64,000 nucleotides of DNA, from contig NW_026262674.1 of NCBI RefSeq assembly GCF_021869535.1, forward strand, positions 1,612,001 through 1,676,000. The letters are read 5' to 3'. Below, piece by piece: positions 1-64,000 of the stretch. The notes beneath the pieces were generated by a model. The model was not told the origin of the DNA and did not search any database. It was given only the letters and a program-made list of their open reading frames with translations. Both the position numbers and the translations under genes were made by a program. The DNA is from Mytilus californianus. Taxonomy: Eukaryota. Within the stretch, counting starts at the first letter, position 1. The number at the start of each line of letters is the position of its first letter.

Positions 1-354
1 ATTTCTTTAGCCTATTTCGCTCAGTTGAATAGAAAATCAAATTTTAACTGTTCTGTAGTAGAAATGTCATCATGTTATTGTTTGTACGTATCTAACATGT
101 ATCATTATATTAAAATGTCTCTGAGTCCCAGCCAAGACTCACTGAATAAACACGAAATATTTACAGACAGATAAATAAATTTTACACAAAAAGTCATGAA
201 TCTGAATGAACGTTATGTACGATGAAGTTAATTAAGAGTTCATAAGAAAGTAAGTAAGAATATAAATTTTATTTAAAGTTGGAACATATATACACTATAA
301 CAGATATAATATAAACTTTGATGAGCTCTATAACCGACTATCATATAAAAACCA

Positions 355-590
355 CAACGAATGAACGTTACACGATTAGAGATGAACGATTGACGAATGC
401 ACGTTCCACGATTATATACGATTGATGAACGCACGTTACACGGTTAAGAATGAATGATTGATGAGCGCACGATACACGGCTAAGAATGAATGAACGATGC
501 ACGCACATTACACGGAAAACACACGGAATGATGAATGATGAGCGCACGATTGGTACACGCACGAAACACGCACGATACACGATGAACGCA
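355..590. repeat. Low-complexity degenerate short-motif repeat
   Basis: Recurrent GATGAACG / GCACG / TACACG motifs with no fixed period; the 368..580 ORF is a by-product. Confidence 0.6.
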
Positions 591-622
591 CGGAAAAATG
601 GTCAGTTTGAATTTTAGAAGGT

Positions 623-960
623 CTGTATGACTGTGATGTATGTGGGAAAGGGTTTAGCCGGCTTGATTATTTACAGATACACATGAGGACTGTAATGTAT
701 GTGGAAGAACCTTTAGTAAGCATAATAGCTTAAAAAGACACATGATGATAACGCATTCCGTCGACAAACCTTATGGCTGTGATGTATGTTGTTAAGGCTT
801 TAATCAGCTTTATTTTTTAAAGAGACACACGAGGACACATACAGGTGAAACACCTTATAACTGTAATGTATGAGGTAAAGTGTTAAGTGAGCATGGCACA
901 TCGTTACAGATTCATACGAGAACAAACACAGGTGGTAACAATAATGACTGTGATTTATTT
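623..960 (+). pseudogene. Decayed C2H2 zinc-finger array (~4-5 fingers)
   Basis: Translates LYDCDVCGKGFSRLDYLQIHMRT, then a linker deletion/frameshift at ~691, then CNVCGRTFSKHNSLKRHMMITHSVDKPYGCDVCC*GFNQLYFLKRHTRTHTGETPYNCNV*GK, with in-frame stops. Confidence 0.9.
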
Positions 961-1115
961 GGTAAAAGAATGAGAAAACATGCATGTGATCATACTGATA
1001 TTATAGGGAAAAGTAGTATTACATTTTCCAGGCTTTAGGTTGGCTTTTTGTGTAACCAAGGCGGCGAAGGATGTCAACTGTGAATGAATGTAAGGGTAAA
1101 ATACATATACAATTT

Positions 1116-1247
1116 TAGGTCTATGTCAGGAAAATATAAACTTTTTTGTATGAGGCTGAGAAACTAGGGAAGGGCGAGGTTCTACCGAGCCCTTCCCCAG
1201 TTTTGCGCCGAGTACAAAAAAGTTTATATTTTTATGACATTGACCTA
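1116..1247. mobile_element. Foldback/palindromic non-autonomous element
   Basis: TAGGTCTATGTCAGGAAAATATAAACTTTTTTGTA pairs with TACAAAAAAGTTTATATTTTTATGACATTGACCTA; inner arms AAACTAGGGAAGGGC / GCCCTTCCCCAGTTT. Confidence 0.75.
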
Positions 1248-1819
1248 ATATTGTTTTTATACTGCAACTTAAATTAATACATTGATAGCTTTTTAAATCG
1301 TAACACAAATGTCAAACAAAGACAATAACTGTTAAAAATGATATTTGTCTCCAACCCATGCTTTTAAAAAAGTAACAAAATTTATAATTTTGACCCTAAA
1401 TGATTTGATTGATATGTAACATAAATCACAGAAAGACATTATATATATGCACATCGTCAAATGATTAAAATCAGCTGGGCAGTATATTATTTGCCTCTTA
1501 CCCATACTATTGGAGTTTTTGCGATCAAAACATTAAAATTGTTGGAGATCAGACGGACGGACAAGGTGAAAACAATAGAAAGGGCTCCAACATCCACTAT
1601 ATGCCGGTCAAATATTATTCCAATGAAATTTACTAGTGTAGATTTAATTCACATCAAATAATGCTTTTCATTTGTATAAACGCTTAAAGAGGTTTTTCGT
1701 GATATCTGGGTTCTCAAAATAAAATTTGCACTGAAAAAAAGCTTATTTTGAACACATGTAAATTTTAAATATTAGAATTAATCTAAAAAACGAATGGTGC
1801 CGCTAAAAGCCTATAATTT

Positions 1820-2340
1820 ATTATTTTGTTTATATTCAAAACTTGTATTCAACATCTTCAAAGAGTTCTCTTTGATCCTGGTTAATTTTAGGTACAGTGA
1901 CATAACAATTGAAGAACTGATTTAAAATTAATGTTCCGTAAATATCTCCTTACTACATTCTATTTTTTGCAATCGTGCGTTCCATAGGTATATCTTTATT
2001 ATCTCCCTTTGAATTTTATTTTGAGGCGCACGTCACGCTAAGGTTAAATTAAGCTCGTTTACCTTTACTAGTCTAACAAATGGTAAGTTTTTGTATTTTT
2101 GCATTTTGATAAAGTAATTTCTGTATTCGCTAAATCAAGATTAATATAAAAAAAAAGTGTGCATTTTTAACCAAAATCACGTTCATCCGAAGTCCTTTGT
2201 TAGATTGGAAAATATATGGAAAGCCTATTTAACATTAATAAGTTATAAGAATCTCCCTAGTTTTTACCATCAACTCGATGTACAATGAACTTTTAAAATA
2301 AATGAGAACTAGAATGCATATGATATTTGCACAGGAATTT
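1820..2340 (+). promoter_or_regulatory. Shared upstream module copy 1, with candidate splice donor at 2083 (GGTAAG)
   Basis: Homologous to 15040-15545 (+) and ~36570-36930 (-); core TTGCAATCGTGCGTTCCATAGGTAT...AATTAAGCTCGTTTACCTTTACTAGTCTAACAAA-GGTAAG. May also be an interspersed transposon fragment. Confidence 0.5.
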
Positions 2341-2539
2341 GTCTCTGAGGATAATTACCTTTTTACTTTAATATATGACATATATTGATAATAATCATGA
2401 TAATATATTTGTATTAAAGGTATATCCCCCCCGCAGGTGCCTGTTGTTTTGAGGCCTGTTTGATGTTCATTCAGTATTGTTCTTTGTAACTGTCAGTGTG
2501 AGTGAGAAAACAATGTCTCTCCAGTCATGCGCATTTGCC

Positions 2540-3188
2540 CTTTTTTAGTCCACTACCGACGAAGTCGAAGGGGACAGTGGGACTTTAGGTTGCACTCCGT
2601 CCGTCGGTCTGTCTGTCTTCAACATGCAGAAATTGATTCAGTGATGTTTGGTATATTGTTTTATCATGACAAGGTACATATCAAGTTCAAATATTGTTCC
2701 AGTTTGATGAGTTTGTGCAGAGTTATGGTCCTTTGACTTAAACAATTCACTAAAATAATCAGTTTTCTTCATTTTTTTGTGTCATTCTTGAAGATATTGA
2801 TTTGATAATTGGTGATTAGTTTTATCATGACATGTTACAGATCATGTTCGAATTTTGTTCCGGTCTGATGATTTTTGTGCAGAGTTATGGTCCTTGGACT
2901 TAGAAAATTCACTTAAATAATCAGTTTTTCGAACTTTTTTCGTCATGTTTAAAGACATTGATTTGAAAATTGGCATATAGTTTTATCATGAAAAGATACA
3001 GATAAAGTTCGAATTTTGTTGCGGTCAGTTTTCCACAATTTTGTTTTGTCATGCTTGAAGATATTGACTATTTGTGATAAAGTTTACATCATGACAAGTT
3101 ATAAATCAAGTTAGAATTTTGTTCCAATACAATAAATTAACCGTTTGGGGAATACGTATTGTCATGCAATACTCACAGAATGCTTGTT
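2540..3188 (+). mobile_element. HINE-like (Helentron-associated) element with ~162-bp internal units
   Basis: T-rich start, short hairpin, CCGT microsatellite, repeated GAGTTATGGTCC at 2721 and 2883, terminal GGGGAATACGTATTG...AATACTC hairpin. Confidence 0.65.
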
Positions 3189-3219
3189 AAAATTTAGTTT
3201 CATTCTTTATATTAGATGA

Positions 3220-3375
3220 GAGAGACGAAAGATACCGAATGGACATTTAAACTCATAAATCGAAGTAAACTGACAACGCCATGGCTAAAAAAGAAAAAGA
3301 CAGACAAACAATAGTACACAAGACACAACACAACATATTAAACTTAAGACTAAGATCACTAGGCAACACGAACAA
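3220..3375 (+). repeat. Abundant interspersed repeat fragment
   Basis: AAACTGACAACGCCATGG...AAGACTAAG...CAACACGAAC; a reverse-complement copy lies at ~29760-29910. Confidence 0.55.
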
Positions 3376-3917
3376 GAAAATGTTTTGACTAATGTGTAGT
3401 TTTATTTTATTCACTTAGTAAGGGATCAAGTTACCATTTAACTTCAAGGACAAAGGAGGGGTTATGTTTTTCGTCTGAGTCGGAAACTTTTTATTCCATG
3501 GAGAGCATGAATATTTTTGTTTTTCAACGCTATCAATCAAATTATTTTTTTCAATATTTAACACTTTAAATTGAGGAGAGAATCTGGATTCAGAACTTTT
3601 TTTGTCATCTGCATGACCACAATATATTTTTTTTAATTTGGGTTCAGAATATATTTTTTAGAAAAAAGACATAACCCCCTCTCTCTTAACATAACACATA
3701 AGTTCACATTGCTGATTAAGTTTCTTTGACGAATATATGTTATATGTAGTTGGATTTTATCAACTAAGTTATACTTAAATTTTATCATTTTTAGTTTGGC
3801 TGAATTATGTTTAAGAGTGGACAAGAAGGTGCATGGCATTAGAAAAGATTTTATCGTGAAAATTTAGCATTCTCCGTTACAATCTCTGTTATTCTAACCT
3901 GACTAGACAATTCTAAG

Positions 3918-6422
3918 ATGTTTCGCAGTGGTCATGGTGGACAGGAGTTGACGGGAAAAGATAGATTTTCAGAAACAAAAAATAAAGAGCTTTTAACTGT
4001 TATCTCCCCCGACCAACCAACAGAAAATTTAGAGACGTTCCACGGCAGACAGGACGAGACAGAAATAAATATGGTTTCTGATACTGAAATCTCCCCTGAA
4101 CAACCCACAGACAATTTAGAGACGTTCCACGGTGGGCAGGACAAGACAGACCCTGAACAACCAACAGACAATTTAGAGATGTTTCACGGCGGACAGAACA
4201 AGGCAGACCCTGACCAACCTACAGACAATTTAGAGATGATCCATGGTGGACAGGACAAGACAGAAACAAATATGGTTTCTGACACTCAAAATATACTAAC
4301 AGTCATCCCTCTTGATCAGACTAGTACAGACCAACTGATGGACAAGGCATATCAGACTAGGAAGAAGTTTGATGCTGGTAATGAATGGGGTAAAGAGTAC
4401 CAGGGAAGTGTGTATGGTAAAGAATGTCATGGTAATGTTTGTGCTAAAGAATGTCATGGTATTGGTTGTGGTAAAGAATGGCATGGTAATGTTTGTGGTA
4501 GAGAATGTCATGGTAATGAATGTGGTAAAGAACGTCGTGGTAATGTTTGTGGTAGAGAATGTCATGGTATTGGTTGTGGTAAAGAATGGCATGGTAAAGA
4601 GTACCAGGGAAGTGTGTATGGTAAAGAATGTCATGGTAATGTTTGTGGTAAAGAATGTCATGGTAATGTTTGTGGTAAAGAATGTCATGGTATTGGTTGT
4701 GGTAAAGAATGTCATGGTATTGGTTGTGGTAAAGAATGGCATGGTAATGTTTGTGGTAGAGAATGTCATGGTATTGGTTGTGGTAAAGAATGGCATAGTA
4801 AAGAGTACCAGGGAAGTATGTATGGTAAAGAATGTCATGGTAATGTTTGTGGTAAAGAATGTCATGGTATTGGTTGTGGTAAAGAATGGCATGGTAATGT
4901 TTGTGGTAGAGAATGTCATGGTAATGAATGTGGTAAAGAACGTCATGGTAATGAATGTGGTAAAGAATGTCATGGTATTGGTTGTGGTAAAGAGTACCAG
5001 GGTTGTGTGTATGGTAAAGAATGTCATGGTAATTTTTGTGGTAAAGAATGTCATGGTAGTTTTTGTGGTAAAGAATGTCATGGAAATGAATGTGGTAAAG
5101 AATGTCTTGGCAATGTTTGTGGTAAAGAATGTCACGGTAATTTTTGTGGTAAAGAATGTCACGGTAATTTTTGTGGTAAAGAATGTCATGGTAATGTTTG
5201 TGGTAAAGAATGTCATGGTAATGTTTGTGGTAAAGAATGTCATGGTAATGAGTGTGGTAAAGAATGTCATGGTAATGTTAGTGGTAAAGAATGTCATTGT
5301 ATTGGTTGTGGTAAAAAATGTCAAAGAAATATGTGTGGTAAAGTGTGCAAAAGTAATATTTTTGGTAAACAGTCGCAAAATTGTGTGTGTGGTAACGAGT
5401 ACCAAAGTAATTTGTGTGGTAAAGAGTTTCAAAGTAATTTGTGTGGTAAAGAGTTTCAAAGTATTTTGTGTGGTAAAGAGTTCCAAAGTAATGTGTGTGA
5501 TACAAATTACCCAAGTAATATATGTGGAAAAGATTTCAACGGTAAAGTGTGCATATGTAATATTTGTGGTAAAGAACGTCATGGTAATAATTGTGGTAAA
5601 GAGTGCAAAACTAGTGCATGTGGTAAACAGTGCCAAGAAAAGGCATTCAGCTTATGTAGTAAAGGATTTCATCAGACTCGGGTCTTAAAGAGTCGCATTA
5701 TAAAACATAAAGGCTATGAACCTTTTAAATGTGGAATGTGTGAAGTGGATTTCAGTAAGAATAAATACCTACAACAACACATGAGGATACATACTGTTGA
5801 TAAACCTTATAGATGTGAAGTTTGTGGTTCAGTATTTCGCATGTCACATCACTTACGGATACACACAAGAACACATACTGGTGATAAACCATTCAAATGT
5901 GATATATGTGATAAGGCATTTAGACAAAGTTCTCATGTGCTGACCCACAAGAAAACACATACAGGTGAAAAACCGTGTAAAATATGTAAATGTGATGTAT
6001 GTGAAAAGGAATTTAGTCAGCGTCCTGACTTAAACGGACACATGAGAACACATACGGGTGATAAACCTCATCAATGTGAGGTATGTGATAAAACTTTCAG
6101 TAGGAAGGAACACTTACGACTACACATGAAAATACATACTGGCGATCAACCGTTTGCATGTAATGTATGTGGTAGAGGTTTTAATTATAAAATCGACGTT
6201 CAAAGACACTCAAGAAGGCATTCTAAATGTGTTGAAAGACCTTATAAATGTAATATTTGTGATAAAGATTTTATTCGGAAACAGAACTTACAGAATCACA
6301 TGAGAATACATACAGGGGAAAACCCATATGAATGTGAAACCTGTGGTCAAACATTTAGTCTTTCAATTTTCTATGCTAGACATATGGCAAAGCATGGTGC
6401 TGAGAAGGACAAATTAGTTTAG
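3918..6422 (+). CDS. ZF-A: C2H2 zinc-finger protein with acidic 19-aa repeats, ~47 Cys/His 9-aa repeats and 8 C-terminal fingers
   Basis: 834-aa intact ORF; eight C-X2-C-X12-H-X3-H fingers with TGDKP-type linkers; polypyrimidine-AG acceptor at 3793-3794; in-frame TGA at 3900 precedes the ATG. Confidence 0.92.
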   Translation: MFRSGHGGQELTGKDRFSETKNKELLTVISPDQPTENLETFHGRQDETEINMVSDTEISPEQPTDNLETFHGGQDKTDPEQPTDNLEMFHGGQNKADPDQPTDNLEMIHGGQDKTETNMVSDTQNILTVIPLDQTSTDQLMDKAYQTRKKFDAGNEWGKEYQGSVYGKECHGNVCAKECHGIGCGKEWHGNVCGRECHGNECGKERRGNVCGRECHGIGCGKEWHGKEYQGSVYGKECHGNVCGKECHGNVCGKECHGIGCGKECHGIGCGKEWHGNVCGRECHGIGCGKEWHSKEYQGSMYGKECHGNVCGKECHGIGCGKEWHGNVCGRECHGNECGKERHGNECGKECHGIGCGKEYQGCVYGKECHGNFCGKECHGSFCGKECHGNECGKECLGNVCGKECHGNFCGKECHGNFCGKECHGNVCGKECHGNVCGKECHGNECGKECHGNVSGKECHCIGCGKKCQRNMCGKVCKSNIFGKQSQNCVCGNEYQSNLCGKEFQSNLCGKEFQSILCGKEFQSNVCDTNYPSNICGKDFNGKVCICNICGKERHGNNCGKECKTSACGKQCQEKAFSLCSKGFHQTRVLKSRIIKHKGYEPFKCGMCEVDFSKNKYLQQHMRIHTVDKPYRCEVCGSVFRMSHHLRIHTRTHTGDKPFKCDICDKAFRQSSHVLTHKKTHTGEKPCKICKCDVCEKEFSQRPDLNGHMRTHTGDKPHQCEVCDKTFSRKEHLRLHMKIHTGDQPFACNVCGRGFNYKIDVQRHSRRHSKCVERPYKCNICDKDFIRKQNLQNHMRIHTGENPYECETCGQTFSLSIFYARHMAKHGAEKDKLV
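4389..5640 (+). repeat. Coding 27-bp minisatellite (GKECHGNVC-type, ~47 units)
   Basis: Unit GGTAAAGAATGTCATGGTAATGTTTGT; higher-order blocks restart with GKEYQG at units 1, 9, 17 and 24; 3' units degenerate towards GKEFQSNLC. Confidence 0.95.
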
Positions 6423-6564
6423 TTCAAAATAAGCAAAATAAGGAATTCATATGGCTGACATTCTGACCTATATTTCTAAGGGATGAAACTCTAAACGAAT
6501 TGCCTTTTTGTATGACCATATCTTCATAAACGTTATATATTTGACAAATAGTGTTAAATAAATA

Positions 6565-6710
6565 GGGAACTATCATTTAACTTTAAAAAAATATTCTGAT
6601 TAATGTATTCGTCATTAAAATTAATGATAATTTCTTGTAAAAAAATATTAAAGCTTGTGTGGTCCGAAAAAAACCAAACCCTCGATGTCGAAGTTAAAAT
6701 GGTTGTTCCC
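6565..6710. mobile_element. Degenerate PIF/Harbinger-type MITE
   Basis: Imperfect TIR GGGAACTATCATTT / AAATGGTTGTTCCC, similar to the 8544-8769 MITE; TSD not conserved. Confidence 0.5.
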
Positions 6711-6869
6711 TGGCAAAGGAGACGCATAACTGACACCAAGGCACACACAAGAATTGGCAGTTTTTAAAACATATACGAATACACACGTATACAAAGGAAT
6801 AACCACTTTTTACGAACAGAGCACACACAAATAAACGAAGTGTTTCTTTAATAGACACATTAGTAGAAA

Positions 6870-9260
6870 CAAACAGAAATTACCACTCAGAGACACAACA
6901 GAACATGTCCACACACCGAATTACAACTCGGAGACAGTATAAGATAGAGCACATACACACACCCGAATTACCACTCAGAGACACAGTATGATATAGAGCA
7001 CACTCTAATTACCACTCAGGGACACAGTATTATATAGAGCACACTCGAAATTACCTCTCAGAGACACAGTAAGATATAGAACACACTCGAATTACCATTC
7101 AGAGACACAGTAAGATATAGAACACACTCGAATTACCATTCAGAGACACAGTAAGATATAGAACACACTAGAATTACCATTCAGAGACACAGTTTCATAC
7201 TGAGTACATCAACACACCCTAATTATCACTGTAGAACATAGTATGGTATAGAGTACACACAAACACACACACAACCTAATTACCAATCAGAGACACAGTA
7301 TTATATAGCATGTATAGAGCACACTCGAATTATCACTCGGAGACATAGAATGATATATATAGCACTCTCGAATTACCACTTAGAGACACAGTATGATATA
7401 GAGCACACTCGAATTACCACTCGGAGACACAGTATGATATAGAGCACACTCGAATTACCACTCAAAGACATAGTATGATATAGAGCACACTCGTATTACC
7501 ACTCGGAGACACATTATGATATAGAGCACTCTCGAATTACCTCTCAAAGACACAGTATGATATAGAGCACACTCGAATCACCACTCGGAGACATCGTATG
7601 ATATATAGCACACTCGAATTACCATTCAGAGACACAGTAAGATTTAGAACACACTCGAAATACCATTCAGAGACACAATAAGATATAGAACACACTCGAA
7701 ATACCATTCAGAGACACAGTAAGATATAGAACACACTCGAAATACCATTCAGAGACACAGTAAGATATAGAACACACTCGAATTACCATTCAGAGACACA
7801 GTAAGATATAGAACACACTCGAATTACCATTCAGAGACACAGTAAGATATAGAACACACTCGAATTACCATAGCACACTCGAATTACCATTCAGAGACAC
7901 AGTAAGATATAGAACACACTCGAATTACCATTCAGAGACACAGTAAGATATAGAACACACTCGAATTACCATTCAGAGACACAGTAAGATATAGAACACA
8001 CTCGAATTACCATTCAGAGACACAGTAAGATATATAGCACACTCGAATTACCATTCAGAGACACAGTAAGATATAGAACACACTCGAATTACCATTCAGA
8101 GACACAGTAAGATATAGAACACACTCGAATTACCATTCAGAGACACAGTAAGATATAGAGCACACTCGAATTACCATTCAGAGACACAGTAAGATATAGA
8201 ACACACTCGAATTACCATTCAGAGACACAGTAAGATATAGAACACACTCGAATTACCATTCAGAGACACAGTAAGATAAAGAACACACTCGAATTACCAT
8301 TCAGAGACACAGTAAGATAAAGAACACACTCGAATTACCATTCAGAGACACAGTAAGATATAGAACACACTCGAATTACCATTCAGAGACACAGTAAGAT
8401 ATAGAACACACTCGAATTACCATTCAGAGACACAGTTTCATACTGAGTACATAAACACACCCGAATTACCACTGGGAAACACAGTATGGTATAGAGCACA
8501 CACACACACAACCGAATTACCATTCAGAGACACAGTATGATAAGGGAGCTACCATTTGATTTTTAGGGGGGGGGGGGGCTAGGATGAAATTCGAAAAAAA
8601 GGCAGGACAGGAGTTTTGAGTACAAAATAAGGCAGGATGAGCAACTTTGCAAAAAAAAAGGCAGGATGACAATTTATGTAAAAGAAAGTCAGGATAAACT
8701 AATAAAAAAAAAAGCCAAGACCGAATACCCCCCCCCCCCCTCCCCCCTAAAATTCAAATGGTAGCTCCCTAAAGAGCACATACATTCAAACGAATCAACA
8801 ATGTACCACACAGTGACACAGTATTATAAAGAGCACATACACACAACCGAATTACCACCCAAATACACAGTTTAATATACTATACACACTGCACACACCC
8901 GAATTACCACTCGAAGACACAGTATAATATAGAACACATACATACAACAAAGTTACCACTCGGAGACAGTTTTATATGGAGCACATATACACAATCGAAT
9001 TACCACTCGGAGACACAGTATGATAGAGAACACATGCACACGAACGAATAACCACTTACAGACACAGTAGAATAAAAAGCACATACGCACACCCGAATTA
9101 CCACTCAGACCGTGCAAGGGCTGTACAAAATGTATAACCAGTCAAGGTCGTTAAAACTTCCATCGTTTCGAATTACCACTCAGAGACACAGTATGATAAA
9201 GACCATATACGCAGCACCAAATTACCATTCGGTGACGCAGTATAATTTAGAACACATACA
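6870..9260. repeat. 41-bp tandem satellite
   Basis: Unit CACACTCGAATTACCATTCAGAGACACAGTAAGATATAGAA (period 41, e.g. 7881 to 7922); homogeneous core ~7040-8430 with degenerate flanks. Confidence 0.95.
8544..8769. mobile_element. PIF/Harbinger (Tourist-like) MITE inserted in the satellite
   Basis: TIR GGGAGCTACCATTT / AAATGGTAGCTCCC with TAA target duplication (8541-8543, 8770-8772); removing it restores a satellite unit. Confidence 0.85.
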
Positions 9261-9439
9261 CACATCCGTACTAAACTAGTAGAAATAAAAATGTGTAAAT
9301 AGCGAGAACAAATGGCGACAACAAACTTTGCATAATGATATGTGAGGTAAACTTCAGTGAGATTAAGAAAACCCATATATATCATAAATACATCTAAATT
9401 GCTATTACAGTGTTAAAAAATACAGGTGTTTATTCAATA

Positions 9440-10145
9440 CGGCAAGCTCTGTCTTGTCCCTAGTGTAGCAAGTAGACCGGTATTTATTCAATACGTCAAG
9501 CTCTATCTTGTCCCAAGTGTAGCAAGTAGATAGACCGGTATCGTTTCAATACACCAGGCTCTATCTTGTCCCGAGTGTAACAAGTAGACAGGTATCCATT
9601 CAATACGTCAAGCTCTATCTTGTCCTGAGTGTAACAAATAGACAGGTATTTATTCAATACGCCAAGCTCTATCTTGTCCCTAGTGTAGAAAGTAGACAGG
9701 TATTTATTCAATACGCCAAGCTCTATCTTGTCCCGAGTGTAACAAGTAGACATGTATCTATTCAATACGCCGAGCTCGATCTTGTCCCGAGTGTAACAAG
9801 TAGACAGGTATCTATTTAATACGCCAAGCTCTATCTTGTCCTGAGTGTAACAAGTAGACAGGTATTTATTCAATACGCCAAGCTCTATCTTGTCCCGAGT
9901 GTAACAAGTAGACAGATGTCTATTTATTACGCCAAACTCTATCTTGTCCCGAGTGTAACAAGTAGACAGATGTCTATTTATTACGCCAAACTCTATCTTG
10001 TCCCGAGTGTAACAAGTAGACAGATGTCTATTTATTACGCTAAACTCTATCTTGTCCCGAGTGTAACAAGTAGACAGATGTCCCTATGCCAAGCTGTATC
10101 TTGTCCCAAGTGTAACAAGTAGACAGATGTTTATTCAATACGCCA
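9440..10145. repeat. 54-bp tandem minisatellite (~13 units)
   Basis: Unit CTCTATCTTGTCCCGAGTGTAACAAGTAGACAGGTATTTATTCAATACGCCAAG; the 18-aa repeat ORFs on both strands reflect the 54-bp period. Confidence 0.95.
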
Positions 10146-10239
10146 AGAAATTTAATGAATTCTTACCTTGTTTACTTTTTTTTCCATTCCATTCAGCTTC
10201 GTTAGTACCCAATTTTCGGTGGCGATGATACACAGTGAG

Positions 10240-10770
10240 ACTAGATAGCTTATGTTAATGATATCGATGCTATTCATGGAGTTTTTAAAACAACAAAACT
10301 ATAGATGCTCTGCATGGATTTTTTTTAAACAACTAGACTAGATAGCTTATATTAATAATGCTCTTCGTGGGGTTTTTAAAACAACAAAACTAGATATAGC
10401 CTTTGTAAATGGTGCTCTTCATGAGGCTTTTAAATAAAAAAAAAACTAGATAGCTGATGCTAATATTAATGGTGCTTTTGGTGGGATTTTTAAAACAACA
10501 AGACTAAATAATGTGTGTTAATAGTGCTCTTCATGGGATTTTTAAAACAAAAAACTAGATAGCTGATGCTAATATTAATAGTGCTCTTGATGGGAATTTT
10601 TAAAACAGCAAGACTAAATAACGTATGTTAATAGTGTTCTTCGAGTGGTTTTCAAAACAAGACTAGATACTAGTAGCTTATGTTACTGTTGCTCTTGATA
10701 GGGTTTTTAAAACAACAAGACTAAATAGCTTACTAGTATGTTACTGTTGCTCTTCATGAGGTTTCTAAAT
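10240..10770. repeat. Degenerate ~55-60-bp tandem repeat
   Basis: Recurrent TTTTAAAACAACAAGACTAGATAGC...ATGTTAAT..TGCTCTTCATG. Confidence 0.8.
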
Positions 10771-10964
10771 TTCTGCAAGTAAAAACTGTATATATATATA
10801 GCTATGAAATTTACTAGAAGGAAATATGAGCATACAAAACTTGGCATTCATATATTGATATGTTGAAAAAAGTTACAGCCGGTTGCATTGCGTGTGTAGG
10901 TAACGGTAATATCTTTGGGTAGCTTGCTTGCTAGCTGAACCGTGAAGTCATTATTAGGTTAGGT

Positions 10965-11057
10965 ACTAAACTTCCCTCCTTTAAGAGTAGCCTTGTCCGA
11001 CAGATAACCAATATAGCTGTCTGTAGGACAAGGCTACTTATAAAGAAGGGTAGTATA
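10965..11057. repeat. Short foldback palindrome
   Basis: GTAGCCTTGTCCGACAGA pairs with TCTGTAGGACAAGGCTAC; outer arms CCCTCCTTTA / TAAAGAAGGG. Confidence 0.65.
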
Positions 11058-11912
11058 CCCCCCTTTTGACTCCTGCCAACTCATTCCAATGCTCCCTCCT
11101 ATGTATTTATTACCCCCTGTCCATTCCTCATAAATGTCTCATGTAATGAAAATTATATATTTGAATATGGCCAAAGGCACAATTTTTTGGCAGTTAAGCT
11201 GCCATATGCTAGCACCCTAGATATGTGTTCTTCCCACTGAATGTTGAAAAAAGTGCTGTTGTTGTTATCTATCTGGCTAATATGTTATTAATAACTAATT
11301 GGGCACATTTTTTATACTATCAATTCTGGAATACAAAAAATATGACCAGAAAAACCTTAAATGATCGACGAACAACCCAAAAGTTTTGAAGTTGCACATA
11401 GGAAGTACTGCTCAATAGAAATCCTTATGTAGTTTATTTTCCCCTGTACTTTTGGCTAAGATGTCAAAGAACAATTGTATGTAATATTTAATCGCATAAA
11501 ATCTCTAAAGACAAGTCGTTTACATTTCCCAAATGGCAAAAGTCGTAGGAATATTGTTTGTCGGCAATACGTATTACAGTAGTCCAAGTTGGCGGCAATT
11601 TTACCTGTTACATGCTGTTACCTAGTCTTTATCTTCCTCCTCTAGCAGGAGCTTCGCTTCTGCGGCGTACTTCTTTATTAACTTAGAAGACGAAATTTAC
11701 GTACCTTTTAAATTTGGAGGATTCTGATGATAGAAAGGTAATCATTGTTAATCATGATATTCTTTTTGATTTCAATTAAATGTATGCACATTTGAATTCC
11801 TTTTATATTATTCCGTTTATCACATAACTGACCTTGTTAAATTATGATGTTGTTGTTATTTATGAATAAAATTAACCGGAAATCGACGTTGATTGGTCGA
11901 TATATTTCAAGA

Positions 11913-12167
11913 CGGTCTCACTAATTAGCGACAAGAAGAATTGTAGAGACAGGAAGCGACAAGAAGAAAAAAGTTAGCGATAAGAAGACACATTTAGCGA
12001 CAAGAAAGTTTATATACTACTAATTAAAAACAATACATTTAGAGAAAAGTCAATTAATTACAGTTGATTATTTTCTGTTTTATAAAGTTTAAAATAATGT
12101 TATATTTAGTAGCACTACGTACTTCTTGATGCTTCTTGTCGCTTCTTGTCTCTAATTAGTGGGACCC
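11913..12167. mobile_element. MITE with 8-bp TSD (hAT/Merlin/P-type; superfamily uncertain)
   Basis: TIR (C/G)GGTC(T/C)CACTAATTAG(C/A)GACAAGAAG; perfect TSD TTTCAAGA at 11905-11912 and 12168-12175; subterminal GCGACAAGAAG repeats. Confidence 0.85.
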
Positions 12168-12421
12168 TTTCAAGATGTCAAACTTGCCGAGAACGAAGTA
12201 GAATGTGATATGGATTTAAGACTCAGAAAGATCGTTGGTCATAAGACACACGCAAATGTAGAAAAACTGTTTATACATTACTGTATATAGGTACGGATGT
12301 CTGAAAATGTATAAAATCAGCGAAAATCAATAAAAAGCAAATGTGAATTGGGAAATATATGCGGACAGAAGAATTCGGTCTACATCATCATGATCATGAC
12401 ATGAAGCCAGTGTCCGACTCT

Positions 12422-12526
12422 CAGGCACTTGTTTCTAACCATGGGAAGATCCAGTATCAATGTATATTTAGGAGCGCAAAATATAAGATGATAGTAGATC
12501 TTCCCATGCATAGAAACAAGTGCCTG
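12422..12526. mobile_element. Foldback/palindromic element
   Basis: CAGGCACTTGTTTCTA..CATGGGAAGATC pairs with GATCTTCCCATG..TAGAAACAAGTGCCTG. Confidence 0.7.
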
Positions 12527-14029
12527 TGGTCAGACTTTGACATTTCAATGTTTATGATATTTTTTCTAAACCAAAACTTTTTTTTTATTTCTGGGCCTTA
12601 ACATTTACTAAAGACAGGTCAATCAGACCTCACCTTTGATCCCTGTAATAGTAATCCTTTGTCTGATTTTTGTCTCATAATTGTTGTACTGTAGAACTTA
12701 AATTGACCAAACTCAGTGTTCTCCCCCGGAAATTAAGTCAACTCATACTATTGCAAACTCGTACCATGTCAATTCGTACCACTAAAAGTCAACTCATACC
12801 AACATTAACTACTAAATTTTGAAACTCACAATGTAATTCTATCTGATAGACCTATCAGAGACCATGTGTCAACTTACAACAGACGCAAACTAAAACAAAA
12901 TATATTAAATGACATGTTTGTTTTAAATTGAATAAAAAAAAAAAAAATTTAACATAATTTTATCTCTCAAACTGCACATCTTTTTGTCAAAAAATCAAAC
13001 TTTGATCTGACACTTAAAAAAGTATATCCCATGACGATTTCTTTTTAATTTCATGAACAAAACTTGTGTAAATATATTTTATCATGATTGTACGTCTAAA
13101 TAAACAATATAAATATTTGTATTTGTTTTTATTTCAGTTAGATTCCAATTCTTGGCTTTAATATCATAGAAGTGAAAAGACATACATGTACAATACATGA
13201 TTCTATCTAGTAGCTGCATTGACTAGTCGTCAAAAAAAATTCCATGACAGCTATGAAACTCGAGACCATTATGACGTTTTGAATATAATTATCTGTACAT
13301 GTATATCTACAGATATAAGTACATGTACTGTGAAGATTTTTACCAGGTCTTATCATATGACGACTATTCAGACAAATTTAACAGTCCAGCTATTTTTAGA
13401 GGCTGTCTAATGACAGATACTTTCAGAACTATGATATGACTGTGTAACTGTTACTACAAAGAGGGAGATACATTGTAATATTGCACACTATTAATATATA
13501 TATATAAGAAGTACACCCAGTTATCAGTTGTATAAAGATAGTTTGAATTCATAATGATGATACATTGTGCAGATACATGAAATATGTTTTATAAAGTATG
13601 TAAGAAATGAAGAACTTCGTATTGAAATATTAAAAAAAGACAGACAAAATATTTGTATAAAATTTGATGTAAATTAAATACATTGGACACTAATAGAAGT
13701 ACAATAATGTAAAAGAAAATTAAAAAATAAATATGTTGCATCATTGCTAGGCTAACAACATCAATATTTTGTGTAATATGATCCATGCATGACAAACAAT
13801 TAAATTACACCACCTCATATTGTTCCCAGTATTATTAAATCAGTTTGTGTACTGAGTGGCACGTGCTGATCTAACTAAAAATGCTAATGTGGCATATGAA
13901 AACTCTTAGTACATAGTGGAATTAAACTATATACCACTGTGGAACACTGTAATTCTGATGACATTGTTCCTGCATAAGTTTAATTCATTCATCAGTGTAT
14001 TGATAAGTTGATAGAAGTTAGCGTCTGTA

Positions 14030-14290
14030 TGTCACTGTACGGCCTGCAACAATGAGCAAAACCCATACCACATAGTATTAAGCTATAAAAGGCCTTGAAA
14101 TGACAATTGTAAAACAATTCCAACAAGAAAGCCAGTGGCCTGATTTATGTACAAATCAAAAATGAAAAACAAATATGATATACAGCAACAAATGACAACC
14201 ACTGAATGACTTGGGACAGGCACACACATAATCTGGCAGGGTTAAACATGTTTAATGGCGCCAAACCTTCCCCTAACCTAGGACAGTGTA
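14030..14290 (-). mobile_element. Fragment of the Penelope-like element 3' region
   Basis: Similar to 45310-45580 (CAACAATGAGCAAA..CCCATACC..GACTTGGGACAGGCACA..CCCCTAACCT). Confidence 0.7.
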
Positions 14291-15039
14291 CATACTTCTT
14301 CTCACACATTCAATCATCGAAAGGATACATATTTTAAAGTAATTTAAAAACGAATGATAAACGTTTGAAAACAAATGGTATATTGTTAGAGAAAAGGGTG
14401 TAGGATATTGGAAATCAGTTCAGCACATGTACAAAAAAAATCTGATACATGAGATATAACAAGCTGTGATAAACAATTAAAGCAACACTGCCACTGTTTT
14501 CATAATTACTTTTGCCTTGGTATTTATTAACTGCCTATAGCGCTTACAGTGTTTTGATTTTATTTCATCGTTGATATTTTTATAAAATTCATTAGTGACA
14601 TTTTTGACTTCATAACAAATCAATATTCTATATTTTTTATTCTTATAAATATTTGTTTAAATTTGGCATGTTGGGGCCGAATCGGCATGGAACGAAACGA
14701 CAAGTTCCAGTGAATCGTTTCTGATAAATCCTTGTCACGGAAAGCTCTAAAAGACATTGCATTTTAAATGAAATAAAACAACGGTTTAAAAATTTTAGTA
14801 GTTTAGATATTAAATCACAATTTATTTCGCTTATGTCTTCTGAAGATATTTTCATACACCATGCAGAAACTCGGAAAATAATTGGAAAATTTATCCTCTC
14901 ATAGGAAAGTTTCCTTAAATGATAAATAGTTGTAGTAATGCCCAGTGACCCGGCACCCCCTCTTGACCTTTTTCATACAGTATTTTCTGTCGAGATATGG
15001 CTTCAGAGATAAAAGACATACTCACCAACTGTTCATATT

Positions 15040-15545
15040 ATTTGTTTTTTCTATATTTAAAATTGGTATTTAAAGGGTTCTCTTTGTTTCCAGTAAATTT
15101 GAGGTACATAGACATATGAATAACGAACTTTCTAATAAGGTTCCGTAGAATTCTCTGTATTACGATTTTTGCAATCGTGCGTTCCATAGGTATATCTTTA
15201 TTGTCTCCCTTTGAATAAGGTTTTGAGACGCACGTCACGTAACTGTGAAATTAAGCTCGTTTACCTTTACTAGTCTAACAAAAGGTAAGTTTTTATATTT
15301 GTTGCATTTTAATATTACAATTTCTATATAGGCTAAACCGGAAATAATAATAATATTGTGTATTTTAAACTAAAATCAATATCATCAAAATTCTTTGTTG
15401 GATTTGAAAATGTAAGGAAAGCCTATTTAACATTAATAAATAATAAGAATCGCCCCTAGTTTTTACCATAAACTCGATGTACATTGAACATTTCAAATAC
15501 ATGAGAACTAAAATGAGTATGATGTTTGCACAGGCATTTAATGCA
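15040..15545 (+). promoter_or_regulatory. Shared upstream module copy 2, with candidate splice donor at 15285
   Basis: Homologous to 1820-2340; AACAAAAG/GTAAGT lies ~1.66 kb upstream of the ZF-C acceptor (16943-16944). Confidence 0.5.
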
Positions 15546-15734
15546 AGGGGTTTCTGAAAAAAACCAACCTGTATACTTAAAGATATTTTTTTACAGAGAC
15601 AATTGCCTATCAGGTTCGTCATGTATTGTTTTTCTTGCATGTTTCCACTGTATCTGTGGCCAAGTTAATACTTCCTGTTATTTCGAAGACTGAATTATAT
15701 AATTTTATACAGGAGCAACCATTCAACTTCAAAA

Positions 15735-16290
15735 GAGTATGTTTTTATTAAGTTTTACCATTGTTCGTCCGTCCGCCCGTCCGTCGTCAACATGTCGGAC
15801 ATTAACTCAAAAAAGCTTTAACCAATTTGCGTAAAACTTTGGTGAATTGTTTATATCTCTTGACATGAGCTCCCTTTCGTTTTTTATAAATTTTTGATTT
15901 TATGTTTCCGAGTTATGGGGTTTTAATCATTAAAAAAGGTGTGTTTTTGCAGTTTTCGGACAATAATTCAAAATTGCTTACAGCAGTTATTATGAAACGT
16001 TGGCAAATTGTTTATATCTATTGACCTGAGCTCCCTTTTGATTTTTATAAATTTTAGATTTTACGTTTCCCAGTTATGGGGTTTTATTCATTAAATAAGG
16101 TTTCGAACAATAACTTAAAAATGCTTTTTGCAATTCTCATGAAACTTTGGTTAATTGATTATATCTTTATTTACGTAAGCTTCCTTTTGTGTTCATAAGT
16201 CTCTGATATAACATTGACAAGTTATTGAACTTAATTCTTTGAAAATGCGACGGGCATATCATGCGCTCATGGCACAGCTATTTATTATTA
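15735..16290 (+). mobile_element. HINE-like element with ~160-bp internal units
   Basis: CGTC microsatellite head, repeated TTTATATCT..GAGCTCCC units, tail GCGACGGGCATATCATGCGCTCATGGCACAGC (shared with 62490-62530). Confidence 0.65.
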
Positions 16291-16994
16291 CTATTTGAAT
16301 TTTTTTTTCTTTCAGGTGATCAACAGCCAACTAATTTACATTTTTATCATTGTTTATGCAGTAATGATTTTGAAAGTGTATAACTTTAAGAATAAGAATA
16401 AGAATTTTATAAGTTTAAAATCCAAACAATAGGATTGTTACTAAGTAAACACACAAACACACAAACAGACAAACAAACAACAAACAAACAAACACACACA
16501 CAAACAAACAAACAAACAAATAACCGTGAAAACGATAGACATAAAACAATAATAACATCATGAACATGTAGCATTGAAAAAAATCTAGATTATTGATATT
16601 TATTATAATACTATTTTTGACAACAAATAACTAGATAACGCCGTTGATCGCTATACATGTAACTGTCTGTGTAAATTTGGAAACAATGTCGCCCAGTCAT
16701 GCGGTTTTACCAGGCTTTCTTAAAATTTAGTCTCAATCTTCATAATAAGATAATTAAATACTAGTAGATATAACATGCATAAGAAGATGTGGTACTAGTG
16801 CCAATGAGATAAATCTCCATCCAAGTCACAATTTGTAAAATGAAAACTATTATAGGTCAAAGTACGGCCTTCAACACAGAGCCTTGTTTAGAAATTCAAA
16901 ATGGAATAAACTGTGTTTATGACTATTTTTTTTCTTTTTTAAAGACTTGAGGCCAGAAAAAAAAGGGAAAAAAAGATTGAACAAAACAAGAGAA

Positions 16995-18833
16995 ATGACG
17001 GGCAACAAAAATACAGCGAATTCTATGAATGTATCTCTTGGTCAAAACACAGGTCACTTTTCAAAGGAAGACACGAGACTCACTGCTGATTGTACTGGTC
17101 ATGTGTGTAGTAAAGGATTGGAAAAAGAAGAAATGTTCGAGAATATTTGTCAAGTGTGTGATAAAGGGTTGAAAAGTGTTGAAAAGTCCGAAACTTTTCA
17201 AGTGTGTGGTAATAGATTGAAAAGTTACGAAAAATCCGACACTACTTGTCAAGTGCGTGTTAAAAGATCTAGAGCGGTAGATAAGTCCGAAGAACATATA
17301 ACAATTCGATCTGGCAATAAAACGTTTAAATGTGACATATACAATAAAGGAAATAATAAAACACTTATCATACAGTCGCATACTCAAAAACGAACTCAGT
17401 CTGATGATAAACGTTTTAACTGTGATGTATGTACTAAAAGTTTTAGTCTTGAACAGCACTTAAAGTCACACATGCGTATACACAATGATGATAAACCTTT
17501 TAATTGTGACGTGTGTGGGAAAGCGTTTAAACGACCCAGTCAATTAAACTCTCACATGATTATGCACAATGATGATAAACCTTTTAACTGTGACGTATGT
17601 AGGAAAGCGTTCAAACGATCTAGTCAACTAAATTCACACATGCGTATACACAATGATGACAAACCTTATAATTGCGGGGTATGTGGTAAAGATTTTAATC
17701 ACCGACAAAATTTACAAAGACATATGAGTATACACATTGGTGATAAACCTTTTAACTGTGATGTATGTGGTAAAGGATTTAGTCATAAACAGATCTTAAA
17801 CTCACACATGCGTATACACAATGATGAGAAACCTTTTAATTGTGACGTGTGTAGGAAAGCGTTTAAACGATCTAGTCAATTAAGTTCACACATGCGTTTA
17901 CACAATGATGATAAACCTTATAATTGTGATGTATGTGGTAAAGGGTTTCATCAACCTAGTCAATTAAAGACACACATGAGAACACACACTGGTGATAAAC
18001 CTTATACCTGTGATGTATGTGGTAAAGGATTTGCTGAAAGTGGTAGCTTACGGCCACACATGAGAACACACACTGGTGATAAACCTTATACCTGTGATGT
18101 ATGTAGTAAATGTTTTAGTTATAAGCAGCACTTAAAGTCACACATGCGTATACACACTGGAGAAAAACCTTTTAAATGTGACGTATGCGATAGAAGGTTT
18201 CGTCAAAATAGTGTCTTAAAGACACACACTAGAACTCATACTGGTGTCAAACCATATATATGTGATGTATGTAATAAAGGATTTAGTCGACGTGATACCT
18301 TAAATGGACATATGAGAACACATACGTTTGAAACACCTAAAAAATGTAAAGTATGTGATGAAGTATTTCGACAACGACAAGATTTACTAATACACATGGG
18401 AACGCATACTGACGAAAACCCCTATACATGCAAAATATGTGGTAAATCTTTCAGTTACAAATGCCATTTAAAGGTACACACGAGAATACACACGGGTGAT
18501 AAACCTTTTAACTGTGATGTATGCAGTAAACTGTTTAGCCAACGATCAAAACTACGTATGCATATGAAAATACACACTGGTGAAAAACATAATTTTAAGT
18601 GTGGTGTATGCGGCAGAAGATTCCGTAAAACTAGTGATTTAAAGAATCACACGACAACACATACTGGTGAAAAACCGTATTTGTGTGATGTGTGTGGTAA
18701 AGGATTTAGTCGGATTGATACCTTGCAGGAACATATGAGAACACATACAGGTGAACAACCTTATAGATGTGATGTATGTGAAACCAAATTTCGTCATAGG
18801 CAAGACTTACGGATGCATATGAGAACGCATTGA
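16995..18833 (+). CDS. ZF-C: C2H2 zinc-finger protein, 17 fingers
   Basis: Open frame from the acceptor at 16943-16944; first ATG at 16995; 17 canonical fingers, five early linkers HNDDKP/HNDEKP. Confidence 0.9.
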   Translation: MTGNKNTANSMNVSLGQNTGHFSKEDTRLTADCTGHVCSKGLEKEEMFENICQVCDKGLKSVEKSETFQVCGNRLKSYEKSDTTCQVRVKRSRAVDKSEEHITIRSGNKTFKCDIYNKGNNKTLIIQSHTQKRTQSDDKRFNCDVCTKSFSLEQHLKSHMRIHNDDKPFNCDVCGKAFKRPSQLNSHMIMHNDDKPFNCDVCRKAFKRSSQLNSHMRIHNDDKPYNCGVCGKDFNHRQNLQRHMSIHIGDKPFNCDVCGKGFSHKQILNSHMRIHNDEKPFNCDVCRKAFKRSSQLSSHMRLHNDDKPYNCDVCGKGFHQPSQLKTHMRTHTGDKPYTCDVCGKGFAESGSLRPHMRTHTGDKPYTCDVCSKCFSYKQHLKSHMRIHTGEKPFKCDVCDRRFRQNSVLKTHTRTHTGVKPYICDVCNKGFSRRDTLNGHMRTHTFETPKKCKVCDEVFRQRQDLLIHMGTHTDENPYTCKICGKSFSYKCHLKVHTRIHTGDKPFNCDVCSKLFSQRSKLRMHMKIHTGEKHNFKCGVCGRRFRKTSDLKNHTTTHTGEKPYLCDVCGKGFSRIDTLQEHMRTHTGEQPYRCDVCETKFRHRQDLRMHMRTH

Positions 18834-19109
18834 CAAATCCTAAACATGTGATAAATGGACATGATGTATCTAATTTAATGTTCAGATACTCACATACAGA
18901 ATATGAACGTCTGACTTTTCAAATAAAATGTGTGCGCTAATGGTTTAGTCAGAACCAAATCTTATTCTAATATTGAACATGTTGAACTCTCAAACTAAGT
19001 TATCCTCAAATCCATATAATTATATTACACGTAGAATAATGTCGTATATCATGTACTTACTCAGTTTGAATAATATAAAACCAAAATTGATTGTGATAGT
19101 ACTTTTCTT

Positions 19110-19690
19110 TTATGCCCCTGCCGTAGCAGAGGGGGCATTTCGTTAAATTTACCATTATTCGTCTGTACGTCCGTTGGTTTCCGTTCTTTAATTTGAGATT
19201 ACCTAAACCAAATGTTATGAAACTTATACACAATTCTTATTACCACAAAATACAGATCAAGTTTGAAATTTGATGACCTCAATTTAACCGTTCTAGAGTT
19301 ATGCCTCTTTACAAATGGAAAAATGCTGAATTTTTTGTTTCCGTTCTCTAACTTAAGTTTGCCTCAACTAAATGTTATGAAACTTATACACAATGCTTAT
19401 TTCCACAAAATACAGATCAAGTTTGAATTTTGGGCATGTTGGAGTGTCACTCTTTAATCTTATTGTTTTAGTCTTATGCCCCTTTACAAATGGAAAAATG
19501 CTGAATTTTTCGGTTCCGTTGTCTAACTTAAGTTAACCTCAACCAAATAATTATGAAATTATATACAATTGATATTACCACAAAACTCTTGGTATCATCA
19601 CTTTGATGCTTATCGTTTTTCAGTTATGTCCCTTTATAACTTTATATGATTGACAAGCGGGGGCATCATATGTGTGCCATGGACACATTC
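19110..19690 (+). mobile_element. HINE-like element (same family as 21905 and 30847)
   Basis: TTATGCCCCTGCCGTAGCAGAGGGGGCAT head hairpin; ~160-bp units containing AAATGTTATGAAACTTATACACAAT. Confidence 0.75.
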
Positions 19691-20897
19691 CCCATTTTTT
19701 TAATTTTTTTTTTTGGCATTCATAATCCTTGATAACTTTAAACATGTTAAATGTAAACTGTAACGAACTTGTACTTATACTTCGAACTTATAACATATTA
19801 ACTACAGCAGTTTAACAGTTAATGAACGACTGTAATATTTTTTCTTTCTATGAAGAAATAACCTAAAAAATGTGGTGCACACTGAATAAGAAAAGAAAAA
19901 TATTACAATCTTTCCTTATAATTTAATTCTAAAAAGGCATAAATCATGTTACAACGTTGAAACGTCACGGTCAAAAACAAAATTATGTCTTTGTGCTGAT
20001 ACACTGAAATGCAGTCAAGTTTAGCGATTGATAATTCATTGACAACATTCTAGCGTATCACAAACAAACAACTTGTAACGTCTCACTTCATTGGCCGAAA
20101 GATTTAAATACAACAACAATTGTTGTGTGCACGTGAATTGACACAGGTGACCGACAATGGAATATACTACGTTACTACGAACGTAAAAAACAATGATTTT
20201 TGGTCGAAATAATTAAATAAGTATTTTGTGAATTTCAAATAGTGGGGTTGAAATATTATACTAATAATTTGTGTTAAGTAATATTCTTTATGCATGCAGC
20301 ACTTGTACTTGTAATTGCGTGCGTATTAAAATGAAATACAAAATCATACATGTATGATAAACTTATAAACGAAATATTAAGAAATTAAGGATGACTACTG
20401 TAAAAGTATGTACACTTGAAAATGGAGTCACCTTTTATCAATACATTTAGTGAATAACCACACTTTTTAAAACTGATTGTTTTCTATGCAACTATTTAAA
20501 TATTTACAATATATAATTTTCAACCGAGGATAGCAAAACAGTTAATTATAAATTAAGAAAGTATATCGCTAGAGTTTATAAAGTACATTTCCTTCCACTG
20601 TGCCATGGTTTGCCATCTCCATTTTTTCTCTAAACAAAGCATGGCTGGTTACATGTTCTGAATTTACTTAGAATTTCGGGATTTTTTTTTCAAAATCAAG
20701 TAAACTAAATCAGAAAAAAAATCACACTATCCTAAAACTTATGAAAGAATATGAATAATGAACATGACAGTTTATAACACAAACCCATTTACTATAAAAA
20801 TCGAGCAATATCTTTAGTATGTAATTTGGTTATTTTTGTAGTTAAGTACGGTTTCATTTCAAGTACAACGTTAATTCATCAAGTCCATTGAATAAAA

Positions 20898-21097
20898 GAC
20901 AAGGCAGGGTGAGCAACTTGACAAAAAAAGGCAGGATGACGATTTATGTAAAAAATCAGGATAAACGAATAAATATAGTCAGGACCTAACAGACTGAAAA
21001 ATAGAAAGACAGGACAGAGATAACAACTAAAAAAAATGCAGGACAAAATGTTTCATCCAAGTCCTTCACCCCCAATCAAAATAAAATGGTAGCTCCC
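20898..21097. mobile_element. Partial PIF/Harbinger MITE (right end)
   Basis: GGCAGGATGA-type internal repeats and AAATGGTAGCTCCC followed by TTA, as in 8544-8769; left TIR absent. Confidence 0.7.
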
Positions 21098-21904
21098 TTA
21101 ATCCAGGACCAATTGAGAGGAGACAGTTGAATTAAATATTTCGACGTGACTGTTAAGATTAAAGTTTAAAATTTTACATGCACATGTATAAAAGCTAGAA
21201 TTGCCATGCGATAATCAAGAACACAATCATGTTCGGGAATATGACGATGGAAGTTTTGAACGACCTTGACCGGCTACGTGAATACTGATCAGTCCATTCA
21301 GCTTTATAGTACGCGTGTTCTATTTTCGCAGGTGTGAGGTCGAAGGTTTGAATTGACCAATGAAAACGATCGTTCCTTAACGAGTTAATCTAATAAAGTT
21401 TGTTTGACTGATTATGTTGCACGACCTTTCGCTAAGCTTGACCGCAGTTCAGTGTAGAACCAATCAGAAGACGTGTTACAGTCAAAATATATAAATTATT
21501 TCGTCATTATTTGTAATGTTTTCTGATGACAATACAGTAAAGAGGTAAAGCTGAGCCTTGACCTTGCCAATTAGTTAAGTCTGGCATTTTTTGTGGCACT
21601 TTCGGTGTCAGGAACTTTTCCATGAATCTGTAGTTACAAGGGTAGAATTGCCCACTGGATCAGCAGCTGAAATATCAATTGAAATATTTAAATAAAATTC
21701 ATAATTAATGGAAGTAGGGAATATATCAGAGAGACAACAACCCACCTAAAGGCTAACAATGTTCCAAACACCGCTGATTTCATTCTAAATACTATATTGC
21801 ATAGGCTTTGAGATGAAGTCAGCGGTGTAAAAAAAATAATCAGATGCATTATTGCAAAGCCTGTTAATTTACTTCCATTTCAGAAACATTTTGAGTCACT
21901 TAAT

Positions 21905-22600
21905 TTTGTTATGCCCCCGCCGTAGCGGTGAGGTCATTAAGTTTAACCCTTGTCCGTCTGTACGTACTACGAACGTACGTCCGTACGTCCCAAAATTGGT
22001 TTCCGTTCTCTAACTTGAGTTTGCCTCAACCAAATGTTATGAAACTTATACACAATGCTTATTACCACAAAACACAGATCAAGTTTGAATTTTGGTGGCG
22101 TCACTTTAACCGTTCTATAGTTATGCCCCTTTATAAATGGAAAAATTGCAAAATATTTAGTTTCCATTCTCTAACTTAAGTTTTCCTCAACCAAATGTTA
22201 TGAAACTTATACACAATTCTTATTACCACATAACACTGATCAAGTTTGAATTTTGGTGGCGTCACTTAAACCGTTCTAGAGTTATGCCCCTTTATAAATG
22301 GAAAAATTGCAAAATATTTAGTTTCCGTTCTCTAACTTAAGTTTTCCTCAACCAAATGTTATGAAACTTATACACAATGCTTATTACCACAAAACACAGA
22401 TCAAGTTTGAATTTTGGTGGCGTCACTTTAACCGTTCTAGAGTTATGCCCCTTTATAAATGGAAAAATTGCAAAATTTCTTCTAAATATCAAGTAATTTT
22501 TAAAATTGGAGTTATCTTCCTTTGTCTGACCATGATTATAGTTAAATCAACTACATGCTTTATACAATGCAATGTTTAATTTTGACTTCCACTGATAAAA
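21905..22600 (+). mobile_element. HINE-like element with three 161-bp units
   Basis: Head TTATGCCCCCGCCGTAGCGG, CGTA microsatellite, unit starts at 21999, 22160 and 22321; tail shared with 30847-30990. Confidence 0.8.
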
Positions 22601-23439
22601 CACAGATCAACATGATCAAGTTGAATTTGGTTAGTGTCACTTTAACCATTATTGAGTTATCAATGCGTTTCAATGGGGGAAATAACTGGGTCCCCGTTCC
22701 TGTCAGAGGGCATATTTTGAACACTTCAATCTGCAATTGTAAGCTTATTTTTGGGGTTACATGGATGAAATTTGGCCAGAAACTTGAAAATTCAATAAGA
22801 AAAACAATGGTGTAATTATTTTTAAAATTTAAATTAAACTTTTTAAATTAAACTGAAATTTAAATTTATGAAATTTTTAAAAGTTTGTTTTTCAATTTAA
22901 TGTTTCAGAAGGGGTCAAAGTAAGGTCATTTTGATGGTATTATGTATTCATACACTTGTAAGTTAAAATGGAGGGAATTTTCAAAAAATATCAGCAAAGA
23001 ATATTAGAAAAGAGCCACCTGGCAAGAAATAACAAATGTCTTATATGGGATCAGGGGACAACAAAAGATTGAAAATATGGGCTTATTTCTTTCCAGTATC
23101 CTATTTCTGGGACCTGGAAAAAGAAAAAAGCCCATAGATTCAGTTTTATGGTTTTTAATTAGTTTTTGATAAGTTTTAAATATTAAATAAAACACGTTAT
23201 GCCATTTTATGTGTCATAAAAGTTTGTGTGAGAATGCGGCTCACATTACTGAAGAGCCGCATCACATAAATAACGACAGAATATTTTGTAAACTCAGAAA
23301 ATTTTGCCAGGGGCTCTCCAATTTTAAAGATTGGGGCCTGGATTTTTTTGGAAGATATATAAGGGGTAGGGCTATAGCTTATATTAACAATTTTAACTGA
23401 ATGTACAACAATTTTAGACTCCTTTTTAAAGATTTTGGT

Positions 23440-24330
23440 GGTCCTTAAAAGGACCGTTATTTTTGTCTGTATCTTTTTCAGCAGTAGATGAATGCAGCTA
23501 TATCTTCCTTTGATTTTGGAACTTTTGAAGAACAGCTTCTGGTAGGTATATTCTTCTTAGCAGGTATTACTCTACCATATGAATGATCGTCCTTTATGCT
23601 TTTACAAATGCAGCATCAAGTTTTGGATCAGGTTGCCCTTTTTTATATCTGTACATTTACTTCGATCCTTTTCTTCCACATGAACCTTAGTCTTCTATCC
23701 GGTGCGTTGTAAATTTTTCTTTTTCCTTTCTGGAGTATTTTGGTTTACTTTGTTCCGTTCACACTCCCTTTACATCTGGTCGAAGTGTTTTAATGAACCT
23801 ATTGAGATTTTAAAACCAATACATTCTGCTTTTTGTCACAAGGAATAAGCTATACCATTATTCAAATTGTGAATTATTGCTGATGCCCTCCCTTCAAATT
23901 TCTAGAAAAGTTCACATTCTTTGGTAAAGAAACACTTAGTGCTCCCTTAACAGCTTCACCTTTTTGAGTATTATGATTAAATTTCATTTTCATAAATACT
24001 TCTTCGCTAAGTTTCATTTTTAAAAGTTCCTGCATTATTAACTTGTCTTTGTTATCCATATTCAGGTTGGTTAACTTGTTTGGACTCAAGTACATAGATC
24101 TCAGCCACCAACAGTTTGAGTGTCCACCACCACCACACACGTATGAACTAGTGGGACATTTAGAACAGTCACAAGTATAACAATGCACAGTAGCATTAAG
24201 CATTCAGGCAGATCCAGGATTTCCCTCGACATTTGTTAAACTGTAGGAGGTGCCGTCTTGACTGGTTTTAGCTACAAGTGAGAATTTCTATGCATCTAGC
24301 CTCTTCCATTGTATATTAAATGAACTTAGC
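23440..24330 (-). pseudogene. Decayed Mutator-like transposase C-terminal fragment
   Basis: NTQKGEAVKGALSVSLPKNVNFSRN motif, Cys-rich C..C...GHS.C segment and a DDHSY tail, with stops and frameshifts; family call from motif memory. Confidence 0.55.
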
Positions 24331-24751
24331 TGACTGTTTGAAGACTAAGTCTCATGATTTATACCCTTGTTATGGGGTATGCTTCTTTGCATATGTAATT
24401 CTTATAAGATTTTTTTTTTAATTAAAAAATTAATTATAATTAATTTTTTTTCAGCAAAATTTTAACTAGATTTCTATACAAATAATGACTTTATCTATCA
24501 TGTGCAATTTACAGAATGTAAATATCTTTTAAAATAAAAAAGTTTTGCTGATTTTAAGAATATTTTCTTCATGAATTTATGATTTTATCCGATCAATTTT
24601 CTGGTATTTGAGATGTCATAGATAAGGATCAATAACTCTTTAACTATTGGATCAAATCTATTGAAACTTTGCACAATATATAACTACTGAGATGTATATC
24701 TTTATTTTAAAAGTGCAGTTTTAAGTCTGGAAAAAAAATTAAAGTCTGACA

Positions 24752-25215
24752 GGAATAGGATCCCAGTTACGGCAACCAGTCCGGTACCCACGAATGCAGT
24801 TCTTAAAAAAAATATATAACTTTTATTTAAAATGGTGTAGTTTTATTATTACACAAGTTCTGTAACTGAATGTAGATTTATTTGAAAGGGTAGGCTTTCT
24901 AGCGTGAATTTCTGTAAAAATTTTGATTGATTTAAATGTAATCAGGCGTCGGTACATAGAGTAAATTGCCTAAATTCTAGCCTTTATTCTTCCCCGGAAG
25001 TAGATGGACCTACCCTGTTGTCAATCGAAACAAAATTTTGCAACGGAATGCCGGTCATGAGGCACTGAGATTGTACTTAGAAACTTCGAAACAAATGCCT
25101 AACATGAAACAGAAGTCCCAAGGTGGCTATCAAAATTATTTATTGGACAGCACTCCATTTATTTACTATGATTTTCAATGCGTTTCAATGGGGGAAATAA
25201 CTGGGTCCCCGTTCC
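24752..25215. mobile_element. MITE with GGAA(C/T)(A/G)GG..CCCAGTTA TIRs
   Basis: GGAATAGGATCCCAGTTA / TAACTGGGTCCCCGTTCC; related copy at 63193-63646. Confidence 0.65.
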
Positions 25216-28009
25216 ACCTATTAGTTTCAGTCGACATACACGCCATCTTGAATTAATTTCTTATTACATATAGATTCTGATTGGTTGCATTATGATGCGG
25301 CTGAGATACAGCAACAGCCATTGGCTTAAATGAGATAAAGAATTACAAACTTTTCACGTCTCAGGATAAGACATCAAATGCCGGAAAATTAACTATGTGT
25401 ATTTCAGTTCCGATCAACTGTTATTAATTAATTCATGCTTGTTTTTATTATGCATATATTTTACAGATAAATTCAATATTAAAATATCAATTTATTAATA
25501 CGTGTTTATTTGCTTATTTAATCTGCAATATGCACGATTTGCTTTGCTCAATAATGTTCCTATACAATATTTACAAAAATACATTATCTGTATTTTATAA
25601 CTTCTGACAATCTAGGCACACTCTTAAAGTAAATCCATTTTATATCAATCAATATCTAAAAATACCACATTTCCAATATTAAATCAACAACCACATGCAC
25701 ACATATTACCTTAAATTAGGATAGAGCGAGGCAGTCCATAGCTTTTTAGAAAGCTCAAACTTGTGTTATGTTATCTTTGCTGTGACACACTGTTATAGTA
25801 GTCTCAGTTTAAAATCATTCTTATTGAAGACGTGATATATTTGCCTGAATTTATACTTGTTTATTTACACAATGCCTTCAAATACATATAAAGTTTATTT
25901 TTATTCAATTTGCCACAAAACGTTTTTAGTTTAGTTTGAATGAAAATAAAGAACAGAGAATAAAACACTGTTGAAGAGAAAATACATATCCGTGTTAAAT
26001 TCGCCTCAGTTTGTTAATTCAATTTTGACATCTAACTTCTTAATCCGCAATCCACATTTACCCGACAACCTTTCTTGATGGAATACCCTCATGTACATGC
26101 ATGTGACCATCAGAAACTGAGACAAATATGATATCTGTAAAATTCTGAAAAATGTCGTAAAAATATCGTAGAAAAATATCAAAATCACGTTTTATGGCGC
26201 TAAAAATATTTTCCAAACATTTTCCATAACAGGTCCAGGATATTTTTAAAACATCATTGAAACGTTACTGAATTTTGTCAACAATGTTTGTAAAAAGTTT
26301 AATAATAATAATACATTTAGGAATATGTTCAAAGGCTTTTGATGTGTTCTGATTTGACATACATTTCAGCCGACTATAAAGACTAACAAAAATATTCCTT
26401 TACAATATATTTGACAGGTCTCTGCAGATTAAAGGAAATGATGCTTTACACCTCTTTATAAAGTTCTCCTTTTGAATTGGTTTACATACCAGGCAAATGT
26501 AGATGTACCTTACACTTTATAACCCCTATAAAATTATTTGATTAATGATGCTTTGCTACCTAGACAAAGAAACACATTTGCGGATAAATTTACATCATAG
26601 AAAAATACATGACAAAGATTTCCATTTGCAGAGGTATACAAAAGCATAAGTTTGCAAAAGTTTTGAGATGGTCATAAATATATGCAAATTCTAAACTTTA
26701 AAATGGTTTGATTAGGTGTTAATATATTTTATAAACCGCGGTCTCTCATAACCGCCCATAGGAGAGTATAGCACAAGAAATGTTGATATTTACTACATGT
26801 AAAGACAAGATAAACTAAATGTAGCGGTTTGTAAATATATTTAAATGTCGGTCTCTGAATACATTTACATTACATTTGCATACCTCTTCAAATCCGGGAT
26901 TCCGTGTAGTGGTTTGAAGGGTTGTATAATTCCGACAAATTGTGTGTCAAGGAAAATACAATTCAATTCAAATAAATCAAGGGTAAAATGTTTGGATTTA
27001 CTTACAGTATATATTTGTATTGGGGTTGAATCAAGATAAGGAAAATTTATAATGACAGATGATATGCACCATGAAATTTTAGCAGCATGTGATTAAAATT
27101 GTGTACATCTAAAATTTTGTATTAATTTATTTATTCAATCTCATTAAAACAGAACATCGGATTTTAATGAGATTGTTTATTTATTGAAAACCGTATACTT
27201 CCGTCCCATTTTTCCTTCCTACATTACTTACGACAATACAGCATTTTAAGGTGAATTAAGGGTAAATTAATTGTTAAATCGATGTCTACCACTTTAGGTT
27301 ATTCATGGTAAAAATACATCACAAAAAAACAGAGACAGAATCATCCAGCAATATATTATATAAAAACCGAATTAATCGATGTCAAAATTTCAGAAAACAC
27401 TCTTTGGCGTCCCATTTTTGGTGTAACGTCGTGTTGTAGGAACATCGTACGCAACCTTATGGCTTTTTTTTAAACTCCCTGTTAGATAAAGCTAAAAAAA
27501 ACAATAAATCTGTAGCTTGCCTAAATTATATCGTAAATAACTGCTAATAAAAATGTGCTCAATTCTTTTAATTCTCAAACACATAATTTGGCACTTTTAA
27601 TTTATATGTTTTTCTCGTAAGCGACATTTCGTAACTAAGGAGCCGCCATGTTGACTTGCTGAAATCAGTAAATATGCGAATAATGCAAAAGAATAGAAAA
27701 TAAAACAACACCTACCTCAAAAATGCATTTTAATGTAATATTACACGAATTTCGATGGTTCAAGTAACGGAAAAACCTTCAGCTTTAGCATTTTCATTTG
27801 TATGTTTTGAAATGACTTCAATGCGCCAAAAGCATAAATGGACTTTCGCGGAATTTTAATTTATTTTAATTTTGTATATCTTCAAGCTTTGGTGCATTAA
27901 TTCTTTTTGTCATACATCCGAAAAAGAATAAAAGTTCTGTAGTCATTTTTTTAATTGCAATTTTCAAAACAATAAAATCGGCATAGCGTTTGCAAATAGG
28001 TTCCGTTGT

Positions 28010-28490
28010 TGGCATAATACGGGTTATGTTCTTCTCATATATTTTATGATGGTATGATACTAAATCCCTAATGGGAGGGATTGTACTTGATTTTCATATG
28101 ATGAAGTTATAATCTTTCAATCAGTTTGATTGAGGTCTGGAGCTGGCATGTCAGTAACTGCTAGTAGTCCTTTGTTCATTTATGTATCATTGTCATTTTG
28201 CTTAGTTTCTTTTGTTACCTATTCTGACATCGGACTCGGACTTCTTTTAAACTGAGTTTTACTGTGCGTATAACTATGTGGTTTTTTTTTCTACATTGAC
28301 TAGAGGTATAGGGGGAGGGTTGAGATCTCACAAAACATGTTTATCCCCGCCGCATTTATGCGCCTGTCCCAAGTCAGGAGCCTCTGGCCTTTGGTAGTCT
28401 TGTATGTTTTTTTAATTCTAGTTCATTTATATGTTTTGGAGTTAAGTGTGACGCCCATTTTCACTGAACCAGCACACAATTTTATTTAGG
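28010..28490 (+). mobile_element. Penelope-like 3' region fragment, second subfamily
   Basis: GGGGGAGGGTTG..ACATGTTTA.CCCCGCC..GCCTGTCCCAAGTCAGGAGCCT matches the reverse complement of 45470-45570. Confidence 0.6.
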
Positions 28491-29059
28491 GGTTAGGTTA
28501 GGTATAGATATATCGAGAATTTTATCACGGTGTTATTTACAAAGCGAAAGAAGCACGTCATATTAGAATGGTGCATTGACAAAAAAGGCCCGCCATTATG
28601 AATCTGGCTTGGTTAAGGGGAAACAACTCCTGTAATTATTTTTGGTGCATTTTTCCGGGAAATTCACCTGAACGTTCGAAGACATATTTTGTGTGGGTTT
28701 GTTTTTGTTTTTTTTTTTGCTAAAAATGTACTGATATTTTGTCATGGATGGACACCCCGTATCCTTTGTATTTCTATAATACTTTTACACAAGGACAAAA
28801 TTCCAAAGCTTGTCATGATCGCTCTGTGCTTCAGGCTTACAAGTGTAGAATGCGATAGATGGTTTTAGTACACAAAATCCCGTCTGAATTTCAGCTATAG
28901 TGTATATTTGAAAGAAATACAACCGAACATTAAGATGAAAATAAGTATATTTGTTCCAGATAAGAAACCGCACAACCCGTATCAATCTACATGTATTCGT
29001 TTCAGGACGAAAATTAGAAGAACAAGAATTATGAGAATAATTCATGGCCCCTACCAGTT

Positions 29060-29555
29060 AAAAATTCATTGTATTGGAATAAAATTCTAACTTGATCTAT
29101 AACTTGTCATGGTGTGAACTATATATTACAAATATCAAGTCAATATCTTCAAGCATGACGAAAAAAGGTGTTGAAAACTGAATATCTAAGTCCAATGACT
29201 ATAACCCTGCACAAAATCATCAGACCGGAACAAAATTCCAACTTGATCTGTAACTTGTCATTATAAAACCATATAACAATTATCTTCCGGAATGACAACA
29301 AAAAGTGCCGAAAGCTGAGTGAATTTTCTAATTCAAAGGACCATAACTCTGCACAAAAACATCAGCACCGGAAAAAAAATCGAACTTTATCTGTAACTTG
29401 TTATGATAACCTAATACACCAAATATCAAATCAATATCTTCTCAAGCATGAAGAAAAAAAGTGTGATAAACTGATTTACCGGACTGAAGGATGGACATGC
29501 AGACAGACAGATGGAATGCAAACCTAAAGCCCCCTTATTGACAGAGTCGTAACTA
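29060..29555 (-). mobile_element. HINE-like element
   Basis: Repeated AACTTGATCT.TAACTTGT units, GACA/GATG microsatellite near 29490-29520. Confidence 0.6.
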
Positions 29556-30385
29556 ATAAATTTAATTTGTAAATATTTTGTATTGATGAAAGAATCATAA
29601 CAGATATATATTTATATAGTAGAACCAAAAGTTGTACTGACTAACAGATGGTTTTAATGATAGATAGTTTATTTCTCATAAAAATGTAAAACCATGCAGT
29701 ACAAAGGTTTCAGAAAAGATAAACACATGCATACAAAATACTGACTAACAGACCACACTTGGTATATACGTTGTTGCTCAGTCTTTAGTTTTTGTCTTCT
29801 GCATGTTTGTCTCCTGTTGTTTGTCTGGTTTTTCTTTATCCATGGCGTTGTCAGTTTATATTCGACCTATAAGTTTGAAAGTCCCTGTAGTATCTTTCGC
29901 CTCTCTTTTAAGAATTTGACACTGACCGATCAATGAATTTGACTCCACTTTTTATGTACCATTTTGATAAAAGAGCTTTTCACGTTTCAATGGTTTTAAT
30001 GATAGATAGTTTATTTCTCATAAAACATATAGACCATGCAATACAAAGGTTTCGGAGAAGATAAACACATGCATACAAAATATAAAAACATAAATAAAAA
30101 TAGTTAAATAAATACGTACATGTATTAATATGACTAGTACCACAAAATTCTTCAAACAATTTATCAAAGAAAACAACCCATCCAAAATGTTATTTATCAC
30201 AATGTCTTTTAAAAATCTATAAAACGTATCTGTAATTATCTTCAAAATGTTTAATAATGAACAGTCTATTTCTAAATATATTCATATACTTTACAGTCCT
30301 ACATATATAGCTTATAATCATTTCCACTAAGAAAACTCCTATATTATAATAGTGATAACGCATAACTATGGCATTGCTAACAGTG

Positions 30386-30715
30386 AGAGCCGTGGTGTAG
30401 TGGTTAGCGCATCGGACTTCTAACACAGAGGTTTCTGGTTCGATTACGGGGAGAACATTTCAGGGACTAAATTTTCGGCTCTTCCGTGACACCATTTGCG
30501 AGCATGGTCTTGATTAACGATGATAGTCCGTCGGAAGGGGACGATAAATGGCTGACCCGTGTGTTAAGAGAGCCATATCTCTTGCACGTAAAATACATCT
30601 TTGTAGATTTCGAAAAAGAGCAGGCTAATGCCGCTACAAGGCAGCACTCGCACCCGCAAAGTGGAAAAGGATTGATATATGTTGTAATAACTTGTTTCCA
30701 AATTCACTATGAATA
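30386..30715 (+). mobile_element. tRNA-derived SINE (Arg-TCT-like head, conserved central domain of Meta/Deu type)
   Basis: A box TGGTGTAGTGG, GCATCGGACTTCTAA anticodon arm, B box GGTTCGATTAC (30437); continues into GTCCGTCGGAAGGGGACGATAAATGG..CCCGTGT..TGCACGTAAAA with no tRNA acceptor closure. Confidence 0.75.
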
Positions 30716-30846
30716 TGTTTAAATTAGTCCCACTGACGCTCAGAGCTAAATGAGTATTCCCTTATTTGTTAGCAATATTTTTCAAACGTATATCAAAAAC
30801 GTAAGGCAATACAAATAGTTAATTTGTTTAGAGTTTCATCCTTTAA

Positions 30847-31779
30847 AAAATTAAACATTGCATTGTATAAAGCATTGATTGTAGTTGATTCAACTATAAT
30901 CATGGATAAAGGAAGATAACTCTAATTTTAAAAATAAATTGATATTTAGAAGAAAATAAAAATTTTGCTATTTTTCAATTCATAAAGGGGCATAACTCTA
31001 GAACAATAAAAGTGATGCCACCAAAATTCAAACTTGATCTGTGTTTTACTAAAAATTTGCATTTTTTCCTTTTATAAAGGGCATAACTCGAGAATGGTTA
31101 AAGTGACTCCACCAAAGTTCAAACTTGATCTTTATTTTGTGGTAATAAGCATTGTGTATATGTTTCATAAAATTTGGTTGAGTCAAACTTAAGTTAGAGA
31201 ACGGAAACTAAAAATTTTGCAATTTTTCCATTTATGAAGGGCCATTACTCAAAAACGCTTAAAGTGACGCTACCAAAATTCAAACTTGATCTGTATTTGG
31301 TGGTAATAAGCATTGTGTATAAGTTTCATAACATTTGGTTGAAGCAAACTTAAGTAAGAGAACGGAAAATAAAATTTTTGTAATTTTTCCATTTATATAA
31401 AGGAGCATAACTCTCGAACGGTTAAAGTGACGCTACCAAAATTCAAACTTGATCTGTATTTGGTGGTGATTAGCATTGTGTATAAGTTTCATAACATTTG
31501 GTTGAGGCAAACTTAAGTTAGAGAACGGAAACTAAAAATTTTGCAGTTTTTCCATTTATAAAGGGGCATAACTCTAGAACGGTTAGAGTGAAGCCACCAA
31601 AATTCAAGCTTGATCTGTGTTTTGTTGTAATTAGCATTGTGAATATGTTTCATAACATTTGGTTGAGGTAAACTCAAGTTAGAGAACGGAAACCAATTTT
31701 GGGACGTACGGACGTACGTACGTACAGACGGACAAGGGTAAAACTTATTGCCCCCTCCGCTACGGCGGAGGCATAAAAA
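30847..31779 (-). mobile_element. HINE-like element with ~4.5 units of ~162 bp, inserted in the ZF-B 3' UTR
   Basis: Same head and tail as 21905; flanks rejoin to match the uninterrupted ZF-A 3' UTR (CCTATATTTCTAAGGGATGAAACTCTAAAC). Confidence 0.85.
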
Positions 31780-31816
31780 TAGGTGGAGTGTCAGCTATAG
31801 GAATTCCTTATTTCGC

Positions 31817-33775
31817 TTACTTTGATTTAAGTAATTTGGCCTTTTCTGCATTATGTTTTGTCACATGTGTAGTATAAGAAATTGAAAGGCTAAATGTTAG
31901 ACCACATATCTCGCACAAATATGGTCTCTCACCAGAATGTGTTCTCATGTGCACTTTTAAGTTTGATATCCGAATAAAATCTTTATCACACATATCACAT
32001 TTATAGGGTCTTCCACCACGTTCATCATGTCTAAAATGCCTTTGTTTGTGTCTTTGCACGTCTTTTTTACAAGTAAAACCTCTACCACAAATATCACATG
32101 CAAACGGTTTATCGCCAGTATGTATTCTCATGTGAGTTGGTAAGTATTCCTTCCTACTGAAAGCCTGATCACACACCCCACATTGATAAGGTTTATCACC
32201 AGAATGTGTTCTCATGTGTCTGTTTAACTCTGAACTTTGACTAAATTCCTTTTCACATACATCACATTTACAAACTTTACTCGGTTTTTCACCCGTATGT
32301 GCTCTCCTGTGTCTCCGCATGTGATGGGACTGACTAAATGTCTTATCACATATATCACATGTGAATGGTTCAGCACCAGTATGTGTATTCATATGTCTCC
32401 GTAAGTGATGATGCCGACTATACTTATTATCACATATATCACATTGATATGGTTTAGCACCAGTATGTGTCCTCATGTGCATATCTAGGTGTTCCTTCCT
32501 ACCGAAATCTACGTTACACACTCCACATTTGTAAGGTTTGTAGCCTTTCTGTTTTATAATACGAGTCTTTAAGACCCGAGTCTGACGACATTCTTTATTA
32601 CATGACTTACACGCCTTTCCTTGGCACTGTTTACCACATGTTCTAGTTTTGCACTCATTACCACAAACATTACCATGACATTCTTTACCACAAACATTAC
32701 CATGACATTCTTTACCACAATCATTACCCTGGTACTCTTTATCACATTCACTACCAACATCAACCTTCTCTTTAGTCTGATATGCCTCGTCCATCAGTTG
32801 GTCTGAACTGGTCTGATCAAGAGGAATGAATGTTATTTTATCTTTCTTTTCAGTATCAGAAACCATATTTGTTTCTGTCTTGTCCTGTCCACCCTGGAAC
32901 ATCTCTAGATTGTCTGAAGGTTGTTCAGGGGAGATTTCAGTAACAGAAACCATATGTGTTTCTGTCTTGTCCTGTCCGTCGTGTAACATCTCTAAAATGT
33001 CTGTAGGTTGGTCAGGGGAGATAACTGTTAAAATCTCTTTATTTTCCGTATCTGAAAATCCATCTGTTCCTGTCCTCTCCTGTCCACCATGACCATTGTG
33101 TAACATGTGATGAGACTGGCTAAATGCCTTATTACTTATATCACATGTGAATGGTTCAGCACCAGTATGTGTATTCATATGTCTCCGTAAGTGATGATGC
33201 CGGCTATACTTATTATCACATATATCACATTGATATGGATTAACACCAGTATGTGTCCTCATGTGCATTTCTAGGTGTTCCTTCCTACCGAAATCTACTT
33301 TACACACTCCACATTTGTAAGGTTTGTAGCCTTTTTGTTTTATAATACGAGTCTTTAAGACCCGAGTCTGACGACATTCTTTATTACATGACTTACACGC
33401 CTTTCCTTGGCACTGTTTACCACATATTCTTGTTTTGCACTCATTACCACAAACATTACTATGACATTCTTTACCAGAAACATGACCATGACATTCTTTA
33501 CCACAATCATTACCCTGGTACTCTTTATCACATCCATTACCAACATCAACCTTCTCTTTAGTCTGATATGCCTCGTCCATCAGTTGGTCTGAACTGGTCT
33601 GATCAAGAGGAATGAATGTTAGTTTATCTTTCTTTTCAGTATCAGAAACCATATTTGTTTCTGTCTTGTCCTGTCCGCCCTGGAACATCTCTTGATTGTC
33701 TGAAGGTTGTTCAGGGGAGATTTCAGTAACAGAAACCATATGTGTTTCTGTCTTGTCCTGTCCGCCGTGTAACAT
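31817..33775 (-). CDS. ZF-B: inverted paralog of ZF-A with a ~790-bp internal tandem duplication; 2 + 8 intact fingers
   Basis: 652-aa ORF; last 8 fingers align one-to-one with ZF-A; ancestral ATG at 33899 is put out of frame by a 50-bp deletion, so the start is uncertain; acceptor at 34051-34052 homologous to ZF-A. Confidence 0.8.
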   Translation of the reverse strand: MLHGGQDKTETHMVSVTEISPEQPSDNQEMFQGGQDKTETNMVSDTEKKDKLTFIPLDQTSSDQLMDEAYQTKEKVDVGNGCDKEYQGNDCGKECHGHVSGKECHSNVCGNECKTRICGKQCQGKACKSCNKECRQTRVLKTRIIKQKGYKPYKCGVCKVDFGRKEHLEMHMRTHTGVNPYQCDICDNKYSRHHHLRRHMNTHTGAEPFTCDISNKAFSQSHHMLHNGHGGQERTGTDGFSDTENKEILTVISPDQPTDILEMLHDGQDKTETHMVSVTEISPEQPSDNLEMFQGGQDKTETNMVSDTEKKDKITFIPLDQTSSDQLMDEAYQTKEKVDVGSECDKEYQGNDCGKECHGNVCGKECHGNVCGNECKTRTCGKQCQGKACKSCNKECRQTRVLKTRIIKQKGYKPYKCGVCNVDFGRKEHLDMHMRTHTGAKPYQCDICDNKYSRHHHLRRHMNTHTGAEPFTCDICDKTFSQSHHMRRHRRAHTGEKPSKVCKCDVCEKEFSQSSELNRHMRTHSGDKPYQCGVCDQAFSRKEYLPTHMRIHTGDKPFACDICGRGFTCKKDVQRHKQRHFRHDERGGRPYKCDMCDKDFIRISNLKVHMRTHSGERPYLCEICGLTFSLSISYTTHVTKHNAEKAKLLKSK

Positions 33776-34886
33776 CTCTAAATTGTCTGTAAGTTGTTCA
33801 GGATCTGTCTTGTCCTGTCCGCAGTAAGAAATCTCTGAAATGTCTGTAGGTTGGTCAGGGGAGATAACTGTTAAAATCTCTTTATTTTCCGTATAACATC
33901 TCTAAATTGTCTAGTCTGATTAGAATAACAGAGATTGTAGTAATGCCTGCTATATTTCTATGATCATGATGATTAAACCTTTTATTAATGCTATGCTGTT
34001 TATAATGCACCTTCTTGTCCACTCTTTAAAACGTAATTCGGCCAGATGATCTAAAAATGATAAAATTTAACTATTACTCAGTGAATATAGTAACATTGAG
34101 CTACATATTAATAAGAATTAATGTTTTATCAACAATGTGAACTCTTATAATTATATAAGGGAGAAGGGGGTTATGTTTTTATCCTAAAATGTATCCTGAA
34201 CCCTAAATTTAGAAAATAACAAGAGCCTGTAAGAGTCACAGCATACCGGAATTTCCAGCAGAGGTAGAACCCTGAACAATTGAGCTAGTATAGACACACC
34301 ATTTAAGCTTAAAACAGCTCTGAATTTGGTGTGCGGTGGACTGGTGGTTGAATATTTGACACAGCATAGGTTTGTGACACAACATGAATGTGGTTAAAGA
34401 ACTGACAAAATTGCAATTGGACATTTATCTATTATGGTCCAATATCCAAAATCTAAGTCTACTGTTAGAATTAGTATACAAGAGAATACCTTCAATAGCC
34501 AGGAGTTATACTTTTATATGAATTTGAGTAATTTCCCTTTGAACGGAAATAGTGAAAATAAGTTTTGTTATATTCATTTGAGTTATTTCACTTTGAACAC
34601 TTACAGTAATGATGGAGAAATTAATAAGTATTTCATAACAGTTGATTTCTTTGATGCGAAATTTGAAAAATTGAATTTGACATTCATTTATTCAAAGAAA
34701 ACAACATATCTCAATTTGAAAAAAAATGTCAAAGCGTTTTCATGTTAATCAAAGGGCTGTTTGTCAGCCACTCGCCCACCTAACCGCCAGCCTTACATCC
34801 CCAATTCAATAACCAATTTTCTTTTGAAAATCCGGTTAACCATATTGAGGTCATTCAGAATCCAGATTTGTCCCATACCCGGCTTA

Positions 34887-36247
34887 GGCCAGGGTTTTTT
34901 TTTAATTTGTTGGTTTACGGATCCGCTGACACTAGTTTTGCCGATTTGCAGAATAAAAATAAAATTGATATTTTATGCTTTTTTATTCCTGCCGACCCTA
35001 ACAAAAACATTATCCCTGAAATATAAATAAAAATAATTTTTTTTAAGGAATGAAATGCATTAAACACTAACAGAATTGATAACACGTTGTGTTGTGAAAA
35101 AAAAAAAAAATCAAAAATAATCCGTATATCTACGTATCTAAAAATAGATAAATCGGTCATAACTGACCTTGAAATGTTGTTTGCGCAAATAATTTTGTGG
35201 AGCGAAAGCTGTGTTTAAAACCCTTTACAATAAGTCCGTTTCTCTTTTTTGTCATAATTCCGCAAGATGTATCATCTTGACTGTCCCTCTGGTATCTTTC
35301 GCCCCTCTTTTTATAGATGAAATCGACTCTGTTCAAACGTGGATTCGTCAAGATAAAGTTAATAGATATCACAAACAATTTGGAATTTTCTTGTTTCATA
35401 GATGATAAAAAAATTCGTCCATTTGGATATCAAAAACGGGAATGCATGACAACTGATGAATCCGATATACTCGTCTTTCCAGTGGACAAGTCTATTACGT
35501 TTTTGACACAAATGGTAACCTTGGTACGTAAAGCTTATAATATTTCGTACAGCATGTTTTCAATTTTTTACTTATTATTTTTCTTGCTTGAAGATCAGTA
35601 TTCACCAAGTTTCCTGAAATTGATAGAAAGCTAACATGGCTATGCGGATCTGGTTTTTTTTTCTAGTTCGTGAAATGACTATTTAATTTCGTCTTTGTCC
35701 CTGGACATAAGCCCCCTTTTTGGAAACTGTATGACGATAGCATGCATTTTATGATTAAAACAGTTGAGCAATAATATTACATGGAACTAGGATTTAAGAA
35801 ATGATGACAATAAAAAAAAAAATAGCATACCAAACATATTGTTAGGAAGGTGAAACCTACGATAGCAGAGGGGCATTATGTTTTCTGGTCTGTGGGTCCG
35901 TTCGTCCGTTCGTTCGTCCGTCCGTCTGTCCCGCTTCAGGTTTAAGTTTTTGGTCAAGGTAGTTTTTGATGAAGTTAAAGTCCAACAAACTTGAAACTTA
36001 GTACACATGTTCCTTATGATATGATCTTTCTAATTTAATTGCCAAATTAGATTTTAGGCTCGAATTTCATGGTCCACTGATCATAGAAAATAATATAGTG
36101 AGAATGGGGCATCCGTGTACTGTGGACACATTCTTGTTTTTACATATTTTTCGGTCTTTTTTATTCGACCGACCAAATCCTTCGACCAACCGACCCGACT
36201 TTTAGAGTGAAAAATCCGTAATTCAACAAATCAAAAAAACCCTGGCC
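34887..36247. mobile_element. PIF/Harbinger-type non-autonomous element with nested HINE (~35850-36140)
   Basis: TIR GGCCAGGGTTTTTTT / AAAAAAACCCTGGCC with TTA TSD on both sides. Confidence 0.75.
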
Positions 36248-36569
36248 TTATAGTGTTTAATTTTGAAAAATATAATTTGATTGATAGTGTAAAAAACTAC
36301 AAAAAAATGTTTGCGCTTTGCCGAAAAAAAAATGTCTTAAACTCAGACAAAAACCCATACCCCCACCCCCTTTTGAAATTGAATGGTTGCTCCAATATAA
36401 AATTACTAGAAAAAACAGATACAATGGAAACATGCAAGAAAAACAATATATTACATGACGAACATCCACAGGCACTGAAAAAATCATACCTTTAATTAAT
36501 ACAATCATGACAATACATCTGTTTAACATGTTTAAGTATACAGGTATTTTTTTTCAGAGACCCCTTTAA

Positions 36570-36930
36570 ATACCTGTGCGAACATTATATGCATTTTGAT
36601 TTTGTTTATTTCAAATATGCATTGTACATAGAGTTTACAGTAATGTTATTAATGTTAAAAATACTTTCCATACATTTAACATTCTAACAAAGAAATAGGA
36701 ACTATTGAGAATTTGATTAAAAATACACAATATTATTATAATTCGAGGTTCAGCGAATATAGAAATTGATATATCAAAATGCAACAAATATAAAAACTTA
36801 CCTTTTGTTAGACTAGTTAAGATAAACGCTCTTAATTTCGATGTCATGCAGATCAAAACAAAGTTCACAGGGAGGTAATTCTAAAGATAATATACCTATG
36901 GAACGCACGACTGCAAACATTGAAATGCAT
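36570..36930 (-). promoter_or_regulatory. Shared upstream module copy 3, with candidate donor at 36801
   Basis: Reverse complement CGTGCGTTCCATAGGTAT...ACTAGTCTAACAAAAG/GTAAGTTTT; co-oriented with ZF-B. Confidence 0.5.
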
Positions 36931-37760
36931 AATAGTGAATTTTGTGGAACCTTTTTAAAAAGTTCTTTATCCGTAGGTCAATGTACCTATAATTTATTGG
37001 AATTAAAAAGAACCCTTTAAATACACACATATATATATATAATTATATATAAAACAACAAATAAGGGAGCAACCATTTAACTTCGAGGGGGGGTCAATTT
37101 ATGTTTTTTTTGTCGGAGTCGGATCATCAAATTGAGTGGGCTGATTTAAGATTGAACAGGAAAAGATAACAAAAGAACCGAAACAATTTATGCCAAAAGC
37201 CATACAGCAAGTGTCCTCTTCATAGCAAATAAAATATTGGATGGTTATGATAGCTATGTCAGGAAAAAAATCCAAGTCCAATACCTATGTATTTTCTTTA
37301 AATAATCAATATCTGGTGACCTTCACCTGTCTAAAAACAATTTCATTGGTTGGCTAATCTAAATCAAGTATTAAACTTTTCAAAATCTTATAATTTTTCC
37401 ATTTTGGACATTTTGGACATTTTCCATCAAAAGTGTTTTATCAAAGAGAGATAACTCAAGTTTATTTTTGTTGCTCACATGTAATGAAATGGCACTTTTA
37501 TTCCATAGTCTGTTTCTTGAAATTAGTTTCTGAAAATAAATGAATATATAAAATCAACTATGAATGGTAGGTTACAATTATAGTTAATAGTTTTGTATAT
37601 TATAAATTAAAAAAAAAATCAAAATCTTTTATTATTTCACAATTACAAGAACTGATTTTTTTTTATCTAATTTGGTTAGATTAAATAGGTTCAACCCTAA
37701 TTCTGTGCAATTTTGTTATTCATTGTACTTAAAATTTTTAATTTAGAAGTAAGTTTTGAT

Positions 37761-38019
37761 TTGATTTGATTTTTGGTGTTGTAACGCCGCTTTTAAGCAC
37801 CGCTTTTGTGCTATTTCGTGGCGACCAGTTTTTATTGGTGGAGGAAGCCGGAGTGCACGGAGAAAACCACCGACCTTCGATAGGAAAACCGACAATCCTA
37901 GTCAATTAAGATTGGAGCCGAGTGCACCCGCACGAGCGGGGTTCGAACTCACAACCTCAGTGTTGACTGGCTAGTGATTACAGTAGTAACTACTTAAAAC
38001 ACTCGGACACCGAGGCCCC
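37761..38019 (-). mobile_element. tRNA-derived V-domain SINE
   Basis: Reverse complement GGGGCCTCGGTGTCCGAGTG..GTTCGAACCCC, V-like core GGTTTTCTCCGTGCACTCCGGCTTCCTCCACC, (TCAAA)n tail; 15-bp TSD GAAGTAAGTTTTGAT at 37746-37760 and 38020-38034. Confidence 0.88.
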
Positions 38020-39055
38020 GAAGTAAGTTTTGATAAAACTAGTTAACTTTAAGGAAAATATGTGAAAAAATCATTATTTACTGAATAGCATAGAGAGTGA
38101 ACTCTTTTTTTTTTAAATTAATCTATCTCATAAAAACATATTGACCTACATTATTTTTAGATCACCACTCTTCAAATCATCTTCAAATTCTTCAGTGTAA
38201 GGTCGTATTTTAGTAGTCTTTTATGGAATTTGTGTCTTTTTTTTTGCTGTTCCAATATGCAACCTGTAATGAAGAAAAAGCTAAAATGACAAACACGGTT
38301 TTCCACTCTATTTGTTTATATAACAAAAGAACCAATAATGCAAATTGTCACTTATGCGTAAAATATTTCTATATCTTAAAGACCTGTTTGTACCTGTAGA
38401 TATATAACAATTAATTTCAGCATTTTAGTATACATTGTACATTATTGTTTAGGGCCAACTGAAGCCAGCCTCTGGGTGCATGATTTTCTCAATGCGTTGA
38501 AAATCCATTGGTGGCCTTTTGCTGTTTTCTGATCTTTGTTGTCTCTATGACAAATTCCTTGTGTCCATTTTCAATTCTTTTTTAAATATTGAATTTTTGG
38601 TTTTTGCTTGAAACATAATTCAAAATCTTTTAAAATATTACTAGTAGTTCCAAGTGGAACCTGTGAACCAGCATAACAATTAAAATAAAGAACATTCAAT
38701 CAGCAACTTCTGTTTGGTCTTTGGTGGAGAGTTGACTCATTGGTAATCATGCACAACTCTCATTTCTATACGTATGAGCTACTTTTCAGGGTGTTCCTTC
38801 AGTTTAACATTAAAGTTACAATTTTTTCACTGCTAATTAACGTTTATCTTATTAAGATATACAACTTAGGCTTTGAAAATAGAAATATTCTCTTGCTATT
38901 ATTATAACTAGTGAAGCTTCAATTCAAAATTATGTGTTTATCTAATAGAAGTAAGGAAAATAATTATTCATTATGGTAATAAAATGTGTTAAACAATGAC
39001 TGCAGTATATATAAATCATAACCAAACAAATCTGGTTTTATGATCTAACTTCCCT

Positions 39056-39420
39056 ATTTAATTAATGAATGGCTATTATTTATTTTGAATTTATTTAACC
39101 ATAAAATTAATTTTTGACTCTTCACATTGAATAATCTGCGAAGCGGATTATGTAAAATGTGAAGAGTCAAAAATTAATTTTATGGTTCAATAAATTCAAA
39201 ATAAAAAATAGCCATTCATTATAAATAAATTTCTATCAAAAATAAGGACCAAAGAGCTTTTTAAATTATTTATATTAACAATAACAACGTACACACATGT
39301 TGGCGTATGAATACACAACGTCAGAGTGGGCGTGTCGCCTTAAAAATTGACAACATTGAAAATAATACTTTTAACCAATCAGAGGACAGTAAATACACCA
39401 AATTTATTTATTTTTGATGA
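39056..39420. mobile_element. Foldback element (171-bp palindrome plus unique tail)
   Basis: Arms 39056-39137 and 39145-39226 centred on GCGAAGC; tail carries GGGCGTGTC and CCAATCAG and ends in AATTTATTTAT again. Confidence 0.7.
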
Positions 39421-39759
39421 ATTCAAATTAAATCACATGTATTGTTATGGTGATACTAAAAATTGTTAGGATTATATCCTAATGGGATGTTTAGGGTAAG
39501 CAGTCATTTTAAATCCAACATTATAACTGTTAAAATGATTATATCCTAATGGGATGTTTAGGGTAAGCAGTCATTTTAAATCCAACATTACAACTGTTAA
39601 AATGATTAAGTTTTATGGAATACAATATGAGTGTAAATACATCGAATAATTTGTGTGGAGTATTATTGTGCATAGTACATTGCTGATGAATACATGCGCT
39701 TGAGGGTATTCAAGAAGCAGGAAATTACCCTAAATGCCATTGTTCAGCTGTTATATTCT

Positions 39760-40590
39760 AAAAGTTTGCCATCATACTCGGTTAGTTAGTTGCTTCCTTC
39801 ATCCCATATATGAAGTATATGTTTGCCTACATAGTTTGTTGGAAGGTTGTTATTTTCCACTTCATTTATGGACGTGTCCATAATACATGTGACATTGTTG
39901 TTGCTATCGCTATCAATACTCATTGGTAAGCCGTTGTCATTGTTTTCATTGGCATTTGTCGAAGCATTGGTTTCCATGTCTTCTACATGTACTTCTCTGT
40001 TTTCAGAAGAAGATTGTTCAAGCTGTATTATTTTTATTTAATTTTCTGTAAGCTCAGGAAGGTCAAGAGACTTTTTAAAAAGATGTTTTGAATTGGTATC
40101 TACTTTTTGGACTTCTATTTCTTTTCTATACGTTATTTGTGCTTTAACGGCATTTATTTTAAGCTTCTTGGTTTTGCAAGTTGAAATGAAAGAATCAATT
40201 TTGTTTAATTTTGTCCATTTCCCACCTAAATTGTTGATTTCCGAAATAAGTTTTTCCTTTTCATTTTGAATTTTTGCTTCCTTTAGTTCCTTTTCTTTTA
40301 TTCCTGTTTCTATAATTGTTGACTTTTCATTATAAACTTTAATGAAATCTCTGATGTTTCTTTGTCTCTTTTCTTCCCCCATTTGTCTGCATTTAACTAT
40401 AAGATTATTTTCTGTTCCTCCGTGTTTTCTTTCAACCAATCTGCAGTGCCATTATTTTTAAAAATTAATTTTAAATTTATTGTCGAAATGCTGGTGTTTG
40501 GAGCAATGGACTTTTGACGATGTATCTGAGCCATTAGTCTTTCTAAAGTTATGTTGTTTGCTGGACATGATTTTGAAGTAAGGATCATTT
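39760..40590 (-). pseudogene. Decayed DDE-transposase-like C-terminal region (superfamily uncertain)
   Basis: CPANNITLERLMA..APN..FKNNGTADWL, GGKW..AVKAQITYRK, VGKHILHIWDE segments across broken frames. Confidence 0.5.
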
Positions 40591-41500
40591 CTTCCGACGG
40601 GTTTGAATACATGTATGATGTTTTATTTTAATGGAAAATCCGTACAGACCCAGAAACGTGTGACCCAAAAGGGTTCACGAGCTTTATCGTCATTGTTAAA
40701 CTCAGTCAAAGATTTGTACTTGTCAAAGAAGAAACAACTTGGTCTATTTGACAGTATGATGGCGTCTGTTCTGAATTCTGCTTCGAAAATATGGGGTTTA
40801 AATCGAGGTAAAGATGTTGGGATTATTCACAATCGTTTCTGTCGATATATTTTAAAAGTTGAAAAAACTGTTCCAAATTGTTATTTATATGGAGAATTTG
40901 GCCATTTTCCTATGTATATTATGAGAAAATTTAGAATTTTGAAATACTGGTTGAATATTCTAACTAACAAAACACCTTTTGTTTATGATGTTTATGATGT
41001 TTATGATGTTTATGATGTTTATAAATTGTTACTTGAAGATGCCAATAATGGCAAAAGAAACTGGGCTTCTTATGTACGTGACTTATTATTTGATTGTGGT
41101 CTAAATTATATATGGTATCAACAATCATATTATTGATGTAATTAAGAATAGAATTAAAGATCAGTATATAAAAAGCTGGTTATCATCTGTAGAAATGAGC
41201 GAAAAACTTAGTATTTATAAGAATATAAAGTTAGAATTTAGGTTTGAACATTATGTAAATTGCTGTTATAATTCACACTTTTTAACTAAATTACGTAGTG
41301 GTGCACTAAAGCTGAACATTGAAACAGGAAGATATACTGACATGGCTAGAGAATTACGTGTATGTAAATGTTGTAATATGCAGTGCGTTTAAAAAACGAG
41401 TACCACTTTTTGTTAGTATGCCCTGCCTATAGATCAATTATGCCTAAATATTTGCTAAAATTCTACTGTTCTTGGCCAAACATTACTAAATTACAGTAGT
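40590..41500 (+). mobile_element. 5'-truncated non-LTR retrotransposon ORF2 3' fragment
   Basis: LFDSM..LN.ASKIWG, YGEFGHFP, LKYW, IETGRY..RVCKCC..NEYHFLLVCP CCHC knuckle, with stops. Confidence 0.8.
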
Positions 41501-41539
41501 TATTTAAGTTAATGTCTGTTTTACATATTAAACAAGATG

Positions 41540-42270
41540 TGTCGGAACGACACGAATGGCCCCGTCTCAAAAAGTTGAAAAATCTGCAATTTCAACAACA
41601 CATGTGGACACAAACATGCATGGATAGTATCCAGCTCTCAAGACCAATACTAGTTTGATGAAAAATTTCCTTGATCAATGAGTAGTTAAATTTCAAACTA
41701 TCAGCAAACAGGAAGTGGATGTACTGAAGATGTGTTGAAACAACATGAAGATCAGCATATCGTAACGAAACATAAACTTGATCTGTAACCTATCATTGTA
41801 GATTCACATATCAAAAATCAGCGCAAAATTTGAAGGCGTATAGAAAAAAAGTCTGTATAACTGTGATTTTCGACCATTTATCAAAGCCCAAAACCCGTAA
41901 TTTCTACAGAAATTAGCAGAGCGGAACGAAACTCAAACTTGATCTGTAACTCATCATGGTTAACTCACATACCAAAAATCAGCCCAATATCTAAAAGCGT
42001 TTAGAAAAATAAGTCCGTATAACTGTGATTTTCAACAATTTATCAAAGTCCAAAGCCCGTAATTTCGACAAACATTAGCAGAGCGGAACGAAATTTAAAC
42101 TTGATCTGTAACTCATCATGGTTAACTTAAAAATCAGCCCAATATCTGAAGGCGTTTAGAAAAAAAGTCCGTATAATGGTTTGTTGCGGAATGACGGAAT
42201 GACAGAATGACGGAATGACGGACAAGGGTAAAACTATATGGCCCCGACAACTTTGTTGCGGGGCCATAAA
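41540..42270 (-). mobile_element. HINE-like element with three ~162-bp units
   Basis: AACTTGATCTGTAAC at ~41776, 41937 and 42099; GGAATGAC microsatellite; terminal GCCCCGACAAC..GTTGCGGGGC hairpin. Confidence 0.75.
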
Positions 42271-43344
42271 AATTGTGTAATTACATAAAATCTGCGTGGT
42301 CAATCAAATCACATATTGTTACTTAATGTTATTTGTTTTCTTTTAATGATTTTTATGTATTGATCTCTGCTGTTTATCATTTGTCGTGTTGTAAATATGT
42401 TTTCGTTGCTATAGCATATATATGCTTTTTGCAATAAAGTATTCATTCCAATGTCAAAATGTAATAAACAAATATGTTATATGTAACTATTTAATTATGT
42501 TATAATTAAGATATCCATCTTTCAAAATAGAAACGTGAAATTTAATTAACAATAGTTAAGGAAAAAATATTTAAATAGTAATTTTAATCTGTTTCGTCAA
42601 GGATTTTTACTATACAAATCCTTGGTTTCGTTGAAATTTGAAATATGAAAGGCTAGTATATATATATTCGTTGTATGTAACACAATTCAGAATAATAAAT
42701 AAATATTTTTTTAATTATAGTGGCACATATTGATTGACAAATTATTTACATATCACAGTACTCTGAAATGAATGGGGTTTAAGAAAGTATAAAAATATAA
42801 AAATAAAATATATATTTTAATTTTTATGTAATTTTATCATAAAATTAACTTGCATATTTAATCATATATAAGGAGCAATTTAAAAGAAATATTTTTTTCA
42901 GATTCAACACTATTTAAGAAACAAAATTTACATAGTCTGTTTTCTAGTGCTGTAGATATATATCTGATTCAGTAATTCGATATTACGGTGTTTTTGTCCA
43001 GAATGAATGACAGATACAAAATTGTGTAATATCGAAATAATTTCTGAAATGTATTTTTCCCCGGCCCATCGAACCTCAAAAACGTATATTACGATAAGAC
43101 TGTTATTTCGATATTGCGGTGTTATTGTCCAGAATAAATGACAAATACAGCCTCATGAAATATCGAAATAACTTCTGAAATGTATTTTTCCCCGGCCCAT
43201 CGAACCTATATCCGTAAACAACAACGGATGAAAGATCAAGAGCAGAGGACGAACTAAACCATGAGACGTGTTTTTTTTTTTAAATAATTGTTATCCTAAA
43301 GTACTGGGGTGCGTCTAAACATGGCGAAGGAGCCCTTAGCGCAC

Positions 43345-43561
43345 CAAGAACTTATAGTATGCCACTAAAGACTTGATGCGGTGCTGTTACAACGATTCAA
43401 TGATTTTCGGCAATATCAAAGAAAAACCGGCACGTGTCAAACAATGTTCAATAACTCTTTTATTTGTGATGATTTTTCTATAAAATTTTTAATTTATGCA
43501 TCAAATATCAATATCTACATGTAACAGCACCGCATCTTAGTGGCATACTATAAGTCCTTGT
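43345..43561. mobile_element. ~40-bp inverted repeat pair (MITE or MULE end)
   Basis: CAAGAACTTATAGTATGCCACTAA..GATGCGGTGCTGTTACA / TGTAACAGCACCGCATCTTAGTGGCATACTATAAGTCCTTG. Confidence 0.6.
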
Positions 43562-43639
43562 ACATCCGTTTGTACAACTGATTATTCATAACAAGAACCA
43601 GGTACAGGCAATAGTTTGTTATACAGAAGACCAAATTTC

Positions 43640-44600
43640 AGATTTAAAATATTTCCTGTCACAAAAGTCAGAACCTTCAATCTGGGTAGCTTTGACGTTA
43701 CGTCTATGTAGTTTATAAGAACCTGCGGGTACACTGAAAAGAAATAAAGACCATCCAATCTTCGCAGGACCAATGCTGCTACACAAGGATGCATCATATA
43801 CAACCTATAGAGCTTTCTTTTCCCACAGTTCTGCCACACTGAAACTTGCGATAGATGATGTCGAACTTCGACTCCATGAGAATATAGAGTTCGGCTTTTC
43901 CAACAGCAAAACGACGTTTATGTACAAAACATTTGAAAGACAATGTGCAGCATTACTTACAAGATCGTGTTGGTGTCAGCTCACAAGAAAGAAAACACAT
44001 TATTTACGCAATCTTTGGGGACGACGGCATAGCCAGTGCAAGACGATACTTTGTAATTTGCAAGTGCATATGCACAACTTAAGGATTTATGTTCACATTA
44101 CCCTCAGTTTCTAAAATACTACGAACCGAGTTTTAAACCAAGAGTTCGCGAGTTTTTAAATGCAGCAAATAGACGTTTGGGCACAAACAAATTGTGGATA
44201 AACAATAACGCAGAATCTATGAACCATGTAATGAAAGTGGCAGTCAACTGGAAGCCAAAACATAACCGCAGATTTGGTCGAAAAACTGTTTGACATGGTG
44301 GACTTTCAGTTCATCTATCTTAGATCAGCACTGCATCATTCAGGAGATTATATTCCTGTCAATTCCTACAAACAATGAATGATCTTTGCTGATGATATCT
44401 GGAAAACTAATTAAATCAGACGAGGAAAAAAGGAAGCTCTATAATAATTTCGTACTGGACAGTAAGAAACGAAAACATGACAATGTCACAACTGCCTCTG
44501 ATGAACTGTATTAAGTTGTTAACAAGGCAAAGTCAATAGCTAGGAAACCAATGCAGAGAAAGAGACCAAGAACCGAAAGAGCCGAAAAAAGACATTAAAC
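43640..44600 (+). pseudogene. Decayed MULE transposase
   Basis: TFNLGSFDVT, HPIFAGPMLLHKDASYTTYRAFFSH and WINNNAESMNHVMKVAVNWKP motifs, with stops and frameshifts. Confidence 0.75.
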
Positions 44601-44672
44601 TTCTATCATGTCTATCATGATCATATATGTAATGTTAACTGGAAGAAAAACTAAGTACATTTAAAAGTAATA

Positions 44673-44880
44673 CTGCGGATTCGTTTATTTTCGTGGGTAC
44701 CAATTTTCGTGGATTGCGGAAAAAATGTGTTTTCGTGGATATTTGATTTCGTTGTTTTGCCAAAGTCTGCATACAAGCCTATAGAAAATGTGTACTTTGT
44801 CGAACATTGAAATTCGTGGTTCACCGATACCCACGAAATAAAAAAAAAATGGTATCCCACGAATAATAATAAATCCACAG
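44673..44880. mobile_element. Tc1/mariner-type MITE
   Basis: TA|CTGCGGATT ... AATCCACAG|TA; subterminal TTCGTGG repeats. Confidence 0.75.
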
Positions 44881-45229
44881 TATAAGTAACATACAGAAAA
44901 ACATGAATAAATTTTACAAAATTTCCTTCTAGATACTAGCTTTTGATCATTAACAAGCTTCTATCCAAGTTTGGTACAAATCCAGCATAGTTAAAGAAAG
45001 TTATTTAAATATTAAAAAATTAAACCACAGAGTGAATATTTGTGGACGACGCCGACGACGACGGAATGTAGGATCGCTTTATCTCGCTTTTGCGACAAAA
45101 GTCGCAGGCTCGACAAATAGACTAAAATGTAGGGCAGGTTACTGGAAGGGTAACTGGAACCACATATATATTTTATTTAGCCTTATTCATAAAACATGTA
45201 TAAATGTCCATTTATGACTGAATATAAAA

Positions 45230-47300
45230 AAGAAGATGTGGTATGATTGCCAATGAGACAACTCCCCACAAGAGACCAAATGACACAGAAATTAACAACT
45301 ATAGGTCACCGTACGGCCTTCAACAATGAGCAAAGCCCATACCACACAGTCAGCTAAAAAAGGCCCCGAAATGACAATGTAAAACAATTCAAACGAGAAA
45401 ACTAACGGCCTTATTTATGTACAAAAAATGAACGAAAAACAAATATGTAACACATAAACAAACGACAACCACTGAATTACAGGCTCCTGACTTGGGACAG
45501 GCACATATATACAGAATGTGGCGGGGTTGAACATGTTAGCGGGATCCCAACACTCCCCCTAACCTGGGATAGTGGTGTAACAGTACAACATAAGAACGAA
45601 CTATAAAAATCAGTTGAAAGAGGCTTAACTCATCAGATGGATAAAAATACAAATACTACAAATACAAGTGGACGTGGCCGGGTACTTGTACATCCAAACA
45701 ACAAAAAGACACTAAGTACAGATCTGAGAGTACTCGCAGTTACTGACAGCTAGTTCAAAGCCACTAACAACTAATAAAAAAAATCATGCATCTAAGACTA
45801 AATTATCAATCCATACACATCCAACATCCAATGGATTTAGGGTAAAGACGTCATGAACAGTCAGAGAAAAACGTGACTTTGTGCAATGCCAAGATACAGG
45901 TATCGACAGATTGTAGATCCATGAATGTGTATATGTATATAACAATAATATCTAGTTTGCTTTTAATTTACTGATAACAAAATCAATATCAGTACCAATA
46001 AAAACAATATTAATTGATCTAATTACAGTGTTGAATTGGTAACCTTTTAGAATAAGTTTATTTAAAGGATCGATAAGTTTATCAGGATCATTTCTAAATT
46101 TCCCGGCACGGTAAACAATATTGCCGTAAAAATGAGGATGTGCAATCCCGTTTGAAATAAGTTTTCTACAGGTACAACCAAACTTCAAGACCAAATCTTT
46201 ATATCTGTGGAAGAATTTAGTAAAGGTTTTAAGTAATTTGTGGTAACGAAATCCCTGGCTTAATAATTTACCAGTAATACATAGATTACGTTCGTTAAAA
46301 TAAAAAACGTCACAACAGACACTGGCAGAGCGAACGAGTTGTGAAATATAAACACCGTAAGATGGTGCCAAAGGAACATCACCATCCAAAAAGGGAAAAT
46401 TAACAATAGGGAACAAAATATCGTCCCTTTTGTCGTACATTTTAGTGTGGAGTTTCCCGTGTAAAACCGAAATATCTAAATCTAGGAAAGGACAGTTGTT
46501 ATTGTTTAAATTTGATTTATTTAAAGTAAGTTCCTTTGGGTGAATTTCGGCAGTATATTGAGAAAATTCTTGATTATTTAACGAAAAAATGTCATCAAGA
46601 TAACGGTAAGTGTTGTTGAATTTATCAATTAAATGCGAATTAGACGTGTCTTTACTGAGTTTGGTCATAAACTATGATTCATAACAGTACAAAAACAAGT
46701 CTGCTATTAAAGGGGCGCAATTAGTGCCCATAGGAATACCTACAACCTGTCGACAAACTTTGCTGCCGAAACGTACATAAATATTATCATGGAGAAAATT
46801 AACAGCTTCAATCATCTCATCACACCTCCAGTAAGTATGTCTAGCATATTTACCTTTCTCATTAAAGAAGAAGGCTTTAAATGAGTTGCAGCGAATATAT
46901 TTGCATTCAGATTTACCAAACGAACATTTAATTAAATAGTCAAATTTTTGTTTAATAAGATTGTGTGGAAGTGTAGTGATAAGAGTAGAAAAGTCAAAAC
47001 TGTCAACAGAATCAAAAGGACCATCAAAAGCACGTAATTTATCTAAAACATCCAAAGATTTTTTTACACTCCAAAAATAGTTAATTCCACTATTTTCATA
47101 TATTTTATAGTTTATGATAAGCTCTTTGATAGTAGTTAAGGAACTTGTTAAAAACACTGAAAGATTAGTTGTAGAACACTTACTAGAGGCCGAGATGAAA
47201 CGATATTATACTGGTTTTTTGTGTAGTTTAGGTAACCAATACATAGTAGGAACCTTCAAATGTTCAGAAGAAGCCTTAAGCTGTGATATGGTTATGATAT
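45230..47300 (-). mobile_element. 5'-truncated Penelope-like retroelement (Naiad/Chlamys-type RT), inactivated
   Basis: YWLPKLHK, DSFDFSTL, GIPMGTNCAPLIADLFLYCYE and YRYLDD motifs; in-frame TAG at 46672-46674; no GIY-YIG after RT; 3' region 45230-45950 recurs as many dispersed fragments. Confidence 0.8.
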
Positions 47301-47440
47301 GTTTGTTAACTATATGACTCTCTGTGGCGCGCATATGAAGACTGTTAAACCATATTAATCATATTAATCACAAATATTACTATTGTGTTTATAAAAGTTA
47401 CGTTTGTCACTAAATCCTTGACAAGATATAATACTTCACA

Positions 47441-48187
47441 TGTCACCAAACTATTCACCACATACAACACATGTGCAAGGTTTTCACTAGTATAAGTTCT
47501 CATGTGTCTATCATAGTGTCTGGTGTCACCAAACTATTCACCACATACAACACATGTACGAGGTTTTCACTAGTATAAGTTCTCATGTGTCTATCATTGT
47601 GTCTGGTTTCACTAAACTGTTTACCACATACAACACATGTGCGAGGTTTTCACTAGTATAAGTTCTCATGTGTCTATCATAGTGTCTGGTGTCACTAAAC
47701 TATTCACCACATACAACACATGTGCGAGGCTTTCACTAGTATAAGTTCTCATGTGTCTATCATAGTGTCTGGTGTCACTAAACTGTTTACCACATACAAC
47801 ACATGTGCGAGGTTTTCACTAGTATAAGTTCTCATGTGTCTATTATAGTGTCTGGTGTCACCAAACTATTCACCACATACAACACATGTACGAGGTTTTC
47901 ACTAGTATAAGTTCTCATGTGTCTATCATAGTGTCTGGTGTCACTAAACTGTTAACCACATACATCACATGTGCGAGGTTTTCACTAGTATAAGTTCTCA
48001 TGTGTCTATCATAGTGTCTGGTGTCACTAAACTGTTAACCACATACATCACATGTGCGAGGTTTTCACTAGTATAAGTTCGCATGTGTCTATCATAGTGT
48101 CTGGTGTCACTAAACTGTTAACCACATACATCACATGTGCGAGGTTTTCACCAGTATGAGTTCTCATGTGTCTATCATAGTGTCTTG
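47441..48187 (-). repeat. 83-bp minisatellite derived from a frameshifted C2H2 finger (9 units)
   Basis: Unit starts at 47441, 47524, 47607, 47690, 47773, 47856, 47939, 48022 and 48105; the minus strand reads finger-like C..VCG..F.D.RHYDRHMRTYTSE with one base missing in the linker. Confidence 0.93.
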
Positions 48188-48193
48188 TGTCAA

Positions 48194-49732
48194 TTAACTG
48201 TTTACCACATACATAGCATTGGTAAGATATTCACCAGCATGAGTCAGTTTCATGTGTAAAAGACAGGTACTATTGAGGCTAAACTTTTTCCCACAAACAT
48301 TACATTTGTAAAGTCCATCATGTGTTACAGTATTACGAGTACAGCTTTGAGTTCTCATGTGTCTATGGACGCTGCTCTTGTCCCTAAACCCTTTACCACA
48401 GACATCACATGTGTAAGGTTTTTCATCAATATGAGTTCTCATGTGTATATGAAGGGATCTGTTGCTCCTAAAACCTTTACCACATACAGCGCATGTGTAA
48501 GGTTTTTCACCTGTATGTAATCTAATGTGTGTGATTAATTCCTGATTTGACTTAAACCCTTTACCACATACATCACAAATGTAAGGTTTGTATTGCTCTC
48601 CAGTATGAGTTCTCATGTGTTCAAGACAAGAACTGGTGTTGCCAAACTCTTTATCACACACATCGCATTTGTAAAGTTTATCTCCAGTATGAGTTCTCAT
48701 GTGTCTCAGACAAGAACTGTTGTTGCCAAACTCTTTAATACACACATCGCATTTGTAAAGTGTATTACAAGTATGAATGTTCGTGTGTCTATCAAAGTTA
48801 CCTTTGTAGTTTAATCCTTTATCACATGCTTGTCTGTTATATGGGTTTTCACCAGTATGAGTTTTCATGTGTCTATTATAGGAACTGATGTCACTAAACC
48901 CTTTACCACATACGTCACATTTGTAAAATTCGTCACCAGTATGAGTTCTCATTTGTTTGTGAAAATAACTGTTGTTGTCAAACTCTTTACCACATACATC
49001 ACACGTGTAACGTTTATGATATTTATAACCAGTATGAATTCTCAAGTGTTTATTGCAGTCACTTTTTCTGCCGAACTTTTTACCACAGACATCACATGTG
49101 TAAGGTTTTTCACCGGTATGCATTCTTGTGTGTGCCGTTAAGGAACTGCAGTCATTAAACCCTTTACCACATACATCACATGTGTAAGGCTTTCCACCAG
49201 TATGAGTTCTTGTATGTTTCTTATATGATTTATAGTAACCAAACCCTTTACCACATAAATCACATGTGTAGGGTTTTTCACGCGTATCACCTGTGTGAAT
49301 TCTCATGTGTCTGAGAAAGTTACTTTTGTGACTAAACCCTTGACCACATAAATCACATGTTGTGCAACGTTTTTCATCAGTATGATTTCTTTTATGTTTC
49401 GTACAGTTTCTGGAGTTAGTAAACCCTTGACCACATACATCACATGTGTAACGCTTTTTACCAGTATGAGTTCGTGTGTGTTTCGTTAAGGTTCCAGAGA
49501 ACCTAAAACTTTTATCACACATACCACATTTGTAAGGTTTATCCTGTTTATCAACATTATGAATACTCATGTGTTTAAGGAAGCCTCTTTTGTCACTAAA
49601 TCCCTTAACACATACATCACATATGTAAGGTTTGTCAGCAGTATGAGTTCTTGTGTGTATCGTATGCGATCTGAAGTCACTAAACCTTTTACCACATACA
49701 TCACATATGTATGTTTTTTCACCCGAATCCAT
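48194..49732 (-). CDS. ZF-D: C2H2 protein with 17 finger units (14 intact); N-terminus disrupted, possible pseudogene
   Basis: 512-aa ORF. Upstream acceptor at 50176-50177 and ATG at 50117 read MQNT...NVSLE, then frameshift and stops. Ends by frameshift at the last linker. Confidence 0.7.
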   Translation of the reverse strand: MDSGEKTYICDVCGKRFSDFRSHTIHTRTHTADKPYICDVCVKGFSDKRGFLKHMSIHNVDKQDKPYKCGMCDKSFRFSGTLTKHTRTHTGKKRYTCDVCGQGFTNSRNCTKHKRNHTDEKRCTTCDLCGQGFSHKSNFLRHMRIHTGDTREKPYTCDLCGKGFGYYKSYKKHTRTHTGGKPYTCDVCGKGFNDCSSLTAHTRMHTGEKPYTCDVCGKKFGRKSDCNKHLRIHTGYKYHKRYTCDVCGKEFDNNSYFHKQMRTHTGDEFYKCDVCGKGFSDISSYNRHMKTHTGENPYNRQACDKGLNYKGNFDRHTNIHTCNTLYKCDVCIKEFGNNSSCLRHMRTHTGDKLYKCDVCDKEFGNTSSCLEHMRTHTGEQYKPYICDVCGKGFKSNQELITHIRLHTGEKPYTCAVCGKGFRSNRSLHIHMRTHIDEKPYTCDVCGKGFRDKSSVHRHMRTQSCTRNTVTHDGLYKCNVCGKKFSLNSTCLLHMKLTHAGEYLTNAMYVVNS

Positions 49733-51794
49733 TCTGAAGAGTGAATCACATATAACTTTAACAGGTTCTAACCGATATTATGTTTTCTCCTGTGAGTTTT
49801 TAAGATAAAGCTATGAATACCAAAGCATTGCTGTCAGCCGAAGTCTCATTTAACGGTTTATTTTATCAGTATGACATGTTTCTCATTCGTCTCCTTAGGG
49901 TCCACTGGAAATTGACAAAACCTGATGACACATATGGGACATTACTTAGATTTATTATCTTATAATTGAGTTCTAAGTTCTACTGTCATCTAATTGTTGT
50001 TAGACATGTCAGCTGGTTTGCTTCAAGACTGACATTTGATTGTTGGCCTGCATAACATGGTCTTCGTCGAGACAGGCATTTAATTGTTGCCTGCATTAGA
50101 AGGTCTGTATTTTGCATTTTTTTTTCAAATTGACGTGTCTTACAGTCTGGTCATGTATCACATACATGTAGATATCTGAAAATATGAAAAAATATCATTT
50201 TAATTGCAGACAACTAAACAAATAAACAGGAATCACGTGTTTACAAATATATGCACACATATTAAATAATAGAAAAGACTGGTGTTGCCGATATCGTTAA
50301 TCTGTTTTATCGGCAATTTGTACATTTTTACTTTAATCGTACTGCCTAATACATGTAATATGTTTCATCTATATCATGGACAGGAACTGATACTTGAAAA
50401 TATTAGTCAATGATGTCACCAATCTAATTAAAATATAGATCTCTGATTTCGTTATACTACATATATCACTGTAATTAAACTACCCCGGCGAAAACTGTTT
50501 GGACTCAATAGTATCTAATGTCCGGTACGGTGACGGGCAATAAATAGACAGAGAAATGTAGAAATTCTGTTAATTTATTTGTTGTTTTTATGATATTGAT
50601 GAATATACATACACATATAACTATCTTCGATAGTGTGATGTAATATTTTCTACCACCGTTCTAGATTTATGGAGAAATAAGTAAAAAAGCACATCAAAAT
50701 GGTGAATTGAGTGAACCCTGCCTCGAATTTGTTTAATTTCTCTTTAAATTGAGCACATTGTACGGAAAGAAAGGTACGGAAAGAAAGATATTAACACGGA
50801 GATTTCAAGACTTTTCACTATGATCACCTCAATATTTGCATGTCTGTGCATGGAATGAAAGAAGTGGGTCATGTCAAAATTGAAGCACCCGGTTTTGTCA
50901 ATGTGTACGACCCGGTTTTGTCCTTAAATTTCACAAAGCAGACCCGGTTTTGTCATAGAAAATAATGCATAATCGCATGACGAAAATTAAAATATGGCGT
51001 TCAACAGCAGTTTGAGGGATCGTTGAAAAACATTTTCTTTCAGAGGATAACTTATAACCTTTTTGAATCCGCAAACACTTGAATTCCTGCTATATTAGAA
51101 CAAAGCAAATTTCAATTTTGTTTTGTATATAAAAAAAAAGGAAAAATTAAAAAGAAATGAGATTTTGAAACAGAATTAGATTTTTTTATATCATCTATGT
51201 AAATTAAAGTGTTCAAACTTAATTAGTGTACGGCCTTGAAAATTTAAGGACGCACATTTGATATGAGATTTTTTGGGACAATAAGATGGTTATCTTAGTG
51301 TTCCGCTCTACATAAAGGGAAGACAGTATAATCGTTTGAAAATAAATATTCTGAAACTAAACGTTCATTATAAAGCAAGAGAATAAGACAAATGTATGTG
51401 CATGCAGAATCGCCCCAAAAAAAGGAATTTCCATGCGGCGCAAAGGATCACAATAATAGTGCGTCAAAAATCTGTTTACCCCTCATTGTTATAATAATAC
51501 TAAGTAGAAATTAGTATAAAAGTCTTTGGCCATCCGGAAATTTCAATAATGATTATTTGATTAGTAATTTATATAAATAAACGATGTTTTATCTCTCTTT
51601 TTTTTTCTTTTTTTTTCTTTTTTTTTAACATTAACAAATTCTTTAATGCAGTAGTATGAAGTTGTTAACAACTGCCCTATATAGTACAACTATTATATAT
51701 ATTAGGTTTATCTCTTCATTGTATAATGATTATCGTACATTGACAAATGTTCTACAATTTAAGCAATTTGGTCAAGTTTAAAATTGTCAATATG

Positions 51795-52013
51795 CAAGGG
51801 CGGACCTAGGCCATGATTTTTGAAAGGGACGTATTCAGAAACGGATTTTATACCGCCGAGCATAGCAAGGGGAACTTTTTTTAACGATTTTATGCTAAAT
51901 AAAAAATCCTATATAAATCGTAAAAAACATAAAATAATTATTTCTAGCCACCAAAAAAAAAAGGGGGGGGGGGGGGTCGGCGCACTCCCTCTACTCCCCT
52001 GGATCCGCCACTG
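51795..52013. mobile_element. GC-rich hAT-like MITE nested in the MULE
   Basis: CAAGGGCGGACC ... GGATCCGCCACTG termini; TSD not evident. Confidence 0.55.
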
Positions 52014-52616
52014 ATATAATGTAACTATATCGTATACCATCATAAAATTTAATAAAAGACGAAAAAACAGAGACAGCCGCCAATCCCATATTTACTATAG
52101 GGGATCTATAATCAAATGAGTTAAGCCTTTTTCAACTCACTGAATTATAAAATTTGTTCATATGTTGTGCTGTTATACCACTTTTTTTTTTGAGGGGGAT
52201 CGTAAGGGGGGGGGGGGGTCTTACACGTTCAACCTCGCCATTCTGTATGTACCAGTACCGAATTCAGGAGCCTGTAAATCGGTTGTTGTCTTTTGTTGCT
52301 ATATATCATACATGTATTTGTTTTTCGTTTTTTATTTTGTACATAAATCTAGGTCATTAGTTTCCACATTAGTTTTTTTTTTTACAGTTTTCATTTCGGG
52401 GCCTTTTTTAGCTTGCTATGCCGTATGGACGTTTCTCATTGTTGGATGCCATACGGTGTTCTATATTTGTTAACTTATACGTCATTTTACCTCTGATGGA
52501 AAGTTGTCTCATTGTCATTTTTCACGGGCTAAATTGCCTATTAGGTTGTTCTACGAAGACGAAGACGAAGATATTGGACGTTATAATGTTGCAAACCAAC
52601 TTTTATTTATAAAAAG

Positions 52617-52777
52617 AAATAATACTTTCATGCCATGCTCAATTCTCATTTTAACATAGGAAGGCATTATATTTGTTAAAATTTTTAAACCAAGCGTTAG
52701 CCAGGTATAAAATATTGACAAATATAATGCATACCTATGTTAAAATGAGCGTAGAGCATGGCATGATAGAATTATTT
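52617..52777. mobile_element. Foldback palindrome centred on GCGTTAGC
   Basis: TCATGCCATGCTC..CTCATTTTAACATAGG..GCATTATATTTGT pairs with ACAAATATAATGC..CCTATGTTAAAATGAG..GAGCATGGCATGA. Confidence 0.75.
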
Positions 52778-53159
52778 TGTTTCTAATGGGGAAGTTTAGA
52801 ACTTGTGTATTTCGAAGCGGACATAAAATGCACGTTCGAAAGGCAACCATTTTGATTGAGATATCCAAAACGTTCTAATAGATATAAGAAGATGTGGTAT
52901 GAGTGCCAATGAGACAACGCTCCATCCAAGTCACAATTTGTAAAAGTAAACCATTATAGGTCAAAGTACGGCCTTCAAAAAGGAGCTTTTTCTCTCACTG
53001 TCCGTCAATGGATGAACGAATGAGTAAATATATTGTAAACATAGCGTATAGTGTAGTAAAGCATACTATCCTTACTCTTCTGATAAATTGATATGGTAAC
53101 ACAATTATTCCACATCTTCTTATTTTTACATCATTACAGTAGTATAGAAAACAAACAAA

Positions 53160-53605
53160 CATTTTTGAGATGTATTTCTGTTTGTATCCATCTGATGACT
53201 TAAGCCTTTTTCAACTGATTTTTATAGTTCGTAATTCTTATGTTGTACTGTTACACCAATTTCCTAGGTTAGGGGGAGGGTTGGGATCCCGCTAAGATGT
53301 TTAACCCCGCCCCATTCTGTATATATTTACCTGTCCCAAGCCAGGAGCCTGTATTTCAGTGGTTGTCGTTTGTTGCTGTGTTACATATTTGTTTTTCGTT
53401 CATTTTTTTGTACATAAATTAGGCCGTTAGTTTCCTCGTTTGAATTGTTTTACACTTGTCATTTGGGTGCCTTTATTGCTGACTATGTTGTATGAGCTTT
53501 GTTCATTGTTGAAGGCCATACGGCGACCTATAGTTGTTAATTTCTGTGTCATTTGATCTCTTGTGACGAGCTGTCTCATTGGCAATCACACCACATCTTC
53601 TTTTT
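53160..53605 (+). mobile_element. Penelope-like 3' region solo fragment
   Basis: Reverse complement of ~45230-45660; further fragments at 52130-52500, 52880-52980, 16780-16890 and 63955-64000. Confidence 0.8.
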
Positions 53606-55619
53606 TCTATCATAAGGAATTAATGTAAGTACATGATATAAAGTATTTATTTCCATTTAAACTTAGTTCGAAGATAAGATCAATAAGGTATACGTATAGC
53701 ATTAAAAAATGTCTACTCCCCATTTCGAAAAGTTCCCGTTTGAAATATATTTTAACACATGTTTGTATTGCAATAACATCTTTATAACATCTTTTTGACT
53801 CAAATATTTAATTTCTTCCGATGGGCAATGTCCAGATCCGTGCTAACGTAGCTTTTCATAAATTTGTGGTTTCAAAACAAAACAAAACCGGGTCCTATAC
53901 TGAGACAAAACAGGGTCCTTGTGTAATAAACAACATTGACGAAACAGGGTCCTTCCATTTTGACATGACCCATTTATTTCGTTCCATGCACAAAAAATGC
54001 AAATATTGAGGTGCTCATAGTGACTAGCCATGCAATCTCTGTGTTAATATCTTTCTTTCCGTACTTTTCTTTCCGTACAATGTGCACAATTTAAAGAGAA
54101 ATTAAACAAATTCGTAGCAAGGTTCACTCAATTCACCATTTTCGTGTGCTTTTTTACTTATTTCTCCATTAATCTAGAACGGTTGTAGAAAATATTACAT
54201 CACACAATCGAAAATATTTATATGTGTATGTTTATTCTTCAATGTCATTAAAAAACAAATAAACAGAAATTCTACCTTTTCTCTGTCTGTTGATTGTCCG
54301 TCACCGTACCGGACATTAGATACTATCGAGTCCAAACATTTTTTGCCGGGGTAGTTTAGACACAGTGTATATATGAGTGTATAACGAAATCAGAGATCTA
54401 TATTTTAATTAGATTGTGATGTCACTAAACACTGCAGCAATGTACGTCATATTGTCACGTGTTCGTATCCACCCGCTTCAATTTTTCAATGACAATTCAC
54501 GCGACTTCATTCATACAACCAAACACTATCACAACGTTTCATACACGTAAAAGTGGTTTTACTAAACAAGTTAATTGTTTTTATTTTCTCAACAAAAACA
54601 ACCTTTTTTTAAAGCAAATTTAATTTTTACTACGGATGAAAAAAAAAATAGCATTGTATTTGTTTGATCGTCTGCTCCAAATGACGGTATACTATTATAT
54701 AGTGTCAACATTGGCAACTACACATGATGGCAAGTTATTTTATGTCAAGTACTGGAGCTTTCTGTCGTTTAATTCCAGACGATCTACAAATGGTCAAACT
54801 TCCACTTGTGACTCTTGTTAATATGGTCAAGTAAAAAAGGGAACATGAAAAACATAATAACTGCTAAAATTGACTGAAATACTTGCATATATATATTCAA
54901 TGATTAAGAACTGATTGACCGGATAGGTCAGGATGGACCCAGTATTGCATGTATTTTATGTTTACTTTTATTTTGCCGCCCTTGCGTTCCATACATATAT
55001 ATAAATAGACACGATACATCCAAGGTAACACGCATATTTATTTAGTATTATCATGATTATTACTATAATCTTATCCTAGATGTCAATATTGACATCGATT
55101 TAAATAATACCTTTAAGATAACATTATTGACTTACGAGTTACTTGATGTAGAGATTAATCAACCCTCAAAATAAGCAATTTTTCGAACGAGTCCAGAACT
55201 TTTGCAACTAATGATATCAAAGGCCGATAACCACAAATTAATACCTATGGAACGTCTGAGAAATAAATCAGGTAACAGTTAATTCTTTGCAGAGGTGGAT
55301 TTCACTCGAAAGTAAATTATATGTTATAAAAAAAATGTGGACAATTTCTTGCCAAAAAGATATATTTTCCTATCAAAGCGAGGCCTTTACGAACACTGAC
55401 GAACCCTCTCTGAATCCGTAGTTGGAAGATTTTACATCTGTACCACAAGCAGAAACAACTATGCAATTATTAAGTGCCTGCATTTGATTTGTACTATTTC
55501 AATAAAATCATTATTTTGTTTGAAATTGAATAAATATACAGCAAAAATACCGGGTTTTTTTCAGTAAGAATTATTTGCAAAAAACACGAGAATACTGATG
55601 ATTGTTGATTTTTGAAATT

Positions 55620-55965
55620 ATTTTTATGCCCAATTAATGGGCATTATGTTTTCTGGTCTGTGCGTCCGTTCGTCCGTTCGTTCGTTCGTTCGTCCGTTCG
55701 TTCGTTCGTTCGTCCGTTCGTTCATTCGTCCGTCCGTTCGTTCGTCCGTCTGTCCCGCTTCAGGTTAAAGTTTTTGGTCGAGGTAGTTTTTGATGAAGTT
55801 AAATTAAGTCTAATCAACTTGAAACTTAGTATACATGTTCACTATGATATGATCTTTCTAATTTTAATGCCAAATTGGAATTTTTCCCCCATTTTCACGG
55901 TCTACTGAATATAGAAAATGATAGTGCGGATGGGGCATCCGTGTACTATGGACACGTTCTTGTTT
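55620..55965 (+). mobile_element. HINE-like element (same family as ~35850-36140)
   Basis: TTATGCCC..GGGCATTATG head, (TTCG)n, tail GGGGCATCCGTGTAC..GGACAC.TTCTTG. Confidence 0.75.
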
Positions 55966-56535
55966 TATTCTTATTTATATTTATATTCACTTAAAGATTT
56001 TCATTGGTTTAATTTTCTTTCACAAATCGATCATCACATGAAGTTAAGAATCCTGAAATTTTGCATCTATTGTAAAATAAACACAACTTACAAATGACTT
56101 ATAAACCTAATTAAAGCTGCATTAAAGATATTTATATAAAATAACAATTGTTTTTTTTAAAGTTAAAAGCTTATTGTTTCAGACTATTCATTAAGAGCAT
56201 CGTGGATTATTTTTATAATTGGTAAATAAGTTACAGCAAAAATTCGAATTTGTTGGCAAACATGGCAAATGTCCAAAGAAAATTCGAGTCGACGGTTTAC
56301 ACCCATTTCATTATTGTCATGTATTGTGTTCATTTGTTTCTTACACTTTCGTCCCAACGTTTAATTTCCTTTTTGTCATAGTTATTTATTTTTTCCATTT
56401 ATACTGAGACTACTATAACAATATTAGTCTCAGATTTATTGTTCAGTTCAGTATAAATAAGGCCTTTCGTTTCTATTGTATCGTGTTGTGTTACTAGCTC
56501 ATTTATTCACAGTTTTGATCAGAGTTGCATGTATA

Positions 56536-58047
56536 TGTTCCGGACCATATGAATATTTGGACCATACGCGTATGGTCATGACTATATGCGTATACTCATA
56601 TGATCCGACCATACGCGTATGGTAAGACCGTAGGGGTATGGTCGGACCATATGAGTATTTATCTTACCTCCTATACATTTCTAGGAATATGATTGGTTAA
56701 AAGCAACCGCTCGGAGACCATGTATATTCCATATTAGGTTAGTAGGCGGGGCTTATTTCAATACACGGTTAGTAGTGGTGTTACGTCCCTTTATAAAAAC
56801 AAAACGGAACTGAGAAAAAATCTTAAAGGTTTCAACAGACGAACAAATTGATGATGAAAGATTGAAATAAATTCATAAAACACATTTAAAGCTAACAAGT
56901 TGTTATTGTTGGCATTTGTTTTTTTGTATGACCAATGGAAGTAGTTTCTTAATGCTAACGGTATTGAAGACTATGCTCACTTTGATAGGTCACTAGTCTA
57001 AATACCACATGTTAAGATAGTTGGTAAGATAAATTCGTTACATAGTGTGCTAGTGACGTAATACGGTATATATGGGGTCAGTAAATACCATATGGGGATT
57101 CGAGCTTCGCTCTCACCCCATATATACCGTATTAGGTCACTAGCACACTATGTAACTTATAATACTCGTTTAGTTATTCACGAGCCGGACCATATGAATA
57201 TTTGGACCATATAGGTATTTTTTCAAATATGCATTAGAAACGTTTCATAATACAATAAACTTTATCATAAAAAAAAAACAATGATGGTTACATAGAAATG
57301 TATTATTTTATAATTCAAAGGCTACAGAAACATTAAATATAGATGCCACAGTCAGTTGATCTTAAGTTTTCGTCGGTAATTGTATTCTTGCATGTATGCT
57401 TAGGGTGACATTAACTTCCACACGGAACAATAGCTTTTCTGCATTTGCACGTCTCAGTTACACCTTTTGCTTGCGAGGGAAAAGCTAGCATTCTTTACAG
57501 CTGTGTACAGTGATACCGAGGTCTTAGGCCATTCCGATGTGTCTATACGGTGTTTTTAAGAATCTCTATTTCTCCAATTTCGTAACATGACTGCAGTAAA
57601 CCATATTCACAAGACAACTTAAATAGCTATGGTCCTTGCCGGTGATGTCATCTACTTTACAAAATAAACGTGGTAAATCACCAGACGCCATGTCAATCAC
57701 CGGTATACGTAAAGTAACAAAATTTCCTTTTACAATATGTGCATTTGGTTTTGTCATCTTCTTATTGTACTTACAAATAGTGAGTAAAATTAACTGTGTG
57801 AAACTGCTTATTTTTATTTAGTTAATCTTTTTTATTATTGAAATATAATAAAATGACATTTTTAATGAAGTGACAACCAGATGGGCTATTCCTTATGAAG
57901 AGTTTAAAAGTATTTAAGTAAACATGTTAATTACCCCGACCATACGCGTACGGTCGGACCATATGCATATGGTCGGACCATATGAGTATATACCAATATG
58001 GTCATGACCATACGCGTATGGTCAAAATACTCATATGGTCCGGAACA
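56536..58047 (-). mobile_element. Ginger-like DNA transposon derivative with palindrome-rich TIRs
   Basis: TGTTCCGGACCATATGA ... TCATATGGTCCGGAACA termini (TGT..ACA), flanks TATA/TAAA; internal minus-strand remnant GNFVTLRIPVID..DLPRL and CKCRK..PCGS*CHPKHTCKN, resembling Ginger2/KRBA2-like integrase C-termini. Confidence 0.7.
57037..57156. mobile_element. Foldback palindrome nested in the Ginger-like element
   Basis: GTTACATAGTGTGCTAGTGACGTAATACGGTATATATGGGG / CCCCATATATACCGTATTAGGTCACTAGCACACTATGTAAC; spacer contains GAGCTTCGCTC. Confidence 0.8.
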
Positions 58048-59045
58048 TAAAATTATATATAACGTACGATTAGTCATAAAAGTTCAAATAACAGTGAAAT
58101 ACTGAACTATATATGATCCCTTAATACAAAAAGCGAGTGGTCAGTGCCCCTACCCTTTTATTTGCTATTATACTCTATATCGTGTCGAAGATTTATCTAT
58201 AAGTCAAATATACACGTATATACTAATTACTATCGATGACAACAATTCGAGCAGTTATCAGAAAGACGTGTCGTAGATTCATCTATAAGTCAAATATACA
58301 TACATATATATACTATCGATGACAACAGTAAGAGCAGTAAACAAAAAGTCGATAAGTATATAATTTATGCATGGTACATTTTTTTAGATAGTAGTACATT
58401 TTGATAGAGGCGGATTTAGGGCGAGGGACAAGGGGCCCGGGCTCCCTTATGGAGCTGTGAACATATATGATCAATACATTGACTTTTTAGGAAAATATCA
58501 CATAAAGGTTGATTTACCTGGGGGCCCTTTTCAGAATCCTGTATCCGTACCAGATTTATTTATATAATCAACATGTGTCACAATCAGGCCTAACAAAATT
58601 AATTTCACTATTCAAAGAAATTTATTTCCCCTTTAGTTCCCTGCTGTAGATCAAGCAACCGAGCCTCTTGTTTTATATTGTAAAAATCCTTTCGTTTTGT
58701 GCTTCATTTTTCGTTTTGTTTCGTCATATTTCGTTTTATTACTTTTCCTTTAGTTTCGTTCGTCCTGTTGTTTTGTTTTTTTCTCTCGTTTTACACTAGA
58801 TAGGGACCACACAATTATTCGAATGAGAGGATGGATTAAGTTTAAGGAATTGAAAATAATGAGCAAAATGTGCAGAACAAACATGATAAAGGACAAACAA
58901 TGAATAGACATAATTGTAGATAAATATAGGCACAAATAGTAAACAATTATAGAATATAGAATAATGGGCAAAATAGATAACGAATAGACCGAACGTAATG
59001 CATTATATATGGGCAATATAAATTAAGAATTGAATGCTTCTTAAA

Positions 59046-59132
59046 GTAAATTTAATTGGGTGTAAAAGCGTTGACCGAAGTACATTTTGTATGAAGCGCA
59101 CGGTCAACGCGTTTACAATCCTATAAAATTAC
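59046..59132. mobile_element. Foldback palindrome with apparently deleted centre
   Basis: TGTAAAAGCGTTGACCG / CGGTCAACGCGTTTACA arms. Confidence 0.6.
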
Positions 59133-59502
59133 TAATTTTAGCAAGTCTTTGACCTAATTGGTCATCCACAATTTTAGTAAGTCTTTCATTTAGAGTTGCA
59201 TCAAGATTATTTTGCAAGATAACAAAGAGACTGATCTGTAGTTATTGGAACCATTGTTTTTATTAGATTTGTACAATGGGACTTCACATGATTTCTTCGT
59301 GTTTTGGGGGTATTTTCCCGTTTTCTGGGAAGCGGCAAAAAAAAAATTTAGAAAAAAGATACCATAGTCAAAAAGATAGATCTTTTAATTGGACATAAAA
59401 TGCAATTTGTAATAATTCATCTTTGAATAAGCTTATTTTTCAGTTGTTGAAATTGTTCTCATGATTATTTTCTTTTTGTCAGACTCCAAGAAACTTACAA
59501 AA

Positions 59503-60843
59503 ATGAAAAGTGAAGACGTCTGCACAGAAACAAATGAAATATCTTGCAACGGAACATCAGCTACTTCTGTGATTGTCTCCCTTGATCGGACTTCCGGTCC
59601 ATTAATGGAGGATCGCTTAGTTAGATGTCATGGCATAGGAATTAGTTATATATGTAAAGTGTGTGGTAAGGAGTGTAATAGCAATGCAGATCTAGAGGAA
59701 CATAAAATAACTCATACCGAAGAACAAGCTTTCAAATGTAAAAAGTGTAATAAAGAGTTTCGTGCATATAGTGTGCTACAGATGCATTTAAAGACACACG
59801 CTAGGTGTTATATATGTGATAAATGCGGTATAGGTTTTCGTAAGGATGATGACTTAAAGACACACTTGAAAAGTCACTCTGAAGATAAACCTAATGTTTT
59901 TACGTGTGATGTATGTGAAAAAGGGTTTAGTCAATATAGGTATCTACAGACCCACATGAGAACACATACTGGAGATAACCCTTATAAATGTGATGTATGT
60001 GGTAGAAGATTTGCTTGTAGTAATTACAAGCAAAATCATATGAGAACACATACTGGTGAAAAACCATATGTATGTGATGTATGTGGAAAAAGTTGTAGCC
60101 AGCTTAGTAGTATACAGAGGCACATGAGAACACATACAGGTGATAAATCTTATAAATGTGATGTATGTGGTAAAGGGTTTACTAACAAATGCTGCTTGAA
60201 GAGACACACAAAAACACACACTGGTGAAAGACCTTTCAAATGTGAAATATGTGGTAATGGGTTTATTCGGAATTGTGACTTACAAAAACACATGAGAATA
60301 CATACTGGCGAAAAACCGTATAATTGTGATGTATGTGGTAAAGGGTTTACTACCAAATGGTACCTGAAGAACCACACAGCAACACACACTGGTGAAAGAC
60401 CTTTCAAATGTGATGTATGTAATAATGGGTTTAGAAAAAATTGCGATATAATTAGACATATGAGAATACATTCTGGTCACGACGATAAACTGTATAAATG
60501 TGATTTATGTGAGAAAAGGTATAGTAAGAAACAGCATTTAACAACTCACATGAGAACACATACTGGTGATAAACCGTATAAATGTGATGTATGTGGGAGA
60601 AGGTTTACTACCAGTTCGTGCCTGAAGAGACACACAACAACACACACTGGTGAAAGACCTTTCAACTGTGATATATGTGGTAAAGGTTTCATTCAGAATT
60701 GCGACTTACAGAAACACATGAGAATACATACTGGTGATAAACCGTATAAATGTGATGTATGTGGTAAAGGATTTAGTCAAAAAGGTCACTTACAAACACA
60801 CATGAGATTACATACTGGTGATAAACCTTTTAAATGTGATTAA
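59503..60843 (+). CDS. ZF-E: C2H2 zinc-finger protein, 14 fingers
   Basis: Acceptor TTTTTGTCAG at 59481-59482, ATG at 59503; 14 fingers; stop falls inside a 15th finger, and decayed fingers follow to ~61100. Confidence 0.9.
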   Translation: MKSEDVCTETNEISCNGTSATSVIVSLDRTSGPLMEDRLVRCHGIGISYICKVCGKECNSNADLEEHKITHTEEQAFKCKKCNKEFRAYSVLQMHLKTHARCYICDKCGIGFRKDDDLKTHLKSHSEDKPNVFTCDVCEKGFSQYRYLQTHMRTHTGDNPYKCDVCGRRFACSNYKQNHMRTHTGEKPYVCDVCGKSCSQLSSIQRHMRTHTGDKSYKCDVCGKGFTNKCCLKRHTKTHTGERPFKCEICGNGFIRNCDLQKHMRIHTGEKPYNCDVCGKGFTTKWYLKNHTATHTGERPFKCDVCNNGFRKNCDIIRHMRIHSGHDDKLYKCDLCEKRYSKKQHLTTHMRTHTGDKPYKCDVCGRRFTTSSCLKRHTTTHTGERPFNCDICGKGFIQNCDLQKHMRIHTGDKPYKCDVCGKGFSQKGHLQTHMRLHTGDKPFKCD

Positions 60844-61184
60844 TATTATACATGTTATAAATGTTTTAGACAGAATACAAATTTAAAGACACACATTAAA
60901 AAAAAAAACACTTATGATAATTAAACCATATACATGTGATGCATGTAGAATAGGATCAGAATTCGACTCTGCTGACATGCGCACTGACAATAAACTACTG
61001 TATAGTTTGCTATGTGTAGTTAATTAAGTAGAAATGACTTTCAGAAACAGAAGATAATTCGTACTTGTGATAACCTTTTGCATGTTTTACGAATGTGATA
61101 TAAGTGGTTCTTTCGTGGCCATGAGTAGCATTTGGATTCTTTAAAATGCCATGTGCCCAATGGATCAATGGCTAATCGGGGGAA

Positions 61185-61215
<31 letters not shown>

Positions 61216-61359
61216 GGTAACAGGGGTTGGAACCCCTTTTTTTACGATCAAATCTTTTGAATTTGGACATATGGTTGGAACCCCCCCCCTGTTATCCTGG
61301 GTTGGAACCCCTTTTAAAAATGGCTGGATTCTTCTTTATTGGCCATGATAGCTGTTGGA

Positions 61360-62530
61360 TTTTTATACGCCCGTCAAAATTTTAACAAAAGAACAGTGTT
61401 TCAATGTCCCCCATGTTGCACATATTTGATATTTCCAAGGGGCATAACTCTTTTTAAAAAACTTTGATGACTGTGTAAAATTGTCTTAAAAGGGCAATAA
61501 CTCCTTAAGATGGCTCGGGAGTCTTCCTCCATTTTGTCGTCTGTCCGTCTGTTCGTCTATCCGTCTGTCCGTCTGTCTGTCTGTCCGTCTTTCCGCCTGT
61601 CCGTCTGTCTGTCCGGCGTAAACATGTCGCACCGTAACTTGAGAACGACTTATCCAAATTTCATGAAACCTAACATAGTTGTTTCTTATGATGGTCAAAC
61701 GATCTGTATACTTTTTGGTGAAAATAAGATTAATACTTTTTGAGTTACGGGACTTAGTAACTAAAACAGGTGTGTGTTTTTTTTTTTCACATGTCGCGCC
61801 GTATCTCAAAAACAATTTATGATTATTGGTTAAAACTTTACACACTTCTTAGTTATATTAATCTCAAGATCTGTATATTTTTTGGTGATGATTCAAAATT
61901 TTAATTTAGAGATATTGAGTATTTTGTTAAAAAAAGGGGGAGGGGTTTTTCACATGTCGCGCTGTATCTCAAAAACAGTTTATGATTATTGCTTAAAACT
62001 TTACACACTTCTTAGTTATATTAATCTTAAGATCTGTATACTTTTTGGTGATGATTCAAAATTTCATTTTTGAGTTATTGGGTATTTTGTAAAAAAAAGG
62101 GGGGAGGGGTTTTTCACATGTCGTTCCGTATCTCAAAAACGATTTATGATTATTGCTTAAAATTTTACACACTTCTTAGTTATATTAATCTAAAGATCTG
62201 TATACTTTTTGGTTTTGATTCAATTTTTTATTTTTGAGATATTGATTTTTTTCTAAAAAAAAAGGGGGGGTTTTTACATGTCGCGCCGTATCTCAAAAAC
62301 TATTTATGATTATTGATTAAAATTTTACACACTTCTTAGTTATATTAATCTAAAGATCTGTATAATTTTTGGTTTTGATTCAAAAATTTTATTTTAGAGA
62401 TATTGAGTTTTCTGTGAAAAAAGGGGGTTTTCGCATGTCAGGCCGTATGTCAGAAACTATTTATGATTATTGCATAAAAATTCACACACAAGACGACGGG
62501 CGTATCATACGCTCATGGCGCAGCTGTTTA
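61360..62530 (+). mobile_element. HINE-like element with five ~163-bp units
   Basis: CTGT/CCGT microsatellite; GATCTGTATA repeated at ~61702, 61868, 62031, 62195 and 62356; tail GACGGGCGTATCATACGCTCATGGCGCAGC. Confidence 0.8.
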
Positions 62531-62662
62531 TTAAATTCTATGTATTCTTCAGCAATACACATCATCAATTGAAACAATGTGTTCAGCTATAGGCATATTG
62601 ACACATGTGTTCTGATCATATTTATTTTCCTACGTTCCAACATGTGCCCAATGGATCAGTCA

Positions 62663-62795
62663 CTGTGGCGGATCCCAGGGGGGGGGGGGGCGTGGGTTCG
62701 ATCAATGATTTTGAATGAGGACATATGGTTGTAACCCCCCTCCCCCTTTATCCTGGGTTGGAATCCCCTTTTAAAAATGGCTGGATCCGCCCCTG
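62663..62795. mobile_element. GC-rich hAT-like MITE
   Basis: GTGGCGGATCC ... GGATCCGCCCCTG; a degenerate sister copy lies at ~61165-61330. Confidence 0.6.
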
Positions 62796-63192
62796 TGGAT
62801 CATAGTATATATATTTACATCTTATGAACATTATCTTCTTTATAATGGTTTTTCACAGGAAAAAAAATTTGAAAGTCTGCGTATACATGTAGTATGTGCA
62901 TTGAATTGTGAACAAGTTTGACCATGCAGTTACCATGGTTACTTTCACGAATAACTAAAATACCTACAATTATGTATAAATTGAAATAATGTTACTAAAT
63001 AACAAAAAAAACAAAAAAAAGTTCAAATAAAAAACTAAAAGACCAGCTATTGTATTGTTACTATCATTGTTATGATTATTATTATTTTTGAAGATTAAAG
63101 AGTTGTGCAGCCATACAAATTAGAACTCGGATGATCCGATATTTGTTTTTTTTATGTTAACATTTTTTTTTTATATCTTTATATATATATAT

Positions 63193-63646
63193 GGAATAGG
63201 ATCCCAGTTACAGGATACCAGTCCAGACTGAGTACCCACGAATGAAGTCACTTAATAAATTTACCATCTTTTAAATGTCCCGAAATGAAAATTATGTAAA
63301 GATGTTCAAATTTGTTTTATGTTTAAAGGGTATTCATTAAACTTTCAACTTCTATTAAATTTTAATTCTGATTCTGAAATGTATAGGGTGGATGATTGTC
63401 TGAGTAAATGGTCCAAATTTAATTTTCGATTTTAACAAAATGACCCTGTTAATACTCAAAAAAGTATTGCTCTCTTAAATGCCGGTCATGACCTTTCAAT
63501 AATTCTCCCAGAAACCATGAAGGGGGCTACTTGTATGAGAAAGAAATTGAAATTTTGCAGTCTAATATAGGGATTAAAAAAATCTGCCCCTCAATTTGGA
63601 TAAAATTGCATTGAAGTAATGGGGGAAATAATTGGGTCCCTGTTCC
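63193..63646. mobile_element. MITE related to 24752-25215
   Basis: GGAATAGGATCCCAGTTA / TAATTGGGTCCCTGTTCC, flanked by AT on both sides. Confidence 0.65.
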
Positions 63647-64000
63647 ATATTTACTCGTATTTGCTACTTAATGTTACCATAACTACTAGTGTCAGTTTTT
63701 ATTATTACACATGTCACACATGGACAATATTTTGTTTCTTATTTTGTGTTTTTATAAGATGCATTAAAAGAATCCTGCATGCAAATACGTTATCATTTAC
63801 AAATAATCCGTTAAATTATTTACAAACGATGCATGAACAATAATTTTACTAAACTATATAGCTGTGTAGTTGCACTTTATTAAATATAGTTTTATTTTTA
63901 CGAACAATCAACGTAAGTAATAGCTCAGACATAAACAGTATAAATATAAGTAACGGTCAGTGTGCTATGATTGTCCATGAGACAACTATCCACATGCGTT

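Follow-up and report, generated by a model that had tools for sequence, protein, structure and literature searches.

A putative young coding minisatellite of Cys/His-rich units ahead of the zinc fingers of a Mytilus gene

The ZF-A gene of Mytilus californianus encodes a long array of in-frame 9-aa Cys/His units directly upstream of its zinc-finger region. We studied this array within a window of 64,000 nt of genomic DNA and consider it probable (roughly 0.6) that it represents a young coding minisatellite in a Mytilus-restricted, fast-evolving C2H2 family, with a reading frame that is kept mechanically and an array that is tolerated by the gene. The original prediction of about 47 such units ahead of 8 fingers is confirmed: segmentation of the translation yields 45 complete units of 9 aa plus 3 partial ones of 5 aa (15 bp), covering aa 158-577 (nt 4389-5648).

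Gene layout and array units

The following features describe the ZF-A gene.

3918..6422, + strand: ZF-A CDS, 834 aa plus stop (ORF list)
4094..4264, + strand: 57-bp (19-aa) coding repeat of the PEQPTDNLEMFHGGQDKTD type, 3 copies, in the N-terminal region (TRF)
4389-4592, 4593-4796 and 4797-4985, + strand: higher-order blocks 1-3 of the array (unit table and block alignment)
4986..5309, + strand: fourth head unit, then 11 young core units (GKECHGNFC, GNVC, GNEC and CIGC variants)
5310..5567, + strand: ten diverged units (GKKCQRNMC, GKEFQSNLC type; one partial GKDFN)
5568..5648, + strand: three ancestral tail units GKERHGNNC, GKECKTSAC and GKQCQEKAF, common to ZF-B and the Mytilus relatives (alignments)
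5649..5717, + strand: degenerate 'finger 0' SLCSKGFHQTRVLKSRIIKHKGY, in finger-like register with its zinc ligands lost (local finger HMM, 8.6 bits)
5724..6395, + strand: eight canonical C2H2 zinc fingers (aa 603-826 of the translation; Pfam C2H2 families)

Inspection of the upstream frames revealed in-frame stops before the ATG at 3918, so that one exon contains the whole CDS. Pfam C2H2 matches are confined to the C-terminal finger part, where the eight fingers follow the PF00096 definition (C-x2-4-C-x12-H-x3-5-H, folding as beta hairpin and helix). With regard to finger 0, its VLKSRIIKxKGY part is largely conserved among family members, L, K, R, I, I, K, K, G and Y being invariant. A finger profile derived from all 61 fingers in the window detects this degenerate finger directly after the array and aligns the unit NVCGKEC with DVCGKGF (profile positions 4-10). 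The array units thus resemble the knuckle with which a finger begins. They have neither the H-x3-H half nor a Pfam match and fall outside the C2H2 definition.

The canonical unit is GKECHGNVC, with a Cys spacing of C-x4-C-x3-C. Over its 420 aa, the array comprises 71 Cys (16.9%), 30 His (7.1%), 86 Gly and 25 aromatic residues (Cys+His 24%). TRF detects the 27-bp period from 4376 to 5537, followed by two short rows that extend to 5646, and the consensus 27-mer has 34 matches in the window (at most 3 mismatches) where 0 are expected. Conservation per column among the 45 full units is 42 for G1, 39 for K2, 39 for E3, 29 for C4, 28 for H5, 33 for G6, 28 for N7 and 38 for C9. The retention of G1, K2, E3 and C9 in 38-42/45 units is a counterpoint to be kept in mind for an array that is read as tolerated.

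Internally, the array is ordered. Each of blocks 1-3 opens with GKEYQGSVY, a head unit without Cys, and the partial unit GKEWH closes blocks 1 and 2. The block alignment shows few mismatches between blocks 1 and 3 over ~189 positions. Many of the ten diverged units are without Cys4 and His5, and none of them is found in M. coruscus.

The array was originally not recognised as a described domain, which agrees with our searches: no Pfam family is found on 4389-5648 even at E<=10 (including the metallothionein, NF-X1 and DnaJ models), and no PDB sequence matches the array. A word-index protein search with residues 140-600 returned one convergent repeat protein and nothing else, and the literature on mussel ZNF repeat expansions and Cys-rich nonapeptide repeats yielded nothing specific. 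Matches from phmmer, down to 1e-51, were considered as homologues and rejected, i.e., they are unrelated repeat proteins that have a 9-aa period in common but no ancestry; among them are metagenomic GxxCxxNTF repeats and a Haliotis P450 with 60 copies of YDTSVGKKV.

Relatives, origin and growth of the array

Further features in the window relate to the origin of the unit.

32609..32743, - strand: ZF-B copy 2, short 5-unit array; the ZF-A consensus 27-mer recurs unchanged as its units 2 and 3 (32663-32716)
33395..33529, - strand: ZF-B copy 1, short 5-unit array
59626..59676, + strand: ZF-E string CHGIGISYICKVCGKEC, a similar knuckle motif that is not the array source

ZF-B, whose two copies stem from an in-frame tandem duplication of 786 bp, and the M. 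coruscus orthologues are both collinear with ZF-A and carry the 27-nt unit in short arrays. Two M. coruscus orthologous loci show 88-89% identity to window positions 2724-6544. The repeat number differs across species: compared to the ~47 units of ZF-A, there are 13 (L001) and 9 (L003) core units in M. coruscus, where both loci may be haplotigs or duplicates, and 1 unit in a M. edulis paralogue. Over all Mytilus family members, counts of 1, 2, 3, 5, 9, 13 and 47 are observed. True relatives are restricted to Mytilus, which is in accordance with the original prediction of a lineage-specific module.

The same prediction derived the unit from the ZF-E junction by deletion of 7 aa. The strings it cited are present, namely CHGIGISYICKVCGKEC in ZF-E, CTGHVCSKG in ZF-C (17091-17117; this neighbouring gene has knuckle-like remnants ahead of its fingers) and five units per ZF-B copy. 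The proposed deletion is nevertheless rejected, since the unit already exists in ZF-B and the M. coruscus orthologues. Furthermore, ZF-E is similar to ZF-A in the finger region only, and the GIG variant taken as evidence of origin is derived from the ancestral GNV via two point changes.

The consensus 27-mer is identical, including synonymous sites, in ZF-A, ZF-B copy 2 and M. coruscus, while the flanks are 80-87% alike. Such nucleotide identity could also mean constraint on the unit and not gene conversion. Within the ZF-A lineage, the ancestral Cys was lost from both the head unit and finger 0.

We propose the following course. The starting point would be a 27-bp knuckle-like motif (xKECHGNVC) just 5' of the degenerate finger. 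In this genome, unequal exchange or replication slippage has probably raised its number from a few copies to the present 45 full plus 3 partial units. The ZF-A array grew largely by duplication of ~190-204-bp blocks. These blocks are still ~97% alike, compared to a dS of 0.09-0.19 between the species, such that most of the array growth postdates the split from M. coruscus. In agreement with a coding minisatellite, the 27-bp unit is a multiple of 3, all copies are in the frame of ORF 3918-6422, and the copy number varies among loci and species with signs of unequal exchange. The array would thus provide a clean, dated example of a zinc-finger fragment turning into a coding minisatellite: while closely related mussel species diverged, an expressed transcription factor gained several hundred residues rich in Cys and His.

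Growth of coding repeats is not confined to this unit. The M. coruscus orthologue is without the 57-bp expansion and carries a 36-bp coding repeat instead, present in 7 and 4 copies at its loci. That is, in the same genes different lineages have grown different coding repeats (57 bp x3 here, 36 bp x7/x4 in M. coruscus).

Transcription, constraint and competing readings

Stranded RNA reads cover about 3761 to 6518-6568 in one mate orientation only and include unique parts of the array, as do the contigs of a second study. The ZF-A ORF is hence transcribed on the + strand with the array included. It is very improbable that the array length is an assembly artefact, i.e., that the repeat was collapsed or inflated. 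The read data consist of short-read contigs and 150-nt reads, which are too short to span 1.26 kb of near-identical units, and RNA depth falls to 0.12 over 4943-5139; however, in each of eight same-species runs, which come from three studies, 51-77% of the words sampled from 3700-6600 are present, DNA contigs are placed on every array bin (one matching 5221-5428 without difference), and distinguishable variants and blocks follow an ordered structure that is no uniform smear.

Since ZF-A is transcribed, its protein probably carries a ~420-aa segment rich in Gly, Cys, Lys, Glu and His before the 8 fingers. Structure prediction suggests that this segment is probably disordered. No confident fold was obtained, with a pLDDT of 0.54 for the Atlas model and 41.7 for AlphaFold2 in single-sequence mode (287 aa of the array). 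The short ancestral module (AlphaFold2, 6-row alignment) scores below 50, compared to 86-89 for the adjacent finger. Adventitious binding of Zn(II) or other soft metals by the ~100 thiol and imidazole groups of the array is conceivable, such that the segment may bind zinc.

We found no sign of selection on the array in its substitution pattern, propagated Cys losses, frames and junctions. Among the variant types of 31 core units, ~3 are synonymous vs. ~13-14 non-synonymous, which equals the neutral ratio for 5/27 synonymous sites, although the test has low power with ~17 variant types in a young array. The Cys codons take their proportionate share of these changes (C>W in five cases, C>R in two and C>S in one), and Cys-removing changes (to Trp, Arg, Ser, Tyr or Phe) are frequent and were propagated through block duplication. 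The open frame was discarded as a sign of selection, given that no stop interrupts three of the six frames along the array (ORF list) and that the in-frame partial units are explained by GGTAA microhomology, i.e., their joints keep the frame because an internal GGTAA recurs 15 bp apart in the unit. The reading frame would thus survive due to the 27-bp unit length, the microhomology joints and the lack of stops in three frames; open frames in such repeats should not be taken as a sign of function. We consider the array as probably tolerated rather than selected.

For the gene as a whole, the substitution rates point to constraint, either now or until recently. Compared with M. coruscus, dN/dS is 0.51 over the 266-codon stretch 5622-6419 (fingers, last array unit and finger 0), and the finger and N-terminal regions are both at about 0.5. 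An insertion of 420 aa that is tolerated by an expressed gene under constraint could serve some function.

Another reading is that ZF-A is a decaying or dispensable copy with runaway repeat growth and residual transcription, which we regard as doubtful. It would account for a C5-to-C4 deletion at 4006-4010 in a DNA contig of run X1 (depth 22.4/22.4), which leads to a stop after 37 aa, but the deletion is absent from the RNA individual (0/8 reads). Of the best-supported differences that were listed, all 8 coding ones from the RNA run and 11/12 of those scored for a sibling-species run alter the amino acid. Likewise, each M. coruscus orthologous locus has a different frame break, for L001 a 2-bp deletion where the array ends and for L003 a break in finger 7, and one finger Cys is lost at one locus; these breaks may, however, be assembly indel errors, given that three neighbouring genes are broken as well. 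In the ZF-A lineage, the module of 50 codons next to the array has a dN/dS of about 1, while the 266 codons at 0.5 are below neutrality. Finally, the 834-aa frame is intact in this genome and all 8 fingers keep their ligands, which argues against decay.

The array could also be a selected metal-binding or metal/redox-sensing module, in which Cys2His-type ligand sets (71 Cys and 30 His in total) form up to ~25 tetrahedral sites. Their metal occupancy would then govern how the 8-finger DNA-binding domain folds, multimerises or acts, and array length would be what is tuned. We deem this possible yet unlikely. The regularity of the C-x4-C-x3-C spacing and the His next to it in 28/45 units speak for it, as do the in-frame fusion to intact fingers within a transcript, the gene-wide dN/dS of about 0.5, a consensus unit kept to the nucleotide over paralogues and species, and the Cys clusters at work in MTF-1 and Ace1. 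Protein-language features of the segment resemble those of zinc-finger families with a score of 0.94, though only 146/256 features are shared where same-family matches usually share at least 170. On the other hand, such a module is hard to reconcile with frequent and propagated Cys replacements, ten diverged units mostly without Cys4 and His5, and the ancestral Cys gone from head unit and finger 0. It is also at odds with unit numbers from 1 to 47 among kin, a truncating allele in one DNA run, the lack of a confident fold next to a confidently modelled true finger, and the absence of metallothionein, NF-X1, DnaJ or other Pfam matches at E<=10. More specifically, a functional polynuclear domain of undescribed type, with thiolate and imidazole ligands for Zn (or Cd/Cu) and a length that varies, arisen by finger-knuckle amplification, seems improbable. 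If metal binding were true, the array would be a natural length-variable metal-binding polymer on a DNA-binding domain with relevance to mussel metal biology, and the transcription factor could act as a metal/redox sensor or buffer of the mussel. If not, ZF-A documents the extent to which a clustered ZNF gene can absorb low-complexity insertions.

Comparison with known systems

Metallothioneins are small proteins whose thiolate clusters coordinate several d10 metal ions; Cys makes up ~30% of their residues, arranged as C-x-C, C-C or C-x-x-C, and aromatic residues and His are few. The metal-responsive transcription factors MTF-1 and Ace1/Amt1 have a Cys cluster fused to a DNA-binding domain. 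The array is like these in being Cys-rich, with little secondary structure in the absence of metal and thiolate sites possible in principle. In contrast to metallothionein, it shows only C-x3-C and C-x4-C spacing, aromatic residues (25) and His (30) are common, and there is no sequence match. The earlier claim that its Cys density approaches metallothionein was overstated, since 16.9% is about half of ~30%. Similarly, the DnaJ central Cys-rich domain has four C-x2-C-x-G-x-G motifs that build two zinc sites, compared to an array spacing of C-x3-C-x-G without Pfam match.

The NF-X1 motif contains the substring C-x3-C-H-x-G-x-C, which resembles C-G-K-E-C-H-G-N-V-C of the array. Here, the array unit is half as long, further ligands are absent, and no PF01422 match is found at E<=10; NF-X1 repeats are diverged folded domains, whereas the array units are near-identical copies. 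NFX1 is a DNA-binding protein in which an NF-X1-type Cys/His motif is repeated (PMC2191754; Pfam PF01422).

The zinc-finger array of PRDM9 is a coding minisatellite, in frame within a large exon of a C2H2 gene (PMC3890296). In both PRDM9 and ZF-A, copy number and unit content turn over fast between species and paralogues via unequal exchange. The PRDM9 unit is a whole 84-bp DNA-binding finger with positive selection at contact residues, whereas the ZF-A unit is a 27-bp knuckle-like fragment without the HxxxH half, located upstream of real fingers, for which selection is not seen. Clustered ZNF genes with degenerate or partial fingers are alike in that the ZF-A array abuts a ligand-less degenerate finger. 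Such relics are normally single, which makes ~47 copies of a 9-aa fragment unusual.

Finally, the metagenomic 9-aa G-x-x-C-x-x-N-T-F proteins (P0001, P0003, P0005, P0006) have, as the array, Gly at position 1, Cys or an aromatic residue at 4 and Asn at 7. Large in size and probably of viral or bacterial origin, they come from ENA metagenomes, and none of the Pfam families scanned matches them. Given 30-35% identity within the repeat pattern only, their likeness to the array is most likely convergent.

ZF-A array, its transcription and its relatives

The window holds a mussel C2H2 zinc-finger gene cluster with five large finger ORFs and numerous tandem repeats, and is without N stretches. The ORF of ZF-A (3918..6422, + strand) encodes 834 aa. 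Since in-frame stops precede the ATG, its CDS lies entirely in one exon, with the following parts.

aa 158-577 (nt 4389-5648, +): array of 45 full 9-aa units and 3 partial 5-aa units
aa 578-600: degenerate finger (finger 0), directly C-terminal of the array
aa 603-826: eight canonical C2H2 fingers, read from the translation and matched by C2H2 Pfam families

This agrees with the original prediction of a long unit array followed by normal fingers. The array consensus is GKECHGNVC. Its coding 27-nt unit is present six times unaltered, and 34 matches with at most 3 mismatches are found in the window (0 expected). The array comprises 71 Cys, 30 His and 86 Gly; at 17%, its Cys density reaches about half the metallothionein level and does not approach it as had been claimed. 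Over the array, three of the six reading frames are open; therefore, the open frame proves nothing.

Same-species runs from three studies contain 51-77% of the sampled words of 3700-6600. In the stranded RNA run X21, of which about 6% was read, reads cover 3761-6518, exclusively with the mate orientation of a + strand RNA. Most bins have a depth of about 1-6 (range 0.12-6.6), the unique diverged units at 5337-5730 among them, and depth is zero in the unique DNA flanking ZF-A. The drop to 0.12 within 4943-5139 may come from sampling noise or another allele. Contigs from a second study (X14) lie on 4335-4448, 4827-4923, 5621-5778 and 6042-6568, and sibling-species contigs (X15) agree to about 97% with both array ends and the fingers. 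Among the joints listed, none skips the array. That is, the expression to be checked according to the original prediction is observed, array included.

In a full HMMER search of ZF-A aa 1-600 against 1.84 billion representatives, the true relatives were confined to Mytilus coruscus, M. edulis and M. galloprovincialis, each of them a short or fragmentary gene model, in line with the lineage specificity proposed earlier. The ZF-A array is real, transcribed and specific to Mytilus. Without its array core, ZF-A aligns end to end with its paralogue ZF-B, a single 652-aa ORF (31817-33775, - strand) from an in-frame 786-bp tandem duplication. The first ZF-B copy (N-terminus, 5-unit Cys array, 3 fingers) reads directly into the complete second copy, and the ZF-A consensus 27-mer recurs unchanged in two ZF-B units.

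Core units in ZF-A and related loci
Window ZF-A, gene under study: 45 full + 3 partial (~47)
M. coruscus L001, ZF-A orthologous locus (88-89% identity over window 2724-6544): 13
M. coruscus L003, second ZF-A orthologous locus: 9
Window ZF-B, ZF-A paralogue: 5 per copy
M. coruscus ZF-B-like paralogue of L003 (gene model P0008): 2-3
M. edulis L002, ZF-A paralogue: 1

Origin and growth of the array

The original prediction derived the array from a junction in the finger gene ZF-E (59626-59676). We ruled out this source: its GIG is a two-step derivative of ancestral GNV, ZF-E resembles ZF-A in the fingers only, and the 27-nt unit is older than the ZF-A expansion. It is nevertheless reasonable, in general terms, to regard the unit as a finger knuckle. 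A profile built from the 61 fingers of the window aligns NVCGKEC to DVCGKGF across successive units and also recognises finger 0, with per-unit scores too low to prove descent from a finger.

The array grew mostly through duplications of blocks 190-204 bp long. Inside it, the Cys-less head unit GKEYQGSVY occurs four times, and blocks 1 and 3 show only few differences in ~189 positions. Given a synonymous divergence of 0.09-0.19 between ZF-A and M. coruscus, most of the growth therefore postdates the split from the latter.

Tolerated, selected or decaying

As originally stated, the array is not a recognised domain: neither Pfam (even at E<=10) nor a PDB sequence search provided a match. It belongs to none of the C2H2, metallothionein, NF-X1 and DnaJ Cys-rich families. 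The ESM Atlas contains the exact ZF-A protein with a model mean pLDDT of 0.54. Language-model features of the array segment resemble zinc-finger families, with 146/256 features in common, which is below the usual same-family level. AlphaFold2 yields a pLDDT of 41.7 for 287 aa of the array; for the short ancestral module (6-row alignment), the Cys-rich part stays below 50 while the adjoining true finger reaches 86-89. The nearest functional analogy to the array is a metal-thiolate cluster region. The nearest evolutionary one is the PRDM9 finger minisatellite, where the unit is a whole finger rather than a finger fragment (PMC3890296).

Most likely (probability about 0.6), the array is a young, tolerated coding minisatellite yielding a disordered Cys/His/Gly-rich segment. 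The 31 young core units show ~17 distinct variant types, about 3 of them truly synonymous, which matches the neutral expectation (5 synonymous sites in 27). In these units, Cys codons changed as often as other codons; C>W (five units), C>R and C>S spread through block duplication, and ancestral cysteines are gone from the head unit and finger 0 in the ZF-A lineage. The three partial units keep the reading frame because they are joined at GGTAA, present at unit offsets 0 and 15. A selected metal-binding or sensing role is unlikely by comparison. Here, the consensus unit is nucleotide-identical, synonymous sites included, in ZF-A (4416-5228, +), ZF-B copy 2 (32663-32716, -) and M. coruscus despite flanks that are only 80-87% alike, which points against drift; gene conversion or constraint could account for this identity.

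Less likely still than a tolerated minisatellite is a decaying ZF-A gene. An X1 DNA contig carries a C5-to-C4 1-bp deletion at 4006-4010 (depth 22.4/22.4) that would cut ZF-A short after 37 aa, and 8 RNA reads of another individual all lack it (0/8). Among the differences listed, 8/8 coding ones in the RNA run and 11/12 scored ones in the sibling species are non-synonymous. The 50-codon module adjoining the array has a dN/dS of about 1 in the ZF-A lineage (small sample). L001 and L003 bear different frame breaks, for which assembly indels are a real possibility because three adjacent genes are broken there. Relative to M. coruscus, dN/dS is 0.50 for the N-terminus and 0.51 over the last 266 codons, which comprise the fingers, finger 0 and the final array unit; ZF-A is therefore relaxed but not neutral. 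Compared with a tolerated minisatellite, an assembly artefact is very improbable.

Further repeats and neighbours

ZF-A expands different coding repeats by lineage (57 bp x3 here, 36 bp x7/x4 in M. coruscus), and the 36-bp repeat is single copy in the window's ZF-A.

4094-4264 (ZF-A): 57-bp coding repeat, 3 copies
L001:6286-6539 and L003:6709-8124 (M. coruscus ZF-A orthologues): 36-bp coding repeat TSTDQLMDKAYQ, 7 and 4 copies
47441-48213: 83-bp tandem repeat, finger-derived minisatellite, 9.3 copies, 94% match, adjoining the finger gene ZF-D (48194-49732, - strand)

The 83-bp period is one base under the 84-bp finger period. Immediately downstream of ZF-A, a 41-bp satellite spans 6957-8501 (82- and 123-bp periods also scored), and a related 47-bp repeat is found at the matching M. 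coruscus position (L001:8227-8337). ORFs of 238, 161 and 177 aa that resemble retroelement remnants (by eye) lie between finger genes (45952-47157, -; 40603-41136, +).

The majority of the 862 phmmer matches to the array are metagenomic proteins with G-x-x-C-x-x-N-T-F repeats. Examples are P0001, P0003, P0005 and P0006 (ENA metagenomes), i.e., long Pfam-less proteins with dozens of such 9-aa repeats, which may form a putative Cys-containing beta-solenoid. Another mollusc gene model with a large 27-bp coding repeat is the abalone P0007 (Haliotis rufescens XP_048252723), in which about 60 YDTSVGKKV nonapeptides follow one another internally and the ends are cytochrome P450-like (judged by eye).
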